The notes beneath the pieces are model-generated. The model worked only from the letters and a program-made list of their open reading frames with translations. It did not search any database and was not told the DNA's origin. This document shows positions 1 to 64,000 of a stretch of 64,000 nt of DNA, in pieces. The stretch is from an uncultured delta proteobacterium. Lineage in GTDB: Bacteria; Desulfobacterota; Deferrimicrobia; Deferrimicrobiales; Deferrimicrobiaceae. Position numbers and translations under genes: made by a program. Within the stretch, counting starts at the first letter, position 1, and each line of letters opens with the position of its first letter. The stretch is from contig CAVYRM010000004.1 in assembly GCA_963770975.1 (NCBI GenBank), forward strand, positions 65,622 through 129,621. The letters are read 5' to 3'.

Positions 1-1
1 C

Positions 2-2311
2 TACCTGGAGGGGAAGGGATTTCTCGAAGCGAGGGTATCCATATCCGCCTCGTGCAACATCGAGACCGGTTCGGGAAAGGTTCTTCTGTCGGTCGACGAA
101 GGCCCGGCCGCCTTGATACGGGAGATCCGGACTCCCGGGGCGAAGAAGTTCCCGCCGGACAAGCAGTTGCGGATCGTGGGGATCAGGCCCGGTCAACCGC
201 ACGACGCATCGGCCTGGGAAAAGGGGCTGTCCGGACTGCGAAGGGAATACAAGAAGGAAGGTTTCCTCGCCGTCCGGGTGTCCGGGCCGGTCGCACGCTG
301 CGATCCGGATTCGAAGGAACTCTGCCTGACCCTCGACGTCGAGGAGGGGCCGTGGTACGACCTGAGATGGGAGGGATTACATGCGTATTCCCCGGCCGAA
401 ATCGTCAAGGGCGTCGGGTTGGTCGGGGACGAGGAGTTCTCGGAGAGCTCCCTGCCGCGCGAACTGAGGGACCGGGTGGTCGCCTACTACAAGGGCCGAG
501 ACTTCCTGCGTGCCGATGCGACCGTCGCGGCGGGGGAACCGTCCGCAGGGAGGACGCCCCTCGTCGTATCCGTATCGGAAGGGGAGCGGGGATACATCAA
601 GGAAATCCGCTTCACCGGGAACAAGGGGTTGAGCGAGAAGACGCTCCGGGGACAGATGACATCGAGGGAAAGAGGCGTGTTCCATTGGTTCACCGGTTCG
701 GGAAAGTACCGGGACGAGGAGTGGAACGACGATCTGAACGCGGTCGTAGGGCTCTACCAGAAATCAGGGTATGCCCGGGCGAAGATTCTCGGCGTCGACA
801 ACGTCTGGGACAAACGGGGGGGGATCGTCAAGACGATCCGCATCGAGGAAGGTCCCCTGTACGGTCTGCGGGAGATCGAATTCCAGGGGAACGACCACTT
901 CCTCCCCGCGGAGCTCCTCGCTCTCCTGCGGAACAAGCAGGGTGCGCCGCTCGATTACGCCGGGGTGGAGGCGGACCAGGAGGCCGTGGCCGTCCATTAC
1001 CGGAACGCGGGGTACCTGGACGTCCGCGTCGAAGCGAAGACGCTCTTCGACGAGCAAGGGCATTCCTCCGTGCTGCGGTTCGAGATCGCGGAGGGCCCCC
1101 GGTACCGCCTCGGAATCGTCGTGATCCGGGGGACGGTGCTCACCAAGGGAGCGGCCATCCTCCGGGAGAACACGATCCCGCCGGGCGGGACGGCCGGAGA
1201 GAAGGACCTGCTGCGTTTCCAGCAGGCCGTCTACGCCACGGGACTCTACAAGAGCGTGCGGGTCCAGCGCGTCAAGCGGCCGGAGGAGGGTGTCCTGGAC
1301 CTGGTGTTCGAGGTCGAGGAGGCCCAGTTCTTCGAGGTGGAGTTCGGCGGAGGGTACGGCACCGATACCGGCATCCGGGGATCCGTCGGAATGAAGGAGA
1401 AGAACCTCGACGGGCTGGGGCGCAGCCTCTCCGGTCAGGTCATCGTCAGCCAGAAGGAACAGAGGTACATCGGGGACTTGCGGGAGCCGTGGATCTTCGG
1501 CAACCGGTGGAAGTGGGAAGGGGGACTCACCGGGCTGTACCAGAAGGCCGAGCGCATCAGCTTCAACCTGCGGAAGGCGAGCATCGTGGCGAGCATCACG
1601 CAGAAATTGCTCGAACGGTCTACCGTGTCGCTGCAATACGAGCTTTCGCGCGACCAGGTGTACAACGTCGCCCCGGGGGCGATCCTTTCCCCGGAAGACC
1701 AGGGATACGCCACCGTGGCCGCGGTCCGCGGCCTGGGGGTCCTCGACTTCCGCGACGACCCGTTCAACCCGAAGAAGGGGACTCTCGTATCCGGTCTTGC
1801 GGAACTGGCGACCCTTCCGCTCGGCTCCTCGGTCGACTACTACAAGTTTTCCGGCCAGGCCAGCTACTACTTCACCTTTTACCGGCGGAACACGATCGTC
1901 GCCTCCGGCAGGGCGGGATTGGCGCGGCCGTTCGGGCGGACGGAGGAGGTGCCGATCCAGAAGCGGTTCTTCCTCGGGGGGCGTACGACCGTTCGGGGAT
2001 TCAAGGAGGATTCGCTGGGGGCGAAGAGCGCGGACGGCACCCCGACCGGCGGCGACATGATGGTGAACCTGAACGCCGAGCTGCGCGTTCCGCTCCGTTA
2101 CGGCTTCATCGCGGCGCTCTTCACCGACGCCGGAAGCGTCTGGTTCTTCCGGGACCCCGTGAACGATTTCGACCTGCGGGAAACCGCCGGGTTGGGCGTA
2201 CGGTACATCACCCCCGTCGGTCCGATCGGCCTCGATTACGGCTGGAAGCTGGATCGAAGGGCGGGGGAATCCGCGGCGGAATGGCACTTCACGATCGGGG
2301 CGGTGTTCTAG
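2..2311 (+). CDS. bamA: Outer membrane protein assembly factor BamA (Omp85 family), 5'-truncated by window edge
   Basis: The frame is open from nt 2 (YLEGKGFLEARVS... precedes the ORF-track Met at 113). It has repeated POTRA-like segments (IKEIRFTGNKGLSEKTLR, LREIEFQGNDHF). The C-terminal beta-barrel ends in ...EWHFTIGAVF. Confidence 0.85.
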   Translation, partial: YLEGKGFLEARVSISASCNIETGSGKVLLSVDEGPAALIREIRTPGAKKFPPDKQLRIVGIRPGQPHDASAWEKGLSGLRREYKKEGFLAVRVSGPVARCDPDSKELCLTLDVEEGPWYDLRWEGLHAYSPAEIVKGVGLVGDEEFSESSLPRELRDRVVAYYKGRDFLRADATVAAGEPSAGRTPLVVSVSEGERGYIKEIRFTGNKGLSEKTLRGQMTSRERGVFHWFTGSGKYRDEEWNDDLNAVVGLYQKSGYARAKILGVDNVWDKRGGIVKTIRIEEGPLYGLREIEFQGNDHFLPAELLALLRNKQGAPLDYAGVEADQEAVAVHYRNAGYLDVRVEAKTLFDEQGHSSVLRFEIAEGPRYRLGIVVIRGTVLTKGAAILRENTIPPGGTAGEKDLLRFQQAVYATGLYKSVRVQRVKRPEEGVLDLVFEVEEAQFFEVEFGGGYGTDTGIRGSVGMKEKNLDGLGRSLSGQVIVSQKEQRYIGDLREPWIFGNRWKWEGGLTGLYQKAERISFNLRKASIVASITQKLLERSTVSLQYELSRDQVYNVAPGAILSPEDQGYATVAAVRGLGVLDFRDDPFNPKKGTLVSGLAELATLPLGSSVDYYKFSGQASYYFTFYRRNTIVASGRAGLARPFGRTEEVPIQKRFFLGGRTTVRGFKEDSLGAKSADGTPTGGDMMVNLNAELRVPLRYGFIAALFTDAGSVWFFRDPVNDFDLRETAGLGVRYITPVGPIGLDYGWKLDRRAGESAAEWHFTIGAVF

Positions 2312-2394
2312 GAAACCGGGGGGCGACGCGGTCCCCTTCCGCCGGAACCGGATCGGTCATTTCCGGTTGGGGCGATTCATGGTAATTTCCCTTC

Positions 2395-3834
2395 ATGCCG
2401 GAGGATCGCGACAGAATCCCGGGCCTCCTCCCGGACAGGGCCGGGTGGCGCATCCGGTTCGCGTTGGCTTGGGGCGCCCTCCTGGTTCCGACCGTCGCGG
2501 CGTCCCTCTACTTCGGCGGCGTATGGGCGGGTCCCGGCATCTTTCTCGCGGGCGTCGCGGGAGGCGTGTTGGTCGTCGCCGTGATCGCCACCGTCCTCAT
2601 CGAGAGGACCGTCTTCCGCCCCATCGATCGGCTGCGGGATGCCGTGGCGGAGGAAACCGACGGTCCGCTGCCCGAGGGGAGCGGGCCCCTGGCCCCGTTG
2701 ACGGATGCGATCTCCGGCCGCCTGGACCGGAGCGTCGCATCGTTCCGCGACGCGGTGCGGGACAGGGAAGAACGTCTCGACCAGGTCGATCGGTTGCGCC
2801 GCGCCCTCGAGGAGACGCAGGCCAACCTCGAGTCGAACGTCCAGTACCTCCGGACGATCGCCGAAGTGTCCACCGTCATCACGGGCACCCTCGACCCGGA
2901 CGAGCTGTACCGGATCATCCCCGAACGGGTGATGCGGAAACTGGGGTTGAACGACTTCTGCATCATGCTCTATGCCAGGGAAACGAAACGGCTGGTGGTG
3001 AAATCCTCGTCCGGCAGCGACGGGGCGGTCCCGGCGAATTCCATCGCCCCGGGGGAAGGCATCGCGGGGAGGGTGTTCGTCACCGGGGAATCGGTATGGA
3101 TACCCGACGTGAGCGCTTCTCCGGACGCCCTCAACGCCACCGGGCGGCGCTCGGACATCCGATCGATCCTCTGCGTCCCTCTCGTGTCGAAGGGAAGGAA
3201 CATCGGGGTCCTGACCCTCAACCACGCCAAGCCGAACGCTTTCGAGCCCGAGCTGCTGCCGACGATGCGCGTCCTGGCATCGTACCTCGCCATCGCGGTC
3301 GAAAACGCCGAACTGTTCGGATTCGTGAAGTCGCTGGCCGAAAAGGATTCCCTGACCCTGTTGTACAATCACGGCGCGTTCCACGAGAAGCTCGGCATCG
3401 AGCTGGAGCGGGCGAACCGGTACACGCGGCCGATGGCGGTCATCATGCTCGACCTGGACGGCTTCAAGGAGATCAACGACAGCTACGGGCACACGATGGG
3501 CGACCGGGTGCTGGTCCTGGTGGCCGGCGCGCTGGGGGCGCACCTGCGGAAGTCGGACATCGCCGCCCGGTACGGAGGGGACGAGTTCGCCGTGATCCTC
3601 CCGGAGACCGACCTGTCCTCGGCGGCGGTCATCGCGGAGCGCATCGCGGAGGGGATTTCCGGCGTCCGCCTGGACACCGACCGGGGTGATATCATCTCCT
3701 TTTCGGCGAGCGTCGGGTATGCCGCCTGTTCCCCCGACTCTCCGGGGAGAACGGAGATCCTCAACGTGGCGGATCGCCTCATGTACGAATCGAAGCGCCG
3801 GGGCCGCGGCGGCGTCCTCGGAATACAGATCTGA
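2395..3834 (+). CDS. Membrane-anchored diguanylate cyclase (TM-linker/coiled coil-GAF-GGDEF)
   Basis: Two N-terminal hydrophobic helices are followed by a GAF-like middle region (GEGIAGRVFVTGESVWIPDV). The GGDEF domain reads RYGGDEFAVIL, with an RxxD I-site (RKSD) 5 residues upstream. Confidence 0.85.
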   Translation: MPEDRDRIPGLLPDRAGWRIRFALAWGALLVPTVAASLYFGGVWAGPGIFLAGVAGGVLVVAVIATVLIERTVFRPIDRLRDAVAEETDGPLPEGSGPLAPLTDAISGRLDRSVASFRDAVRDREERLDQVDRLRRALEETQANLESNVQYLRTIAEVSTVITGTLDPDELYRIIPERVMRKLGLNDFCIMLYARETKRLVVKSSSGSDGAVPANSIAPGEGIAGRVFVTGESVWIPDVSASPDALNATGRRSDIRSILCVPLVSKGRNIGVLTLNHAKPNAFEPELLPTMRVLASYLAIAVENAELFGFVKSLAEKDSLTLLYNHGAFHEKLGIELERANRYTRPMAVIMLDLDGFKEINDSYGHTMGDRVLVLVAGALGAHLRKSDIAARYGGDEFAVILPETDLSSAAVIAERIAEGISGVRLDTDRGDIISFSASVGYAACSPDSPGRTEILNVADRLMYESKRRGRGGVLGIQI

Positions 3835-3844
3835 AGGAGCCCGG

Positions 3845-4551
3845 ATGGACCGCGGACTCGTCGAGAGATACCGGCTGGCCCTCTTTGGGCGCATGGTGAT
3901 GGGCGTCGCGCACGAGGTGGACAACCACCTCAGCGTGGTCCTCGGGTTCTCCGAGCTGATCCAGTTCGCCTCCGGGAACGAGGGGAAGGTCCGTGACGGC
4001 GCGGGAAAGATACTGGCCGCCGGGGAGAAGATCGGCGCGATCATCCAGCACTTCTCCAGGTATGTCCGCCCGCACCTGCCCGTCCCGGAACCGTTCGTTC
4101 CCGGGGAGGTGATCCGGGAGATCCTCCGTTCTCGCGGTACGACCTCGGCCGCGGCAACGTCGTGTTGTCTCCGCCGGAGGATCTTCCCAATGCCCTGATC
4201 GTCGCCGATCGGAGGGATTTCGCCCTGGCGCTCCTCGCGCTCCTGTTCAACGGTTCGGAGGCGATGGCCGGAACGGGAGGGGAGCTTTCGGTCCGGGTGT
4301 CCCGCGACGAGTCGGCCTGGGAATTCACCGTGGAAGACCAGGGGCCCGGGATTCCTCCCGGCATCGCGGAGCGTGTATTCGAAGAGGGGTTCACCACGCA
4401 TTCCGGTTCGTATCAATCCGGCATGGGCCTCCCGGTGGCGCGGCACCTCGCGGAACTTGCGGGGGGAAGCGTTCGTTTGTCGCCCCGCGCCAACGGGGGA
4501 TGCTCGGCCACCCTCCGGTGGCTGTCGAAGCCGCCGGTGCCTGCGTCGTGA
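3845..4551 (+). pseudogene. Soluble sensor-less histidine kinase (HisKA + HATPase_c) interrupted by a single frameshift
   Basis: ATG 3845 is preceded by AAGGAG. The H-box MGVAHEVDNHLSVV lies in the frame of ORF 3686..4198. The ATPase boxes (LLFNGSEAM, DQGPGIPP, GMGLPVARH) lie in the frame of ORF 4162..4551. The two frames join only through a 1-nt shift near 4127-4132 (...EVIREILR | FSRYDLGRGNVVLS...). Confidence 0.6.
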
Positions 4552-4575
4552 ACAGGCTCCCTCGGACGATCGATC

Positions 4576-4938
4576 TTGATCCGCATCGTCTATTTCCTTC
4601 CCGCTCCTGAAGAATCCCGCACGCTCCCTTTCGAGTGCGCCTGCTGCGGGGCGCGTTACATCGTGAAGCGAAGGGGGATGCGTCTCTTCGGCGGCGAGAC
4701 GTTCGAGGGAGAGATCTGCCCCGAGTGTGTCCTGGCCGGGCCCGCAGGGGCCGCCGCGAAGGTCCGGGGGCGGATGATCGGGTCGAGCGTGCCGCCCGAG
4801 GGCGATACGGGCGACGGGAAGGATCGGGGCAGCTGGGTGCGCAGGCTGGAATCCCGCGCGATCCTGCTGGAGGAGGAATCGTCGTTTCCCCTGGTCGCCC
4901 GCCAGGCGGCGGTGCGGGAGACGAGGGAGAGGAGGTGA
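4576..4938 (+). CDS. Hypothetical small protein with CxxC...CxxC zinc-ribbon-like motif
   Basis: The 120-aa ORF has a TTG start and high GC3. It carries ECACCG...CPEC cysteine pairs. No Shine-Dalgarno sequence is seen and no family is recognised. The overlapping ORF 4635..4991 is Arg-rich and looks spurious. Confidence 0.35.
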   Translation: MIRIVYFLPAPEESRTLPFECACCGARYIVKRRGMRLFGGETFEGEICPECVLAGPAGAAAKVRGRMIGSSVPPEGDTGDGKDRGSWVRRLESRAILLEEESSFPLVARQAAVRETRERR

Positions 4939-4991
4939 CGTTGTGCCGAAGGGGAATTTCGCCCCGACGGGTTTCCCTATCCCCCGGATGA

Positions 4992-6115
4992 TTACGGGAG
5001 GACGACGTTCCGATACCGGTACGTGGGCACCGGACGGCCGGGACGGAACCGGCTGAGTTTCCGGAAGTCGATCTTCACCCGTCCCTTGAGCAGCATGTCG
5101 AGGCTCTCGCGGAGCAGGCATTCCAGGTCTTCCGGGGGCATCTCGATCCGGGCGTTGAACACCAGGCGGGCTTTCGGCGTGGACTCGTCGACATCGCCCC
5201 GAACGTCGATTTCCCCTTTCAGGCAGGTCATGTTGACCGCGCACGTCTTGTCGCCCGTCGACATCAGGATCTTGACGTGTCCCACCGGGGCCTTGCGTTC
5301 CCGGCATGCGCTCTGGATGCGCTTCATCAGGAACAGGCAGAGCAGGCGCCAGTCGGGCACGCAACATTTATTCGCGTGGAGGGCGATGTCGGCGTTCAGC
5401 CAGCCAAGGGCCGCTTCTCCCTCGGCGTAGGTATCGTAATCGATATCGGCGATTCCGGCTGACGGCCTGGCCCGCGAGGAGAGCACGTCGTCCAGCCATT
5501 CCGCCACCCCCTCCCCGGTCAGGGAGGAAACCGTTCGCACCGGGGTGTCGGTGAACATGTCCGAAAATTTTTTCGTGAGGATTCCTGACGCCGGCTTTGC
5601 CCAGGAGGTCGATCTTGTTGATCAGGATCCGGTCCGCCTCCTCGAACTGTTTCCGGACGATGTAGGCGGTGCTGCGATGCATCGCTTTCTGCTTCCCTTC
5701 GAGCACGCAGGACGCCCGTTCCGGGTCCGCCAGGACGGTGAGGGGCGTGGGGATGAAATCCTCACGGAACCGTTCCTTCAAGGGCTGCAGGATCGCCCCG
5801 GACAGGTCCGTGCAACTTCCCACCGGCTCGGCCAGCAGCACGTCGGCCCGGAGCTTGTTGCGGAGTTTCCCGGCGGCCCGGATCAGTCCCTGGAAGTTGC
5901 AGCAGAAGCAGCTCCCGCCGACCTCTCCGACGCTCAATCCCTTCCGTTTGAGAAGAGCGGTGTCGACCAGGCCGGGGGCCTGGTCGTTCGTGATGAGCCC
6001 CACCCGTTTCCCCCGGGCGAGCAGGATGCTCGCCGCGGCGCCACAGCAGGGTCGTTTTTCCCGCACCCAGAAACCCTCCGACGAAGATGATGTGGACGAG
6101 ATTCCTGGCGGCGAT
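4992..6115 (-). pseudogene. G3E-family P-loop GTPase (CobW/HypB/UreG-like metallochaperone), disrupted
   Basis: The gene is split across three frames. The first holds the P-loop IIFVGGFLGAGKTTLL (about 6044-6090). The second holds ...AAASILLARGKRVGLITNDQ...GGSCFCCN...LAEPVGSCTDL...INKIDLL (ORF 5368..6066). The third holds the C-terminal part FTDTPVRTVSSLTGEGV... (ORF 4992..5558). Shifts fall near 6035-6045 and 5590-5605. There is no ATG/GTG/TTG between the upstream stop (6161-6163) and the P-loop. Confidence 0.6.
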
Positions 6116-6228
6116 GGCGGTATCCCCCTGGAAGGGTGATGGGGAACTGCAGTTACGATATCAGAAATGGATATTGTTTATAAAGGAAAATCGAACGGCC
6201 ATCCGTGGGCCAAAATGAACCAGTCGAG

Positions 6229-6271
6229 TTTTAAAACGGAAACAGGGAATCCGGCGCCTATCCGGATTCCC
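6229..6271 (-). terminator. Intrinsic terminator downstream of tRNA-Leu
   Basis: A 10-bp perfect stem GGGAATCCGG / CCGGATTCCC (6245-6254 / 6262-6271) encloses a 7-nt loop. On the minus strand it is followed by TGTTTCCGTTTTAA. Confidence 0.55.
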
Positions 6272-6285
6272 TGCAGGTATTAAAG

Positions 6286-6372
6286 TGGTGCCGAAGAGGG
6301 GAGTTGAACCCCTACGCCCTTGCGGGCACCAGACCCTGAATCTGGCGCGTCTGCCAGTTCCGCCACTTCGGC
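6286..6372 (-). tRNA. tRNA-Leu (anticodon CAG), long variable arm, encoded CCA
   Basis: The minus-strand 87-nt sequence is GCCGAAGTGGCGG...CCAGA-TTCAGGG-TCTGG...AGGGGTTCAACTCCCCTCTTCGGCACCA. The acceptor stem GCCGAAG/CTTCGGC, the T-arm GGGG-TTCAACT-CCCC and anticodon-loop positions 34-36 = CAG are all readable. Confidence 0.92.
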
Positions 6373-6472
6373 ACGCATTACGCGGAAGAAAAAGGGTATC
6401 CCAAAACCTCCCTTCGCGGCAATCCCCAAAATATTCTCCCCGGCGGCCGTTATGATGGGAGAGTATTCCTCC

Positions 6473-8740
6473 ATGGAGGAGGATCGGCGGATGCGGGACC
6501 AGGCATATTGGGAACGGTGGCTCCGGAGTCGGCCCGGCGCGTTGTCGGAGCGTCGCGCCTCCGTGAAGGATTGGTACCGCGAGGCCGGGGTGGAGAAAGG
6601 CGAACGCCGCGCGTTCAAGGCGGCGCTGAAAGCGCTCAACCCGGACGGGCTCGCGGGGAAGCGGGAGAAGAAGCCGCCACGCCGCGGAAAGTCCCGGTTC
6701 GATGTCCCGCGGGAGTCGCAGGGCGGGCGCGCGCCCGGGAGGGACGGCGGCGGCCGGATCGTGGAAGGCCGCTTGCGATTCACGCGGGAGGGACGCCCCC
6801 TGGTCATCCCGGAGAATCCCGAGGAACGGGCGGTCCGGGTTCCCGGGGACGCCCTGTCCGGCGCATGGCCGAAGGACCGGGTGGCGGTGCGGCTCGAACG
6901 CCGGCGCGGCGGGTCGCCGCCCTACGGACGGATCGAGCGGATCCTCGAGCGCGGGATCCGGGCCTTCGTCGGCCGTTTCGTCCCGGTGGACCGCCGTTCC
7001 TTCGTCCGCTTCCGGGACCGGGAGTCGGATCTGATGATCGAGGCCGTCTTCCCGGCGGGAGCCGTCGCGGAGCCCGGCGACCTCGTCCTCGCGGAAATCT
7101 CGGAATACCCCTCGGGACGCGAGACGGGCCGCGCGCGCGTCGTGCGGATTCTCGGGAAGTCGCACACGATGGAGACCATCTTCCTCGCGGTCGCCTCGAC
7201 GCTGGATCTCCCTGTGGCCTTCCCGGAGCCCGTGGAGGAGGACGCGTCGCGCATCCCCCAGGCGGTTCACCTGTCCGCCTGCGGCGACGGCGTGTCCCAC
7301 GGGAAGGAGGTGTTGCCCCGGGCCGACCAGCGGGCCCTCCCGTTTGTCACGATCGACGGGGAGGACGCCCGCGATTTCGACGACGCGGTCTGCCTCGTCC
7401 GGGAAGGAGATGGGTTCCGGCTCCACGTGGCGATCGCCGACGTCGCCCACTACGTGGAGCCGAGGTCGTCCCTCGACCGGGAGGCGTACAGCCGCGGGAC
7501 CAGCGTCTACTTTCCGGACCGGTGCATCCCCATGCTTCCGCCGGAGCTGTCCGAAGGAATCTGCAGTCTGAAGCCCGACGTGAACCGTCTCACGATGACG
7601 GTGGAGATCCCGATCCGGCCGGGAGGTGAACCGGGGACTCCCTCGTTCTTCCCCTCCGTGATCCGTAGCAGGGCGCGGCTGACCTATCGCGAAGTCCATG
7701 CGTTCCTCACGTCGGGTCGGCGCGAAGGGGAAGCGGAAGGGGCACAGGCCCCGAACATCGGACCGGCGATCGGCCGCATGCTGCAGGACATGGAGACGGC
7801 CGCGGGATGGCTCACGCTGGCCCGGTCCGGACGCGGGGCACTCGACCTCGATCTGCCGGAAACCGAGATCGGCGTGGCGGACGGGATGCCCGTCTCCGCG
7901 CAGCCGTCGGAACGGTTCGAATCGCACCGGATCATCGAGGAGTTCATGCTCCTCGCCAACACGGCGGTAGCCGTCTTCCTCTCCCACCGGGGCGACGCCT
8001 TTCTCTTCCGGATCCACGAAGAGCCCGCCCGGGACAAGATCGAGGAGTTCGAGGCGGCGGCCGGGCGCCTCCTGCGCCGCTCCCTTCCCGCCGGCCGGGT
8101 CGACACGGCTTCCCGCCTGCAGGCCTGGGCGGACCTGGCCCGGGGTGGAAAGTACGAGCGCGCGGTGCACAGGATGCTCCTGCGCAGCCTGATGCTCGCC
8201 CGGTACGGCCCGGAAACCAGGGGACATTTCGGGCTGGCGCTTTCCCGCTACACCCATTTCACCTCTCCGATCCGGCGCTACCCGGACCTCGTGGTCCACC
8301 GGGTGCTGAGGGCGGCGCTCGGGGACGGGGGATCGGCCGGTTACCTCGCGACCCTTCGGGAAAAATGGCCGGAGGTCGGAAGCCACCTGTCCGGGAGGGA
8401 GCGGATCGCCATGGAGGCGGAACGATCGGTCGAGCAACGCGCGAAGGCGCTGTACATGGAGGGCCAGGTGGGACGCACGTTCGAAGGGACCGTCTCCTCC
8501 CTCGTCTCTTCGGGGTTCTTCGTCGAACTGGAGGACCGGATGGTCGAGGGGATGGTCCACGTCTCCACCCTGCGGGACGACGAGTACCGGTTCGCTCCGG
8601 ACCGGATGGAATGGGTGGGCCTGTACCGGAAGCGGCGGATCGGCATGGGCGACCGCGTGCGCATCCGGGTCCGCCGGGCCGACCCCGATCGGGGAGAGGT
8701 GGACTTCCTGTTGGTTGAAAAGCTCCCCGAATCCCCATAA
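6473..8740 (+). CDS. rnr: Ribonuclease R (3'-5' exoribonuclease, RNB + S1 domains)
   Basis: This is the 806-aa ORF. The RNB core contains ...PFVTIDGEDARDFDDAV...YFPDRCIPMLP...FTSPIRRYPDLVVHR. The C-terminal S1 region reads GTVSSLVSSGFFVELE. The ORF-track start at 6320 overlaps the tRNA, so ATG 6473 (or 6452/6491) was chosen downstream of it. Confidence 0.88.
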   Translation: MEEDRRMRDQAYWERWLRSRPGALSERRASVKDWYREAGVEKGERRAFKAALKALNPDGLAGKREKKPPRRGKSRFDVPRESQGGRAPGRDGGGRIVEGRLRFTREGRPLVIPENPEERAVRVPGDALSGAWPKDRVAVRLERRRGGSPPYGRIERILERGIRAFVGRFVPVDRRSFVRFRDRESDLMIEAVFPAGAVAEPGDLVLAEISEYPSGRETGRARVVRILGKSHTMETIFLAVASTLDLPVAFPEPVEEDASRIPQAVHLSACGDGVSHGKEVLPRADQRALPFVTIDGEDARDFDDAVCLVREGDGFRLHVAIADVAHYVEPRSSLDREAYSRGTSVYFPDRCIPMLPPELSEGICSLKPDVNRLTMTVEIPIRPGGEPGTPSFFPSVIRSRARLTYREVHAFLTSGRREGEAEGAQAPNIGPAIGRMLQDMETAAGWLTLARSGRGALDLDLPETEIGVADGMPVSAQPSERFESHRIIEEFMLLANTAVAVFLSHRGDAFLFRIHEEPARDKIEEFEAAAGRLLRRSLPAGRVDTASRLQAWADLARGGKYERAVHRMLLRSLMLARYGPETRGHFGLALSRYTHFTSPIRRYPDLVVHRVLRAALGDGGSAGYLATLREKWPEVGSHLSGRERIAMEAERSVEQRAKALYMEGQVGRTFEGTVSSLVSSGFFVELEDRMVEGMVHVSTLRDDEYRFAPDRMEWVGLYRKRRIGMGDRVRIRVRRADPDRGEVDFLLVEKLPESP

Positions 8741-8765
8741 AATGAAGGGCAACCTGGGGGGAAAC

Positions 8766-9974
8766 ATGCCGAAAAAGCTTCTTCTCGCCGAAGACAGCCT
8801 GACCATCCGGAAGATTTTCGAGCTCGTCCTTTCCCGATCGGACATCGCGGTCACCGCGGTGGACAACGCGGAAGACACGGTGCGCCTGGCCGGAGAAACC
8901 CGTCCGGACCTGGTGGTCGTCGACATCACGCTGCCCGGGAAGAACGGGTACGAGGTGGCGGCGCAGCTCAACGCCTCGGAAGCCACGAGGAAGATCCCGG
9001 TCCTGCTCCTGTCGGGGACTCTCGTTCCCGTCGACGAGGCGCGGCTCAGGGAATGCGGGGCGAAGGACGTCCTGTTCAAGCCGTTCGAGTTCCGGGACCT
9101 GATGGAGAAGATCGCGAACCTCCTTCGCGGGGAGGAGGCCCCCCCGGAGACGCCGTCGGAAGCGCCCCCCCCCGTGGACGAGCATTGGGATTTCAGCGAC
9201 GTCCTGGAGGAAGTCGGGAAAGAGGCGGGGACCGGCGAGGCGTCGGTGACCTCGCCCCCCGCGGCGAAGCCGGCAGGATCCGGAGAGATCCTGCCCGGAG
9301 GGGAGAGCAGCCCCACGATCGAGTTCAACGAATTCGACGTATCCCTCGACGAGATCGAGGGAACCGGGAAGGTCGCATCCGCCGAAACGATCTTCGCGGC
9401 GGTCGAACCCCCCGCGGGCGTCGGTCACATCGAGGGGGATGTCGTGTGCGACGCGCCTCCGCCGGTGACGGACATTTCCCGGGCGCTGGGCGGGGAGGAA
9501 GACGCCGTGGTGTTCGATCTTGTCGAGGAGACGGAATCCCTCCCGCCGGACGTTCCCACCGCCTCCCTGGAGGCGCCCGCCTCCCTGCGGAACCTCCCGG
9601 TCGAATCGTCGGCGCCCGCTCCGGCGCAGGCCGTCGAGGCTCCTTCCGAGCCCCCCCGGGCCGAAGTCGAGGAGTCGCCCCGCGTGCCGTCCGCCATGCC
9701 CCCTCCCGGGGCGCCCGACGAATCCCGCCCCGAGGATGCGGAGCTGCGCAGGTTCTTCGCCGAACGGGCGGGGGAGATCTTCCGCACCGTCGCCCAGGAA
9801 GCGGTGGAGAAGGTGATGTGGGAGATGACGGATCGTCTGGCCACGGAGTTCTCCGCCAGGCTTCGCGAGGCGGTCGAGGGCGTATCGTGGGAGGTGATCC
9901 CCTCCACGGCGGAGGCGCTCATCCGCGAAGAGATCGCCCGAATCCGCGAGCGATCGGGGAAGCCCTCCCCCTGA
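8766..9974 (+). CDS. Response regulator: REC domain + long acidic/Pro-rich linker + conserved helical C-terminal segment (RomR-like architecture)
   Basis: The start MPKKLLLAEDS... is preceded by a G-rich Shine-Dalgarno sequence. REC signature residues are present (ED, DLVVVDITLPG, LLLSGT, FKPF). About 200 aa are rich in E/P/A/S. The C-terminus reads ...VAQEAVEKVMWEMTDRLA...VSWEVIPSTAEALIREEIARI. Confidence 0.8.
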   Translation: MPKKLLLAEDSLTIRKIFELVLSRSDIAVTAVDNAEDTVRLAGETRPDLVVVDITLPGKNGYEVAAQLNASEATRKIPVLLLSGTLVPVDEARLRECGAKDVLFKPFEFRDLMEKIANLLRGEEAPPETPSEAPPPVDEHWDFSDVLEEVGKEAGTGEASVTSPPAAKPAGSGEILPGGESSPTIEFNEFDVSLDEIEGTGKVASAETIFAAVEPPAGVGHIEGDVVCDAPPPVTDISRALGGEEDAVVFDLVEETESLPPDVPTASLEAPASLRNLPVESSAPAPAQAVEAPSEPPRAEVEESPRVPSAMPPPGAPDESRPEDAELRRFFAERAGEIFRTVAQEAVEKVMWEMTDRLATEFSARLREAVEGVSWEVIPSTAEALIREEIARIRERSGKPSP

Positions 9975-10055
9975 ACCGGTAATCCCCCGTCCCGGACGCC
10001 ATGACGGAAACGGCGGGACGGCTGTGCCCGACCGACCCCGGACCTCATTCCCCCG

Positions 10056-12730
<2,675 letters not shown>

Positions 12731-12734
<4 letters not shown>

Positions 12735-13555
12735 TCGCGCGTCACTTATACGAAGGGATCGTGCGGGAGGCGCTTCGGGAGGACGCGCCATTCGGCGATC
12801 CTTTCGGCGAGGCGTTTCACGGACCCGCTTCCGGTGTCTTCCTCGCCGGCGGCCGGGGGGTCTTCTGCGGCGGCCCGGTGGCGGAGGAGGTGTTCCGGCA
12901 GGTCGATCCGTCGGTTTCCGTCTCCTTCCGATCCGAGGGAAGCCGCGTGTCCCCAGGAGACAAGGTGGGGGAGGCATCCGGACCGGCGGGGTCCCTCCTG
13001 CGCGCGGAGCGGGTCGCCCTCAACTTCCTCCAGCGCCTTTCCGGAGTCGCGACCGCCACGTCCCTTTACGCCGAACGGATCGCCGGACACGGCACCCGGT
13101 TGCTCGATACGCGGAAGACCACCCCCCTCCTCCGGGTCCTCGAGAAGTACGCCGTGCGGGTGGGAGGCGGATCGAACCATCGGTTCTCGCTCTCCGACGG
13201 GATCCTCGTCAAGGAGAACGGCATCCGGGCGGCCGGAGGGATCGCCCAGGCCGTGGCCGCCGCGAGGAGCCGTTCGCATCATCTCCTGCGCGTCGAGGTG
13301 GAGGCCGAGACGCTCGAGGAGGCGGAGGCGGCGATCGGGGCGGGGGCGGACGCGGTCCTGCTCGACAACATGCCCCCTTCGACGGTCCGGGAAGCCGTCC
13401 TCCGTTTCGGGGAACGGGTCTTTCTCGAGGCGTCCGGGGGGATCCACCTCGGGAACGTGGAGGAGTACGCCCGCACGGGCGTGGCGGCCGTCGCCGTCGG
13501 GTCGATCACGCACTCCGCGCCGGCCCTCGACATCTCCTTCGAACTCTCCGCGTGA
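12731..13555 (+). CDS. nadC: Nicotinate-nucleotide pyrophosphorylase (quinolinate phosphoribosyltransferase)
   Basis: The GTG start overlaps the valS stop (GTGA). Diagnostic segments are ...LLRAERVALNFLQRLSGVAT...LLDTRKTTPLLR...[27 protein letters not shown]-like...LLDNM. Confidence 0.9.
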
Positions 13556-14181
13556 GACCCGGCACCCCCATTCTTCTCTGGATCGCGTTCCTGCTTCCCG
13601 CCGCGGCGTACGCGGCCGACGGATTCAGGATCTTCGAGTCCACCGTCGCCTCGGTGAACGGCGAGGTCCTCTTCCTTTCCGACGTGGAGAGGGAGGCGTG
13701 CTTCCGCCGGTGCGCCGCCTTGCCGGGATCCTCGGAGGAGATCCTCTCGCTGCGGGAGACGCGCGATCGGCTGATCCTCGACACGCTGGCCCTTCAGGAA
13801 CAGCGGAAGCTCCTGCTGGGGACGGTGGACAACGCCACGCTCGATCCGTACGCCCGGGAGGCCGATTCCCGCATGGAGGCCTGCACGTCCTCCTGCAAGC
13901 GCGGCATTTCCCGGGGGGAAACCCGGGAGTGGCTCCGCCGGAAACTTCTCCTGCGCGATTTTTTCAACCGGCGGGTCACCGTCTTCGTGGAGATCAAGGA
14001 CGAGGACGTGACGAAGGAATTCGAACGACGGAAGGCCGAGGCCGGCGGCGGACCGGCCCCCGACAGGGAACAGGTCCGGGACGAGATGTACGAAGCCCGG
14101 GTCGCTCAGGAGATCCGAAACTGGGAAACCCGCGCCGCATCGAAATCGAGGATCGTGCTGTCCCCGATGGAGGAGCGATGA
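13552..14181 (+). CDS. Secreted SurA-N-terminal-like domain protein with twin EAC-x3-C motifs (hypothetical)
   Basis: GTGA overlap with nadC. The signal peptide is MRPGTPILLWIAFLLPAAAYA|AD. A SurA_N-like segment VASVNGEVLFLSDVE follows. Cysteines sit at C50/C54 and C111/C115. Confidence 0.55.
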   Translation: MRPGTPILLWIAFLLPAAAYAADGFRIFESTVASVNGEVLFLSDVEREACFRRCAALPGSSEEILSLRETRDRLILDTLALQEQRKLLLGTVDNATLDPYAREADSRMEACTSSCKRGISRGETREWLRRKLLLRDFFNRRVTVFVEIKDEDVTKEFERRKAEAGGGPAPDREQVRDEMYEARVAQEIRNWETRAASKSRIVLSPMEER

Positions 14182-14561
14182 GCGGCGGCATGTACGCGTT
14201 GACCGTGAGATCGACCTTCGCGGCGGCCCATCGCCTGCGGGAATACGACGGGAACTGCGAGCGTCTGCACGGGCACAACTGGCAGGTGGAGGTCACGGTG
14301 GAATCGTCCGTTCTCGACGGGCGGGGGATCGCCGTCGATTTCCGGACGATCAAGTGGTCGTTGAACGAACTGCTCTCGCGGTTCGACCACAGGTACATGA
14401 ACGAGGTCCCGCCGTTCGACGCCCTCAACCCGTCGTCGGAGAACCTTGCGCGCCACCTCTACGAGGAGATGGGGAGATCGGTCCCCCCTCCCGCGCGCGT
14501 CGCGCGCGTGACCGTGTGGGAATCGGACGATGCCCGCGCGGAGTACTCCCGGCCCGGCTGA
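14178..14561 (+). CDS. queD: 6-carboxy-5,6,7,8-tetrahydropterin synthase
   Basis: ATGA overlap with the upstream gene. Diagnostic segments are FAAAHRLREYDGNCERLHGHNWQVEV and NPSSENLARHLY. Confidence 0.9.
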   Translation: MSGGMYALTVRSTFAAAHRLREYDGNCERLHGHNWQVEVTVESSVLDGRGIAVDFRTIKWSLNELLSRFDHRYMNEVPPFDALNPSSENLARHLYEEMGRSVPPPARVARVTVWESDDARAEYSRPG

Positions 14562-14570
14562 AGGAAGCGC

Positions 14571-14771
14571 CTACCGTTTCGCCGCCACGGATTCGTTCAG
14601 GCTTTTCAGGAGTTCGGAAGGGTCTATCCCGTGGACCTTCGCGCCGTGCTCGAGGTTTTCATACTCCGACAACTGGCACTGGGCACAATCGATGCCGAAC
14701 CGTTTGAAGACCGGGATCGTCTCCGGGTATTGCCGGAGCACTTCCTCGATCTTCATCTCCTTCCGGATCAT
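14571..14771 (-). CDS. DUF1858-type small redox-disulfide protein (hybrid-cluster-protein-associated family)
   Basis: This is a 66-aa ORF. It reads MKIEEVLRQYPETIPVFKRFGIDCAQC...LEHGAKVHGIDPSELLKSLN. It lies 30 nt downstream of mqnA on the same strand. Confidence 0.65.
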   Translation of the reverse strand: MIRKEMKIEEVLRQYPETIPVFKRFGIDCAQCQLSEYENLEHGAKVHGIDPSELLKSLNESVAAKR

Positions 14772-14801
14772 CGGGTCTCCTTCGGGGGGTGATTCCTCAT
14801 T

Positions 14802-15656
14802 CTAACATGGGGTTTCCCGGTCGATTTGGAGGAATCGGAGGGGGGGCGCCGAGGGGATCCGGCCGATCTTCGCCGCCAGCGAATAGAACAGGGCAAGCCC
14901 CTCGGCCTCCTCGCCGAGGTCGTAGGAGAGGGAGCGCCAGTACGCCTCCCGGAATTCGGAGGGGATCCAGTCCGGGCCCCCCCACGGGTACTCGCCCCTG
15001 CGGATCGAGGCCTGGGCGGACCGCTTCGAACGCACCAGGGCGGCGGCGAACCGGGAGAGGGGCCCCCTGCGCTCCTCCCAGGAAGCACGGGCGGCGATCC
15101 ACAGCGCGAACACGAATGGTTTCCCCGTCTCCCTCCACCACCACTCCCCGAGGTCGGTGACGTGCCGCGCCACGCCGCACACGACCGCCCGGATCGCCTC
15201 GTCGCCGATCACGAGGTGGGCCGGGTAACGGCGCAGGGCCTCCTCGGGAGGCAGCTCCGTCCGCACCAGGGTGTTCCCGCGCCCCATCGACTCGCGGAGG
15301 AGGATCTCGAGAAGGGCGACCGAGGTGTCCGAGTTCCCCGTGACCGCGATCGGGTCGGGGGGCAGCTCCCGGAGGGGGCCGTTCGAAAGGAGAAGGACGC
15401 TCATCACGCGGCGCCGGCAGGAGATGGAGATGTCGGGGCAAAGGAGGTACCGGTCCGGCCGCACGGCGTATTCGATGGAGGAGGAGGGGGACAGGTCGAG
15501 ATCCCCTTCCCGGAGCTTCCGGTTCAGCTCCGAGGGGTGCCCGTCGACGAACGAGACCCCTTCCTCCGCCCCCGGGAGCCCGAGCCCGTGGAAGATGGGA
15601 AGGAGATTGGCGTACGGGATCCGCCCGACGCGCAGGACCTGGGGGTTGCCGGTCAT
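14802..15656 (-). CDS. mqnA: Chorismate dehydratase MqnA (futalosine menaquinone pathway, VitK2_biosynth family)
   Basis: The ATG start overlaps the stop of the permease gene (ATGA). Diagnostic segments are LRVGRIPYANLLPIFHGL...PSELNRKLREGDLDLSPSSSIEY...MSVLLLS. Confidence 0.75.
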   Translation of the reverse strand: MTGNPQVLRVGRIPYANLLPIFHGLGLPGAEEGVSFVDGHPSELNRKLREGDLDLSPSSSIEYAVRPDRYLLCPDISISCRRRVMSVLLLSNGPLRELPPDPIAVTGNSDTSVALLEILLRESMGRGNTLVRTELPPEEALRRYPAHLVIGDEAIRAVVCGVARHVTDLGEWWWRETGKPFVFALWIAARASWEERRGPLSRFAAALVRSKRSAQASIRRGEYPWGGPDWIPSEFREAYWRSLSYDLGEEAEGLALFYSLAAKIGRIPSAPPLRFLQIDRETPC

Positions 15657-16858
15657 TCGTATCTCAGCGCCTCGATCGGGTTGAGGGATGCCGCCTTCTT
15701 CGCGGGGTACACACCGAAGAATACACCGACGAACGCGGAGAAGGTGAACGAGAGGAGGATGGACCACGCCGGGACGGAGACGGGGAGCTTCGGGACGAAG
15801 AACCGGAGGGCTCCCGCGCCCGCGACTCCCAGGAGGATCCCGCCGATCCCGCCGGCGGCGGAAAGGGTGGTGGACTCGAAGAGGAACTGGAGGAGGATGT
15901 CCCTGTTCCGCGCCCCGACCGCCTTCCGGATCCCGATCTCGTTGGTCCGCTCCTTGACGGTCACCAGCATGATGTTCATGATCCCGATCCCCCCCACCAG
16001 GAGGGAGATCGCGGCGATTCCGCCGAGCACGTACGTGAGCGTGTCGAGGATGGTGAAGAGGGAGGAGAGGATGGCCGCCTGGTTCGTGACGGTGAAGTCC
16101 TCGTTCCGGTTGTGGGCATGCTTCAGGAGGGACCTCGCCAGCTCCTTCGCGCTGTCGATGTCGTTCTTGTTCCGGACGGAGATCAGGATCTCGAACAACC
16201 CTTCGAGGTCGAACAGTTCCTGGGCGGTCCGCACGGGGACGAACACGAGGTCGTCGATGTCGATCCCGAGGCTGATTCCCTTCCGTTCCATGATCCCCAC
16301 GACGCGAAAGATGGTGCCTGCGATCTTCACCGTCTGCCCGAGCGCGTTGGCGTTCCCGAACAGCTCGTTCTTCACGGTTCGCCCGAGGACGCAGACCCGA
16401 CGCCGTGCGTCCACGTCCGCCTCCGTCAGGAACGCGCCGATCTCCACGTGGAGGTTCCGGACGTCCGAAAACTCCGGTGTGACCCCGAGGATCGACACGT
16501 TCCTGGAACGGTTCCGGTACCGCACCTCCGCGGTGCCGAAGACCACCGGCGCGACCCCGCCGAAGAGATATCCCTTCTTCTCCAGGATCCGCGAGTCGGT
16601 CAAGGTGAGCTTGTGCCGGACGGACCCGATGATCGGCGGACCCCCCTTCGTCTCGATCTTTCCCGGGGTGATGATCAGGATGTTGCTCCCCAGTCCGGCG
16701 AACTGTTCCTCCACGTAATTCTTCGTCCCCTGGCCGAGCGAAACGAGCAGGATGACCGCCGCGACCCCGATGATCACGCCGAGCATCGTGAGGGCCGACC
16801 GCAGCCGGTTGGTCCGGAGGGAATCGATCGCCACCTCGACGAAGTCGATCCGCGTCAT
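15653..16858 (-). CDS. ABC transporter permease, MacB/FtsX family
   Basis: The N-terminal TM segment reads LRSALTMLGVIIGVAAVILLVSLG. A periplasmic MacB_PCD-like domain follows. The C-terminal FtsX region has TMs including EIGIRKAVGAR. Confidence 0.88.
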   Translation of the reverse strand: MTRIDFVEVAIDSLRTNRLRSALTMLGVIIGVAAVILLVSLGQGTKNYVEEQFAGLGSNILIITPGKIETKGGPPIIGSVRHKLTLTDSRILEKKGYLFGGVAPVVFGTAEVRYRNRSRNVSILGVTPEFSDVRNLHVEIGAFLTEADVDARRRVCVLGRTVKNELFGNANALGQTVKIAGTIFRVVGIMERKGISLGIDIDDLVFVPVRTAQELFDLEGLFEILISVRNKNDIDSAKELARSLLKHAHNRNEDFTVTNQAAILSSLFTILDTLTYVLGGIAAISLLVGGIGIMNIMLVTVKERTNEIGIRKAVGARNRDILLQFLFESTTLSAAGGIGGILLGVAGAGALRFFVPKLPVSVPAWSILLSFTFSAFVGVFFGVYPAKKAASLNPIEALRYE

Positions 16859-17571
16859 CCCCGGATCTCCCGGAACCTGTCGGCGGACACGAGCATCCCG
16901 TCGACGATGTAGACGGTCCTGCGCGCCCTCCGCGCGATCGCCGGATCGTGGGTCACGAGGACGACGGTGACCCCCGATTCGTTCAGACCGGAAAAGATCT
17001 CCATCAGTTCCTCGCCGGACCGCGTGTCGAGGTTTCCCGTGGGCTCGTCCGCGAGCAGCAGCGACGGGCGGTTCACCAGGGCCCGCGCGATCGCCACCCG
17101 CTGCTTCTGTCCGCCGGAGAGCTCGTTGGTGAGGTGCCCCTTGCGGTCCTCGAGCCCGACCGACCGCAGCGCCTCCAGGGCGCGGCGGGACCGCTCTTCC
17201 CGCGGGAGGCCGGCGTAGACCAGCGGCAGCTCCACGTTCCGGAGAGCGGTGTAGCGGGGAAGGAGGTGGAACACCTGGAAGACGAAGCCGATCTCGCTGT
17301 TGCGCATCGCCGACAACTCGTCGGCGGAGAGCCCGGACACGGACGTCCCCTTGATCTCGTAGGTCCCCGAGGTCGGGACGTCGAGGCAGCCCAGGATGTT
17401 CATGAGGGTCGACTTCCCCGATCCCGAGGGCCCCATCACCGCGAGGAACTCCCCCGCGCGGATCGAAAGGTCCACGTCGGAGAGCCCGACGACCTTCCCG
17501 GCCCCGGCCTCGTAGATCTTGTTCACCCCCCGCATGCGGAGGAGGACGTCACTGCCGGCTTCGGATCCCAA
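16855..17571 (-). CDS. ABC transporter ATP-binding protein (MacB/LolD type)
   Basis: Walker A is GPSGSGKST, the signature is LSGGQKQR and Walker B is LLLADEPT. ATGA overlap with the permease gene. The TTG start at 17571 is uncertain; ATG 17535 is the alternative. Confidence 0.9.
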   Translation of the reverse strand: MGSEAGSDVLLRMRGVNKIYEAGAGKVVGLSDVDLSIRAGEFLAVMGPSGSGKSTLMNILGCLDVPTSGTYEIKGTSVSGLSADELSAMRNSEIGFVFQVFHLLPRYTALRNVELPLVYAGLPREERSRRALEALRSVGLEDRKGHLTNELSGGQKQRVAIARALVNRPSLLLADEPTGNLDTRSGEELMEIFSGLNESGVTVVLVTHDPAIARRARRTVYIVDGMLVSADRFREIRG

Positions 17572-18814
17572 CGCGGCTCCCGGGGACGAGGTCCTTGATC
17601 TCCAGCGAAGTGATCACGTCCTCTCCGCCGGAAACCCCTGAACGGACTTCCGTGCGGTCCCAGTTCGAAATTCCCGTCGTCAGGTCCCGGCGAACGACGC
17701 GGCCCTCCGTGACGACATAGACGAACTTCTTCCCGTCCCGCTCCATCACCGCGGGGGAAGGAACCGACAGGACGTTGTCCCTGCCTCCCGTGAGAACCTC
17801 TACGTCCACGGACATCCCGAGGCGGAGGGTCCGCGGGGAGGAGGTGGGGGCGATCGAGATCGTGTTCGCCCGGGAAACTTCCTTGGAAGCCTCCACGGTC
17901 GGCCGGACCTCGGAGACGCGGCCCGCGAAATTCTCCTCCCGGTACGCTTCCGGGATCAGCCGCACGGTCTGGCCGACCCGGACCTTGGCGGCGTCCGCCT
18001 CGTCGATCTGCGCCTCGATGTAGGCCGACGAGGGGTCCGCGAGGACGAACAGCGCCCCGCCGGGAAGCTTGCTCTCCCCGATCTCGCACGTTTTCTTCGT
18101 GATCACGCCCGAAAACGGGGCCGTGATCGTCAGTTTCGCGCGGTGAGCCGTCAAGGCCGCCGCACGCGCCCGTGCCGCTTCGTTTCTCCCGCGCAACACG
18201 TCGATTTCCCGGTCCATCGCCCGGAGCGTCGAATCCCCGGCGGCGGCGATCCGCTCGTCTTCCCGGGCGTTCGCAAGCTGCGTCTCCGCGGTCTCGAATT
18301 CGGAACGGGGGAGGAACCCTTCCCGGAACAGTTCCGACGCCCGCCGCTGGTCGTCGGCCGCCTTCCGCAGGTTGTTCGCCGCCCGCGCCTTCTCCCCCCG
18401 GACCCGGAGGGTCGTCTCCTCCCGCTTCGCCGCCGCCTGGAGGAGAGCGTCCCGTGCCTGTCCTTCCTCGGCCTGCGCCGCTTCCAGCTGTTTCGCCACT
18501 TCGGGGTCGACGATCCGGGCGAGCACGTCGCCGCGGCGAACGGCGGATCCCTCGCGGACCCGCACCTCCTGCACCCGTCCGCCCGTCTCGGTGGAAAGGA
18601 CGGACTCGAGGTTGGACTTCACGGTACCGGCGGAGACCGCCGAGGTGATCTCCTCGATGCGGCCGGTCCGGACCCGGTAGACGTCCACGGGGATCCTGCC
18701 GGAGAAAAGCTGGTAGGCGGCCGCGCCGGAGACGGCGATCACCGCCAGGACGGCGGGAAGGAGCCATCGCTTCTTCCGCCATTTGTCCGGGGTCATCGGG
18801 TCGGTCCTGTTCAT
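17549..18814 (-). CDS. Efflux transporter periplasmic adaptor (HlyD/MacA family)
   Basis: An N-terminal anchor (WLLPAVLAVIAVSGAAAY) is followed by a coiled-coil hairpin region and a beta-barrel C-terminus. It is the first gene of the minus-strand operon. Confidence 0.82.
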   Translation of the reverse strand: MNRTDPMTPDKWRKKRWLLPAVLAVIAVSGAAAYQLFSGRIPVDVYRVRTGRIEEITSAVSAGTVKSNLESVLSTETGGRVQEVRVREGSAVRRGDVLARIVDPEVAKQLEAAQAEEGQARDALLQAAAKREETTLRVRGEKARAANNLRKAADDQRRASELFREGFLPRSEFETAETQLANAREDERIAAAGDSTLRAMDREIDVLRGRNEAARARAAALTAHRAKLTITAPFSGVITKKTCEIGESKLPGGALFVLADPSSAYIEAQIDEADAAKVRVGQTVRLIPEAYREENFAGRVSEVRPTVEASKEVSRANTISIAPTSSPRTLRLGMSVDVEVLTGGRDNVLSVPSPAVMERDGKKFVYVVTEGRVVRRDLTTGISNWDRTEVRSGVSGGEDVITSLEIKDLVPGSRVGIRSRQ

Positions 18815-18872
18815 GCCTTGGGATTAATTTCAGTCTACCACGCTCTCCCGGGGCGAAGACGATGCCGGCGCC

Positions 18873-18901
18873 TTGACGAGCGGGCCCGAAATCTCAATAA
18901 T
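18873..18901 (+). promoter_or_regulatory. Sigma70-like promoter for fba
   Basis: TTGACG (18873-18878), a 17-nt spacer, then AATAAT (18896-18901). The predicted TSS is about 18908. Confidence 0.5.
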
Positions 18902-18929
18902 GAGGGAGCCAATCCCGATGGAGGCCCCC

Positions 18930-20018
18930 ATGAGCTACGAAGCGATCAGGCAGCATATCCCGGAGAATGCCGCGAAGTCGATTCCGCCGGGGAATCCCGC
19001 GTGCCCGATCAACGGTCGCGATGTCTACCGCACGCTGGCGTCGCGCGAAACGATCGTGATGGCGTGCAATATACGGATTCCGCTGGTCATCCCCGGGATC
19101 ATGCGGGCGGCGAAGGAACTGGATGCCGTGGTCGCGTTCGAGCTGGCGAAATCGGAAGGGGACCTCAAGGGCGGCTACACGGGGATGACGCCGGAGATCT
19201 TCGTGAAGACGATCATCGCGGCGGCGAAGAAAGCGAACTTCGACACGCCGTTCGTCATCCACGGCGACCACATCACGGTGAAGAACACCACGGAAGCGGA
19301 AATCGAGGGAGCGCGGGCCCTGATCGCCGCCGAACTCGCCGCCGGCTACACCAGCTTCGCCATCGACGCGTCGTTCAACGAGATCCCCGACAACGCGCGG
19401 ATCACCCGGAGCCTTGCGGGACCGATCGCGGAACGCGGTCTCGGGCTCGAGGTGGAGGTCGGGGAGATCAAGTCGGTCGGGACCGAGGCGCACCTGTCCA
19501 CCGTCCCGGAGGCGGTGGAGCTCCTGGAGTTGCTGGCCGCGGCGGGAATCCACCCGGACCTGCTGGCGATCAACAACGGCTCCAAGCACGGGAACTACCT
19601 CGAGGGAGAGAAGATCTCGATCGACCTCGAGCGGACCGGAGAGATCTATCGCGCGATCCACGACCGCTTCGGGGCATCCATCGCACAGCACGGAATCACG
19701 GGGACGCCGCTCCACCTGATCGGGAAGTTCGCGGAATACGGGATCCGCAAGGGGAACGTCGGGACCCAGTGGCAGAACATCGCCCACGCGGGGCTCCCGC
19801 CCGAGCTGATGGGGAAGATGAGGGAGTGGGCCAAGGGCGCCGGCAAGGATATCAAGTTCGCCACGAAGCAGTTCAAGTCCGAGATCGATAACGTCCCCGC
19901 CGCGTTCGCGGAGAAGATCGAAAAAGCGGCGTACGAGGAGGCGAAGCAGCTCTTCCAGGCGTTCCGCGCCCCCGGGACGGCCGGCATCGTCGCCGGGGCG
20001 CTCGCCGCCCAGGCGTAG
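18930..20018 (+). CDS. fba: Class II fructose-bisphosphate aldolase family protein
   Basis: Diagnostic segments are FVIHGDHITV, YTSFAIDAS, LEVEVGEI and INNGSKHGNY. ATG 18930 has GGAGG 5 nt upstream. Alternatives are 18918/18900. Confidence 0.8.
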   Translation: MSYEAIRQHIPENAAKSIPPGNPACPINGRDVYRTLASRETIVMACNIRIPLVIPGIMRAAKELDAVVAFELAKSEGDLKGGYTGMTPEIFVKTIIAAAKKANFDTPFVIHGDHITVKNTTEAEIEGARALIAAELAAGYTSFAIDASFNEIPDNARITRSLAGPIAERGLGLEVEVGEIKSVGTEAHLSTVPEAVELLELLAAAGIHPDLLAINNGSKHGNYLEGEKISIDLERTGEIYRAIHDRFGASIAQHGITGTPLHLIGKFAEYGIRKGNVGTQWQNIAHAGLPPELMGKMREWAKGAGKDIKFATKQFKSEIDNVPAAFAEKIEKAAYEEAKQLFQAFRAPGTAGIVAGALAAQA

Positions 20019-20031
20019 ATCTCCCGAACGG

Positions 20032-20628
20032 GTGCGCGTCGTCGCGGGGAAGTGGGGGGGGCGGACGATCCGTGCCCCGAAGGGCCTGTCCGTTCGGCCC
20101 ACCACCGACCGCGTACGGGAAGCGGTGTTCGCGATGCTCGGGGACGACGTGGCGGGGAGCGTCGTGCTCGACCTGTTCGCCGGCACGGGCGCGATGGCGA
20201 TCGAATCGCTTTCCCGCGGCGCGGCCGAGGCCGTCCTCGTGGAATCCTCGCCCGCCGCGATCGCGGTCCTGAAGGGGAACCTGGCGGCGATCCCGGTGGA
20301 AGGCGCGGTGTGCCTCCCGATCGACTACCGGGAGGCGATCCGGCTCCTCTCGTCGAAAGGGAAGACCTTCACGCTCGTCTTCCTCGACCCCCCGTACGGC
20401 AAGGGGTTGGTCGGCCGGTCGGCGGAGATGCTTTCCCGTTCCGGCATCCTGGCCGCCGGCGCGGTGGTGGTGGCGGAGCGGGCCTCCAGGGACCCGGACG
20501 AAACGCTACCGCCGGGGTGGCTGGAGCGGGCCGACCGGCGGTACGGCGATACGCGGATAACCATGTACGACATCCCGGATCCCCGCGGACAGGCGCCGTC
20601 GGGCGGGCGGGAACAGGAGAAACGATGA
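20032..20628 (+). CDS. rsmD: 16S rRNA (guanine966-N2)-methyltransferase
   Basis: Diagnostic segments are VVAGKWGGRTIRAPKGLSVRPTTDRVREAVFAML, LDLFAGTGAMAIESLSRGA and FLDPPY. Confidence 0.88.
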   Translation: MRVVAGKWGGRTIRAPKGLSVRPTTDRVREAVFAMLGDDVAGSVVLDLFAGTGAMAIESLSRGAAEAVLVESSPAAIAVLKGNLAAIPVEGAVCLPIDYREAIRLLSSKGKTFTLVFLDPPYGKGLVGRSAEMLSRSGILAAGAVVVAERASRDPDETLPPGWLERADRRYGDTRITMYDIPDPRGQAPSGGREQEKR

Positions 20629-21119
20629 GGACCGTCGCCGTTTATCCCGGGTCGTTCGACCCTCCCACGAACGGGCACCTGGACATCATCGAACGATCCT
20701 CCCGGGTATTCTCCAGGGTGATCGTCGCGGTCGCCCTGAACCTCAGGAAAGACGCCTTCTTCACTCCCGCCGAGCGCGTGCGGATGCTGAAGCGGCTCAC
20801 CGGCGAGTTGCGAAACGTCGAGGTTACCTCGTTCACCGGCCTGCTGGTGGACTTCGCGCGCAAGCGGCAGGCGCACGTCCTCGTCCGGGGATTGCGGGCG
20901 ATCTCCGATTTCGAATACGAGTACCAGATGGCCCACATGAACCGGAAACTGGATCAGACCATCGATACGGTGATCATGATGACAGGGGAAGGTCACTCCG
21001 CCATCAGTTCCAACATCGTGAAGGAAATCGCCATGTTCGGCGGCAAGATCGACGACCTGGTACCCCCCGTGGTCCGGGATCTCGTGTTCAAGAAGCTGAA
21101 AGGAGCGAGGAAAAAATGA
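20625..21119 (+). CDS. coaD: Phosphopantetheine adenylyltransferase
   Basis: ATGA overlap with rsmD. Diagnostic segments are AVYPGSFDPPTNGHLDIIERS, LVRGLRAISDFEYE and ISSNIVKEI. Confidence 0.93.
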   Translation: MRTVAVYPGSFDPPTNGHLDIIERSSRVFSRVIVAVALNLRKDAFFTPAERVRMLKRLTGELRNVEVTSFTGLLVDFARKRQAHVLVRGLRAISDFEYEYQMAHMNRKLDQTIDTVIMMTGEGHSAISSNIVKEIAMFGGKIDDLVPPVVRDLVFKKLKGARKK

Positions 21120-22312
21120 AGCTTTCGAGCCGGGTAGGGAGAATCAAGCCGTCCCCGACGCTTGCGATCACCGGGAAGGCGAAGCAAATGAAGGCGCAGG
21201 GGATCGACGTGGTCGGTTTCGGGGCGGGAGAGCCGGATTTCGACACTCCGGACAATATCAAGGCCGTCGCCAAGAAGGCGTTGGACGACGGGTATACGAA
21301 ATACACCCCGGTCCCGGGTTCGCCGGAGCTGAAGGACGCCGTCATCGCGAAGCTCAAGCGGGACAACGGGCTCGAGTACAAGCGGGAGAACGTCATCGTC
21401 TCCCTCGGGGCGAAGCACTCGATCTACAACGTCGCACAGGCGTTTCTCGATCCGGGCGACGAGGTGATCATCCCCGCCCCGTACTGGGTGTCCTACCCGG
21501 ACATCGCGCTCCTGGCGGACGCCACGCCGGTGATCGTGGAGGCGAAGCAGTCGACGGGTTTCAAGATCACGCCGGCCCAGCTGGAAAAGGCGATCACCCC
21601 GAAGACGAAGCTCTTCGTGCTGAACAGCCCCTCCAACCCGACGGGGGCGGCCTACACGAAGGCGGAGCTCGAGGCGCTGGCCCAGGTGATCGTGAAGAAG
21701 GACATCACCGTCCTTTCGGACGAGATCTACGAGAAGCTCGTCTACGACGGGTTCCGTTTCGTCTCGATCGCCTCGCTGGGCGAGGAGGTGAAGAAGCGGA
21801 CGATCCTCGTGAACGGGCTGTCCAAGTCCCACTCGATGACGGGGTGGCGGATCGGGTACGTGGCGGCGGACAAGGATCTCGTGGCGGCGATGAACAACAT
21901 CCAGAGCCAGAGCACGAGCAACCCCGTGTCGTTCTGCGACAAGGCGTCGATCGAGGCGCTGAACGGCCCGCAGGACTTCCAGAAGGCATGGGTCGCCGAG
22001 TTCGACCGTCGTCGCCGCTACATCACCGATCGTCTCAACAAGATGCCCGGGGTATCGTGCCTGCTGCCGCAGGGGGCGTTCTACGTCTTCCCGAACTTCT
22101 CCGGGTGCTACGGGAAGAAGACCCCGGCGGGCAAGGTGATCGACGGCTCTTCGGCCCTCTCGGCCTACCTGCTCGACGACCACAAGGTGGCGGCCGTCCC
22201 GGGGATCGCCTTCGGCGACGACGCGTGCCAGCGGCTCTCCTACGCCACGTCGATGAAGAACATCGAGAAGGGGATCGACCGGATCGAGCAGGCCGTCAAG
22301 GCCCTCGCGTAA
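21116..22312 (+). CDS. Pyridoxal-phosphate-dependent aminotransferase (aspartate aminotransferase class I)
   Basis: ATGA overlap with coaD. Diagnostic segments are GAGEPDFDTP, NSPSNPTGA and GLSKSHSMTGWRIGY (PLP lysine). Confidence 0.88.
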   Translation: MKLSSRVGRIKPSPTLAITGKAKQMKAQGIDVVGFGAGEPDFDTPDNIKAVAKKALDDGYTKYTPVPGSPELKDAVIAKLKRDNGLEYKRENVIVSLGAKHSIYNVAQAFLDPGDEVIIPAPYWVSYPDIALLADATPVIVEAKQSTGFKITPAQLEKAITPKTKLFVLNSPSNPTGAAYTKAELEALAQVIVKKDITVLSDEIYEKLVYDGFRFVSIASLGEEVKKRTILVNGLSKSHSMTGWRIGYVAADKDLVAAMNNIQSQSTSNPVSFCDKASIEALNGPQDFQKAWVAEFDRRRRYITDRLNKMPGVSCLLPQGAFYVFPNFSGCYGKKTPAGKVIDGSSALSAYLLDDHKVAAVPGIAFGDDACQRLSYATSMKNIEKGIDRIEQAVKALA

Positions 22313-22321
22313 CCGACCCGA

Positions 22322-22358
22322 CGGTTCCGCGGGGAGGCACGTTCTCCCCGCGGAACCG
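22322..22358. terminator. Perfect 14-bp hairpin after aminotransferase stop (terminator candidate, no U-tract)
   Basis: CGGTTCCGCGGGGA (22322-22335), 9-nt loop, TCCCCGCGGAACCG (22345-22358). Confidence 0.4.
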
Positions 22359-22414
22359 GGACTTTCCTCGCAACGGGCCCGAGAAGAATATTCCACCTCA
22401 TCGCCGTACCTGGA

Positions 22415-22539
22415 GCGGGATCCCCTCCCGAGCGGGCGTGTGTTTTTTCCGGAGGCATGGACGCCGAGAGGGAAAAACACCCGCCAGCGTAGGCCGCCAG
22501 GGACGGCGGCCGGAGCGTAGCGAGGGAGGGTGATCCTGC
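22415..22539 (+). repeat. 121-nt structured intergenic element, copy A
   Basis: Closing helix 22417-22429 / 22524-22536 with bulged T22531. Box GAGCGGGCGTGTG at 22430-22442. Hairpin 22435-22450 / 22470-22485. Hairpin GGCCGCC-AGGGAC-GGCGGCC at 22492-22511. Box GAGCGTAGCGA at 22513-22523. It matches copy B at 56689-56809. Confidence 0.6.
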
Positions 22540-22577
22540 GGAAGGGAAGGCGGGTTCGGGGAATATAACGCGGGAGC

Positions 22578-22991
22578 TCAGAGGGGGCGTTGGCCGGTTT
22601 TCTTGAACCGGAAGTAGTCCTCGAGGATCTTCGCGTGGTCGAACGCGATCGGGGAGGGGAGGTCCCCCTCGCCGAACAGCCGCGCCTCGGCGGCGTCGTC
22701 CCCGCCGTTCGGCTCGCCGTCGGAACGGCCGACGTACACCGTGGAGATCGTGTGGTGGCGCGGATCCCGGTTCGGATCGGAGTAGACGCCGAGGAGCGCG
22801 GTGAGGGTCACCCGGAGGCCGGTCTCCTCGAACGCCTCGCGCACGGCCGCGGTTTCGACGGTTTCGCCGGTCTCGACGAACCCGCCGGGGATCGCCCAAC
22901 CCGGCGGGGGATACTTCCGTCGGACGAGGACGACGCGGTCGCCGATCTCGATGACCACGTCGACCGTGGGTAGCGGATTACGGCCTGCCAT
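22578..22991 (-). CDS. NUDIX hydrolase
   Basis: The Nudix box is GGFVETGETVETAAVREAFEETGL. The ORF is 137 aa. Confidence 0.88.
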   Translation of the reverse strand: MAGRNPLPTVDVVIEIGDRVVLVRRKYPPPGWAIPGGFVETGETVETAAVREAFEETGLRVTLTALLGVYSDPNRDPRHHTISTVYVGRSDGEPNGGDDAAEARLFGEGDLPSPIAFDHAKILEDYFRFKKTGQRPL

Positions 22992-23034
22992 GGGGCGCTC
23001 CGGCCGCGCGGAGACATTCCGGGCGGAGAATTTG

Positions 23035-23043
23035 TGCTATAAA
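23035..23043 (+). promoter_or_regulatory. Extended -10 promoter element (TGcTATAAA) immediately upstream of lysE-like ATG
   Basis: TG is at 23035-23036 and TATAAA at 23038-23043. The ATG at 23051 lies 7-8 nt downstream, where a TSS would be expected. Confidence 0.35.
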
Positions 23044-23050
23044 TTTTACT

Positions 23051-23731
23051 ATGAATTTCGCGAATCCCGCGGCGATCTTCGCCTCTTCCTTCATCATCGG
23101 TCTGTCCGGTGCGATGATGCCCGGCCCCCTCCTGGCCGTCACCATCCGCCATGCCTCCCGGCGGGGGTTCGTCGCCGCCCCGCTGCTCGTTCTCGGTCAC
23201 GCCATCCTCGAAGCGGGGCTCCTCTGTCTCCTCGTGTTCGGGATGACGGAGTGGCTGAAGGGCGACGCCGCGGTGACGACCATCGCCCTCCTGGGGGCCG
23301 TCATGCTCCTCCGGATGGCGGTGGGCATGGCCCGGGAGGTCCGAACGCTCCATTTCGACCCTTCCGCGCCGGAAGTTTCCTCGCCGCGGACGGCCGCCGG
23401 GGAAAAAAGCGGGTGGCTGCGCCCCGTTCTCGACGGAATCGTCACCTCCGCCTCGAACCCGTACTGGTCCCTGTGGTGGGCCACGATCGGCCTCGGCTAC
23501 CTCCTTCTTTCCCGCGGGCAGGGATGGCGCGGCGTTCTCGCTTTCTTCTCCGGTCACATCCTCTCGGACATGGCCTGGTACCTGTTCGTCGGGGCAGCGG
23601 TCTCGGCCGGCCGGGGTTGGTTCACCGATCGGGCGTACCGGGGCATCGTGGCCGCGTGCGCCGTGTTCCTCGTCTTCTTCGCGATCACGTTCGGGTACCT
23701 GGGGGTCTCGCGACTGGTACGCATCCTGTAG
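23051..23731 (+). CDS. LysE/RhtB-family translocator-like membrane protein
   Basis: The 226-aa product is polytopic and hydrophobic. The N-terminal motif FIIGLSGAMMPGPLL is typical of the LysE superfamily. Confidence 0.6.
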   Translation: MNFANPAAIFASSFIIGLSGAMMPGPLLAVTIRHASRRGFVAAPLLVLGHAILEAGLLCLLVFGMTEWLKGDAAVTTIALLGAVMLLRMAVGMAREVRTLHFDPSAPEVSSPRTAAGEKSGWLRPVLDGIVTSASNPYWSLWWATIGLGYLLLSRGQGWRGVLAFFSGHILSDMAWYLFVGAAVSAGRGWFTDRAYRGIVAACAVFLVFFAITFGYLGVSRLVRIL

Positions 23732-23761
23732 GTCGAAGATATCATCCGTGGAGGCCTCTAC

Positions 23762-26260
23762 ATGAAAGCGGTCGTGATGGCGGGAGGGTTCGGAACGCGG
23801 CTCCGCCCCTTGACGGAAAAGCTCCCGAAGCCGATGGCGAACGTGGCGAACCGCCCGATGATGGAGCACGTCGTGCGCCTCCTCGCCGCGGAGGGGATCG
23901 GGGACCTCGAGGTGCTCCTCCACTTCTACCCCGAGAAGATCAGCTCGTACTTCGGGGACGGGGAACCCTGGGGAGTACGGATGAAGTACGTCAACGCGGA
24001 GGCGGATTACGGGACCGCGGGGGCGGTGAAGAACGCCGAGGAGCGGCTGTCCGGCACCTTCCTGGTGATCAGCGCCGACATCATCACGGATTTCGACCTG
24101 TCCAAGGCGATCGACTTCCACAGGGAGAGGAAGGCGGCGGTGACGATCGTCCTCACGCGCGTCCCCAATCCCCTCCAGTACGGGATCGTTCTCACCGAGG
24201 AGGACGGGCGGATCGTCCGCTTCCTCGAAAAGCCGACGTGGGGGGAGGTCTTCTCCGACACGATCAACACCGGGATCTACATCGTCGAGCCGGAGGTGCT
24301 CGGTCTCATCCCCCCGAAGAAGAACTTCGACTTCAGCAAGAACCTCTTTCCCGCCATGCTGGCGCGGGGGGATCGGCTGCTGGGGTATATCGCCGAAGGG
24401 TACTGGAAGGACGTGGGAAACCTCGACGAATACCTGAACGTCCACCTCGACATCCTGGCCGGGAAAGTAAAGATCGGGTTCGAGGGGGAAAAGGCGGGCG
24501 ACCGGAGCGTCTGGATCGGCGAAGGGTCGAAGGTCGACTACACGGCGGAGCTCACCAACGTTCTCCTCGGGAAGAACTGCGTCATCGGTTCCGGGGTGAC
24601 GATGAACAACGTCGTCGTCGGCGACGGCTGCCTGATCGACGACGGGGCGGTGATCCAGTCCTCCGTCCTGTGGCAGCGGGTGTCGATCGGGAAGGGGGCC
24701 AGGGTCCTCGAGAACATCATCGGTTCCGACGCGAGGGTGGAGCGCGGGGCCTTCCTCGCGGAGCGGGCGGTGATCAGCGATCATTGCAGCATCGGCACGG
24801 AGGCGGTGGTGAAGCCGAACGTGAAGGTGTGGCCCCACAAGGTGGTCGAGGACGGGGCCGTCCTGTCGTCCTCCCTCATCTGGGGGGAGAAGTGGGCCCG
24901 CTCCCTCTTCGGGGCCTACGGGATCGTCGGACTGGCGAACATCGAGATCTCCCCGGAGTTCGCCGCGAAGGTCGGCGCGGCGTACGCCGCGACGTTCGGC
25001 AGGAAGGTGGTCCTCTCCACGAGCCGGGACAGCCACAAGGCGTCCCGGATGATCAACCGGGCGATCATGACCGGGATGCTCTCGGTCGGCGTGGACGTGC
25101 ACGACTACGGCGTCACGCCGTTGCCGGTGGTCCGTTTCCTCGCCCGGTCGCACGGGGAGGAGCGGGGAGGCGTCCACACGCGGAAAAGTCCCTTCGACCC
25201 GTCGTTCGTGGACCTCAAGTTCTTCGACGACTCGGGCCTCGACCTCCCGATGGGGCTTGAGAAGAACATCGAGAACCAGTTCTTCCGCGAAGACTTCGTG
25301 CGTGCGGACATCGAGGAGACGGGGGTGATCACCTTCCCGGTGGGGGGATTCGACCTGTACGTCGACGGGTTCGCGAAGTCCGTCGACGCCGCGACGATCA
25401 AGCAGCGGAACTACAACATCGTGCTCGACTACTCCTACGGCTCGGCGGCGGTCATCTTCCCCCGGATCCTGGGCCAGCTCGGGGTCGAGACGGTGGCGCT
25501 GAACGCCATCCTCGACCCGGCGCGGATCACCCGGACCCAGGAGGAGTTCGACAGGGGGATGGGGCACCTCGCCGCGATCGCCCGCTCCCTGTCCGCCGAC
25601 CTCGGGGTGATGCTGGACACGGGCGGCGAGAAGATCTTCCTCGTGGACGAGAAGGGGGACGCCCTTCCCGACGCGACGGCGCTGCAGGTGGTCTGCCTCC
25701 TCGCCTGCCGGCAGGCGCGCCACGGGCTGGTGGGCGTCCCGGTCACCGCGTCGCGGAACGTGGAGAAGATCGCGGCGCGCTTCGGGATGGACGTCGTCCG
25801 CACCCGCACGCTGCCCCGGTCGCTGATGGAGACCGCCGCCCGGGAAGGAGTCGCGTTCGCCGGGGACGGATCGGGCGGATTCGTGTTCCCCCGCTTCCAG
25901 CCGGCATTCGACGGCATGTTCGCCATCGTGAAGATCATGGAGATGATGGCGGCCGAGGGACGGGGCCTCTCCGACATCCTGCGGGAGATTCCCCCGACCG
26001 TGCTGATCCACCGCAAGATCCCGTGCGCGTGGGAGAACAAGGGATCCCTGATGCGGCTCCTGACCGGGCATGCCAAGGGGAAGCCGAGCCAGTTCATCGA
26101 CGGGGTGAAGGTGTTCGAGGGGGAGGATTGGGCGCTCGTCTACCCGAGCCAGGACGAGGCGTACTTCCACCTCGTGGTCGAGTCCGAGGACGCCCGGACC
26201 GCGGAACGGATCGCCGCCGAGTACACGGACCTGTTCGCGTCCTGGGGGAAGGGGCTTTGA
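23762..26260 (+). CDS. Fusion protein: sugar-1-phosphate nucleotidyltransferase + left-handed beta-helix + phosphohexomutase-like C-terminal half (non-canonical catalytic loops)
   Basis: The N-terminus reads MKAVVMAGGFGTRLRPLTEKLPKPM. Hexapeptide-repeat region (VIGSGVTMNNVVVGDGCLIDDGAVI). The C-terminal half aligns by eye with PGM/PMM (FGAYGIVG...), but its four catalytic loops read TRKSPFDP, DTGGEK, GDGSGG and YPSQDEA. Confidence 0.8.
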   Translation: MKAVVMAGGFGTRLRPLTEKLPKPMANVANRPMMEHVVRLLAAEGIGDLEVLLHFYPEKISSYFGDGEPWGVRMKYVNAEADYGTAGAVKNAEERLSGTFLVISADIITDFDLSKAIDFHRERKAAVTIVLTRVPNPLQYGIVLTEEDGRIVRFLEKPTWGEVFSDTINTGIYIVEPEVLGLIPPKKNFDFSKNLFPAMLARGDRLLGYIAEGYWKDVGNLDEYLNVHLDILAGKVKIGFEGEKAGDRSVWIGEGSKVDYTAELTNVLLGKNCVIGSGVTMNNVVVGDGCLIDDGAVIQSSVLWQRVSIGKGARVLENIIGSDARVERGAFLAERAVISDHCSIGTEAVVKPNVKVWPHKVVEDGAVLSSSLIWGEKWARSLFGAYGIVGLANIEISPEFAAKVGAAYAATFGRKVVLSTSRDSHKASRMINRAIMTGMLSVGVDVHDYGVTPLPVVRFLARSHGEERGGVHTRKSPFDPSFVDLKFFDDSGLDLPMGLEKNIENQFFREDFVRADIEETGVITFPVGGFDLYVDGFAKSVDAATIKQRNYNIVLDYSYGSAAVIFPRILGQLGVETVALNAILDPARITRTQEEFDRGMGHLAAIARSLSADLGVMLDTGGEKIFLVDEKGDALPDATALQVVCLLACRQARHGLVGVPVTASRNVEKIAARFGMDVVRTRTLPRSLMETAAREGVAFAGDGSGGFVFPRFQPAFDGMFAIVKIMEMMAAEGRGLSDILREIPPTVLIHRKIPCAWENKGSLMRLLTGHAKGKPSQFIDGVKVFEGEDWALVYPSQDEAYFHLVVESEDARTAERIAAEYTDLFASWGKGL

Positions 26261-26280
26261 CGGGCGGGAGACCTCTTCGC

Positions 26281-26904
26281 GTGCTGGCGATGGAGGTCGG
26301 CCCGCTCGCGGAGAACACGTACATCGTCGGCCACGCGGAGAGCGGGAAGGCCGTGGTGATCGACCCGGGGGACGACGGCGAGGAGATCCTGCACAGGGTG
26401 TCCGCGGAAGGGTGGACCATCGAGAAGATCCTGCTCACCCACGGGCACTTCGACCACGTCGGGGCGGTTTCGCTCCTCAAGGAACGCACCGGGGCGGACG
26501 TCCACATCCACCCCGACGACGCGGGACAGCTGCGGACGGCGGGTCGCCAGGCCCTGATGTTCGGGCTGCGCGTGCCCACCCCTCCGCCTCCCGACGTCCT
26601 CGTTCGCGAGGGGGACGCCATCGCGCTGGGGAAGGCGACTTTCCGGGTTCTCCATACCCCGGGCCACACGCCGGGACACGTGACGTACCTCGCCGGGGAT
26701 CTCGCGTTCGTCGGCGACCTCATCTTCGCGGGATCCATCGGCCGGACGGATCTTCCCGGGGGATCGCTTCCCGAGCTGCTCCGCGCGGTGCGGGAGAAGA
26801 TCTTCACCCTGCCCGAGGGGACCGTGCTGTTCCCCGGGCACGGCCCGGCGACGACGGTGGGCGCCGAGAAGCGCGGGAACCCATTCTTCACGGGGAGGAT
26901 ATAG
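26281..26904 (+). CDS. MBL-fold metallo-hydrolase (glyoxalase II-like)
   Basis: Diagnostic segments are THGHFDHVGA and HTPGHTPGH. GTG 26281 has GGGAG 8 nt upstream. Alternatives are TTG 26257 and ATG 26290. Confidence 0.85.
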   Translation: MLAMEVGPLAENTYIVGHAESGKAVVIDPGDDGEEILHRVSAEGWTIEKILLTHGHFDHVGAVSLLKERTGADVHIHPDDAGQLRTAGRQALMFGLRVPTPPPPDVLVREGDAIALGKATFRVLHTPGHTPGHVTYLAGDLAFVGDLIFAGSIGRTDLPGGSLPELLRAVREKIFTLPEGTVLFPGHGPATTVGAEKRGNPFFTGRI

Positions 26905-26908
26905 GGAG

Positions 26909-28111
26909 ATGACCACGCTTTCGGGCAAGGAGATCGTCCTCGGCGTGACCGGGGGGATCGCGGCGTACAAGGCCTGCGAGATCGTCCGCGAGCTGCGCAA
27001 GGAGGGCGCGGGAGTCCGGGTCATCCTCACCGCGTCCGGGGCGAGGTTCATCACCCCGCTCACCCTCCAGACGCTTTCGAAGAACCCGGTCTACACCGAG
27101 ATGTTCGACCTCATCTCCGAGTCCGAGATCGGCCATATTTCCCTCGCCCAGGGGGCGAACCTCCTGATGATCGCCCCGGCCACCGCGAACATCCTCGGGA
27201 AGATCCGCGGCGGCATCGCGGACGACCTGCTCTCCACCGTGGTGATGGCGACCGCGGCGCCGGTGCTTCTCGCGCCGGCCATGAACAGCCAGATGTACGC
27301 CTCCCCGGCGGTGCGGGAGAACGTGGAGACCCTCATGGAAAGGGGCTTCACCTTCGTGGAGCCGGGAGAGGGGGAGCTGGCGTGCGGGACCGTCGGCCCC
27401 GGCCGCCTGGCCGACACGGGGAAGATCGTCGAGATGGCCCGGATCCTCCTGGCGGAGAAGATCCTCAACGGGAAGAAGGTGGTCGTGAGCGCCGGACCGA
27501 CCGCGGAGGACATCGACCCCGTGCGGTACCTGACGAACCGGGCGACCGGCAAGATGGGGTTCGCGATGGCGGCGGTCGCCCGCCGCTTCGGCGCGGACGT
27601 CACGCTGGTGGCCGGGCCGACCGCCCTGCCGGATCCGCCGTTCGTGAAGATCGTCAGGGTGCGATCCGCGGGGGAGATGATGGGCGCGGTCGTCTCGGCC
27701 TCCGAGAACGCCGATGCGGTGGTGATGGCGGCGGCCGTGGCCGACTTCCGGCCGGAAACGGCCGCTTCGCAGAAGATCAAGAAGGAGCGGTTCGAGCGGA
27801 AGATCGAGCTGGTCCCGACGGAGGACATCCTCTCCCACCTCGGGAGTTCGAAGAGGAACCGTGTCCTGATCGGCTTCGCGGCGGAGACGACCGACCTCAC
27901 GGGGAACGCGGTCGACAAGATGCGCCGGAAGAACCTCGACGCGATCGTGGCGAACGACGTCTCCCGCAACGATATCGGCTTCGCCTCCGACAGCAACGAG
28001 GTCCGGGTCCACTTTTCCGACGGCACCGCCCTCGACCTGGCCATGGCGGCAAAGGACTCCATCGCCTCCGCCGTATGGCGGGCGGTCTGCCACAAGTTCC
28101 TGTCCGGATGA
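26909..28111 (+). CDS. coaBC: Bifunctional phosphopantothenoylcysteine decarboxylase / phosphopantothenate--cysteine ligase
   Basis: The flavoprotein N-domain reads GVTGGIAAYKACEIVRELRKEG and PAMNSQMY. The C-terminal DFP domain reads SAGPTAEDIDPVRYLTNRATGKMG. Confidence 0.93.
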   Translation: MTTLSGKEIVLGVTGGIAAYKACEIVRELRKEGAGVRVILTASGARFITPLTLQTLSKNPVYTEMFDLISESEIGHISLAQGANLLMIAPATANILGKIRGGIADDLLSTVVMATAAPVLLAPAMNSQMYASPAVRENVETLMERGFTFVEPGEGELACGTVGPGRLADTGKIVEMARILLAEKILNGKKVVVSAGPTAEDIDPVRYLTNRATGKMGFAMAAVARRFGADVTLVAGPTALPDPPFVKIVRVRSAGEMMGAVVSASENADAVVMAAAVADFRPETAASQKIKKERFERKIELVPTEDILSHLGSSKRNRVLIGFAAETTDLTGNAVDKMRRKNLDAIVANDVSRNDIGFASDSNEVRVHFSDGTALDLAMAAKDSIASAVWRAVCHKFLSG

Positions 28112-28809
28112 GCGGGACCGTTTCCCGAAAGATGATATCGGCGTGGCTTCGTGAAGTCGGCGTCGATTACCTTCTCCTGCCTCCCCGTTCCGCGGGGCCT
28201 TCCCGGCCGGGGGCATCCCCGGCGTCTCGGGGTTCGTCTCCCGACGGAGGGGAGACCCTCGAGGAAATCCGTCGGGAGTTGACCGACTGCGGCGGTTGCC
28301 CCTTGTGCGGCGGCCGCAGGACGATCGTCTTCGGCGTGGGAAATCCCCGGGCCCGGCTGATGTTCGTGGGGGAAGGGCCGGGCGCCGAGGAAGACCGCCA
28401 GGGAGAGCCGTTCGTAGGCGCTGCCGGAAAGCGCCTCGACCAATGGATCGCCCGGATCGGCCTTCGCCGCGAGGACGTCTACATCGCCAACATCGTGAAG
28501 TGCCGTCCGCCCGGGAACCGGGTGCCCACCGCCGACGAATCCAAGGCCTGCCTGCCGTACCTGATGCGCCAGATCCGCTCGATCCGCCCGGAGATCCTCT
28601 GCACGCTCGGCCTGACGGCGCTGAACCATCTCCTGGGGGTGGACGAGCGGATCACGCGGGCCCGCGGGAAGTGGCGCGACCTGGAAGGAACGCCGCTTCT
28701 CCCCACGTATCACCCCGCGTTCATCCTGCGCGATCCCGCCAGGGAACGGGAAGTGTTCGAGGATTTCGAAGCGATCGCGCGGCGCCTCGCCCTTCCTCCA
28801 CCGAAATGA
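28108..28809 (+). CDS. Uracil-DNA glycosylase, family 4
   Basis: ATGA overlap with coaBC. Diagnostic segments are CGGCPLC, MFVGEGPGAEEDRQGEPFVGAAG, NIVKCRPPGNR and HPAFILR. Confidence 0.88.
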   Translation: MSGTVSRKMISAWLREVGVDYLLLPPRSAGPSRPGASPASRGSSPDGGETLEEIRRELTDCGGCPLCGGRRTIVFGVGNPRARLMFVGEGPGAEEDRQGEPFVGAAGKRLDQWIARIGLRREDVYIANIVKCRPPGNRVPTADESKACLPYLMRQIRSIRPEILCTLGLTALNHLLGVDERITRARGKWRDLEGTPLLPTYHPAFILRDPAREREVFEDFEAIARRLALPPPK

Positions 28810-29999
28810 TGACGCCCCTCCCCGAGGTCCGGGTGAGCCGGAAGGGAGAGGAGCGCCTGCGTTCCGGCCACCCTTGGGTCTTCGGGGACGACCTGCGCGA
28901 AGTGCCCGAAGGACTTCCACCCGGGCAGTGGGCGCGGATCCGTTCCCGCGCGGGAGAATCCCTCGGGACGGGGACGGTCAACCTCGGGTGCCGGATCGCG
29001 CTTCGCAGGGTTTCCAGGGGGGAGGTCGAGCCGACGGAGGCCTTCCTCGAGATGCGGTTGCGGGAAGCCGTCTCCCGGCGCGACGAGGCGGGCATGTCCG
29101 GGGAGCGCGCGCTTCGAGTCCTTTACTCCGAGGGGGATTTCCTCCCCGGGGTGATCGTCGACCGGTACGGGGATCTCCTCTCCGTCCAGATCCTCACGGC
29201 GGGGATGGAGGGCGTGCGGGACGCTCTTCTGGACGTCCTGGACCGGGAGTTCCGGCCGCGGCTGATCTACGAGCGCTCGGAGGGAGGGGGACGCCGCCTC
29301 GAGGGCCTTCCGGAGCGGAAGGGGGCGGTTCGCGGAGAGGGGCCTCCCCGGGAAGAGATCCTCACGGACGGCGTCCGTTTTTCCGTGGATGCGGAATCCG
29401 GTCCGAAGACGGGGTTCTTCCTCGACCAGAGAAAAAACCGCGGGATCGTCCGGAACCTGGCGGAAGGGAAGACGGTGCTCGACGGTTTCTGCGCGGCGGG
29501 AGGGTTCGGGCTGTACGCCCTCGCCGGGGGCGCGAGGAGCGTCCTTGCCATCGATTCCTCCCGGCTCGCGGTGGAGACCGCGCGGGCGAACGCCGGGTTG
29601 AACGGCGTTACCGACCGCTGGAGCGGGGAGGCGGAGGATCTCTTCCAGGCCCTTCGGAACCTGCGGGACGTCGGCCGCCGGTTCGATCTCGTCATCCTCG
29701 ATCCGCCGTCCTTCGCGAAATCCCGCGAGGGGAGGGAAGGCGCCATGCGCGGGTACCGCGACATCAACCGGATGGGACTTTCCGTCCTCTCCCCGGGAGG
29801 GTTGCTGGCCACCTCGTCTTGCACGCAACGGATCGATGTGGCCAAATGGAAGGAGGCCCTCCGGGACGCGGCGGCCGACGCGGGCGCCGACCTGGAGATG
29901 GTCGCGTGGGGAGGTCAGCCGCCGGATCACCCGGTGCTGTTGTCCGTTCCCGAAACCGAGTACCTGAAGTTCGCCGTCTACAGAAAGCGACTGCCGTGA
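28806..29999 (+). CDS. rlmI: PUA-domain class I SAM-dependent rRNA (cytosine-C5) methyltransferase, RlmI-like
   Basis: ATGA overlap with udg. Diagnostic segments are GHPWVF, KTGFFLDQRKNR, VLDGFCAAGGFG and LDPPSFAKS. Confidence 0.8.
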   Translation: MMTPLPEVRVSRKGEERLRSGHPWVFGDDLREVPEGLPPGQWARIRSRAGESLGTGTVNLGCRIALRRVSRGEVEPTEAFLEMRLREAVSRRDEAGMSGERALRVLYSEGDFLPGVIVDRYGDLLSVQILTAGMEGVRDALLDVLDREFRPRLIYERSEGGGRRLEGLPERKGAVRGEGPPREEILTDGVRFSVDAESGPKTGFFLDQRKNRGIVRNLAEGKTVLDGFCAAGGFGLYALAGGARSVLAIDSSRLAVETARANAGLNGVTDRWSGEAEDLFQALRNLRDVGRRFDLVILDPPSFAKSREGREGAMRGYRDINRMGLSVLSPGGLLATSSCTQRIDVAKWKEALRDAAADAGADLEMVAWGGQPPDHPVLLSVPETEYLKFAVYRKRLP

Positions 30000-31339
30000 C
30001 CCTGCCCCTTTGCCGCGCACTGATCGCCGCGATCATGCTCTTTCTCCCCGTGACCTGCGCGGTGCAGGCCGGCGAGCCGCCGGGGAAGGGGGTGATGGTG
30101 GCCACCATCGCCGCCCCGATCAGCCCGGTGACGTCGGATTACCTCTCCTCCGTCATCGAGCGGGCGGAACGGGAGGACGCCGGGCTCCTCGTGGTGGAGC
30201 TGGACACGCCGGGAGGCCTGGATTCCGCGATGCGGCAGATGGTGCAGGCGATCCTCAAGAGCCCCGTTCCCGTGGCCGTGTACGTCTCTCCGCAGGGGGC
30301 GAGGGCGGCGTCGGCGGGGGTCCTGATCACGCTGGCGGCCGACGTCGCGGCGATGGCCCCGGGGACCAGCATCGGCGCGGCCCACCCGGTCGGCATCGGG
30401 GGCGGATCGATGGACAACACGATGTCGCGGAAGGTGGAGAACGATGCCGCCTCGTACGCCCGGTCCCTCGCCGAAGGACACGGCCGGAACGCCGACTGGG
30501 CGGAGAGCGCCGTGCGGGAAAGCGCCTCCCTGCCGGAGAAGGATGCCGTGGCGAGGAAGGTCGTCGACCTGGCCGCCTCGAACCTGGCCGAACTGCTGGC
30601 GCGGATCGACGGGAAGGAGGTGCGCAAGGGCGATGCGACGAGGATCCTGCGGACGAAGGGCGCTCCCGTGACCCGCGTTCCGATGGGATTGCGCCACCGG
30701 GTCCTCTCCGCCCTGGCGGATCCGAACATCGCGTACATCCTGATGATGATCGGCGTGTACGGGATCTTCTTCGAGCTGTCGAACCCCGGCGCGATCTTTC
30801 CCGGCGTGGTGGGGGGGATCTCGCTGATCCTCGGCTTCTACGCGCTACAGACCCTGTCGGCGAATTACGCGGGGTTTCTCCTCATCCTCCTCGGGGTTAT
30901 CCTGTTCATCCTCGAGATCAAGGTGACGTCGTACGGGGCCTTGACGATCGGGGGCATCATCGCGCTGGTCCTCGGGAGCACGATGCTCTTCCGGTCGAGC
31001 GGCGACCCGTTCCTGCGCGTTTCCTGGAAGGTGATCGCGGGGATGGCCGCGCTGTCCGCGGTCTTCTTCACCACCGTGGTTTCCCTCGCCGTCCGCAGCC
31101 AGCTGCGAAAGCCGGTCACCGGGTCCGAGGGGATGATCGGGGAGCGGGGGGAGGCCGTGACGGATATCGACGGAAAAGGGAAGGTGCGCGTCCTCGGCGA
31201 GCTGTGGGACGCGCGGTCGGTCCGGCCGATCCGCAGGGGCGAGCCGGTGATCGTGGCGCGTCGCGAGGGGATGACGTTGCTCGTCGAAACGAAATCTGCC
31301 GGTCCCGGGGACGAGACGGGGCGGCCAACGGAGGGTTGA
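29996..31339 (+). CDS. NfeD-family membrane-bound ClpP-class serine protease
   Basis: GTGA overlap with rlmI. It has a signal/TM segment and a ClpP-like domain (ELDTPGGLDSAMRQMV, ARAASAGVLI). Multiple TMs follow, then a C-terminal OB-fold NfeD domain (GKVRVLGELWDARS). Confidence 0.85.
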   Translation: MTLPLCRALIAAIMLFLPVTCAVQAGEPPGKGVMVATIAAPISPVTSDYLSSVIERAEREDAGLLVVELDTPGGLDSAMRQMVQAILKSPVPVAVYVSPQGARAASAGVLITLAADVAAMAPGTSIGAAHPVGIGGGSMDNTMSRKVENDAASYARSLAEGHGRNADWAESAVRESASLPEKDAVARKVVDLAASNLAELLARIDGKEVRKGDATRILRTKGAPVTRVPMGLRHRVLSALADPNIAYILMMIGVYGIFFELSNPGAIFPGVVGGISLILGFYALQTLSANYAGFLLILLGVILFILEIKVTSYGALTIGGIIALVLGSTMLFRSSGDPFLRVSWKVIAGMAALSAVFFTTVVSLAVRSQLRKPVTGSEGMIGERGEAVTDIDGKGKVRVLGELWDARSVRPIRRGEPVIVARREGMTLLVETKSAGPGDETGRPTEG

Positions 31340-31342
31340 CAC

Positions 31343-32152
31343 ATGATCATGTATGCAGCGGCCGCGGTGCTTGTCCTGCTGTTCCTGTCGAGCGCCATCA
31401 GGATCCTGAACGAGTACGAGCGGGGGGTGGTCTTCCGGCTGGGGCGCGTGATCGGGTCGAAGGGGCCCGGCCTCATCCTCCTCATCCCCGCGATCGACAA
31501 GATGGTCAAGGTCGACCTGCGCGTCGTGGCCATGGACGTCCCCGCGCAGGACGTCATCACGCGGGACAACGTCACCATCAAGGTGAGCGCCGTTCTCTAT
31601 TTCCGCGTCATCGACCCGAACCGCGCGATCATCGGGGTGGAGAATTACCTCTACGCGACCTCGCAGCTCTCCCAGACGACGCTTCGGTCGGTCTGCGGGC
31701 AGGCCGAGCTGGACGAGCTCCTCGCGGAGCGGGAGAAGATCAACGCGCACCTCCAGGAGATCCTCGACAAGGACACGGAACCGTGGGGCGTCAAGGTCGC
31801 AAAGGTGGAGATCAAGAACATCGACCTGCCGCAGGAGATGCAGAGGGCGATCGCCAAGCAGGCCGAGGCCGAACGGGAACGGCGCGCCAAGGTCATCGGC
31901 TCGGAAGGGGAGTTCCAGGCGGCGCAGAAGCTCTCCGACGCCGCGAAGATCATTGCCGAGAACCCGATCGCCCTGCAGCTGCGCTACCTGCAGACGCTTC
32001 GGGAGGTGGCGGCGGAGAACAACTCCACCACGATCTTCCCCGTTCCGATCGACCTGCTCACGCCGTTCATGCAGCTGGCGAAAATGGTGACCCCGGGAAC
32101 TCCCGGCCCGAAAGAGGGGCCGACCGGGGGACAGCCTCCCGCGGGATCCTGA
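31343..32152 (+). CDS. SPFH/Band-7 (stomatin-like) protein, partner of NfeD
   Basis: Diagnostic segments are [35 protein letters not shown] and [12 protein letters not shown]. It starts 3 nt after nfeD. Confidence 0.9.
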
Positions 32153-33414
32153 TGCCGCGTTTCCCGATCGCGATACCGCTGCTCCTGATCGGGGCGGCGG
32201 CCCTGGTACTTGCGGGATGCGCCGGTACGCCGGAGCGGCGTGCCGGGAAGGTGACCCGTACGCCCCCTACGCCCTCCGCCCTTCCCCCGCCGAGGGCGCT
32301 CCCGCCCCCCGTGGCGTCGGCGCCGCCGCCCGCGAAGATCCCTTCCCCGACCCCGTCCCCGGTGATCGCGGGACCTCCCTTCATCCGGGTGCTGCTCTCC
32401 AGCGGGACGAGGGAAATCGTCCTGGAGGCGGAAACGCTCAGGGCCTGGGACCAGGACGGTCGGCTCGTCGCGACGGGACCGGGACGTGTCGACGTGGAAG
32501 CCGCGGAGGGACGGATCCGATGGGGCGGGTCGACGCTGCTCGGGGAGACGATCGACGTCGCAGGGACCCCCGCGTTGATTATCGGGAACCGGAAGGTGGG
32601 CGGACGCGTCCGCCTGATCGCGAAGAAAGGAGCGCTGCTCGCGGTAGCGGTCGTGCCGCTCGATGCATACGTCGCTGCCGTGGTCAGCCGGGAAGCGCCC
32701 CCCCGTTTCCTTCCCGAATCGCTCGCGGCGATGGCGGTCGCCGTTCGGACCTACGCGCTCGGAGCCGTCGGGAAACCCAGGAACCCGGCATACGACGTCG
32801 TGGGAAGCGTCGAAGACCAGGTGTTCGAAGGGATGGACAACGTGGCGCCCGCTTTCCAGGAAGCGGCGGAACGAACGCACGGGATCGTGGTCCGGTACCG
32901 GGGGGCGCTCGCCCAGACCGTGTACCACTCGACGTGCGGGGGCCGGACCGAATCCGCGGAATCCGCGTGGGGGCGGGATGTGCCGTACCTGCGAAGCCAG
33001 ACCTGCACGGAATGCGCGGACTCCCCGGTATACCGTTGGGAGTACCGCATGTCCCTGGCGGAGGGACAGCGCCTGGCGCAGGCGCTCGGGATCCCGCCAA
33101 GCAAGGTGATCCGGTTCGTCGTGGCGGGCCGCACCCCGTCGGGGCGCGCCCGCCGCGTGCATGTCTCCTCCGGCGGGGTTTCCCGGGAACTCCAGGCCGC
33201 CGCGTTCCGGAAGGCCGCCGGGTACGCCAAGGTCCGCAGCCTGAAGATGGAGATCGAACCCGTTCCCGGGGGATGGAGGTTCACCGGAGAGGGGTACGGC
33301 CACGGGGTGGGGATGTGCCAGTTCGGGGCGAACGGGATGGCCCGGCGCGGGGCGACCTACCGGGAGATCCTCGCGTGGTACTACCCCGGGACGCAGGTGG
33401 TGGTGGCACCCTGA
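32152..33414 (+). CDS. SpoIID/LytB-domain lipoprotein (peptidoglycan lytic transglycosylase-like)
   Basis: The lipobox is LVLAGC. A Pro-rich linker follows. The SpoIID core reads AVAVRTYAL...YHSTCGGRTE...GHGVGMCQFGA. Confidence 0.82.
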   Translation: MPRFPIAIPLLLIGAAALVLAGCAGTPERRAGKVTRTPPTPSALPPPRALPPPVASAPPPAKIPSPTPSPVIAGPPFIRVLLSSGTREIVLEAETLRAWDQDGRLVATGPGRVDVEAAEGRIRWGGSTLLGETIDVAGTPALIIGNRKVGGRVRLIAKKGALLAVAVVPLDAYVAAVVSREAPPRFLPESLAAMAVAVRTYALGAVGKPRNPAYDVVGSVEDQVFEGMDNVAPAFQEAAERTHGIVVRYRGALAQTVYHSTCGGRTESAESAWGRDVPYLRSQTCTECADSPVYRWEYRMSLAEGQRLAQALGIPPSKVIRFVVAGRTPSGRARRVHVSSGGVSRELQAAAFRKAAGYAKVRSLKMEIEPVPGGWRFTGEGYGHGVGMCQFGANGMARRGATYREILAWYYPGTQVVVAP

Positions 33415-34466
33415 GGACCGGGCTGCTGGAGTACGAGCTGCCGGATCGTCTCGTCGCGCAGCATCCGGCCGCCCGGCGCCGCGACGCCCGGATGATGGTG
33501 CTTTCCCGGGCGGACGGGAGGATCGCACACCGTCGGTTCCCGGAATTCCCCGCGCTGCTGCGGCGCGGGGACCTGCTCGTCGTAAACGACACGAAGGTCC
33601 TGCGCGGCCGCCTCCGGGCGGTGCGGGCGACGGGAGGCGCGGCCGAGATCTTCCTGCTATCCCCCCTCCCGGGCCCGGGGACGGCCGGCGAGGAACGATG
33701 GGAGGCGCTTGTCCGCCCGTCGAAGCGATTGAAGGAGGGGGAGGAGATCGTCGTCGGCGGCCTCCTGCGGGTCCGGCTCGGCCGGAGGCTCGACGAGGGG
33801 CGCAGGGAGATATGCCTGTCCGGGGGAAGCCTCCCGGTGGAGAAGGTCCTCGAATCCGTCGGGGAGGTACCGCTGCCCCCCTATATCCGGCGCCCCGGCG
33901 GGGAAGCGGCGGAGGAGGACGCGGTCCGCTACCAGACGGTATTCGCGACGCGTCCCGGTTCGGTGGCGGCCCCCACCGCGGGGCTCCATTTCGACGAGGA
34001 CCTTCTCGGGGAAATCGAGGCGGCGGGAGTCCCCGTCGTCCGGGTCACCCTTTCGGTAGGGTACGGTACGTTCTCTCCGATCCGGACGGAGGAGGTCGAG
34101 GCGCACCGGATCCACGAGGAGCGGTACCGGCTGTCGCGGGATGCGGCGAAGGCGGTCAACGATGCGCGGGCCCGTGGAGGAAGGGTGATCGCGGTGGGAA
34201 CCACCAGCGTGCGGGTCCTCGAGACCTGCGCGGCGGAAGACGGGAACGTGACCCCCTCGGAGGGAACGACCCGGATGTACATCTACCCCGGATACCGTTT
34301 CCGCGCGGTCGACGCGATGCTCACGAACTTCCACCTGCCGCGCTCCAGTCTCCTCGCCCTGGTGATGGCGTTCGCGGGGATCGACGCGACGCGGGCGGCA
34401 TACCGGGAAGCGGTGGCCGAAGGATACCGCTTCTTCAGCTACGGCGACGCGATGTTCATCGCTTGA
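33375..34466 (+). CDS. queA: S-adenosylmethionine:tRNA ribosyltransferase-isomerase
   Basis: Diagnostic segments are LLEYELPDRLVAQHP, VVNDTKV, PLPPYI, TAGLHF and NFHLPRSSLL. The start is ambiguous. GTG 33375 gives a 12-aa extension. CTG 33411 overlaps the spoIID stop as CTGA and matches the usual QueA N-terminus. Confidence 0.9.
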   Translation: MVLPRDAGGGGTLRTGLLEYELPDRLVAQHPAARRRDARMMVLSRADGRIAHRRFPEFPALLRRGDLLVVNDTKVLRGRLRAVRATGGAAEIFLLSPLPGPGTAGEERWEALVRPSKRLKEGEEIVVGGLLRVRLGRRLDEGRREICLSGGSLPVEKVLESVGEVPLPPYIRRPGGEAAEEDAVRYQTVFATRPGSVAAPTAGLHFDEDLLGEIEAAGVPVVRVTLSVGYGTFSPIRTEEVEAHRIHEERYRLSRDAAKAVNDARARGGRVIAVGTTSVRVLETCAAEDGNVTPSEGTTRMYIYPGYRFRAVDAMLTNFHLPRSSLLALVMAFAGIDATRAAYREAVAEGYRFFSYGDAMFIA

Positions 34467-34476
34467 GGAGGGCCGC

Positions 34477-35586
34477 GTGACGGTTCGTTTCACGGTGGAG
34501 TCACGGGACGTGGGAACCGCCGCGCGTACGGGGACGATCTCGACCGGTCGCGGCTCCTTCCGCACGCCCGCGTTCATGCCGGTGGGGACGTCGGCGACGG
34601 TCAAGGGGGTCTGGCCGGACCAGCTTCGTGAGATGGGGTACGGCTGCATCCTCGGCAATACCTATCACCTGTACCTGCGGCCGGGGCACGAACGGATCCG
34701 CTCCCAGGGGGGGCTCCACCGCTTCATGGGATGGGACCGGCTGATCCTCACCGACAGCGGCGGGTTCCAGGTCTTCTCCCTCAGCGCCCTGAGAAAGGTT
34801 TCCGACGAGGCGGTGACGTTCCGTTCCCACCTGGACGGGTCGCTGCATACCCTGACGCCGGAGCTCGCGGTGGACGTGCAGGAGGCCCTGGGGTCCGACC
34901 TGCGGATGGTCCTCGACGAGTGCGTGGAGTACCCGGCGGAGAGGGAGGAAGTCGAGGAGGCGGTCCGGCGGACCACCCTTTGGGCGAAGCGGTCCCTCGG
35001 GGCGCGGACCCTGGAGGACGGGGGGATGTTCGGAATCGTCCAGGGCGGGATGTTCCCCGATCTCCGCCGCCGCAGCGCCGCGGAGGTGTGCGCCCTCCCG
35101 TTCGACGGGTTCGCCATCGGGGGCGTGAGCGTGGGGGAGGGGAAGGAACTCCAGCGGGAGACGGTGGCCCTTGCGGCGCCCCTCCTGCCGGCCGACAAGC
35201 CCCGCTACCTGATGGGAGTGGGAACCCCCGCGGATATCCTGTACGCCGTCTCTCACGGGATCGACCTGTTCGACTGCGTCCTGCCGACCCGCAACGCTCG
35301 AAACGGGATGATGTTCACGTCCTCCGGTCCGGTCTCGATCAAGCAGGCCCGGTACGCGGACGACCCCCTTCCCGCGGACGAGCGGTGCGGGTGCCCCACC
35401 TGCCGCTCCTTTTCCCGTTCCTACCTCCGGCATCTTTATCTCCAGCGGGAAATGCTCGGATCGATGGCGATGACGGTTCACAACCTGCACTTCTATTCGC
35501 GGCTGATCGAGCGGATCCGGGAGGCGATTTCCCGTGGAAATTTCGGGGAACTTGTGAAAGAATCAGGCGTTTCGGAAATCGAGTAG
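34477..35586 (+). CDS. tgt: Queuine tRNA-ribosyltransferase
   Basis: Diagnostic segments are TPAFMPVGT, LGNTYHL, LTDSGGFQV, GIVQGG, LMGVGTP, DCVLPTRNARNG and the zinc site CGCPTC...H. Confidence 0.95.
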   Translation: MTVRFTVESRDVGTAARTGTISTGRGSFRTPAFMPVGTSATVKGVWPDQLREMGYGCILGNTYHLYLRPGHERIRSQGGLHRFMGWDRLILTDSGGFQVFSLSALRKVSDEAVTFRSHLDGSLHTLTPELAVDVQEALGSDLRMVLDECVEYPAEREEVEEAVRRTTLWAKRSLGARTLEDGGMFGIVQGGMFPDLRRRSAAEVCALPFDGFAIGGVSVGEGKELQRETVALAAPLLPADKPRYLMGVGTPADILYAVSHGIDLFDCVLPTRNARNGMMFTSSGPVSIKQARYADDPLPADERCGCPTCRSFSRSYLRHLYLQREMLGSMAMTVHNLHFYSRLIERIREAISRGNFGELVKESGVSEIE

Positions 35587-35609
35587 CGTCCAAAGGAGGC
35601 GGAATCCAT

Positions 35610-35960
35610 ATGTTCGACACAGGTGTCGCATACGCGATGGGCGGTTCCCCGGGCGGCGGGTCCGGAGGGGCGGGCGGCCTGATGGGGCTCCTCCCCATCC
35701 TCCTCATGTTCGTGATCTTCTACTTCCTGCTGATCCGGCCGCAGCAGAAACAGGCCCGCAAGCAGCAGGATTTCATCAAGAACCTGAAGGTCGGGGACAG
35801 GGTGGTGACCACCGGCGGCCTTCACGGCGAGGTGAAGGGCCTGACCGATACGACCATCACCCTCGAGATCGCGGACAAGGTGCGGGTCAAGATCACGCGC
35901 ACCGCCGTCTCGGGTTCGAGCCAGGACGCCGCGGTGCCGGAAGCCCAGAAGCCGGCCTGA
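35610..35960 (+). CDS. yajC: Preprotein translocase subunit YajC
   Basis: The Shine-Dalgarno sequence AAAGGAGG lies at 35592-35599. Diagnostic segments are LLPILLMFVIFYFLLIRPQQKQ and GDRVVTTGGLHGEV. Confidence 0.9.
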   Translation: MFDTGVAYAMGGSPGGGSGGAGGLMGLLPILLMFVIFYFLLIRPQQKQARKQQDFIKNLKVGDRVVTTGGLHGEVKGLTDTTITLEIADKVRVKITRTAVSGSSQDAAVPEAQKPA

Positions 35961-36018
35961 CGCGGCCCCTGGGCCCGGGGCACCGGAAGCAGGATACGGA
36001 AAGGAGTACCGACGCACC

Positions 36019-37614
36019 ATGTGGAAGAGCATCACCGGGAGATTCACGCTGATCGCCGTCCTGACGGCGGTCTCCATCATCGTACTCGTTCCCTCGCTGA
36101 CCGACCAGGTACCGGCGGGGTGGAAGGACAGGGTGCCGAAGATCAACCTCGGGCTCGACCTCCAGGGCGGGGTGTTCCTGCGGCTCGCGGTCGAGATCGA
36201 CAAGGCGATCGAGAACACCTCCATGCGGTATGCGGACGACGCCCGTGCCGTCTGCCGCGAGAAAGCGCTCCCCGTCCTCGCCATGGAGAAGAGCAGCGAG
36301 GGAGGGTTCTCCCTGCGGTTCCCGCCCGGCGATTTCGCCTCCCGCGCGCAATCCACCCTGAAGGATGAGTTCCCCTCCCTCGATGTGTCCCTGGGTGCGG
36401 TGAAAGCCGACGGAGCGACGGTCGTCGCGCGGATGAAACCGGCCGAGATCCAGGCGATCCGGACGAACGCCGTCGTCCAGGGCGTGGAAACGATCCGGAA
36501 CCGGATCGACCAGTTCGGGGTCCGGGAGCCGCAGATCATCGCGGAAGGAGAGGACCGGATCGTGGTCCAGCTTCCGGGAGTGAAGGATCAGCAACGGGCG
36601 ATCGAGCTCGTGGGCAAGACGGCGCTCCTCGAATTCAAGCTGGTGGACGAGGGGGCGAGCATCGAGGAGGCCCTCAAGGGGAACGTCCCCGAGGACGACC
36701 AGGTCCTGTACCAGAAGTCGGTGGACCCCCAGACCGGCCGGGCGACGAAGACCCCGTTGCTCGTGAAGAAGCGGGCGCTTCTGACCGGCGACACGATCAA
36801 GACCGCGAAGGTGAACTTCGGAGGCCAGGGCGGGGGAGCGCACGTCTCCCTGTCGTTCGACACCCGGGGCGCGAAGGTCTTCGACCGGGTGACCGCCGAG
36901 AACGTCAAGCGCCGCCTGGCGATCGTCCTCGACGACACGATCTACTCCGCTCCGGTCATCCAGGAGCGGATCTCCGGCGGCGAGGCGCAGATCACCGGGA
37001 ACTTCACCCCGGAAGAGGCGTCGGACCTCGCGATCGTCCTGCGGGCGGGCTCGCTGCCGGCGCCGGTGAAAGTGATCCAGAACGTCTCGATCGGCCCGTC
37101 CCTCGGGCTCGACTCGATCAGGAAAGGGATCCGGGCGGCCGTGATCGGGGCGCTGCTGGTGGTGCTCTTCATGGGGTTCTATTACAGGTTCGCGGGCCTG
37201 GTGGCGGACTTCGCACTGATCTTCAACATCCTGTTCCTGCTTTCGGGCATGGCCGCCTTCTCGGCGACTCTCACCCTCCCCGGCATCGCCGGGATCATCC
37301 TTGCGATCGGCATGGCGGTCGACTCGAACGTCCTGATCTTCGAGCGGATCCGGGAAGAGATCCGCGCGAAGAAGACGGTCCGCGCGGCGATCGACGCGGG
37401 GTACGACAAGGCGTTCTGGACGGTGGTCGACTCCCACGTCACCACGCTGATCACCGCGGTGATCCTCTTCCAGTTCGGCACCGGGCCGATCAAGGGGTTC
37501 GCCGTGACGCTCTCCATGGGCGTGGCGATCAACCTCTTCACCGCGCTGGTGTGCACCAAGGTCGTGTTCGACTACCTCAACGCCAAGAAGCCGATGCAGG
37601 CGCTGAGCATTTAA
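36019..37614 (+). CDS. secD: Protein translocase subunit SecD
   Basis: 531 aa. It has an N-terminal TM, a large periplasmic domain (GLDLQGG) and a C-terminal 5-TM bundle (SIGPSLG...AVDSNVLIFERIREE). Confidence 0.93.
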   Translation: MWKSITGRFTLIAVLTAVSIIVLVPSLTDQVPAGWKDRVPKINLGLDLQGGVFLRLAVEIDKAIENTSMRYADDARAVCREKALPVLAMEKSSEGGFSLRFPPGDFASRAQSTLKDEFPSLDVSLGAVKADGATVVARMKPAEIQAIRTNAVVQGVETIRNRIDQFGVREPQIIAEGEDRIVVQLPGVKDQQRAIELVGKTALLEFKLVDEGASIEEALKGNVPEDDQVLYQKSVDPQTGRATKTPLLVKKRALLTGDTIKTAKVNFGGQGGGAHVSLSFDTRGAKVFDRVTAENVKRRLAIVLDDTIYSAPVIQERISGGEAQITGNFTPEEASDLAIVLRAGSLPAPVKVIQNVSIGPSLGLDSIRKGIRAAVIGALLVVLFMGFYYRFAGLVADFALIFNILFLLSGMAAFSATLTLPGIAGIILAIGMAVDSNVLIFERIREEIRAKKTVRAAIDAGYDKAFWTVVDSHVTTLITAVILFQFGTGPIKGFAVTLSMGVAINLFTALVCTKVVFDYLNAKKPMQALSI

Positions 37615-37635
37615 GGGATACGGGGACGACTGACG

Positions 37636-38553
37636 ATGATCGAGCTGGTCAAGAACACCAAGATCGACTTCATGGGACTGAAGAAAATATCCTTCACCAT
37701 ATCGGCCGCCCTCGTGATCCTGGGGATCGTCGGAACCGTGCAGATCTACCGGGGGAAAGCGAACCTCGGGATCGACCTGGCCGGGGGGACGTCGATCCAG
37801 CTGAAATTCCAGAAGCCGTTCTCCATGGACGAGATCCGTTCCCTCCTCGCGAAGGCGGGGCACGGCGAGGCGGCCTTGCAGGAGGTATCCGGGGAGAACA
37901 TCCTCATGCTCAAGCTGCGCGCCTCCGGCAAGCAGGATGAGAAGATGGTCGCCGATCCGATGGTGAACCTCCTTCGGCAATCCCTTCCGGGGAACCCGTT
38001 CGTCGTAGAAAGCGTTTCCGAGATCGGGCCGGCCATCGGACACAAGCTGCGCCGGGACGCCGAGCTGGCGATGCTGATTTCCGCCCTGGCGATCATCATC
38101 TACCTGGCGTGGCGGTTCGAGTTCAAGTTCGGCGTCGCGGCGGCGATCGCCACCTTTCACGACATCTTCGCCATCGTCGGGATCTTCTGGCTCCTCGGGA
38201 TCGAGAAGGACCTTCTCTTCATCACCGCGCTGCTCACCGTCGGGGGATACTCCCTCACCGACACGGTCGTCGTCTTCGACCGGATCCGGGAGAACATCCG
38301 GCTCCGGAAGAAGGGGACCTTCTCCGAGACGATCAACCTGAGCGTCAACGAGGTCCTCAGCCGGACCATCATCACTTCGATGACCGTCTTCATCGCCGTC
38401 GTGACGCTGCTGGCGTTCGGCGGGCTCGTCCTCCGGAACTTCGCGCTTGCCCTCGCGATGGGGATCGTCATCGGGACGTACTCCTCGATATTCGTGGCCA
38501 GCCCGATCGTCGCCATCTGGCGGGGTGAGAAGATGACCGAAGTGAAGAGGTGA
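37636..38553 (+). CDS. secF: Protein translocase subunit SecF
   Basis: 305 aa. Diagnostic segments are GIDLAGGT, GYSLTDTVVVFDRIREN and SRTIITSMT. Confidence 0.93.
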   Translation: MIELVKNTKIDFMGLKKISFTISAALVILGIVGTVQIYRGKANLGIDLAGGTSIQLKFQKPFSMDEIRSLLAKAGHGEAALQEVSGENILMLKLRASGKQDEKMVADPMVNLLRQSLPGNPFVVESVSEIGPAIGHKLRRDAELAMLISALAIIIYLAWRFEFKFGVAAAIATFHDIFAIVGIFWLLGIEKDLLFITALLTVGGYSLTDTVVVFDRIRENIRLRKKGTFSETINLSVNEVLSRTIITSMTVFIAVVTLLAFGGLVLRNFALALAMGIVIGTYSSIFVASPIVAIWRGEKMTEVKR

Positions 38554-38566
38554 TCGGGGGCGAGGC

Positions 38567-40330
38567 TTGAGGGAAGCCGTCCCGAGGGAGTGGACCCTCC
38601 GTTCCCCCGATCCGGCCGTCGTCCGTGAAATTTCCGTCGGCCACGGCCTGAGCGCGCCCGCGGCGAAGGTGCTCGCCAACCGGGGGATCGTGGAACCGTC
38701 CGGCATCGGCAGCTTCCTGAACGGCACCCTCTCCGACCTCCCCGATCCATCCCTGCTCAAGGATGCCGACAAGGCGGCAAGAAGGCTCGCGGATGCCGGA
38801 TCCCGCGGAGAGCCGATCCTCATCTACGCCGATTACGACGCCGACGGGGCCACCGGCGCCGCCTGCATCTACCTCTTCCTGAAGGAAATCTACCCGGAGC
38901 TTCCCGTGCGGATCCACCAGAACGACCGCCGGAAGGAAGGATACGGGCTACAGGCGCGTGTCCTCTCCGAGGCGGCTCGGGAAGGGTTTCGCCTCGTGGT
39001 GACCGTCGACAGCGGGATCACCGACATCGGCGCCTTGCGGGAGGCGGCGCGGGAAGGGATCGAGGTGATCGTCACGGACCACCACCTCACGGGGGATGAG
39101 GCCCCGGAGGCGTTCGCCGTCGTGAACCCCCGGCAGCCGGATTGCCCCTTCCCGGAGAAGGAGGTGGCCGGCGTCGGCGTCGCTTTCCTGCTCGTGTGCA
39201 GCCTGCGGAAGGAGTTGCGGGAGAGAGGGACGTTCGGGACGCTGCGGGAACCGGCGCTGCGTCAATACCTCGACCTGGTCGCTCTCGGGACGGTGGCCGA
39301 CATGGCCCCCCTTCGCGGGGGGAACCGTCTCTTCGTGCGGGAGGGGCTTCGCGAGATCCGGAGATCGCCCCGACCGGGGATCGAGGCGCTGTTCGCCGCC
39401 GCGGGGGTCCCGCACGGCTCGGCGACGGAGACGGACCTCGGCTTCCGGGTCGGTCCGAGGCTCAACGCCGCGGGCCGGGTCGGCGACGCGACGCGCAGTT
39501 CGCGGATCCTCGTGTCGGGGTCCCTCGAGGATGCGGCGGTCCTCGCAAGGGAACTGACCGAGGCCAACGCGTTTCGGCAGCGGGAGGAGGAGCGGATCCT
39601 CACCGCCGTGGAAACCGCCCTCGCCGCGGGGAAGGGGATGCCCCCCGCGATCGTGCTGTCGGATCCCGCCTGGAACGTCGGCGTCCTGGGAATCGTGGCG
39701 TCGAAGGTCCTTGAACGGTACGGCCGCCCGGTCGTCCTCCTGCAGGAGGAGAACGGCGAGGCGAAAGGCTCCTGCCGGAGCATCGAGGGGTTCCACATCG
39801 TGTCGGTCCTGTCCTCTCTCTCCCACCTGCTCGTGCGGTACGGGGGGCATGCCCAGGCCGCGGGCCTCGCGCTTTCCCTCGATCGGCTCGACGCCTTCCG
39901 GCAGGGATTCACGGAGATCGCCGGGGAGCACATGCGGAACGCCCCCTTCGTGCTTCGCCAGACGATCGACGCGCGGCTTCGCATCGGCGAGATCACCCCC
40001 CGGCTGCTGGCCGACCTCGACGCTTTCCGTCCGTTCGGCGTCGGGAACGAGGAGCCCCTTTTCCTCATGCGGAACGTCGCCGTCAAGGCGATCTCCCGGA
40101 TCGGGGCGGGGGGTCGGCACCTCCGGTTCGCCGTCGAGGAGGACGGGCGGCGCCTTCCCGGCGTGGCGTTTCAACGGGAGGAGATCCCCGCCGACGCCGC
40201 GGGCCGGTCGGACCTGGTCTTCGCCCTCCATGAAAACGTCTACCGCGGCGCGCGGTCCCTCCAGCTTCTCCTGCGGGACGCCCGGCCCGCGGGGGAGACG
40301 GTATTGTGCGAGGGAACGCCGCCGGGGTAG
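38567..40330 (+). CDS. recJ: Single-stranded-DNA-specific exonuclease RecJ
   Basis: TTG start. The DHH motifs are IYADYDADGATG, VTVDSG and VTDHH. The DHHA1 motif is GGHAQAAG. Confidence 0.92.
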   Translation: MREAVPREWTLRSPDPAVVREISVGHGLSAPAAKVLANRGIVEPSGIGSFLNGTLSDLPDPSLLKDADKAARRLADAGSRGEPILIYADYDADGATGAACIYLFLKEIYPELPVRIHQNDRRKEGYGLQARVLSEAAREGFRLVVTVDSGITDIGALREAAREGIEVIVTDHHLTGDEAPEAFAVVNPRQPDCPFPEKEVAGVGVAFLLVCSLRKELRERGTFGTLREPALRQYLDLVALGTVADMAPLRGGNRLFVREGLREIRRSPRPGIEALFAAAGVPHGSATETDLGFRVGPRLNAAGRVGDATRSSRILVSGSLEDAAVLARELTEANAFRQREEERILTAVETALAAGKGMPPAIVLSDPAWNVGVLGIVASKVLERYGRPVVLLQEENGEAKGSCRSIEGFHIVSVLSSLSHLLVRYGGHAQAAGLALSLDRLDAFRQGFTEIAGEHMRNAPFVLRQTIDARLRIGEITPRLLADLDAFRPFGVGNEEPLFLMRNVAVKAISRIGAGGRHLRFAVEEDGRRLPGVAFQREEIPADAAGRSDLVFALHENVYRGARSLQLLLRDARPAGETVLCEGTPPG

Positions 40331-40382
40331 AATCTGCCGGACGGCACGCCCCACCTCAACCGGTCCACAGGAGGTTTCCCCC

Positions 40383-41273
40383 GTGATCCCATACTCCGTG
40401 ACGTTCGGAGGGATATCCGGCAGGTACGCGTCCTGGAAGGATGCGACCTTCGTCGTCATCCCGTTCCCCATCGACATGACCACGACCTACATGACCGGCA
40501 CCCGGAACGGTCCCCGGGCCATCCTCGACGCCTCTTCCCACATGGAGTTGTTCGACGAGGAGAACAAGATCGAGCCGTATCGCGCCGGGATCTTCGTCTC
40601 CACGGAGGTTCCCGTTTCGCTTGCCGGGCCGGTCGCCGCGCTCAAGGAAGTGGAGCGAAGGGTGAAGGCGACCGTACGGGCGGGGAAGATGCCCATCCTC
40701 CTCGGGGGGGAGCACTCCGGGACGGCGGCGGCCGTTTCCGCGCTCCGGAAACGGTACGACGACCTGACGGTCCTCCAGTTCGACGCGCACACGGACCTGC
40801 GCGACACGTACCTCGGCACGCCGTACAACCACGCGTGCGTCGGGAGGCGGATCGTCGACACGGGCGCCCGGCTCATCCAGGTGGGGATCCGGAGCATGTC
40901 CGAGGAGGAGGACCGCTTCCTGAAGAAATCGGAGGAGGTGAAGACCTTCTACGCCTCCGAGGTGCGGGACAACGTGGCCGACGTGACGAAGGGGATCGTC
41001 AGTTCCATGTCGGGAAACGTCTATATCACGATCGACCTCGACGTGTTCGATCCGGGGATCATGCCGGCCGTCGTGACGCCGGAGCCCGGAGGGCTGACCT
41101 GGTTCGAGGGGATCGACATCCTGCGGGACGTGATGCGGGCGAATTGCAACATCGTCGGTTTCGACGTGATGGAACTCGCCCCGATCGCCGGGATGGCGGC
41201 GCCGGACTACCTCGCCGCGCGCCTTTGCTACCGATTGATGGGCTGGCTCGTCGCGCGCCAGACCGAGAAGTAA
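40383..41273 (+). CDS. speB: Agmatinase (ureohydrolase family)
   Basis: The GTG start has AGGAGG 8 nt upstream. Diagnostic segments are [25 protein letters not shown] and GFDVMEL. Confidence 0.88.
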
Positions 41274-41298
41274 CGCCCCGGCGAAGGAGAAGGTCCGC

Positions 41299-41838
41299 AT
41301 GTCCGTTCCCACGAAGATTTTCTTCACCAAGGGCGTCGGCCGCCACCGCGAGCAACTGACGTCGTTCGAGCTCGCCCTCCGGGATGCCGGGATCCAGAAG
41401 TTCAACCTCGTCCAGGTTTCCAGCATCTTCCCGCCCAAGTGCCGGATCGTGAAGAAGGAGGAGGGGCTCAAGCTGCTGTCGCCCGGCGAGATCGTATTCG
41501 TCGTCATGAGCCGGTGCTGCAGCGACGAGCCGCGGCGGCTGGTGGCCGCCTCGGTGGGGTGCGCCCTCCCTTCCGACCGGTCCGTCTACGGGTACCTGAG
41601 CGAGCACCACGCCTTCGGGCAGAACGAGAAGGTGGCGGGGGACTACGCGGAGGACCTGGCGGCCGCGATGCTCGCGTCCACCCTCGGCGTCGAGTTCGAC
41701 GAGGACAAGAGCTGGGACGAGAAGCGGGAGGTGTGGAAGATCAGCGGGAAGATCTACCGCTCCTTCAACATCACGCAGTCCGCGATCGTGAAGGACGAAT
41801 ACACGACGGTCGTCGCGGCGGCCGTGCTGGTCATCTGA
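41299..41838 (+). CDS. pdaD: Pyruvoyl-dependent arginine decarboxylase
   Basis: The N-terminal region reads [29 protein letters not shown]. The self-processing site context is NLVQVSS|IFPP (S41-S42). Confidence 0.88.
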
Positions 41839-41848
41839 GGAGGCGCGG

Positions 41849-42841
41849 ATGCGGGGTGCCCGGATCGCCGGAACGGGGCGGGAACTGCCGTCCAGGGTGG
41901 TGAGGAACGAGGAGCTCGCGAGGATGATGGACACCTCCGACGAGTGGATCGTCCAGCGTACCGGGATCCGGGAGCGGCGGTACGTCGAGCCGGGGACGGG
42001 ATCGTCGCACCTCGGCGCCGCCGCGGCCCGCAAGGCGATCGGGAAGGCGGGGATCTCCCCGGGCGACATCGGCCTGATCGTCTTCGCCACGCTGTCCCCG
42101 GATTACTACTTTCCGGGAGGGGGCGTCCTGGTGCAGAACCACCTCGGCTTGCCCACGGTCGGGGCGCTGGACGTGCGCGACCAGTGCAGCGGTTTTCTCT
42201 ACGGGCTCTCCGTGGCGGAAGCGTTCGTGAAGGGGGGATTCCACGACTACGTCCTGGTGATCGGGGCGGAGGTCCACAGCCCCGGCCTGAACTTCACCAC
42301 CGGAGGCAGGGACACCGCGGTGATCTTCGGCGACGGGGCGGGCGCCGTGGTGGTCGGTCCGGCCGAGCCCGGGAAGGGGATCCTCTCCTCCCACCTCCAC
42401 TCCGAGGGAAAGCACGCGAAGGAGCTCTGGGTCGAGGCGCCCACGTTTCTCGAGAAACCGTGGATCACCGGCGAGATGCTCGGCCAGGGCCGCCACTTCC
42501 CGAAGATGAACGGGAAGTACGTGTTCGTCCATGCGGTCCGTCGCTTCCCGGAAGCGATCCGGGAAGCCCTCGCGAAGAACGGGTACGGCATGTCCGATCT
42601 CTCCCTGCTGATTCCCCACCAGGCGAACCGGCGGATCACCCAGGCGGTCGGAGCGGCGCTCGAGCTGCCGGAGGAGAAAGTCTTCTCCAACATCGAACGG
42701 TACGGGAACACGACGGCGGCATCGATCCCGATCGCCCTCGACGAATGCGTCGAGCAGGGGCGGGTCCGTGAGGGGGACCTCGTGTGCCTGGCGGCGTTCG
42801 GGTCGGGTTTCACATGGGCATCGACCTTGATCCGCTGGTAG
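41849..42841 (+). CDS. fabH: 3-oxoacyl-[ACP] synthase III
   Basis: Diagnostic segments are TSDEWIVQRTGIRERR, the active-site context DVRDQCSGFLYGL, HQANRRI and YGNTTAASIP. Confidence 0.93.
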   Translation: MRGARIAGTGRELPSRVVRNEELARMMDTSDEWIVQRTGIRERRYVEPGTGSSHLGAAAARKAIGKAGISPGDIGLIVFATLSPDYYFPGGGVLVQNHLGLPTVGALDVRDQCSGFLYGLSVAEAFVKGGFHDYVLVIGAEVHSPGLNFTTGGRDTAVIFGDGAGAVVVGPAEPGKGILSSHLHSEGKHAKELWVEAPTFLEKPWITGEMLGQGRHFPKMNGKYVFVHAVRRFPEAIREALAKNGYGMSDLSLLIPHQANRRITQAVGAALELPEEKVFSNIERYGNTTAASIPIALDECVEQGRVREGDLVCLAAFGSGFTWASTLIRW

Positions 42842-43320
42842 AGGGAGGCGAGCCGCCGCCGGTCCGGGTCCGGAACATGCGGCCCGCGGACCTCGGCGCC
42901 GTGATGGCGATCGAGCAGGTTTCCTTTCCGACCCCCTGGACCCGCGGGATGTTCGCGGAGGACTTTTCCCGCGGTTTCTCGGACACCCTGGTCGCGGTCG
43001 GGTCCGAAGGCCGGGTATGCGGGTACGCGGTCTGCTGGACCATCGCGGGGGAGTCCCACCTGTTGAATATCGCCGTGGATCCGGTTTGCAGGGGGCAGGG
43101 GGTCGGCCGGGCGCTTCTGTCGGAATGCATCCGCCGTTCGGCGCGGTCCGGGGCATCGCGGATCTTCCTCGAAGTGCGCGCGAAGAACGAGCCCGCGCTG
43201 CGGCTCTATCACGGGATGGGTTTCGTGTACCGGGGACTCCGGAAGGGGTACTACACCGATACGGGAGAGGACGCCGTCGTCCTCGACCGGGAGGTACGGA
43301 AGAGCGATGCCGGTCGGTAG
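42814..43320 (+). CDS. rimI: Ribosomal-protein-alanine N-acetyltransferase (GNAT)
   Basis: Diagnostic segments are IEQVSFPTPWTRGMF, LLNIAVDPVCRGQGVGRALL and LEVRAKNEPALRLY. The start is uncertain: ATG 42814 overlaps fabH, and ATG 42877 is the alternative. Confidence 0.8.
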   Translation: MGIDLDPLVEGGEPPPVRVRNMRPADLGAVMAIEQVSFPTPWTRGMFAEDFSRGFSDTLVAVGSEGRVCGYAVCWTIAGESHLLNIAVDPVCRGQGVGRALLSECIRRSARSGASRIFLEVRAKNEPALRLYHGMGFVYRGLRKGYYTDTGEDAVVLDREVRKSDAGR

Positions 43321-44125
43321 GCCGCGGTTCGTCCACGGGAAGATCCTTCGAAACTCGGGGAGCGGAATCTTCTACAGGATGGAGGTATCGATCCCGGACC
43401 GGATCGAGTTCGTCCCCGGCCAGTTCGCGATGGTCTCCGGATGGCCCGGGAACGACCCGCTCCTGCCGCGTCCCCTCGCGATCTTCCACGCCGGGGGCGC
43501 CCGCGGGAAAGGAACCGTCGAGTTCGTCTACAAGGTCGTCGGCCGGGGGACCGCCCTGCTGTCGGGCCTCCACGACGGCGATCCGCTCGCGCTGACCTTG
43601 CCGCTGGGGCACGGGTTCGAGTTCCCCGGGGAGGATCGTTCCTGGTGGCTGGTGGGGGGCGGGGTGGGGTTCTCCACCGTTTTTCCCGCCGCCGCGGCGC
43701 TCGAGAGGGAGCGGGCCGACTTCGAGATCTTCCTCGGGGCGCGAACGCGCGACCAGCTTCCCCCGGGAGAGTGGATCCCCGGGGGGGGAATTCCCGGCCG
43801 GGTCCACCTGTGCACCGACGACGGGACGGCGGGTTTCCTCGGGACCGTTTCGTCCGCTCTCGGGGAGCGCCTGGAACGGCGGAAACCTTCCGAGCGGGAA
43901 CGGCTCACGATCCTCGCGTGCGGTCCCACGGAGATGCTGAAGGCCGTGGCGGAGACCGCGCTCCCCCTGGGCGTGCGCGTCCAGGTGTCCCTCGAGAGCC
44001 ACATGGCGTGCGGCTTCGGAGTCTGCTGGGGGTGCGTGACCGCCGTCCGGGACGGGGAGAAAACGTCGTACAAAAGGGTGTGCAAGGAAGGGCCGGTCTT
44101 CGACGCGGGGGAGGTGGTCTGGTGA
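43307..44125 (+). CDS. pyrK: Dihydroorotate dehydrogenase (type 1B) electron-transfer subunit
   Basis: It has an FAD/NAD-binding fold (GQFAMV, RPLAIF). The C-terminal 2Fe-2S motif is MACGFGVCWGC. Confidence 0.85.
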   Translation: MPVGRPRFVHGKILRNSGSGIFYRMEVSIPDRIEFVPGQFAMVSGWPGNDPLLPRPLAIFHAGGARGKGTVEFVYKVVGRGTALLSGLHDGDPLALTLPLGHGFEFPGEDRSWWLVGGGVGFSTVFPAAAALERERADFEIFLGARTRDQLPPGEWIPGGGIPGRVHLCTDDGTAGFLGTVSSALGERLERRKPSERERLTILACGPTEMLKAVAETALPLGVRVQVSLESHMACGFGVCWGCVTAVRDGEKTSYKRVCKEGPVFDAGEVVW

Positions 44126-45048
44126 CGCCGGCCGCGCCCCCCGATCTCACCACCCGCGTGGGAGAGGTGACCCTCAAGAACCCGGTGATGAGCGCTTCCG
44201 GGACGTTCGGATACGGGCTCGAATTCACGTCGTTCTACGACATCTCCCGGCTCGGAGCGGTGATCGTCAAGGGGCTCTCCCTCCTGCCGACCCGGGGCAA
44301 CGCCCCGGGGCGGATCGTCGAAACGCCCGCCGGGATGCTGAACGCGATCGGCCTCCAGAACATCGGGGTCGAGCGGTTCGTGGCCGACGTCGCTCCGCGC
44401 CTGGCCGACGCGGGAGCCGTGTGCGTGGCGAACATCTACGGGCGGACGATCGAGGAATACGAGGAAGTGGCCCGGCGGCTTTCCGCGGTTTCCACGTTGA
44501 CGGCGATCGAGCTGAACGCGTCCTGCCCCAACGTGAAGGAAGGGGGGATCGCCTTCGGCTCGAACCCGGAGGGGCTGGCCGGGCTCACCCGGCGGGTGCG
44601 GGCCGCCACGGGGAAGCCGTTGTGGGTGAAGCTGTCCCCGAACGTGTCCGACATCGGGGCGGTCGCGCGCGCGGCGGAGGAGGCGGGGGCGGACGCGGTG
44701 TCCCTGATCAACACGCTCGTGGGGATGGCCGTGGACCATCGAACGCGGCGGCCCAGGCTCTCCAACGTGACGGGCGGGTTGTCGGGCCCGGCGGTGAAAC
44801 CGGTCGCCTTGCGGATGGTGTGGGAGGCGTGCAAGGCCGTGAAGATCCCCGTGATCGGGATCGGGGGGATCCAGAACGCCGAGGATGCGCTGGAGTTCCT
44901 GCTGGTGGGCGCCGCGGCGGTGCAGGTGGGGACGGCGAACTTCCGCAACCCGAACGCGTGCGTGGAGATCGTCGAGGGGATCCGGGACTTCCTGCTCCGG
45001 GAGAAGATCTCCCGGCTGGACGACTACCGTGGAACGCTCTTGCGGTGA
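44122..45048 (+). CDS. pyrD: Dihydroorotate dehydrogenase (type 1B) catalytic subunit
   Basis: GTGA overlap with pyrK. Diagnostic segments are LKNPVMSASGTFGYG, AIELNASCPNVKEGG, NTLVGM, GGLSGPAVKPVAL and GIGGI. Confidence 0.93.
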   Translation: MTPAAPPDLTTRVGEVTLKNPVMSASGTFGYGLEFTSFYDISRLGAVIVKGLSLLPTRGNAPGRIVETPAGMLNAIGLQNIGVERFVADVAPRLADAGAVCVANIYGRTIEEYEEVARRLSAVSTLTAIELNASCPNVKEGGIAFGSNPEGLAGLTRRVRAATGKPLWVKLSPNVSDIGAVARAAEEAGADAVSLINTLVGMAVDHRTRRPRLSNVTGGLSGPAVKPVALRMVWEACKAVKIPVIGIGGIQNAEDALEFLLVGAAAVQVGTANFRNPNACVEIVEGIRDFLLREKISRLDDYRGTLLR

Positions 45049-45064
45049 AAGGGAAAGAAATGTA

Positions 45065-45094
45065 TTGTGGGGGGCGCCGGTTTCCCTGTAGTAT
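45065..45094 (+). promoter_or_regulatory. Candidate sigma70-like promoter upstream of the rimP-nusA leader terminator
   Basis: TTGTGG (45065-45070), an 18-nt spacer, then TAGTAT (45089-45094). It sits in an AT-richer island after the pyrD stop. Confidence 0.3.
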
Positions 45095-45117
45095 GATGGT
45101 TGTCGGGGGCTTGGATA

Positions 45118-45143
45118 AGTGGGCTGGAGCCCACTTTTTTTTT
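45118..45143 (+). terminator. Canonical rho-independent terminator (stem-loop + T9)
   Basis: (A)GTGGGC-TGGA-GCCCAC(T) at 45118-45135 is followed by a T-run through 45143. The rimP GTG start lies only 9 nt downstream. Confidence 0.75.
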
Positions 45144-45151
45144 CTAAACCA

Positions 45152-45640
45152 GTGAAAACGGACGCCCTAAAGATCGAGGCTCTGGCCGCAGAGGTCGCAC
45201 GGGACCTTTCCCTCTCCGTGTACGACCTCGTGGTCGCCAGCGAAGGGCCGAGGGCGGTTCTCCGGGTCTTCATCGAGCGCGAGGGCGGAATAGCCCTTTC
45301 CGATATCACGGATTTCAGTCGCCGGTTCGGGGCGATCCTCGAGGTCGAAGACCCCATGGACGGCCCCTACCTGCTCGAGGTTTCCTCCCCCGGGGTGACA
45401 CGCCGGCTCCGGCGGCCCGACCACTTCGAACGTTCCTTGGGGAAGCGGGTCCGGGTGAGCCTTGCCGCTCCGCGGGAAGGACGCCGGAACCTCGTCGGAA
45501 CACTCTCCGACTGCACAGGGGTAGGAATCGAGATACGGGCGGACGAGGGGACCTACCGGATCCCGTACACCGAGATCCGGAAGGCGAACCTGGATGTGAC
45601 GCAGGAAGAACTCTTCGGGAAGGGAACGAAAAAGCGATGA
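45152..45640 (+). CDS. rimP: Ribosome maturation factor RimP
   Basis: Diagnostic segments are LEVSSPGVTRRL and GKRVRV. GTG 45152 gives an N-terminus of typical RimP length. The ORF-track start at 45119 would place the terminator hairpin inside the CDS. Confidence 0.85.
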   Translation: MKTDALKIEALAAEVARDLSLSVYDLVVASEGPRAVLRVFIEREGGIALSDITDFSRRFGAILEVEDPMDGPYLLEVSSPGVTRRLRRPDHFERSLGKRVRVSLAAPREGRRNLVGTLSDCTGVGIEIRADEGTYRIPYTEIRKANLDVTQEELFGKGTKKR

Positions 45641-46890
45641 TCCTGGACGTGGGACAGATCATAGCCCAGCTGGGCAAGGAGAAGGGGATCGACAGGGGCG
45701 TCATCATCGACGCGATCAAGGAAGCCCTGGAGACCGCGGCGCGCAAGAAGTACGGGATGAACAAGATCCTCGAAGCGACGTTCGATCCCGACACGGGGGA
45801 GTTCGAGATCCTGTCGTTCCGCACGGTGGTCGAGGCGGTTTCGGACCCCGACACGCAGATGACCATCGAGGAAGCCCAGGTGCTCGATCCCGAGGCCCAG
45901 ATGGGCGACAACCTCGGCGAGCGGCTGAGCACGAAGGACCTGGGCCGGATCGCCGCCCAGACGGCCCGCCAGATCATCATGCAGAAGGTGAAGGACGCCG
46001 AGCGCGAGGTCATCTACAACGAGTTCATCGGGCGGAAGGGGGAGATCCTCAACGGCATCGTGCAGCGGTACGAGCGCGACTGCCTCGTCATCGACCTCGG
46101 GAAGACCGAGGCGATCATGCCGCCGTCGGAGCAGATCCCCAGGGAGAGGTACCGCCAGGGGGACCGGATCCGCGCCTACATCAAGGACGTCACGAAAACC
46201 TCCCGGGGACCGGAGATCCTCCTTTCCCGCGCCGATCCGCGGGTGATCCTCAAGCTGTTCGAACAGGAGGTCCCGGAGGTCTACGAGGGGGTGGTCTCCA
46301 TCCTCAGCGTGGCGCGCGAGCCCGGCTTCCGCACCAAGATCGCCGTGAGATCCAGGGACCGGGACGTCGATCCGGTCGGAGCGTGCGTCGGCATGAAGGG
46401 ATCCCGCGTGCAGAGCGTCGTCCAGGAGTTGCGGGGGGAGCGGATCGACATCATCGCCTGGGACGAGGACCCCGCCCGTTTCGTCTGCAACGCCCTCCAG
46501 CCGGCGGAGATCATCCGCGTGCTGGTGAACGAGTCCGGGAAGAGCATGGAGGTGATCGTCCCCGAGGAACAGCTCCTCCTCGCGATCGGGAAACGGGGCC
46601 AGAACGTGAAACTCGCCTCCAAGCTCGTCGGTTGGCACATCGAGGTGCGGGCCGAGGGGCAGGTCGAGGACGCCCTGAAGCGGGCGGAAGGGCTGTTCGC
46701 GAAGAAGCCGGAAGCCGAAGCCGCGCCGGCCCCGCCGGCCGAAGGCCCGTCCGCCGAACCCGCCGCGGAGGAGCCCGCACCGGCGTCCGCCGGGGGGGAG
46801 ACTCCCGCGCCGTCCGTCCCGGAGGGCGCATCCGAGGCGCCGGCCGATGCGCCGGGCCCGAAGGAGGGCGGGAATTCCCCGGGGGAGTAG
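45637..46890 (+). CDS. nusA: Transcription termination/antitermination factor NusA
   Basis: ATGA overlap with rimP. It has an N-terminal domain, an S1 domain ([12 protein letters not shown]) and KH1/KH2 domains ([29 protein letters not shown]). The tail is an Ala/Pro/Glu-rich low-complexity region. Confidence 0.95.
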
Positions 46891-47167
46891 CCGGGAGCCG
46901 CAGCGCACCTGCGTGCAATGCGGGGCCGTCCGGGACAAGGGCGCGTTGTTCCGGATCGCCGGAAAGCCGGGGGCAGGCTGGATGCCGGACCCCGGGGGGA
47001 AGCTGCCGGGACGGGGCATTTACCTCTGCCCGGCGGGGGAGTGCATGGAACGGTTCGCGGCGAGGATCCGGACCCCGAAAGGGGGGGCACGCTGGAAGAT
47101 GGGTGTTGAAGGGAAGGATACGGCGGACCGCCTGATGGCGTATCGGAAGGGCGGCCCGAAATCGTAG
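46847..47167 (+). CDS. ylxR: YlxR/RnpM (DUF448) RNA-binding protein
   Basis: Diagnostic segments are [18 protein letters not shown] and GRGIYLC. It overlaps the nusA 3' end by 44 nt. No alternative start exists downstream. Confidence 0.8.
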
Positions 47168-47177
47168 GGGGGTGTGG

Positions 47178-49706
47178 ATGGACAAGGTTCGTGTACGCGA
47201 TCTAGCCAAGGAACTCGGGATGGAGAACAGCAAGGAGATCCTCGTCTTCCTCGAGCGGATCGGCGCCAAGGGAAAGTCGGCGTCCAGCAACCTGGAGGGA
47301 GAGACGATCGACCGCGTAAAGGCCCATTTCAGGAAGCCCCCTCCTCCTCCTCCCCCGCCCCGCACCACCACCCTGACACGCTCCGACGGCGTCATGGAGC
47401 GCCGGTCGCAGAAGGTGATCCTCCGTCGCGGGGCGCCCACGCCGGTCCAGGTCCCCACGGTCCCCGTCGAGGAAACGCCCGTGCCGCCCGCCGCCGCGGA
47501 GGAAGCGGCCCCGGCCCCGGAGGCGATCCCCGCCGCCGAGGCCCCTTCGGCCGAGGTTCCCGCCGTAGAGACGGCGCCGCCCGAGAAGGCGGCGGAACCT
47601 CCTTCCGAGAAGGCCCCCGAGGCTCCCGCGGAGATCCCCGTTCCGGAGACGACCGTCCGGGTCATCGAAAAGCCCGTCACGCCTCCCAAGCCGGAGGATG
47701 TCCGGAAGGAAAAAGAGAAGAAGTGGAAGAAGACCCGGCCCCACGAGAAGAAGGTCCAGAAGGGGGTCCTCAAGCAGACGATCATCCAGGAGGTGCTGGC
47801 GGAGCCGGAGGCCGAGACGAAGAAGGCGGAGGAAGCCGTTCCGGCGCCGGAAGCCGAGGTCGTCGTCCGCCAGTTCCAGCCCGGCAGGGCGGCGAAGAAG
47901 AGAGGCCGGCCCGTCCGCGAGAAGAAGGCCCCCTCGACGCTTCCCCCGAAGGCGAGCAAGCGCCTGTTGAAGATCGAGGAAGTCGTCACCGTGGGCGACC
48001 TGGCGCACCGCATGGGGATCAAGGCCGCCGACGTCATCAAGAAGCTGATCGAGATGGGGATGCCGACCACCGTCAACCAGCTCCTCGACGCCGACACCGC
48101 GGGACTCCTCGCGCAGGAGTACGACTTCCTGGTGGAGAACGTCGCCCCGGAGGTCGAGAGCCTGATCGACCAGGCGGAGGACCGGGCGGAGGACCTTCGC
48201 CCCCGGCCCCCGGTGGTCACCATCATGGGGCACGTCGACCACGGCAAGACCACCCTCCTCGACGCCATCCGGGAGAGCAACGTCACCGGATCGGAAGCGG
48301 GGGGGATCACGCAGCACATCGGCGCATACGAGGTGGAGCACAACGGGCGCCGCCTCGTGATCCTCGACACCCCGGGCCACGAGGCGTTCACCTCGATGCG
48401 AGCCCGCGGCGCCTCCGTGACCGACATCGTCATCCTCGTCGTCGGGGCGGACGACGGCGTGATGCCCCAGACGGTGGAGGCGATCGACCACGCGAAGGCG
48501 GCGGGGGTCCCCATCGTCGTCGCGGTCAACAAGATCGACAAGCCGGGAGCCCAGCCCGACCGGATCCGGCAGCAGCTCTCGGACTACGGCCTCGTCCCCG
48601 AGGCGTGGGGCGGCCAGACGCTCTACAGCAACGTCTCCGCGAAGAAACGGATCGGGATCAACGAGCTCCTCGAAATCGTCCTCCTGCAGGCGGACGTCCT
48701 CGAGCTCAAGGGGAACCCGTCGAAGCTCGCCCGCGGCACCGTCATCGAGTCCCGTCTCGAGAAGGGGCGCGGTCCGGTCGCCACCGTCCTGGTGGGGGAC
48801 GGAACGCTGAAGGTGGGCGATCCGATCGTCACGGGGATCCACTACGGCCGCGTCCGGGCCCTGCTGAACCACAAGGGGAAGCGTCTCGACGAGGCCCCTC
48901 CCGGCACCCCCGTCGAGATCCAGGGGTTGTCCGGTCTTCCGGAGGCCGGGCAGAAATTCGCCGTCCTGAAGGACGAGCGGACGGCGCGCCAGATCGCCCT
49001 CCACCGCGGCGAGAAGGAACGGGAACGCGCCGTCGTCCGCCCCCGGATGAGCCTGGAGGAATTCCACAAGAAGATCGACGAGGGGGTGGTGAAGGACCTG
49101 AACATCGTCGTCAAGTCCGATGTCCAGGGGTCGATGGAAGCCCTCCGGTTCTCGCTCGACAAGCTCGCCGATGTGAAGGTCAAGGTCAACGTGATCCACT
49201 CCGGCGTCGGGGGGATCTCCGAATCCGACGTCATGCTCGCCTCCGCCTCCGCGGCGGTGATCATCGGGTTCAACGTGCGACCCGAGCCGAAGGCGGCCGA
49301 CCTCGCGGAACGGGAGGGGATCGACATCCGGCTCTACTCCGTCATCTACGACGTGGTGGACGACGTCAGGAAGGCGATGGAGGGACTCCTCGAGCCGACG
49401 CTGAAGGAGGTCGTCCTGGGCCGCGCGGAGGTGCGCAACACGTTCCACATCTCGAAGGTCGGCACGGTCGCGGGCTGCAGCGTGCTGTCGGGAAAGATCA
49501 CCCGTCACGCGAACATCCGCCTTCTTCGGGACAGCGTCGTGGTGCACGACGGGAAGCTCGCCTCCCTCAAGCGCTTCAAGGACGATGTCAAGGAGGTCGC
49601 CGAAGGGTACGAGTGCGGCCTCGGGATCGAGGGGTACAACGACATCCAGGTGGGGGACCAGATCGAAGCGTACGTGATCGAGAAGGTCGCCGGAACCCTG
49701 GCGTGA
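47178..49706 (+). CDS. infB: Translation initiation factor IF-2
   Basis: The N-terminus reads [14 protein letters not shown]. The linker is Pro/Ala/Glu-rich and includes P8. The GTPase motifs are [17 protein letters not shown] and NKID. C-terminal IF-2 domains are present. Confidence 0.96.
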
Positions 49707-49728
49707 CCCCTCCCCCGGGAGGGTTCCC

Positions 49729-50034
49729 TTGCTGGTGGCGGTACTGATCGCCGAGCTCCTTTTCCCGGGGGCGTCGTCCCTCAAGGACAAACGGCGGCGC
49801 CTTTCGGGTCTCGTCGCGCGGATCCGGGCCAACCATCCCGTCTCGGTGGCCGAGACGGGGGGGCAGGATCTCTGGCAGCGGGGGACCGTCGGCGTTGCGC
49901 TCGTCACGACCGACGGGCGGCTCGCACGGTCGATGCTCGACCGGATCGCCGACGGGATCGGGAGGGACGGCGAAATCGAGCTCCTGTCGTCCCGCGTCGA
50001 ATTCTTCCATCCCGAAGGGAGCGAATCGTCATGA
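49729..50034 (+). CDS. DUF503 (YlxP-like) protein
   Basis: TTG start with GGGAGGG upstream. The sequence reads LFPGASSLKDKRRRLSGLVARIR. It occupies the conserved position between infB and rbfA. Confidence 0.75.
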   Translation: MLVAVLIAELLFPGASSLKDKRRRLSGLVARIRANHPVSVAETGGQDLWQRGTVGVALVTTDGRLARSMLDRIADGIGRDGEIELLSSRVEFFHPEGSESS

Positions 50035-50402
50035 AAGGCCGCGGCGACCGCCCCGCTCGCGTCGGGGAGAGGATCCGGGAAGAGATCTCGACCCTCCTCC
50101 TGAACAAGGCGCGGGACCCCGGGCTTTCCAGTATCACCGTCACCGAGGTGTCCGTCACCCCCGACCTTCGGATCGCCCACGTCAACTATTCCGCCCTCGT
50201 CGCCCCGGAAGAGCGCCCGGCCGTGGCCAACGCCCTCCGCCGCTCCTCCGGGTTCCTCCGGCGGGAGCTGGGACATCTCCTCGGCCTGCGGTACGCACCG
50301 GAGCTCATGTTCCATTACGACGATTCGTACGACCGCGGTGCGCGGATCGACGCGATCCTCAAGGGGATCCCGCAGGGGAAGGAGGGGCCGGATGAGGGGT
50401 GA
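50031..50402 (+). CDS. rbfA: Ribosome-binding factor A
   Basis: ATGA overlap with the upstream gene. Diagnostic segments are RVGERIREEISTLL, ITVTEVSVTPDLRIAHV and ELMFHYDDS. Confidence 0.92.
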   Translation: MKGRGDRPARVGERIREEISTLLLNKARDPGLSSITVTEVSVTPDLRIAHVNYSALVAPEERPAVANALRRSSGFLRRELGHLLGLRYAPELMFHYDDSYDRGARIDAILKGIPQGKEGPDEG

Positions 50403-51354
50403 CCTCGCCGCGATCTGCCGGGTCCTGCGGGAGAAGGACCGCTTCCTCATCGCTTGCCATGAGAATCCCGAAGGGGACGCCATCGGGTCCGAGCTGGCCC
50501 TTGCCCTCGCCCTGAGGAAGATGGGAAAGACCGCGACGGTGCTGAACTCGGATCCCGTCCCCGGGAACCTCCTGTTCCTTCCCGGATCGGATACCGTCGT
50601 TTTCGAGGCGGACGGGTCGAACTACGACGTCGCGATCGTGGTCGATTGCGGTTCGCCCGAGAGGACCGGCCGCGTCGCCCCCGAGCTGGAAAAATGCCCC
50701 CTCCTCGTGAACATCGACCACCATCGGACCAACGGGGACCTCGGACCGCTGTCCCTGGTCGACCCGGCCGCCGCCGCCACCGGCCTGCTCGTCCATCACG
50801 TCCTCAAGGAGATGGGATTCGACATCGACCTCGACGTCGCGACGAACCTCTACGTCGCCATCCTCACGGACACCGGGTCGTTCCATTACGGAAGCTCTTC
50901 CCCCGAGTCGTTCGAGGTGGCGGGCGGGATGGTCCGCCTCGGCGTGGACCCCTGGGCGGTGGCGGAACAGGTGTACGAGACCCAGAGCGCCAACCGCCTC
51001 AAGCTGCTCGGCCGCGTGCTCTCGTCCCTCGAGATCGCCGCCGACGGGAAAGTGGCCGCCATCGTCACGAAGCTGGGGGATCTGCGGGAATTCGAGGCGG
51101 GCAAGGACGCCCTCGAGGGATTCATCAACTACCCGCGTTCGATCGTCGGGGTGGAAGTCGCCGTTTCCTACCGCGAGGAGGGGGGGGGCGTCTTCCGCGT
51201 GAGCTTCCGCTCCAAGGGGCGCGTGGACGTTTCCTCCGTCGCCGCCCGGTTCGGCGGGGGCGGGCACCGGAACGCCGCCGGGTGCACCGTCCCGGGGACC
51301 CTCCCCGAAGTGAAACGGAAGATCCTGGAAGCGCTTTCGGCCGTTCTGCCGTGA
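50392..51354 (+). CDS. nrnA: DHH-family phosphoesterase NrnA (oligoribonuclease / pAp phosphatase)
   Basis: Diagnostic segments are IACHENPEGDAIGS, VDCG, NIDHHRTN and the DHHA1 motif GGGGHRNAAG. It overlaps rbfA by 11 nt. Confidence 0.85.
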   Translation: MRGDLAAICRVLREKDRFLIACHENPEGDAIGSELALALALRKMGKTATVLNSDPVPGNLLFLPGSDTVVFEADGSNYDVAIVVDCGSPERTGRVAPELEKCPLLVNIDHHRTNGDLGPLSLVDPAAAATGLLVHHVLKEMGFDIDLDVATNLYVAILTDTGSFHYGSSSPESFEVAGGMVRLGVDPWAVAEQVYETQSANRLKLLGRVLSSLEIAADGKVAAIVTKLGDLREFEAGKDALEGFINYPRSIVGVEVAVSYREEGGGVFRVSFRSKGRVDVSSVAARFGGGGHRNAAGCTVPGTLPEVKRKILEALSAVLP

Positions 51355-52241
51355 CCGCGGGGGTGCTGGTCCTCGACAAGCCCGGGGGAATCACCTCCTT
51401 CCAGGCGGTGCAGGCCGTGGGAAGGATTCTCGGCGAACGGAAGTGCGGGCACTCCGGGACCCTGGACCCGATGGCCACCGGGGTCCTGCCGGTTTGCATG
51501 GGGGCCGCCACGAAGATCGCGGGCTACCTCACGGAAGAGGAGAAGGAGTACGAGGCGGAATTCACGTTCGGCGTCGCCACGGACACCGGGGACGCGACGG
51601 GAAAGCCGGTGGAGGAGCTCCCCGGCGCCTCGGTGCCGGAAGGGGCGTTGGCGGAGGCGGTCGCCGGGCTCGTGGGCACCTTCGACCAGGTGCCGCCTTC
51701 CTACTCCGCGGTGAAGGTGGGGGGAGTGCGCTCCTACGATCTTGCGCGCAAGGGGAAGGAAGTGCCGCTCGCGGCGCGGCGGGTGACGGTTCGCGAGGCG
51801 CGCCTCCTCCAGTGCGGGAGGGACGGGTTCCGGGTGTTCCTCGCCGTCTCGAAAGGGTTCTACGTGCGCTCGCTCCCGCGCGACCTGGGAGGTGTCCTGG
51901 GCGTGCCGATGACCGTCGCCGCGTTGCGGCGGACCCGTGCGGGGGCGTTCCGCATCGACGAGGCGGTGACGCTGGAACGCCTCCGGGAATCGGCCCTCGG
52001 CGGGAACGCGTCGTCCCTGCTCGTTCCGATCGTCAAGGCGCTGGGGCGGCTCCCGCGCTGGGAAGTCCCGGAGCCGGCGATCCCGTCCGTGCGCAACGGG
52101 CGTCTCTCGGGGCCGTGGATGGTCCGTCACATCGCGGCGGCGACGGGGGAACTCGCCTTGCTGGTGACCCCGGATCTGGAACCGTTGGCGATCGTCCGCC
52201 GGGAACGGGACGGATTGTGGAAAATCGCGAGGGGCATCTGA
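51351..52241 (+). CDS. truB: tRNA pseudouridine(55) synthase
   Basis: GTGA overlap with nrnA. Diagnostic segments are GVLVLDKPGGITSF, GHSGTLDPMATGVLPV and QVPPSYSAVKVGG. Confidence 0.93.
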   Translation: MTAGVLVLDKPGGITSFQAVQAVGRILGERKCGHSGTLDPMATGVLPVCMGAATKIAGYLTEEEKEYEAEFTFGVATDTGDATGKPVEELPGASVPEGALAEAVAGLVGTFDQVPPSYSAVKVGGVRSYDLARKGKEVPLAARRVTVREARLLQCGRDGFRVFLAVSKGFYVRSLPRDLGGVLGVPMTVAALRRTRAGAFRIDEAVTLERLRESALGGNASSLLVPIVKALGRLPRWEVPEPAIPSVRNGRLSGPWMVRHIAAATGELALLVTPDLEPLAIVRRERDGLWKIARGI

Positions 52242-52270
52242 TTTACATCCAGAATCGGATATGATATAAA
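52242..52270 (+). promoter_or_regulatory. Sigma70-like promoter for rpsO(-pnp)
   Basis: TTTACA (52242-52247), a 17-nt spacer, then TATAAA (52265-52270). It lies in the most AT-rich stretch of the window, directly after the truB stop. Confidence 0.55.
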
Positions 52271-52330
52271 TCAATTCCTTAATAAAAACGGAATATTCAC
52301 GAGGAGATGAAAGGAGAAAGGCAAACGGTC

Positions 52331-52600
52331 ATGAGCCTGGTCACCGAGAAAAAGAGCGACATCATCGGCAAGTTCCGTGTGCACGACACGGACACCGGTT
52401 CCCCCGAGGTCCAGGTCGCGCTCCTGACGGAGCGGATCAACATGATCACGGACCACCTGAAGACACACTCGAAGGATTTCAGCACCCGGCGGGGCCTGCT
52501 CAAGCTGGTCGGTCAGCGGCGCCGCCTGCTGGATTACCTGAAGGTGAAGGAATCGATGCGGTACAAGGCGCTGGTGGAGACGCTCGGCCTCCGCAAGTAG
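52331..52600 (+). CDS. rpsO: 30S ribosomal protein S15
   Basis: The sequence reads [49 protein letters not shown]. This gives 89 aa from ATG 52331, with AAAGGAGAAAGG upstream. Confidence 0.93.
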
Positions 52601-52663
52601 CCTCGTCACCGCTTCGATAAACTCCGTAAAACACAATCCGCGGCTTCCCACGTGGGGGCTGCT

Positions 52664-54886
52664 ATGAGAAGGGAATACAACACTGTGGGAAACGTGTACG
52701 AAATAGAAGTATCCGGTCGTAATATGTCCATCGAATCGGGCCGTTGGGCCCGCCAGGCCGGCGGGGCCGCGGTCATCCGGTACGGCGAGTCGGTGGTCCT
52801 GGTCACCGCCTGCGTGACCGAGAATCCCCGTCCCGGCATCGACTTCCTGCCGCTGGTCGTGGACTACGTGGAGAAGACGTTCTCGGTCGGAAAGATCCCG
52901 GGCGGCTTCTTCAAGCGGGAGGGGCGGCTCTCGGAATCCGAGGTCCTCACTTCCCGTCTCATCGATCGCCCCATCCGTCCCCTCTTCCCGAAAGGGTTCT
53001 ACAACGAAATCCAGGTGATCGCCACCGTCCTCTCGGCGGACAAGGAAAACGATACCGGGATCCTGGCCATGATCGGCGCCTCGGCGGCGCTCACGATCTC
53101 CGAGATCCCCTTCGCGGGACCGATCGCCGGGGCACGGGTCGGGCGCATCGACGGGGAACTGGTGCTCAATCCCCGCATCCCCGACTACGACCGGAGCGAT
53201 CTCAACATCTTCGTGGCCGGCAGCCGGAACGCGATCCTGATGGTGGAAGGGGAAGCGAACGAAGTCCCCGAGGAGGAGGTGCTCGACGCGATCCTCTTCG
53301 CGCACCGGTCGCTCGTCCCGGTGCTCGACCTCCAGGAGCAAATGGCGCGGGAGATCGGCAAGGAGAAGCGCCCCTTCGAGAAGAAAACGCTCTCCGACGA
53401 GGACCTGCGGAAGATCGCGTCGATCGCGGAAGCCCCCCTCGTGGAGGCCTACGCGATCCGGAAGAAGCAGGACCGCCGGAAGCGGATCGAGGAGGTCTCC
53501 GATTCGGTGCGCTCCGCCTTCACCGACGAGGAAATCGCGGAGAAGGGGGCGCTGATCCCCGACGCCTTCAAGAACCTTGAGAAGAAGCTCGTCCGCGGGA
53601 TGGTCCTGCGGGAGAAGAAGCGGATCGACGGACGCGGGCTGACGGACATCCGGCCCATCTCCTGCGAGGTGGGAGTGCTCCCGCGCACCCACGGTTCCGC
53701 CGTCTTCACCCGCGGCGAGACCCAGGCCCTGGTCACGGCGACCCTCGGCACGTCGCAGGACGAGCAGCGGATCGACTCGATCCTGGGGGACACGACCAAG
53801 GCGTTCATGCTCCATTACAACTTCCCGCCCTTCAGCGTCGGCGAGGTGAAGATGCTCCGCGCCCCGGCGCGCCGGGAGGTCGGCCACGGGGCCCTCGCCG
53901 AGCGGGCCGTGGCGAAGGTGCTCCCGAAGAGCGCCGACTTCCCCTACACCGTCCGGGTGGTATCGGAGGTTCTCGAGTCCAACGGCTCCTCCTCCATGGC
54001 CACGGTCTGCGGGTCGTCCCTCGCGATGATGGACGCCGGCGTTCCCACCACCGGCGCGGTCTCCGGCATCGCGATGGGGCTCATCAAGGAGGGCGACGAC
54101 GTCGCGGTCCTCTCCGACATCCTCGGCGACGAGGACCACCTCGGCGACATGGATTTCAAGGTGGCGGGGTCGAAGAACGGGGTGACCGCCATCCAGATGG
54201 ACATCAAGATCGGCGGCGTCAGCCGGGAGATCATGCTCTCCGCGCTCCGGCAGGCCCGGGAAGGGCGGATCCACATTCTCGAGAGGATGAACGCCTCCCT
54301 CAACGAGCCCAGGCCCGAGCTTTCGCCGTTCGCCCCGAGGATCTACGTGATGATGGTGAAGACCGACAAGATCCGCGAGATCATCGGCCCGGGAGGCAAG
54401 GTCATCCGGGGGATCCAGGAACAGACCGGGGTGAAGATCGACATCGAGGACGACGGGACCGTCAAGATCGCCGCGGTCGACGCCGATTCGGCCCGTGCCG
54501 CCATCTCCATCATCGAGGGGATCACCCAGGAGCCCGAGATCGGGAAGGTCTACGAGGGGAGAGTCCGCAAGATCATGGATTTCGGCGTGTTCGTCGAGAT
54601 CTTCCCCGGGACCGACGGTTTGCTCCACGTCTCCCAGATCTCGAAACACCGGGTCAACGCGGCCGACTGCTTCAAGGAGGGGGACGATGTCAAGGTCCGG
54701 GTCCTCGAGGTGGACCGGGACGGGAAGATCCGGCTCTCCCACAAGGAGTTCGAGGAGGAAGGACGGTTCCCCGAGGCTTCCGGCCCGCCGCCGGGCCAGG
54801 ACCGGGACCGGGACAAGGAGAAGGGGGGGCCCGGCCGGGAACGCGGAAGGGACGGCGGCCGTGGAGGACCGAGGGGTCGCCGGTAG
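52664..54886 (+). CDS. pnp: Polyribonucleotide nucleotidyltransferase (PNPase)
   Basis: It has two RNase PH domains, a KH domain (IIGPGGKVIRGIQE) and an S1 domain (GRVRKIMDFGVFVEI). The tail is RG-rich. The start is ATG 52664, with GTG 52652 as the alternative. Confidence 0.95.
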   Translation: MRREYNTVGNVYEIEVSGRNMSIESGRWARQAGGAAVIRYGESVVLVTACVTENPRPGIDFLPLVVDYVEKTFSVGKIPGGFFKREGRLSESEVLTSRLIDRPIRPLFPKGFYNEIQVIATVLSADKENDTGILAMIGASAALTISEIPFAGPIAGARVGRIDGELVLNPRIPDYDRSDLNIFVAGSRNAILMVEGEANEVPEEEVLDAILFAHRSLVPVLDLQEQMAREIGKEKRPFEKKTLSDEDLRKIASIAEAPLVEAYAIRKKQDRRKRIEEVSDSVRSAFTDEEIAEKGALIPDAFKNLEKKLVRGMVLREKKRIDGRGLTDIRPISCEVGVLPRTHGSAVFTRGETQALVTATLGTSQDEQRIDSILGDTTKAFMLHYNFPPFSVGEVKMLRAPARREVGHGALAERAVAKVLPKSADFPYTVRVVSEVLESNGSSSMATVCGSSLAMMDAGVPTTGAVSGIAMGLIKEGDDVAVLSDILGDEDHLGDMDFKVAGSKNGVTAIQMDIKIGGVSREIMLSALRQAREGRIHILERMNASLNEPRPELSPFAPRIYVMMVKTDKIREIIGPGGKVIRGIQEQTGVKIDIEDDGTVKIAAVDADSARAAISIIEGITQEPEIGKVYEGRVRKIMDFGVFVEIFPGTDGLLHVSQISKHRVNAADCFKEGDDVKVRVLEVDRDGKIRLSHKEFEEEGRFPEASGPPPGQDRDRDKEKGGPGRERGRDGGRGGPRGRR

Positions 54887-54899
54887 AAGGCCGGCGTCG

Positions 54900-56144
54900 A
54901 TGACGGTCGCCCGCACCCTCCTCGACAACGGCATCGCGATCGTCAGCGAGCAGGTCCCCTGGCTGCGATCCGCCACGGTGGGGATATGGGTCCCGGTGGG
55001 GTCGCGGGCGGAAACGCCGGCCGACAGCGGCATCGCCCACTTCATCGAGCACATGCTCTTCAAGGGCACGCCGCGCCGACGCGCCGTGGACATCTCCCGC
55101 GCCATCGAATCGGTGGGCGGCGCGATGAACGCCTACACCACCCGGGAGTACACGTACTTCTTCGCCAAGGCCATGGAGAAGGACTTTCCGCTTCTCGTGG
55201 ATCTGCTCACGGACGTTTATCTCCATTCTCTCTTCGACGAGGCCGAGCTGGACCGCGAGAAGGGGGTCATCCTGCAGGAAATCCTCATGGTGGACGACAC
55301 CCCCGAGGAGTACCTGAGCGACTACTTCAACGCGGCCTATTGGGGAGGGCACCCCCTCGGGTTCCCCGTGCAGGGGACCTCGGAGAGCGTCGGGCGGTTC
55401 GACCGCGGCCGGATCAAGGAGTATTTCGACGACCGGTTCCGGAGGCGCGGCATCGTGGTGACGGAGGTGGGAAACCTCCGGCACGAGGTGGTGGCGGAGG
55501 CGTTCGAGCGGGCCTTCTCCGGCTTTCCCCTGGGAGAGCCGCTGGCCCCGGTTCCCCCCACGCCGCCCGTGCACGGGACGTTCCTGAAACGCAGGCCCTT
55601 CGAGCAGGTGCACCTTTGCATCGGGGCGCCCGGGGTCTCCCGGCGCAACGACAAGGTCTACGCGATGGACGTGTTGAACGCGATCCTCGGGGGAAGCTCC
55701 AGCAGCCACCTCTTCCAGCAGGTGCGGGAGGAGCGCGGCCTGGCGTATTCCGTCGGCTCGTCCCTCTCCGCCTACGCGGACGCGGGCGTCCTCGATATCT
55801 ATGCCGGCACGGGGCGGGATCAGGCCCAGGAGGTCCTCTCGGTCGCCGGCGGCGTGGTAGACGCCCTCCAAGGGGGAGGGGTCACGGACGAGGAGGTCGC
55901 GTTCGGCAAGGAGCTCATCAAGGGGAACACCCTGCTCTCGCTGGAAAGCACCGGGTACCGGATGTCCTTCCTCGCGATGAACGAGATGTTCCTCTCGCGC
56001 CTCGAGCCCCCCGAGGCGATGCTCGACCGCGTGGACGCGGTGAAGCCGGACGAAGTGCGCTCCCTCGCGGCGGAACTGTTCCGCCGGGACCGGTTCACGC
56101 TGGCGGCCGTCGGGGACCTGCCCGACGCGCCGCTCTCTTTCTAG
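54900..56144 (+). CDS. M16-family zinc metallopeptidase (insulinase/pitrilysin-like)
   Basis: The inverted zinc motif is HFIEH, followed by a downstream E (REKGVILQE). This gives 414 aa from ATG 54900. Confidence 0.85.
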   Translation: MTVARTLLDNGIAIVSEQVPWLRSATVGIWVPVGSRAETPADSGIAHFIEHMLFKGTPRRRAVDISRAIESVGGAMNAYTTREYTYFFAKAMEKDFPLLVDLLTDVYLHSLFDEAELDREKGVILQEILMVDDTPEEYLSDYFNAAYWGGHPLGFPVQGTSESVGRFDRGRIKEYFDDRFRRRGIVVTEVGNLRHEVVAEAFERAFSGFPLGEPLAPVPPTPPVHGTFLKRRPFEQVHLCIGAPGVSRRNDKVYAMDVLNAILGGSSSSHLFQQVREERGLAYSVGSSLSAYADAGVLDIYAGTGRDQAQEVLSVAGGVVDALQGGGVTDEEVAFGKELIKGNTLLSLESTGYRMSFLAMNEMFLSRLEPPEAMLDRVDAVKPDEVRSLAAELFRRDRFTLAAVGDLPDAPLSF

Positions 56145-56147
56145 GCG

Positions 56148-56597
56148 ATGGACGGCGAGTGCGGGATCCGCGTCCTGCTCCTGCGCGGAGACGAGAAGCA
56201 GCTCCCGGCCTACCAGACGGCCGGTTCGGCCGGGATGGACCTCAAGGCCGAAGTCGACGGGGAAGTCGTCATCCCGCCGATGGGGAGGGCGAAGATCCCC
56301 ACGGGGATCGCCCTGTCGATCCCGCCGGGAGTGGAGGGGCAGGTCCGTCCCCGCAGCGGGTTGGCGATGCGTCACGGCGTGACGTGCCTCAACTCCCCGG
56401 GGACCATCGACTCGGATTACCGCGGGGAGGTGTGCGTGATCCTCGCGAACTTCGGGCAGGACCCGTTCCACGTGCGCCGGGGGGACCGGATCGCCCAGAT
56501 CGTCTTCTCCCGCGCGCTCCGGGCGCGCCTCGAGGTCGTGTCGGACCTCGGGGAGACCCCGCGGGGGGACGGCGGCTTCGGCCATACAGGGAGATAA
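56148..56597 (+). CDS. dut: dUTP diphosphatase
   Basis: Diagnostic segments are [26 protein letters not shown] and GFGHTG. Confidence 0.93.
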
Positions 56598-56688
56598 TCC
56601 GGGCCGGTGATAATGTGCTTTCCCGGAGGACGTGAACGGAACGGTCGATACAATCGCTTTGATGCTGATGCAGCGGGGTACTGACGCA

Positions 56689-56809
56689 GGGGGCCTTCCC
56701 CTGAGCGGGCGTCTGAAGCGAGTGGAGCCAGGGACGGCGGGAACGAGCGGAGGCGCAGCGAGGGCGGCCAGGGACGGCCGCTGAGCGGTAGCGAAGGGGA
56801 ACGGCCCCC
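56689..56809 (+). repeat. 121-nt structured intergenic element, copy B (dut-purB spacer)
   Basis: Closing helix 56689-56702 / 56795-56809 with bulged C56802. Box GAGCGGGCGTCTG at 56703-56715. AGGGAC motifs at 56730-56735 and 56770-56775. Hairpin GGCGGCC-AGGGAC-GGCCGCT at 56763-56782. Box GAGCGGTAGCGA at 56783-56794. Confidence 0.6.
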
Positions 56810-56868
56810 GAGGAAGAGGGGCCCCGCTGCGAAACAGGTAGAGCGATCCGGAGACCGGGGGTGACGAC

Positions 56869-58179
56869 GTGATCGAACGGTACACGCGGCCGGAGATGGC
56901 GGCCATCTGGAACGACGAGAACCGGTTCCGGATCTGGCTCGAGATCGAGATCCTCGCCATGGAGGCGATGGTCCGGCAGGGGTGGATCCCGGCGGACGCC
57001 CTTGCGCGGGTCCGGAAGAAGGCGACCTTCGACATCGACCGGATCAACGAGATCGAGAAGAGGGTCAAGCACGACGTGATCGCCTTCCTGACCTCCGTGG
57101 CGGAGCACATCGGCGACGACTCCCGGTTCCTCCACGTGGGGATGACGAGCTCCGACGTGCTGGACACGGCCTTCGCCGTCCAGATGCGCCAGGCCCTGAC
57201 CCTGCTGATCCACGAGGCGGAAGGGGTCTTCGGCGTCCTCAAGGCCCGGGCGCTGGAGCACCGGGGCACCGTGATGATCGGACGGACGCACGGGATCCAC
57301 GCGGAGCCGGTGACGTTCGGGTGGAAGATGGCCCTGTGGGCCGACGAGGTGCGGCGCGACATCCACCGGCTCAAGCGCGCCCGCGACGTGATCTCCGTCG
57401 GGAAGATCTCCGGGGCGGTGGGCACCTTCGCGAACATCGATCCCGCCGTCGAGGAGTACGTCTGCCGGAAGCTCGGGCTCGCCCCGGCGCCCGCCTCCAC
57501 CCAGGTGATCCAGCGGGACCGCCACGCCGAGGTGTTCTCCGCGCTCGCCATCGCGGCCTCCTCCCTGGACAAGTTCGCCACCGAGATCCGCCACCTTCAG
57601 CGGACGGAGGTCCTCGAGGTGGAGGAGTTCTTCTCCGCGGGGCAGAAAGGCTCCTCCGCCATGCCGCACAAGAGGAACCCCGTGCTTTCCGAGAACCTGT
57701 CGGGGATCTCCAGGCTCCTGCGCGGCTATTCCGTGACGGCCATGGAGAACATGGCCCTCTGGCACGAGCGCGACATCAGCCACTCCTCCGCGGAACGCGT
57801 GATCGCCCCCGACGCCACGATCCTCCTGCACTTCGCGCTCGGACGATTCCGTGGGATGATGGAGAAGCTTCTCGTCTACCCCGACCGGATGAGGGAAAAC
57901 CTGGAGAGCACCCACGGCCTCCTGTACTCCCAGCGCGTGCTCCTCGCCCTGGCGGCGAAGGGGTTCTCGCGGGAGAAGTCGTACGAGGTGGTCCAGCGGT
58001 CCGCCATGAAGTCGTGGAAGACCCGGCAGCCGCTGGCGGCGCTGCTCTGGAAGGACAGGGATGTGCGCGCGGCCTTGCCGAAAAAGGAGTTCGACGCGCT
58101 GTTCGACATCGGGTACTACCTGAAGAACATCGACGGGATCATCGACCGCGTGTTCGCGCGAAAGGGAGGGAAGGCGTGA
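56869..58179 (+). CDS. purB: Adenylosuccinate lyase
   Basis: GTG start. Diagnostic segments are MIERYTRPEM, HVGMTSSDV, the signature GSSAMPHKRNP and the C-terminal ADSL_C domain. Confidence 0.95.
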   Translation: MIERYTRPEMAAIWNDENRFRIWLEIEILAMEAMVRQGWIPADALARVRKKATFDIDRINEIEKRVKHDVIAFLTSVAEHIGDDSRFLHVGMTSSDVLDTAFAVQMRQALTLLIHEAEGVFGVLKARALEHRGTVMIGRTHGIHAEPVTFGWKMALWADEVRRDIHRLKRARDVISVGKISGAVGTFANIDPAVEEYVCRKLGLAPAPASTQVIQRDRHAEVFSALAIAASSLDKFATEIRHLQRTEVLEVEEFFSAGQKGSSAMPHKRNPVLSENLSGISRLLRGYSVTAMENMALWHERDISHSSAERVIAPDATILLHFALGRFRGMMEKLLVYPDRMRENLESTHGLLYSQRVLLALAAKGFSREKSYEVVQRSAMKSWKTRQPLAALLWKDRDVRAALPKKEFDALFDIGYYLKNIDGIIDRVFARKGGKA

Positions 58180-58418
58180 AGGCGAAAATCTACGTCACGC
58201 TGAAACGGGGGGTGCTGGACCCCCAGGGGAAGGCGATCAACGCGTCGCTGTCCCACCTCGGGATCGACGGCGTGGAGGACGTGCGCGTGGGCAAGTACAT
58301 GGAAGTCACCTTGAGCGATACCGATTCCGGGGAAGCCCGCCGAAAGCTCGACGAAGCGTGCAGGCGCCTGCTGGCCAACACGGTCATCGAGGAGTACCGG
58401 ATCGAGGTCGGGAGGTAA
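58176..58418 (+). CDS. purS: Phosphoribosylformylglycinamidine synthase subunit PurS
   Basis: GTGA overlap with purB. The sequence reads KAKIYVTLKRGVLDPQGKAINASLSHLG. The product is 80 aa. Confidence 0.9.
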   Translation: MKAKIYVTLKRGVLDPQGKAINASLSHLGIDGVEDVRVGKYMEVTLSDTDSGEARRKLDEACRRLLANTVIEEYRIEVGR

Positions 58419-58428
58419 AGGGAGCGCG

Positions 58429-59130
58429 ATGAAGGCCGCCGTCCTCGTTTTCCCCGGATCCAACTGCGACCACGACGCCTACTACGCCCTGAAGCACGTG
58501 ATGGGCATGGACGCGGAGTTCGTCTGGCACAAGCAGTCCGACCTGGACGGCTTCGACGCCGTCGTCATCCCCGGGGGCTTCACCTACGGCGATTACCTGC
58601 GCACCGGCGCGATGGCGAAGCTCTCCCCCGTGATGGGTGCCGTCCGGCGCTTCTCGGAGGGCGGAGGGCCGGTCATCGGGATATGCAACGGCTTCCAGAT
58701 CCTCCTGGAGGCGGGTCTCCTCCCGGGCGCCATGATCATGAACGACTCCCTCCGGTTCATCTGCGACTACGTCCACCTGGCCTCGGGGACCGACCGCACG
58801 CCCTTCACGGGGGGAATCCCCCCGGGGACGGTCCTCCGGATGCCCGTCGCGCATTACCAGGGGAACTACTACGCGGACGAGGAGACCCTGGCCGCCCTCG
58901 AGAAAAGGGGACAGGTCGTGTTCCGGTACTGCGACCCGGAGGGAAACGTGACGAGGGAGTCGAACCCGAACGGTTCCGCGCGGAACATCGCCGGGATCTG
59001 CAGCGAGGGAGGGAACGTTCTCGGGATGATGCCGCACCCCGAACGGTGCACGGAAGAGGTCCTTGGCAGCGCCGACGGACGGCGGATCTTCGAGGCGATG
59101 GCGTCCTGGCTCGCGGGGAGACCGAGATGA
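58429..59130 (+). CDS. purQ: Phosphoribosylformylglycinamidine synthase subunit PurQ (glutaminase)
   Basis: Diagnostic segments are [23 protein letters not shown], the catalytic Cys in GICNGFQIL, and MMPHPER. Confidence 0.94.
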
Positions 59131-61358
59131 AGGAGAAGCCGGTAACCCCGGAACTGGCGCGGGAGCACGGGCTCTCCCCCGGGGAGTACGGGAAGGTCCT
59201 CGAAATCCTCGGGCGGATCCCGACCCTGACCGAGCTCGGGATCTTCTCGGTCATGTGGAGCGAGCACTGTTCCTACAAGAGCTCCCGGATCCACCTGAGG
59301 AAATTCCCGACGAAAGGCCCCCGCGTCCTCCAGGGACCGGGGGAGAACGCCGGCATCGTCGACATCGGCGACGGGCTCGCCGTGGCGTTCAAGATGGAGA
59401 GCCACAACCATCCCTCCTTCATCGAGCCGTACCAGGGCGCCGCGACGGGCGTGGGGGGGATCCTCCGCGACGTGTTCACGATGGGCGCCCGGCCCATCGC
59501 GTCCCTGAACTCCCTCCGGTTCGGGCGAACCGACCACCCCCGGACGCGGTACCTGGTTTCCGGGGTGGTGTCCGGGATCGCCGGGTACGGCAACTGCATC
59601 GGGGTTCCGACCGTGGGCGGGGAGGTGTACTTCGACGAATCGTACGACGGGAACATCCTCGTGAACGCCTTCACGCTGGGCGTGGTCCGGCACGACAGGA
59701 TCTGGCGGGGCACCGCCGCGGGCGTTGGGAATCCCGTGATCTACGTCGGCTCGAAGACGGGCCGGGACGGCATCCACGGGGCGACGATGGCCTCCGGCGA
59801 GTTCGACGAGAAGTCCGAGGAGAAGCGGCCGACCGTCCAGGTGGGCGACCCGTTCACGGAGAAGCTGCTCCTCGAGGCGTGCCTCGAGCTCATGCGCTCC
59901 GATGCGATCGTCGGGATCCAGGACATGGGAGCCGCCGGGCTCACCTCGTCGTCGTTCGAGATGGCCTCCCGGGCGGGAACCGGGTTCACCATGGATCTCG
60001 ACCGGGTGCCGCAGCGCGAGGAGGGGATGACGCCGTACGAGCTCATGCTCTCGGAATCCCAGGAGCGGATGCTCATCGTGGCGAAGAAGGGGCGGGAGGG
60101 GGACGTCCGCGAGATCTTCGAGAAGTGGGATCTCGACGTCTCGGTGATCGGGCAGGTGACGGGGGACGGGGTCGGCCGGGTCCGGTGGAAAGGGAAGACG
60201 GTCGCGGAGATCCCGATCGCGTCGCTCACCGACCACGCACCGGTCTACGACCGGGCCGCGGTGCGGCCGGAAGGGCAGGATACCCTCCAGACGCTCGACA
60301 CGACGGGGCTCCCCGCCCCGTCCGACCTCGGCGAGACGTGGATCCGCCTGATGAGCGTGCCCGAGATGGCGGACAAGAAATGGGTCTATCGCCAGTACGA
60401 CCACATGATCCGGACGAACACGTTGATCCTTCCGGGGTCCGACGCGGCGGTGCTGCGCGTCAAGGGGACGCGGAAGGGGATCGCCCTGTCCGTGGACTGC
60501 AACAGCCGGTACTGCACGCTCGATCCCTTCGTCGGCGGGATGATCGCCGTCTGCGAGGCCGCCCGGAACGTCGCCTGCTCCGGCGCGGAGCCGATCGGCC
60601 TGTCGGACTGCCTGAACTTCGGTAATCCCGAAAAGCCGGAGGTCATGTGGCAGTTCCGCTCCGCGATCGAGGGGATGGCGAAGGCGTGCGAGGCGCTGGG
60701 CATCCCCGTGGTGTCGGGCAACGTGTCCTTCTACAACGAGACGATGGGGAAGGGGATCCACCCGACTCCCGCGGTGGCGATGGTCGGCCTGCTCGAGGAC
60801 GTGTCCAGGCGGCGGGTGCAATGGTTTTCCGCCGACGGCGACCTCATCCTCCTCGCGGGGGCCGATCGTCTCGGCATGCACCTCGGCGGTTCCCTGTACC
60901 TCAAGGAGGTGCACGGAAAGCTGGCCGGCACCCCCCCGCCGGTCGACCTCGCCCACGAGAAACGGCTCCAGGAGTTCCTCCGGGAGGCGGCGGACGCCGA
61001 TCTCATCGCCTCCGCGCACGACCTCGCGGAGGGAGGATTCGCGTGCGCCCTCGCCGAATCGTGCATCACCCGCCCGGACGGGGCGATCGGGGCGCAGGTT
61101 TCGAACCCGTTCCCGGAGACGATTCCCCCGGACCTGGCCATGTTCTCGGAATGCCAGGGGGCGGTCCTCGTTTCGTGCTCCCCCGGGAAACGGGACACCC
61201 TCCTCGAAACGGCCCGCCGGTTCCGTATTACAATGAAGGAACTGGGCGTCGTCGGCGGGGAATCCATCTGCATGGAAGGCCTTGCGAAGGTCGGGGCCGA
61301 GGAGCTCCAGGCGGCGTGGAGCGACGGCTTCGCGGCCACACTGGGCCTGAAAGGGTAA
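59127..61358 (+). CDS. purL: Phosphoribosylformylglycinamidine synthase subunit PurL
   Basis: ATGA overlap with purQ. Diagnostic segments are [31 protein letters not shown] and GVPTVGGE. Confidence 0.95.
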
Positions 61359-61368
61359 GGGAGAACGA

Positions 61369-62787
61369 ATGTCCGACGGCTGGCACGAGGAGTGCGGCAT
61401 CTTCGGGATCCACGGGCATCCCGAGGCGGCCAACATGACCTACCTCGGGCTCTACGCGCTGCAGCACCGCGGGCAGGAGAGCGCGGGGATCGCCAGCACC
61501 GACGGCGAGGGCATCATTTTCCACAAGGAGATGGGGCTGGTCGCCGACATCTTCTCCGAGGAAATCCTCTCCCGTCTCCCGGGCCACATGGCGATCGGCC
61601 ACGTCCGGTACTCGACGACGGGCAGCTCGGAGCTGAAGAACGCCCAGCCGGTCGTGGTCGATTTCGAGTCCGGCTCCATCGCCGTCGCCCACAACGGCAA
61701 CCTCGTCAACTCGCAGGAGCTCAAGCGGGAGCTCGAGGTTTCCGGCTCCATCTTCCAGTCCTCGATGGACACCGAGGTCATCGTCCACCTGATCGCGCAC
61801 TCCCGGAAGGAGCGGATCGAGGACCGGATCGTCGACGCGCTGAACCAGGTCCGCGGGGCCTACTCCCTCCTCTTCATGACGCAGGACCGGCTGATCGGGG
61901 TCCGCGACCCCCACGGGATCCGCCCGATGGTCCTCGGGAAGATGAAGGGAGACGGGGGGACGGTCATCTGCTCCGAGTCGTGCGCGCTCGACCTGATCGA
62001 GGCGGAGTATATCCGGGAGGTCGATCCGGGCGAGATGGTCGTCGTGACGTCGAGGGGGGTCCAATCCCATCGGCCGTTCCTGCCGGCGGTGGAGCGGTTC
62101 TGCATCTTCGAGCACATCTATTTCGCCCGGCCCGACTCGATCATGGGCGGCACGTCCATCTACGGGGTCAGGAAAGCGCTCGGGCGCCAGCTGGCGAAGG
62201 AATGCCCGGCGGACGCCGATGTCGTCATCCCCGTCCCCGACTCCGGGGTTCCCGCGGCGCTCGGGTTCGCGGAGGCCTCGGGGCTCCCGTTCGAAATGGG
62301 GCTGATCCGGAACCACTACGTCGGCAGGACCTTCATCGAGCCGCAGCAGTCGATCCGCCACTTCGGGGTGAAGATCAAGCTGAACGTCGTGCGCAGCGTG
62401 GTCGCGGGCAAGCGCGTCGTGGTGGTCGACGACTCCATCGTGCGGGGGACGACGGGCAGGAAGATCATCAAGATGATCCGGGCCGCGGGGGCGAAGGAGG
62501 TCCACGTCCGGATCAGCTCTCCTCCCACGTGCTACCCGTGCTTCTACGGGATCGACACGCCGCTGCGCCGCGACCTGATCGCGGCGACCCACACGCTGGA
62601 AGAGATCAACACGTACCTCACCTCCGACAGCATCAGGTACCTCAGCATGGAGGGCCTTCACGCCTGCGTGCCGAACGGGAAAACGACCTACTGCGACGCG
62701 TGTTTCTCGGGGAACTACACGGTCCCGCTGGAGATCGAAGAGGCAGGGGAGCAGCTGCCGCTGTTCCGTGGATCGGTCCGGGTCTAG
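61369..62787 (+). CDS. purF: Amidophosphoribosyltransferase
   Basis: The N-terminal nucleophile context is ECGIFGI. Other diagnostic segments are [11 protein letters not shown], the PRTase motif [13 protein letters not shown] and the C-terminal Cys cluster. Confidence 0.95.
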
Positions 62788-62860
62788 GGAGCCAAGCGGA
62801 GACGCTCCACTTGCCCCCTTGGCCCGGTCGAACACACGAATCCACCCTTAGGGGGAAACC

Positions 62861-63457
62861 ATGCCGAGCCCTACGCAAGGATCCGCCGTCTTCACTCCCG
62901 ACCTGGCCGCCGACCGTCGGCGCTTCCTGGCGCTCCTGAAGGAAAAAAGCTACGAGCGGCGCAAGGTCATCCTTTCCTCCGGACGGGAATCGGACTTCTA
63001 CATCGATTGCAAGCAGGCCACGCTCGACGCGGAGGGCGCCGTCCTCACGGGGCGCCTCTTCTGCGCGATGCTCGAGCAGGGGGAGCGCCCGAAAGCGGTC
63101 GGCGGGATCACCCTCGGGGCGGACCCGATCGTGACCGCCGTTTCGCTGACCAGCGCCTTGCGGGGATGGCCGGTCCCGGCGTTCATCATCCGGAAGGAGC
63201 CCAAGAAGCACGGCACCGCGCAGTGGATCGAGGGGACGAAGAATCTTTCCCCCGGCATGCGCGTGGCGATCCTCGAGGACGTGCTGACCACCGGGGCGTC
63301 GACCCTGCGGGCGATCGAGCGGGCCGTCGGATCGGGCCTGGTCGTCGCCCGGGTCCTCTGCCTGGTGGACCGGAACGAGGGGGGCGCGGACGCCGTGATG
63401 AAGGCGGGATATCGCGTCGAGCCGATGTTCCTCAAGGAGGACGTGGAAAATGCCTGA
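62861..63457 (+). CDS. pyrE: Orotate phosphoribosyltransferase
   Basis: Diagnostic segments are LSSGRESDFYIDCK, GGITLGADP and the PRPP motif VAILEDVLTTGAS. Confidence 0.9.
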   Translation: MPSPTQGSAVFTPDLAADRRRFLALLKEKSYERRKVILSSGRESDFYIDCKQATLDAEGAVLTGRLFCAMLEQGERPKAVGGITLGADPIVTAVSLTSALRGWPVPAFIIRKEPKKHGTAQWIEGTKNLSPGMRVAILEDVLTTGASTLRAIERAVGSGLVVARVLCLVDRNEGGADAVMKAGYRVEPMFLKEDVENA

Positions 63458-64000
63458 CGTCCCCCGGAGGGGCGCGCTCTTCCTGGCCCTCGTCGTCCTC
63501 GCGGCGGCCGTGTCCGGCTGCGGCCCCCGATCGACCGCCCTCTACGAGAAGGTGATGGGATCCCCCTCCTACCAGCAGGTGACCGCGTCGAACACCCGCA
63601 CGCGGGAAGTCCGGGACGGACTCCAGACGCGCTTCATATTGTCCGCCACGTGGCTCTCCGCCCCGTGGATCGCCTCCTTCTCGGAGGAGTATTCCAACAT
63701 CTACTACCTCGACGCCGCGCGGCGGGAGCAGGTGATCTCCCACTGGCGGGGGGAGTCGGAGAGTTACGTCCGGTTCTTCGTGGCCCTGTTCGTGCCGGAG
63801 GAGACGGGGAACGACCTGGAGAAGCCCGAGACGTTGTGGAGCCTTCGGCTGGTGAGGGGGGACGAGAAGGATTTCAAGCCGGTCTACCTGCGGAAGACCT
63901 CCCTTCGGCCCGAGGAGACCTCGCGCTTCTTCCCGTACGCCGGCACGTGGTACCGGGCCTACGAGGTGGCGTTCCCCAAGGAGGCGTTGGACAACGTGGT
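63450..64000 (+). CDS. Hypothetical lipoprotein, 3'-truncated by window edge
   Basis: This ORF is not in the ORF track because it runs off the window. ATG 63450 overlaps the pyrE end by 8 nt. The signal peptide and lipobox read MPDVPRRGALFLALVVLAAAVSGC. The frame stays open to nt 64000 with high GC3. No family is recognised. Confidence 0.6.
   Translation, partial: MPDVPRRGALFLALVVLAAAVSGCGPRSTALYEKVMGSPSYQQVTASNTRTREVRDGLQTRFILSATWLSAPWIASFSEEYSNIYYLDAARREQVISHWRGESESYVRFFVALFVPEETGNDLEKPETLWSLRLVRGDEKDFKPVYLRKTSLRPEETSRFFPYAGTWYRAYEVAFPKEALDNV

Follow-up and report, generated by a model that had tools for sequence, protein, structure and literature searches.

A dispersed mobile repeat with a covarying three-way junction and putative CsrA-type GGA loops in one genus of uncultured Deltaproteobacteria

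The window analyzed here, a stretch of 64,000 nucleotides from an uncultured delta proteobacterium, contains a structured element (copy A) in the spacer between two convergent genes encoding a class I/II aminotransferase and a NUDIX hydrolase. According to RNA folding, positions 22405-22550 of the + strand adopt a three-way junction of -86.8 kcal/mol, compared to -60.0 +/- 4.3 kcal/mol for dinucleotide shuffles (z -6.2), and none of 200 shuffles folded equally well. The reverse strand gave a weaker fold (-69.9 kcal/mol, z -5.0). Helices P1, P2, and P3, which the initial annotation had read from the sequence, were recovered where it had placed them by both sequence inspection and folding, and its GAGCG, AGCG, and GGAGCGTAGCGA boxes are all found in copy A (Table 1). 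Other parts of this description had to be revised. The extent proposed earlier, 22415-22539, is indeed paired, but the real inverted repeat is longer and reaches -106.8 kcal/mol (z -7.6) when the flanks are included. The P2 arm had been drawn with a 19-nt loop; its lower stem is present, but a hairpin with a GGA loop at its tip had been overlooked. Likewise, AGCG had been considered a single-stranded joining sequence throughout, whereas the GC dinucleotides of two of the boxes are paired, and the helix formed by the second of them covaries. The two GGA loops of copy A are spaced 42 nt apart.

Table 1. Features of copy A and its surroundings, with coordinates given as positions in the window. 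R1 is a covariance model built from 40 copies of the repeat family.
Feature	Position	Strand	Description
Full copy A	22388-22566	+	Imperfect long inverted repeat with the three-way junction at its centre; outermost arms AATATTCC / GGGGAATAT
Match to covariance model R1	22389-22564 (C4:88010-88185)		175 bits
P0 outer helix, 5' strand UCGCC	22401-22405	+	Partner GGCGG at 22549-22553
P0 equivalent in most other copies			Helix GGAGGCGC/GCGCCTCC
P1, 5' strand	22415-22429	+	Partner 22524-22539; 97% of cells paired, 2 compensatory pairs
P1, 3' strand	22524-22539	+
GAGCG box	22430-22434	+	GC at 22432-22433 pairs with GC of GTAGCGA (22520-22521); 2-bp junction-closing helix
GAGCG-box helix (helix 2)			G:C to G:U in 11 copies
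P2 arm	22435-22485	+	Lower stem 22435-22450 with 22470-22485
P2 lower stem (helix 4)			Both-side changes in 6 of 7 pairs; 99.6% of cells paired
P2 tip hairpin GGC-AUGGAC-GCC	22454-22465	+	First CsrA-type loop, A-N-GGA-N; GGA at 22459-22461
AGCG box	22486-22489	+	GC at 22487-22488 pairs with GC of GGAGC (22515-22516)
AGCG-box helix (helix 6)			C:G to U:A in 11 of 40 copies
P3 hairpin GGCCGCC-AGGGAC-GGCGGCC	22492-22511	+	Second CsrA-type loop; GGA at 22501-22503
P3 (helix 7)			3 compensatory pairs
GGAGCGTAGCGA box	22512-22523	+	Most conserved stretch of the family; common to E1, E2, and the GGA-less E2'
NUDIX stop codon (convergent gene)	22578-22580	-	11 nt past the end of copy A; usual position in the family
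Perfect 14-bp hairpin	22322-22358		3' of the aminotransferase stop; outside the element
Copy B (E2)	56670-56831 (approximate)	+	Two GCC-AGGGAC-GGC hairpins; upstream of a purB-like ORF

A second copy within the window (copy B), also pointed out previously, does exist and was assigned to a sister family, E2, with a score of 62.9 bits against R1. It had been thought to exchange P2 for a second AGGGAC unit; instead, copies A and B each have two GGA-loop hairpins. The host genome, a 1.5-Mb metagenome-assembled genome (MAG) that is 65% complete, further contains a third copy at C8:12781-12958 and two truncated pieces. Copy A combines P1 and P0 of one sub-family with P2 and P3 of another, which makes it look old or recombined. 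The perfect hairpin that follows the aminotransferase gene is distinct from the element. Orthologous spacers devoid of any repeat retain a hairpin at this position, and it therefore probably serves the two convergent genes as their native terminator. The orthologous aminotransferase/NUDIX spacer itself varies from 10 nt (genome G044) to 470 nt across the genus. In G014, G016, and G043 it measures 57-68 nt and holds the hairpin only, in G012 it carries an oppositely oriented E1 copy together with one E2 copy, and elsewhere in the genus it is occupied by unrelated structured repeats.

A weak promoter, TTTCCT-18 nt-AATATT, had been proposed to drive a + strand transcript; however, no sigma-70-like promoter passed the scan of positions 22100-22800, and AATATT turned out to be the outermost 5' arm of the copy A stem, with GGGGAATAT as its partner. 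Reading the terminal repeats of the family for sigma-70 or sigma-54 sites yielded nothing convincing either. No public sequencing run represented the host well; the best share of its words was 0.28, reached in DNA runs. Metatranscriptome contigs of relatives contain E1-like copies, which, given unstranded libraries, multiple copies, and possible DNA contamination, indicates presence in RNA libraries at most. In one such run, unstranded and not free of DNA, the depth over E1-like copies exceeded that of the flanking genes. Since copies are mostly antisense to or convergent with their neighbors, read-through from the adjacent gene would usually produce the GUCCCU strand and not the GGA strand.

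The element is not unique to the two loci of the window, as hundreds of homologues occur in related genomes. In BLAST searches, five congeneric genomes yielded many copies of 131-134 nt with 74-89% identity. When 185,579 species genomes were scanned for the exact two-box pattern, only 5 MAGs named "Deltaproteobacteria bacterium" matched. A covariance-model search, as had been suggested by the initial annotation, was run with R1 in 29 genomes of the genus and found between 0 and 53 copies per genome. The highest numbers were in G012 (53), G007 (31), G011 (29), G043 (27), and G009 (25), followed by G010 (8) and G000 (3); four further genomes had 1-2 copies each and eighteen further genomes had none. 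The repeat family is thus limited to a few uncultured Deltaproteobacteria of one genus. The window gave no Rfam match at the gathering threshold, and permissive Rfam scans of copies A and B and about 10 other loci returned chance-level hits only (RsmW at 12-20 bits and miRNA models). In addition to the empty orthologous sites and the variable copy number, contigs of relatives assembled from public runs skip the element, and at locus L062 the transcripts of relatives skip 256 nt. Such features characterize mobile elements, and we are highly confident that copy A is a member of a dispersed mobile repeat family. A stand-alone small RNA (sRNA), a 3' untranslated region element, and a dispersed structured repeat had all been put forward at first; the data establish the last of these and contradict a unique sRNA gene.

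The genomic context of the copies further narrows what the element could be. Of 29 copies, 20 face a convergent gene, 15 of them lying 50 nt or less from its stop codon, and only 9 have a co-directional gene on their 3' side. When both neighbors were called, 13 of 25 copies were antisense within a pair of genes running in the same direction. The genes adjoining the copies are unrelated to each other, so that no constant 5'-leader position before related genes exists, and this context rules out a riboswitch, which had already been rejected on the basis of copy A. More generally, the complexity and covariation of the three-way junction and its conserved nucleotides would suit a cis-acting riboswitch, or a stand-alone sRNA gene that is present once and has a promoter of its own, and copy B does precede a purB-like gene. 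Nevertheless, mutually unrelated neighbors that are mostly convergent with the element, tens of copies per genome with none in close relatives, the lack of an Rfam family match, the negative promoter scan, and a supposed -10 box that is part of a stem together make this explanation extremely improbable.

To evaluate the conservation of the fold, we examined base pairing among the 40 copies. Standard pairs accounted for 98.2% of the pair cells and 15 of 38 pairs displayed changes on both sides, although the copies belong to a few sub-families and independent substitution events are fewer than these cell counts suggest. As a control, sliding the 3' partners by 1-3 columns lowered pairing to 39-60%. 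Covariation was present in all three arms, P1, P2, and P3. The P2 stem, for instance, exists in three sequence versions, all of them paired: UUUUUUCC/GGGAAAAA, UUUUCGCC/GGCGAAAA, and CCUUGGC/GCCAAGG. G-U cells (about 52) outnumbered A-C cells (about 7) by about 7 to 1 in the 40 copies, indicating that the structure is formed by the + strand, which is the one that carries the AGGGAC loops. The structure is under selection and is read on the + strand.

Most copies are located between terminal inverted repeats (TIRs) of about 40 nt with the pattern GTGCTCCATTTCA.AA.TAC.G...GGAGGCGC. These family ends, GTGCTCCATTTCA.AA.TACGG..ACGTAT..GGAGG, resemble the TIRs of a transposon found at G007:C31:1224-3244, with which they are about 80% identical; there, a pair of ends 2 kb apart encloses a 408-amino-acid transposase of the DDE_3 (IS630) family (PF13358, 50 bits). 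As the repeat and the transposon have these ends in common, the transposase of the latter probably moves the copies in trans. The end motif was detected in 29 of 29 genomes (4-59 occurrences per genome, compared to 0 for the reversed control), mostly as inverted pairs 142 nt apart that correspond to plain elements of about 164 nt lacking the GGA module. The family is therefore an IS630-type miniature inverted-repeat transposable element (MITE) carrying the structured module as cargo. Half of the TIR-flanked copies are doublets arranged as [E2 reverse][E1 forward] inside one pair of ends, and 12 of 13 close pairs (250 nt apart or less) are divergent. On copy A itself, similarity to IS630-type ends was no better than that of shuffled sequence. 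The initial annotation had missed the transposon-type ends of the family, as well as the csrA link described below.

The outer end GTGCTCC is found directly 3' of TAA, TAG, or TGA, mostly the stop codon of the gene running into the element, so that junctions read T(A/G)A followed by GTGCTCC. Copy A fits this stop-codon rule by the distance between its end and the NUDIX stop codon (Table 1). In the seven elements examined, the flanking triplets were TTA/TTA in three (L021, L227, and L228), TTA/TAA with a shared TA in L226, and unlike in the other three (L225, L229, and L048). Such positions could also be expected from a structure acting at transcript ends, i.e., a terminator or 3'-end stabilizer working in either orientation in the manner of REP/BIME sequences, in which the GGA loops would be incidental. 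The 15 copies ending close to a convergent stop codon and the stable folds on both strands are compatible with such a role. Moreover, a U-rich stretch, GUAUUUAUGAAAU, follows the big stem in both directions in full elements, and copy A contains one terminator-like site on the NUDIX-sense strand. However, insertion at TA/TAA targets in a genome of 65% G+C accounts equally well for the location at stop codons, and the orthologous spacer already possesses its own conserved hairpin. A role at transcript ends would also leave the + strand G-U bias, the invariant A-N-GGA-N loops, and the restriction to csrA-containing genomes (see below) unexplained, and we consider it improbable.

Two hairpins built as C-[A-N-GGA-N]-G are present in every copy. 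In loop 1, the A and the GGA are present in 40 of 40 copies; in loop 2, the A is found in 40 of 40, the two G residues in 39 of 40 each, and the final A in 40 of 40, while the N positions vary in both loops. Loop 1 is mostly A-U-GGA-G, with G at position 6, and 34 of 40 copies have A-G-GGA-Y, with G at position 2, as loop 2. The A and the GGA remain constant in both loops across sub-families E1a, E1b, and E1-2, family E2, and a separate repeat family of genome G040, yet the stems diverge. The recognition core of CsrA/RsmE, defined by SELEX as RUACARGGAUGU, is A(N)GGA within a hairpin loop. In the host genome, csrA is located within the cluster flgK-flgL-csrA-fliW-flagellin, and the flagellin leader contains a hairpin, GGGC-AAGGAU-GCCC, 25 nt upstream of the Shine-Dalgarno (SD) sequence AAGGAGGA. 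This hairpin has the same shape as the GGA hairpins of the element and, together with the SD sequence, makes up the classical CsrA site pair of FliW-type systems. The chance that CsrA recognizes the conserved GGA loops and that this matters biologically seems close to even, if not slightly below.

Both csrA (PF02599) and flhA (PF00771) were detected in exactly 6 of the 29 genomes, namely G000, G007, G009, G010, G012, and G043, and all six csrA-positive genomes carry GGA modules. The csrA gene at G000 C2:52436-52666 encodes a protein of 76 amino acids. Conversely, all 18 module-free genomes are without csrA. G011, which has 29 copies, yielded neither csrA nor flhA in a genome that is only 57% complete. 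Single copies with intact GGA loops also occur in the csrA-negative genomes G001, G002, G006, and G041. The exact hairpin GCCANGGANGGC was counted 18-124 times per genome in csrA-positive genomes, 73 times in G011, and 6-18 times in csrA-negative genomes, where the abundant form is E2', a shorter relative lacking the GGA hairpins. The IS630-type vehicle is thus found genus-wide, and the GGA cargo is amplified only in csrA-positive genomes and in the 57%-complete G011.

The csrA-positive genomes are not monophyletic, as the trees of two unlinked genes agree, and the concatenated tree, which is based on these two genes from MAGs, rejects their monophyly (AU test, P = 2e-155). G000 is sister to the csrA-negative G018, G012 falls inside a csrA-negative group, and G007 is sister to G041. 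All three supported sister contrasts (five when all branches are considered) point in the same direction, with a sign test P of 0.25 that reflects too few contrasts for significance. Outside the genus, G040 harbors csrA along with multiple copies of a different repeat, which is Y-shaped and contains the hairpin GGCGGCC-AGGGAC-GGCCGCC; given that csrA is present in 6 of 16 out-of-genus relatives of this kind, the G040 case lends weak support. In G000, an E2 copy is found about 3 kb from flhA, and repeats transferred together with a flagellar island may also produce co-occurrence with csrA.

This last point belongs to a broader alternative, according to which the family would be a purely selfish IS630-type MITE without RNA function. 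The palindrome and its loops would then serve transposition or DNA stability, or simply reflect recent common descent, and the csrA link would arise through a horizontally moving flagellar island. Several observations fit such a scenario: the ends are those of a DDE_3 transposon, copy number is very variable and orthologous sites are empty, an E2 copy sits inside the G000 flagellar region, copies are often antisense to their neighbors, the promoter scan was negative, and intact copies exist in csrA-negative genomes. On the other hand, transposases of this type act on terminal repeats and not on internal cargo, and all genomes contain plain elements, about 164 nt long, in which the same ends enclose no module. 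Divergence in the module's stems is compensatory, yet the A and the GGA are invariant across the sub-families and the G040 family, and the excess of G-U over A-C cells points to a single-stranded, strand-specific structure. We view a purely selfish element as rather unlikely.

We favor instead a model in which a mobile vehicle distributes a CsrA-binding cargo. The vehicle would consist of IS630-type TIRs moved in trans by a DDE_3 transposase of the IS630 family, with copies usually landing directly on a stop codon containing T-A. The cargo would be the three-way-junction module, made of a basal stem and two arms that each end in a C:G-closed A-N-GGA-N hexaloop. The + strand RNA of this module would bind one CsrA dimer through its two GGA loops, and the many copies could jointly act as a dispersed CsrA sink or place neighboring transcripts under CsrA control, the host CsrA belonging to the FliW-flagellin circuit. 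Here, + strand transcription, CsrA binding, and the regulatory effect are all points that we infer from sequence comparison, and we give the model as a whole an even chance of being correct. A more ambitious version, in which a transposon-borne RNA module was amplified as a genome-wide CsrA-binding network under the FliW-flagellin partner switch, is put forward tentatively and would be somewhat less probable.

The genus offers a natural experiment in which the vehicle is everywhere, the GGA cargo is abundant only together with csrA, and the vehicle can be tied to a specific transposase family. To our knowledge, no sponge RNA or other RNA antagonist is established for the control of CsrA by the FliW partner switch. 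If CsrA does bind the module, the repeat would be a mobile element able to rewire post-transcriptional control, domesticated, or favored by selection, via an RNA-binding regulator of the host, and sponge-type CsrA control would extend to FliW-type systems. Should CsrA not bind, the family would still be a clean example of a cargo-carrying, stop-codon-targeting bacterial MITE.

Several known systems share part of these characteristics. Like REP/BIME sequences, the element is a structured extragenic palindrome located after gene ends with a conserved GTAG-containing box, but its unit is far larger and branched, and Y1 transposase genes do not follow its distribution. A REP/RAYT relationship, prompted by the GTAG box, was considered and discarded: PF01797 is absent from carriers G043, G011, and G010 and present in many element-free genomes. 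With CsrB and RsmY/Z/W (Rfam clan CL00106), the element shares GGA motifs in hairpin loops of the type C-A-N-GGA-N-G, and RsmW gave weak, nonsignificant matches to the P3 hairpin and to one other copy. In contrast to these Csr/Rsm sRNAs, the unit has only two sites, showed no promoter or terminator of its own, and occurs in tens of dispersed copies instead of one or two dedicated genes. Like IS630/Tc1-mariner MITEs, the elements are short, noncoding, numerous, and polymorphic in their sites, with TIRs close to the ones bounding a DDE_3 transposon of a sister genome and junctions at T-A-containing triplets. They differ from such MITEs in carrying a covarying, RNA-like module that is absent from the plain members, in a target duplication that is not cleanly TA, and, for copy A, in ends that were lost or never recognizable.

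The closest known system is the TwoAYGGAY RNA (RF01731), even though this model gave no match at an E value of 10 or less with copies A and B and nine other copy loci. TwoAYGGAY comprises a basal stem and two hairpins with GGA in terminal hexaloops (Weinberg et al. 2010, PMC2864571). In Pseudomonas, it reaches tens of copies per genome with strong strain variation and associated repeats, and 68% of its doublets are divergent; its loops have been proposed as Csr/Rsm sites or sponges, with mobility and function left unresolved (bioRxiv 10.64898/2026.09.22.753630). The present family likewise has two sequential GGA-hexaloop hairpins on a basal stem, is multi-copy with numbers that vary among relatives, forms divergent doublets, and is associated with other repeats. 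It differs by its loops, which are A-[U/G]-GGA-[G/C/U] and not AYGGAY, by a first arm that is a long interrupted helix, and by the 2-bp AGCG helices that close the junction. It resides in an uncultured genus of Deltaproteobacteria whose CsrA is of the FliW type, in place of a Gac/Rsm system. RNAs of the TwoAYGGAY kind, with GGA loops and multiple copies, are common. Compared with them, the repeat described here adds another host lineage, one with FliW-type CsrA, and a within-genus co-occurrence with csrA, which, if the model holds, would give the Csr link so far proposed for TwoAYGGAY-type RNAs its first comparative support and would provide a testable model for the Pseudomonas elements. It also adds an identifiable vehicle: the module lies inside IS630-type terminal repeats, which supply a concrete mechanism of mobility.

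A candidate autonomous IS630-family transposon, located in genome G007, has at least 70 nt of identity between its inverted ends, between which lie the coding sequence of a 408-aa DDE_3 transposase and a 102-aa ORF. Judged by eye, the sequence of the latter looks like a BrnT/DUF497-type toxin. The same terminal repeats occur in plain MITEs of approximately 164 nt that are devoid of the GGA hairpins; by pattern counts, each of the 29 genus genomes has such MITEs, with about 25 near-identical copies in G010 alone.

Two orthologous loci were seen at which the orientation of the structured core is opposite between genomes. This configuration could stem from separate insertion events; alternatively, the long terminal inverted repeats could have recombined with each other and thereby inverted the core.

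Copy B (window 56670-56831), a member of the sister family E2 with a purB-like ORF downstream, has an orthologue-like counterpart (L222, G001:C7:19027-19145) in G001, a genome lacking csrA. Since this counterpart carries a P2 arm of the type found in E1, the family of copy A, in place of one arm of the copy B-like element, modules seem to have been exchanged between repeat sub-families. A truncated E1 copy in the source genome (G000) adjoins the start of a ksgA/rsmA-like gene, and full E1 copies occupy the same locus in G012 and G007.

The spacer between the aminotransferase and NUDIX genes is a hot spot for structured repeats: across genomes, its orthologues (of window 22313-22577; loci L095-L114) are occupied by four or more distinct families of such repeats. 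One of these, starting with CCCCCGGTACCAGCCACCGGGGGCAT, was found in G009 and G006 and, in reversed orientation, in G020, G002, and G021. The sole Rfam match within the 64-kb window was a tRNA gene.

Features and loci with their positions.
Feature	Location	Strand	Details
Candidate IS630-family transposon	L224 (G007:C31:900-3600)		locus ~310-2360
Plain MITE examples	L225-L229		G018, G010, G022
Opposed cores, pair 1	L022 (G012:C8) vs L054 (G011:C36)
Opposed cores, pair 2	window copy A vs G012:C7:284831-285002
Truncated E1 copy	G000 C9:161099-161140	-	5' half only; 95% identity, 42 nt
tRNA gene	window 6289-6372	-	Rfam
Flagellar region, G000	C2:49500-57500 and C2:91082-93046		flgK, flgL, csrA, fliW, flagellin, flhA

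Both csrA and flhA are present in just 6 of the 29 genus genomes. As these six are dispersed across a two-gene tree of the genus, the flagellar region has been repeatedly lost or transferred.

Outside the genus, G040, which shares the phylum but belongs to another family and has csrA, carries a separate multicopy repeat of approximately 150 nt (loci L211-L219). Its Y-shaped centre reads GGTGGGGCGGGC-CUCCGU-GCCCGCC...GGCGGCC-AGGGAC-GGCCGCCCCACC, and the repeat is flanked by the AT-rich box TTATATGAAAATAT.

Follow-up and report, generated by a model that had tools for sequence, protein, structure and literature searches.

Apical hexaloops of the form CANGGANG are high-affinity sites for the proteins CsrA and RsmE (PMC4894983), and the N of the ANGGA motif is looped out (bioRxiv 10.1101/2020.08.24.265819). 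In the flaA leader of C. jejuni, two adjacent hexaloops titrate one CsrA dimer, and this leader acts in a FliW-type CsrA system that operates without sRNAs (PMC4894983). The TwoAYGGAY RNAs, whose hosts are gut Clostridiales or Gammaproteobacteria (PMC2864571), combine two stem-loops bearing A-Y-GGA-Y with tandem G.A pairs, and have been predicted, though not proven, to sequester a CsrA dimer (PMC4333381). Geobacter has CsrA, and an antagonist sRNA has not been characterised there (PMC13407953). The Csr/Rsm sRNAs (CsrB/C and RsmX/Y/Z/V/W) are stand-alone molecules with GacA/UvrY-dependent promoters, terminators and many GGA sites, and they are described principally from Gammaproteobacteria.

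The REP elements of Gammaproteobacteria are imperfect palindromes that form simple hairpins, 20-40 nt long and headed by GTAG or GTGG, and are mobilised by RAYT. They have roles in mRNA stability and termination, and a REP placed within an operon, as at malE-malF, sets differential stability of the mRNA. MITEs such as ERIC, Correia/CREE, RUP, BOX and RPE lie between genes, measure about 100-250 nt and have terminal inverted repeats; they are co-transcribed, fold at the RNA level, and can give their neighbours stop codons, ribosome-binding sites or processing sites. One account of REP clusters describes two unit types that alternate in orientation (PMC2817692).

The element in the dut-purB spacer of the window (the whole stretch of 64,000 nt that was analysed) is one copy of a multi-copy, previously uncatalogued family of folded intergenic repeats that a lineage of uncultured Deltaproteobacteria carries. 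An earlier note on this DNA had described this element (copy B) together with a second one at 22417-22537 (copy A); the sequence features that it listed are all present at its coordinates, and its gene names are borne out by Pfam, which places a dUTPase at 56148-56597 and adenylosuccinate lyase at 56869-58179. Copy B lies within an apparent operon, pnp-M16-dut-purB, and copy A lies between a class I/II aminotransferase gene (21116-22312, + strand) and a convergent NUDIX gene (22578-22991, - strand), both assigned by Pfam. The two copies share a three-way junction formed by a closing helix with a 1-nt bulge (P1), a long arm (P2) and a hairpin (P3). The AGGGAC at 56730-56735, previously regarded as a second and weaker unit, is indeed present but is really the apical hexaloop of the conserved second arm; because it tops P2, the core is a three-way junction with two equivalent loops. 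The features of the two cores are as follows, with comparisons to locus L048, the only relative that shares the dut-purB position.

56689-56809, + strand: core of copy B (subfamily B2), made up of P1, the P2 arm and the P3 hairpin, from the fold and a covariance-model match
56689-56702, + strand: 5' strand of closing helix P1, pairing with 56795-56801 and 56803-56809
56703-56715, + strand: junction box 1, GAGCGGGCGTCTG, with GA at 56703-56704, GC at 56705-56706 and then the start of P2
56709-56756, + strand: P2 arm, with a GCGUCU/AGGCGC base that includes a U.G pair, internal loops and the tip GCC-AGGGAC-GGC
56730-56735, + strand: apical hexaloop AGGGAC of P2, in the context C-A-N-GGA-N-G (AUGGAU in L048)
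56763-56782, + strand: P3 hairpin GGCGGCC-AGGGAC-GGCCGCU, in which 56763-56769 pairs with 56776-56782
56770-56775, + strand: apical hexaloop AGGGAC of P3 (AAGGAA in L048)
56783-56794, + strand: junction box 2, GAGCGGUAGCGA, with UAG.G invariant in alignment A3
56795-56809, + strand: 3' strand of P1, with C56802 bulged (the bulge is U in L048)
22417-22537, + strand: core of copy A (subfamily A2), with the same architecture as copy B, from the fold and a covariance-model match of 125.3 bits
22457-22462 and 22499-22504, + strand: hexaloops of copy A, AUGGAC and AGGGAC, respectively

Copy B matches the covariance model at 99.9 bits (E 4e-17) and folds with an MFE of -68.5 kcal/mol (z = -3.8); the fold of copy A reaches -75.2 kcal/mol (z = -7.1). 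Dinucleotide-shuffled controls, which had been proposed as a check, gave equally good folds in 1 of 200 cases for copy B and in none of 200 for copy A. Both strands of the copies fold well. The basal helix of P2 joins GCGTCT (56709-56714) to AGGCGC (56751-56756), and covariation is found at the base and tip pairs of this arm. At the junction, GC 56705-56706 pairs with GC 56791-56792, and the fold of copy B sets GA 56703-56704 opposite GA 56793-56794, between P1 and this 2-bp GC helix. We infer from the modelled fold that the GA/GA apposition would take up the sheared tandem G.A geometry.

Members of the family were found in deltaproteobacterial MAGs and in wetland and sediment metagenomes. A pattern scan of metagenomes yielded 73 loci, one MAG contains 5 loci with at least 11 units, and a second MAG contains 1 locus; the covariance model gave 100 matches, 89 of them distinct, in 79 loci. 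Within the 64-kb window, the model run with filters on or off detected no copies, intact or degenerate, beyond A and B (the next-best match scored 16 bits, E 0.25), and a search of viral contigs gave 0 matches. Exact-protein look-ups returned no record for PurB or Dut, and only two 1.4-kb JGI contigs for the aminotransferase. The three-way junction at the core of a unit measures 121-130 nt, and the subfamily-specific outer helices bring the total to about 155-200 nt. Genes at the loci were called with a GC3-based ORF filter, not a gene finder.

The earlier reading of the conserved boxes and compensatory helices as signs of a selected fold in an unrecognised family is now strongly supported by covariation, by the L048 ortholog and by the lack of an Rfam match. 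RNAalifold detects compensatory change at 18 of 29 pairs, and across the family P1 shows it at 13 of its 15 pairs. Pair counts find 94.3% of cells paired, versus 37-49% for slid partner columns; both sides have changed in 23 of the 29 pairs, and none of 500 shuffles reaches the observed values. Rfam searches with four members (copy B, copy A, an A1/B1 pair and an A2 variant), at the gathering score and at E <= 10, produced no family match; weak matches to CRISPR-DR32, PyrR209, mir-3158, FinP, Vax2os1_3, RsmW and CrfA (E 0.1-9) are judged to be chance, because they cover simple hairpins alone. The + strand had been proposed as the folded one on the basis of G.T pairs, and this holds family-wide: the consensus pairs contain G.U in 76 cells versus A.C in 7, arguing that the G-rich (+) strand is the folding strand. 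The G-rich strand is the more stable one in 80 of 82 units, and the average unit fold is -65 kcal/mol.

The dut-purB spacer holds further structure around the core of copy B:

56670-56678, + strand: 5' strand of outer helix P0, GCAGCGGGG, from the fold and the L048 comparison
56822-56830, + strand: 3' strand of outer helix P0, CCCCGCUGC, from the fold and the L048 comparison
about 56653-56850, + strand: full predicted rod, consisting of ATCGCT...AGCGAT arms, P0 and the core, from MFE and centroid folds of the whole spacer
56803-56822, + strand: alternative hairpin GGCCCCC-GAGGAAGA-GGGGCC, in competition with P1 for the 3' strand of that helix

The 9-bp outer helix described in the earlier note is real; two compensatory pairs keep P0 in the orthologous spacer of L048 (UCGCGGGG/CCCCGCGA); an equivalent in L004 reads GGCGGGG/CCCCGCC. 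In the whole-spacer fold (z = -3.2) the rod fills most of the dut-purB spacer, its outermost arms being predicted only. The alternative hairpin is kept in L048, where a C-to-U change fits both folds, and a 3' extension, GAGGAAGAGGGGCCCCGC, is confined to the B2 subfamily. Copy B with P0 differs from L048 at 13 of about 155 positions, or roughly 92% identity by a count made by eye on the alignment, whereas four-fold degenerate sites of the window and the L048 locus are 65% identical in purB and 62.5% identical in dut. The substitutions fall only at loop N positions, all four of which have changed, at a bulge, and at stem sites where they are compensatory or create wobbles: P1 gains a G.U, and compensatory pairs are found in P0 and in the P3 stem (GACGGCC/GGCCGUC in L048). 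Judged from this sequence comparison, the dut-purB copy has been retained at its locus by purifying selection.

Units of the family occur alone or in inverted pairs, and the housekeeping genes on either side of them are unrelated to one another: the relatives adjoin histidinol dehydrogenase, NadA, an SRP54-family protein, ThyX, TruA and a wide range of others. In each of the 15 listed pairs the units are inverted (5'-to-5') and heterotypic, with L059 and L081 being one locus. The partners come from different subfamilies, reach only about 70% similarity, and abut 5'-to-5' across a GC-rich centre of 30-140 nt; no arrays of more than two units were seen among the family loci. Of the 114 neighbour relations that were scored, 76 have the 3' end of the gene towards the unit. 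Next to solo units, the 3'-side gene is convergent in 31 cases versus 13, and where the flanking genes run in tandem, the G-rich strand is antisense to them 11 times versus 5, so read-through would leave many units untranscribed in the folding sense. Relatives differ in what the aminotransferase-NUDIX spacer contains: an A2 unit in the window, a B1 unit paired with a unit of another subfamily in L019, one unit in reverse orientation in L013, and no unit at this site in L046 (97% amino acid identity). Many B1 and A1 units and pairs are surrounded by AT-rich inverted arms of about 30 nt, CTNAGTGCYKCRTTTCATAAATACGGYAACGT, and decayed half-arms are found elsewhere; such arms are absent around both window copies. 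The ends read CTNAG on both sides, and because this sequence is itself palindromic, a target-site duplication is indistinguishable from an inverted repeat. No IS with CTNAG ends was present in the fetched loci. The notion that the arms form a separate, "empty" palindrome was dropped, as decayed half-arms were all that was found, and inspection of the arms by eye for a sigma-70, sigma-54 or ECF promoter gave unconvincing spacing.

The units resemble REP, BIME and REPIN elements in being intergenic, multi-copy, GC-rich and folded, with a preference for gene 3' ends. The earlier suggestion of a REP-like repeat captures this behaviour, including the inverted pairs and the turnover at a locus, but the family is not a classical REP, because its unit is a three-way junction of 130-160 nt; in addition, its GTAG lies inside junction box 2 and is not a head, and its loops are sequence-specific. 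With MITEs the units share a comparable length, an intergenic location, a predicted RNA fold and the presence/absence polymorphism at an orthologous site that is seen in the aminotransferase-NUDIX spacer, and the inverted arms on many B1 and A1 units may correspond to the terminal inverted repeats of MITEs. Unlike MITEs, no related autonomous IS or target-site duplication was identified in the loci, the window copies are without terminal arms, and the core is under purifying selection at an orthologous locus. An integron attC site was ruled out, as the R''/R' (AAC/GTT) boxes are missing and the conservation is internal.

Across the subfamilies, the two apical loops share the form C-A-N-G-G-A-N-G, and in alignment A3 neither loop varies at its A, G, G and A. 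This invariance rests on a smaller unconstrained subset, because the patterns of both collection scans forced A.GGA (and TAGCG) and so imposed it on most units; within A3, the search pattern left free the partner units of B type and, in units of A type, loop 1. Intact units that fit neither scan pattern keep GGA in both loops. In the largest subfamily, the four N positions rank with the columns that vary most; family-wide, any of G, U, A or C occurs at position 2, and any of C, U, G or A at position 6. A variant at L040 has a 50-nt insertion that adds a further GCGC-AUGGAU-GCGC hairpin. Against a specific loop site, short-stemmed hairpins of the form C-A-N-GGA-N-G are no rarity by chance, with 2.8 expected per window and 7 present in this one. 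A CsrB-like sponge with many sites was judged unlikely, since the total GGA count is not clearly above the expectation from base composition: there are 7 in copy A, where 3.5 would be expected (a count of 7 is reached in 58 of 2000 shuffles), and copy B has 6 versus 4.8, which is not significant (650 of 2000 shuffles).

The conserved loops match the published high-affinity CsrA/RsmE site, a C-A-N-GGA-N-G apical hexaloop with its N looped out, and for this reason CsrA is the leading candidate ligand; the match is consistent with presentation of the loops to a CsrA/RsmA-type protein, a possibility raised in the earlier note. A tblastn search for csrA (with E. coli and B. subtilis CsrA as queries), fliW and hfq found none in the window and loci L001-L081, a sample of about 0.55 Mb from many genomes that is too small to inform. 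As in TwoAYGGAY (RF01731), there are two such loops, here hexaloops of the form A-N-GGA-N, and the 5'-GA/5'-GA apposition beside P1 may correspond to its tandem G.A pairs. In contrast to TwoAYGGAY, loop positions 2 and 6 can be any base (copy B has AGGGAC twice, with G at position 2), the units have a long P2 arm and an outer rod, and the family is deltaproteobacterial, multi-copy and dispersed, in inverted pairs; the four members searched gave no RF01731 match at the gathering score or at E <= 10. Csr/Rsm sRNAs likewise present GGA in apical hairpin loops, as do both window copies and all intact members, and they too have paralogous copies in some genomes, but the units described here have two conserved sites each and a REP-like dispersal. 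The flaA leader also has two adjacent ANGGA hexaloops, which bind one CsrA dimer on the mRNA; however, it is a single-locus leader of 45 nt over the ribosome-binding site, whereas the present family is a dispersed junction repeat of about 130 nt.

The explanation that we tentatively prefer, with its chances somewhat short of even, is that copies A and B are a dispersed RNA module that docks a dimeric protein, with CsrA as the candidate. The unit would act as RNA, its G-rich strand folding into a rod capped by the three-way junction. The dut-purB copy would be carried on a dut-purB read-through transcript, since both genes share the strand of the fold, and a homodimeric RNA-binding protein, perhaps CsrA, would clamp the two hexaloops. 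Binding might titrate the protein, making the units dispersed mRNA-borne sponges like the C. jejuni flaA leader, or it might tie the fate of the flanking mRNA to the protein; the very stable rod may also stop 3' exonucleases, like REP elements. Counting against a docking module, the junction boxes are invariant across subfamilies, which exceeds the needs of a two-hairpin protein site. A bolder form of this explanation, possible but doubtful on sequence evidence, is that the units are mobile, mRNA-embedded CsrA decoys, a REP-like family that spreads a dimer-clamping two-hexaloop site through deltaproteobacterial intergenic regions.

The units might instead be a selfish, non-autonomous mobile element of the MITE or REPIN type that folds in single-stranded DNA of the G-rich strand, which is unlikely but deserves serious weight. 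The invariant loops and boxes would then be sites for a trans-acting transposase, for example of the HUH/RAYT type, and the apparent conservation would reflect selection for mobility and not host function. Such an element would fit the many copies scattered among unrelated housekeeping genes, the uniformly inverted and heterotypic listed pairs, the AT-rich arms on many units and pairs with their decayed half-arms, the turnover of subfamily, number and orientation in the aminotransferase-NUDIX spacer, and the conserved GTAG of box 2; the G.T wobble asymmetry suits single-stranded DNA equally to RNA. However, a dead insertion should decay neutrally, and so the conservation of the dut-purB ortholog (about 92% versus 63-65% at four-fold sites, with changes that keep the fold) speaks against one. 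No recurrent transposase was found among 150 neighbouring ORFs or the immediate neighbours: RAYT (Y1 transposase) was absent from the 25 commonest Pfam families of those ORFs and from the neighbour clusters, and the neighbours, unrelated housekeeping genes, included no element-specific protein family (transposase, TnpB/IscB-type or retron RT). The armless window copies, a target-site duplication that is not resolvable, and paired units that, at about 70% similarity, are unlike REPIN arms also weigh against a selfish element.

Another reading is a purely passive RNA structure, either a REP-like mRNA stabiliser or a terminator or attenuator, with loops that have no specific ligand. The very stable folds, mostly beside gene 3' ends, the REP-type position of copy B inside its apparent operon and the good folds on both strands agree with this, yet it seems improbable: it leaves unexplained why the A/GGA bases of the loops are invariant while the adjoining N positions vary freely, and it also fails to account for the invariant junction boxes and the G.U strand asymmetry, and the helices lack the following U-tract of a terminator. 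Stand-alone small-RNA genes, in the manner of Rsm/Csr sponges that carry individual promoters and terminators, are more improbable again, in spite of the two CsrA-type hexaloops per unit, the several paralogous subfamilies and the tendency of the unit 3' end to converge on that of its neighbour. A scan covering the sigma-70 type found no sigma-70-like promoters or intrinsic terminators flanking the window copies on their own strand. The upstream sequence differs between the window and L048, where the element begins 22 nt after the dut stop codon, and the pairs leave no room for obvious promoters because their 5'-to-5' centre is GC-rich and short. The Rsm/Csr models of Rfam were also unmatched but for an RsmW fragment on the P3 hairpin of copy A (20 nt, 12.5 bits, E 7.8, against a gathering score of 52). 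The earlier note had also suggested a cis-regulatory leader of the purBSQLF operon. A leader or riboswitch of purB-purS-purQ-purL would suit the location of copy B, 59 nt 5' of the purB start codon in sense orientation, its conservation in L048 and the alternative hairpin that competes with P1, but it is hardly credible: copy A is found between convergent genes, some 100 relatives adjoin many unrelated genes, and the purine (RF00167), ZTP/pfl and other riboswitch models were unmatched in Rfam. A pur leader conflicts with the distribution of the family and is already contradicted.

The covariance model describes a family missing from Rfam and is usable for annotating wetland and sediment MAGs. 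The identity of about 92% at the dut-purB locus, versus about 64% for neutral sites, bears on whether interspersed bacterial repeats are merely selfish or have been recruited for function, as do the substitutions, which lie at sites that a fold combined with a protein site would tolerate. For the preferred docking module, the presence of two CsrA-type hexaloops in a deltaproteobacterial RNA is a concrete and cheaply testable hypothesis. If the units do serve as mobile CsrA decoys, a FliW-type CsrA system would gain an RNA titration layer over dozens of transcripts, and the family would be the first in Deltaproteobacteria to antagonise CsrA by means of RNA, as well as the first sponge to consist of a dispersed repeat and not a dedicated sRNA gene.

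The structured element in the dut-purB spacer (copy B), which an earlier note had compared with a second copy in an aminotransferase-NUDIX spacer (copy A), is real and selected, and represents a new family that is absent from Rfam. The sequence features claimed for both copies were found as described when the sequence was re-inspected, and the two share one predicted fold:

56689-56809, + strand: copy B, predicted to fold into a closing helix of 14 bp (P1; C56802 bulged), the long P2 arm and a hairpin of 7 bp (P3)
22417-22537, + strand: copy A, with the same predicted fold

Inside the closing helix of copy B, the predicted fold places a two-pair GC helix between GA and GA. What the earlier note took for a second, weaker AGGGAC unit is indeed present, but in the predicted fold it is really the apical loop of P2, so that both copies would be three-way junctions bearing two equivalent hexaloops each. 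The MFE is -68.5 kcal/mol for copy B (z = -3.8) and -75.2 kcal/mol for copy A (z = -7.1); the opposite strands are predicted to be less stable (-53.1 and -64.3 kcal/mol, respectively). The dut-purB spacer as a whole is predicted to form one rod (~56653-56850) with the junction at its tip. The hairpin at 56806-56821 (CCCCGAGGAAGAGGGG) aligns without mismatch to 16 positions of CRISPR-DR32 (17.1 bits, E 2.5, against a gathering score of 48); no repeat array occurs there, and the resemblance is treated as a chance likeness of an alternative hairpin.

The gene order around copy B is pnp, M16 peptidase, dut, copy B, purB, purQ, purL (Pfam), and the + strand is the sense strand for both dut and purB. 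In the stretch that starts with the outer helix and ends with the 3' extension, the orthologous spacer of a relative (L048; amino acid identity 84% for Dut and 93% for PurB) differs at 13 of ~155 columns (~92% identity, counted by eye), whereas identity at four-fold degenerate sites is 65% in purB and 62.5% in dut. The remainder of the spacer is unalignable or much shorter, with 22 nt from the dut stop codon to the element in L048. All four loop N positions have changed (AGGGAC to AUGGAU and AGGGAC to AAGGAA), as have the bulged base and a junction N position (GGAG to GUAG); P3 has a compensatory pair and a G.U turned G-C, P1 a new G.U, and the outer helix two compensatory pairs. Because the element has diverged so much less than the four-fold sites, and in ways compatible with the fold, copy B is, on this sequence comparison, under selection for the fold of its + strand.

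Neither copy matches Rfam 15 at the gathering score (chance fragments only at E <= 10), nor do other subfamily members; the sole such match in the window is a tRNA gene (6289-6372, - strand, 51.1 bits). A degenerate pattern derived from copies A and B found five loci in one 'uncultured delta proteobacterium' MAG (CAVXEY01) and one in 'Deltaproteobacteria bacterium SKS1.bin98'; the deltaproteobacterial label of the family comes from the titles of these two MAG records only. With a looser pattern, 73 loci came from metagenomes (wetlands, sediments, aquifers) and none from viral contigs. A covariance model built on 13 units (copies of the repeat) detected 100 units (89 distinct) across 487 kb of these loci, and only copies A and B in the window, with filters on or off.

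RNAalifold gave 29 pairs for the 13 seed units, 18 of them with compensatory changes. Across the 89 distinct units, pairing holds in 94.3% of cells but falls to 37-49% if the 3' partner is shifted by 1-3 columns; both sides change at 23 of the 29 pairs, and none of 500 shuffles matched any observed pairing measure. The earlier assignment of the fold to the + strand is upheld by the excess of G.U over A.C in consensus pairs (76 cells versus 7) and by the greater stability of the G-rich strand (G 44%, C 26%, A 21%, T 9%) in 80 of 82 units. A single inherited U.G pair in P2 supplies many of the G.U cells, but about ten different pairs contribute. This asymmetry fits RNA and single-stranded DNA alike and cannot distinguish them.

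In the seed alignment, neither hairpin varies at loop bases A, G, G and A or at the closing C and G, and B-type partner units and A-type loop 1 were free of search-pattern constraint there; most metagenome units were sampled by a pattern forcing A.GGA. GGA is also kept in both loops, sometimes pentaloops, of intact units outside both scan patterns. The most variable columns of the largest subfamily include all four loop N positions (hexaloop positions 2 and 6), besides stem pairs that covary and a single position in the junction. An apical-hexaloop C-A-N-GGA-N-G is a high-affinity CsrA/RsmE site (PMC4894983), and ANGGA has its N looped out of the complex (bioRxiv 10.1101/2020.08.24.265819). 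Hairpins of this kind are not uncommon by chance (2.8 expected per window, 7 seen), and the overall number of GGA motifs does not clearly exceed what composition predicts. In two variants of the copy-A subfamily, P2 is enlarged by a 50-nt insertion:

L040, 299-475, - strand: extra hairpins GCC-AUGGAU-GGC and GCGC-AUGGAU-GCGC
L023, 186-362, - strand: the latter hairpin mutated to AUAGAU

These insertions amount to a modular gain of GGA hairpins. An otherwise intact unit has an AT-rich insertion of 16-17 nt (ATGAAATGACTGACCG, L057:608-624) just ahead of the P2 tip hairpin, missing from its ortholog in L055.

Units are intergenic, and their neighbors are not one protein family: among 150 neighboring ORFs, Pfam identifies housekeeping genes (e.g. 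histidinol dehydrogenase, NadA, SRP54-type GTPase, PurD, ThyX, TruA, KsgA), with no recurrent transposase. By our own GC3 heuristic for gene calls in fetched loci, 3' gene ends face units more commonly than 5' ends, the 3'-side gene of solo units is convergent in 31 cases versus 13, and where neighboring genes run in tandem, the G-rich strand lies antisense to them in 11 cases versus 5. In the CAVXEY01 and SKS1.bin98 loci an inverted B-like unit precedes an A-like unit, and all 15 listed pairs (two of them, L059 and L081, represent a single locus) are 5'-to-5', spaced by 30-140 nt and of unlike subfamilies. Pairing unlike units (~70% identical) may avoid a perfect long hairpin and give each side's transcript one G-rich unit. 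The outer helix differs by subfamily, and outer helices covary. Many units or pairs are surrounded by AT-rich inverted arms of ~30 nt (CTNAGTGCYKCRTTTCATAAATACGGYAACGT), 21-29 nt outside the covariance-model match; the window has none.

L035:2262-2290 and 2462-2495: AT-rich arms
L008:6373-6388 and 6724-6739: AT-rich arms
L052, L053, L059 and L015: AT-rich arms
L064:6194-6225: single half-arm without intact core
L005:6971-7005: single half-arm without intact core, adjoined by an outer-helix remnant (GGAGTCC)

The arms provide stop codons for incoming ORFs and, in L038, L080 and L052, GGAG just 5' of the downstream start codon; they may be a MITE terminal inverted repeat, a target palindrome or a regulatory site. 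The half-arms look like decayed units.

Copy A follows a class I/II aminotransferase gene and a hairpin and faces a convergent NUDIX gene (Pfam), and so cannot be a 5' leader. The hairpin (22322-22358; CGGTTCCGCGGGGAG...CTCCCCGCGGAACCG) is a perfect GC-rich 15-bp helix, 10 nt past the aminotransferase stop codon and 54 nt before the covariance-model match of copy A begins (22412). It lacks a following U-tract, is retained with both arms changed in close relative L046 (GCTCCGCGGGGAGG...CCTCCCCGCGGAGC), and is probably the aminotransferase gene's terminator or 3' stabilizer. The same locus holds a B1 unit paired with a unit of another subfamily in L019 (aminotransferase 81%, NUDIX 77% amino acid identity), a single reversed unit in L013, and no unit at the copy-A position in L046 (aminotransferase 97%). 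There, an unrelated lower-GC insert of ~0.85 kb (1180-2020, read on the - strand), with short ORFs on the opposite strand, follows the terminator hairpin, and a B1 unit comes after it.

In dispersal, pairing and turnover, units resemble REP/BIME and MITE elements. REP/BIME and structured MITEs are closest in genomic behavior, although the unit differs from them in size and lacks a GTAG head, and no RAYT appears among the 25 most frequent Pfam families of the 150 neighboring ORFs. Closest in form is TwoAYGGAY (RF01731), a predicted CsrA sponge with two A-Y-GGA-Y loops and tandem G.A pairs (PMC4333381); membership was rejected on the covariance-model test and the Y positions. Rsm/Csr sRNAs and the C. 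jejuni flaA leader are closest in proposed action.

The reading that we tentatively prefer, at somewhat below an even chance, is that the unit acts as an RNA docking module. A homodimeric protein, for which CsrA is the best candidate, would clamp both hexaloops; binding would either titrate CsrA off many mRNAs or tie the fate of the flanking mRNA to CsrA, and the rod might additionally block 3' exonucleases. However, most solo units point against neighboring genes, a search for sigma-70-like promoters beside the two window copies found none, and the junction boxes are conserved beyond the need of a simple protein site. A tblastn search found no csrA in the window and fetched loci, although ~0.55 Mb drawn from many genomes is too small a sample to be telling. 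Dispersal, pairs and AT-rich arms would all be accounted for by the chief rival, a selfish REPIN- or MITE-like element whose transposase reads the fold and loops as single-stranded DNA. This is rather unlikely; it does not easily explain the dut-purB conservation or the lack of any cognate transposase in the sampled loci. The element is filed as a further variant among the structured interspersed repeats, with a specific, testable protein-binding signature.
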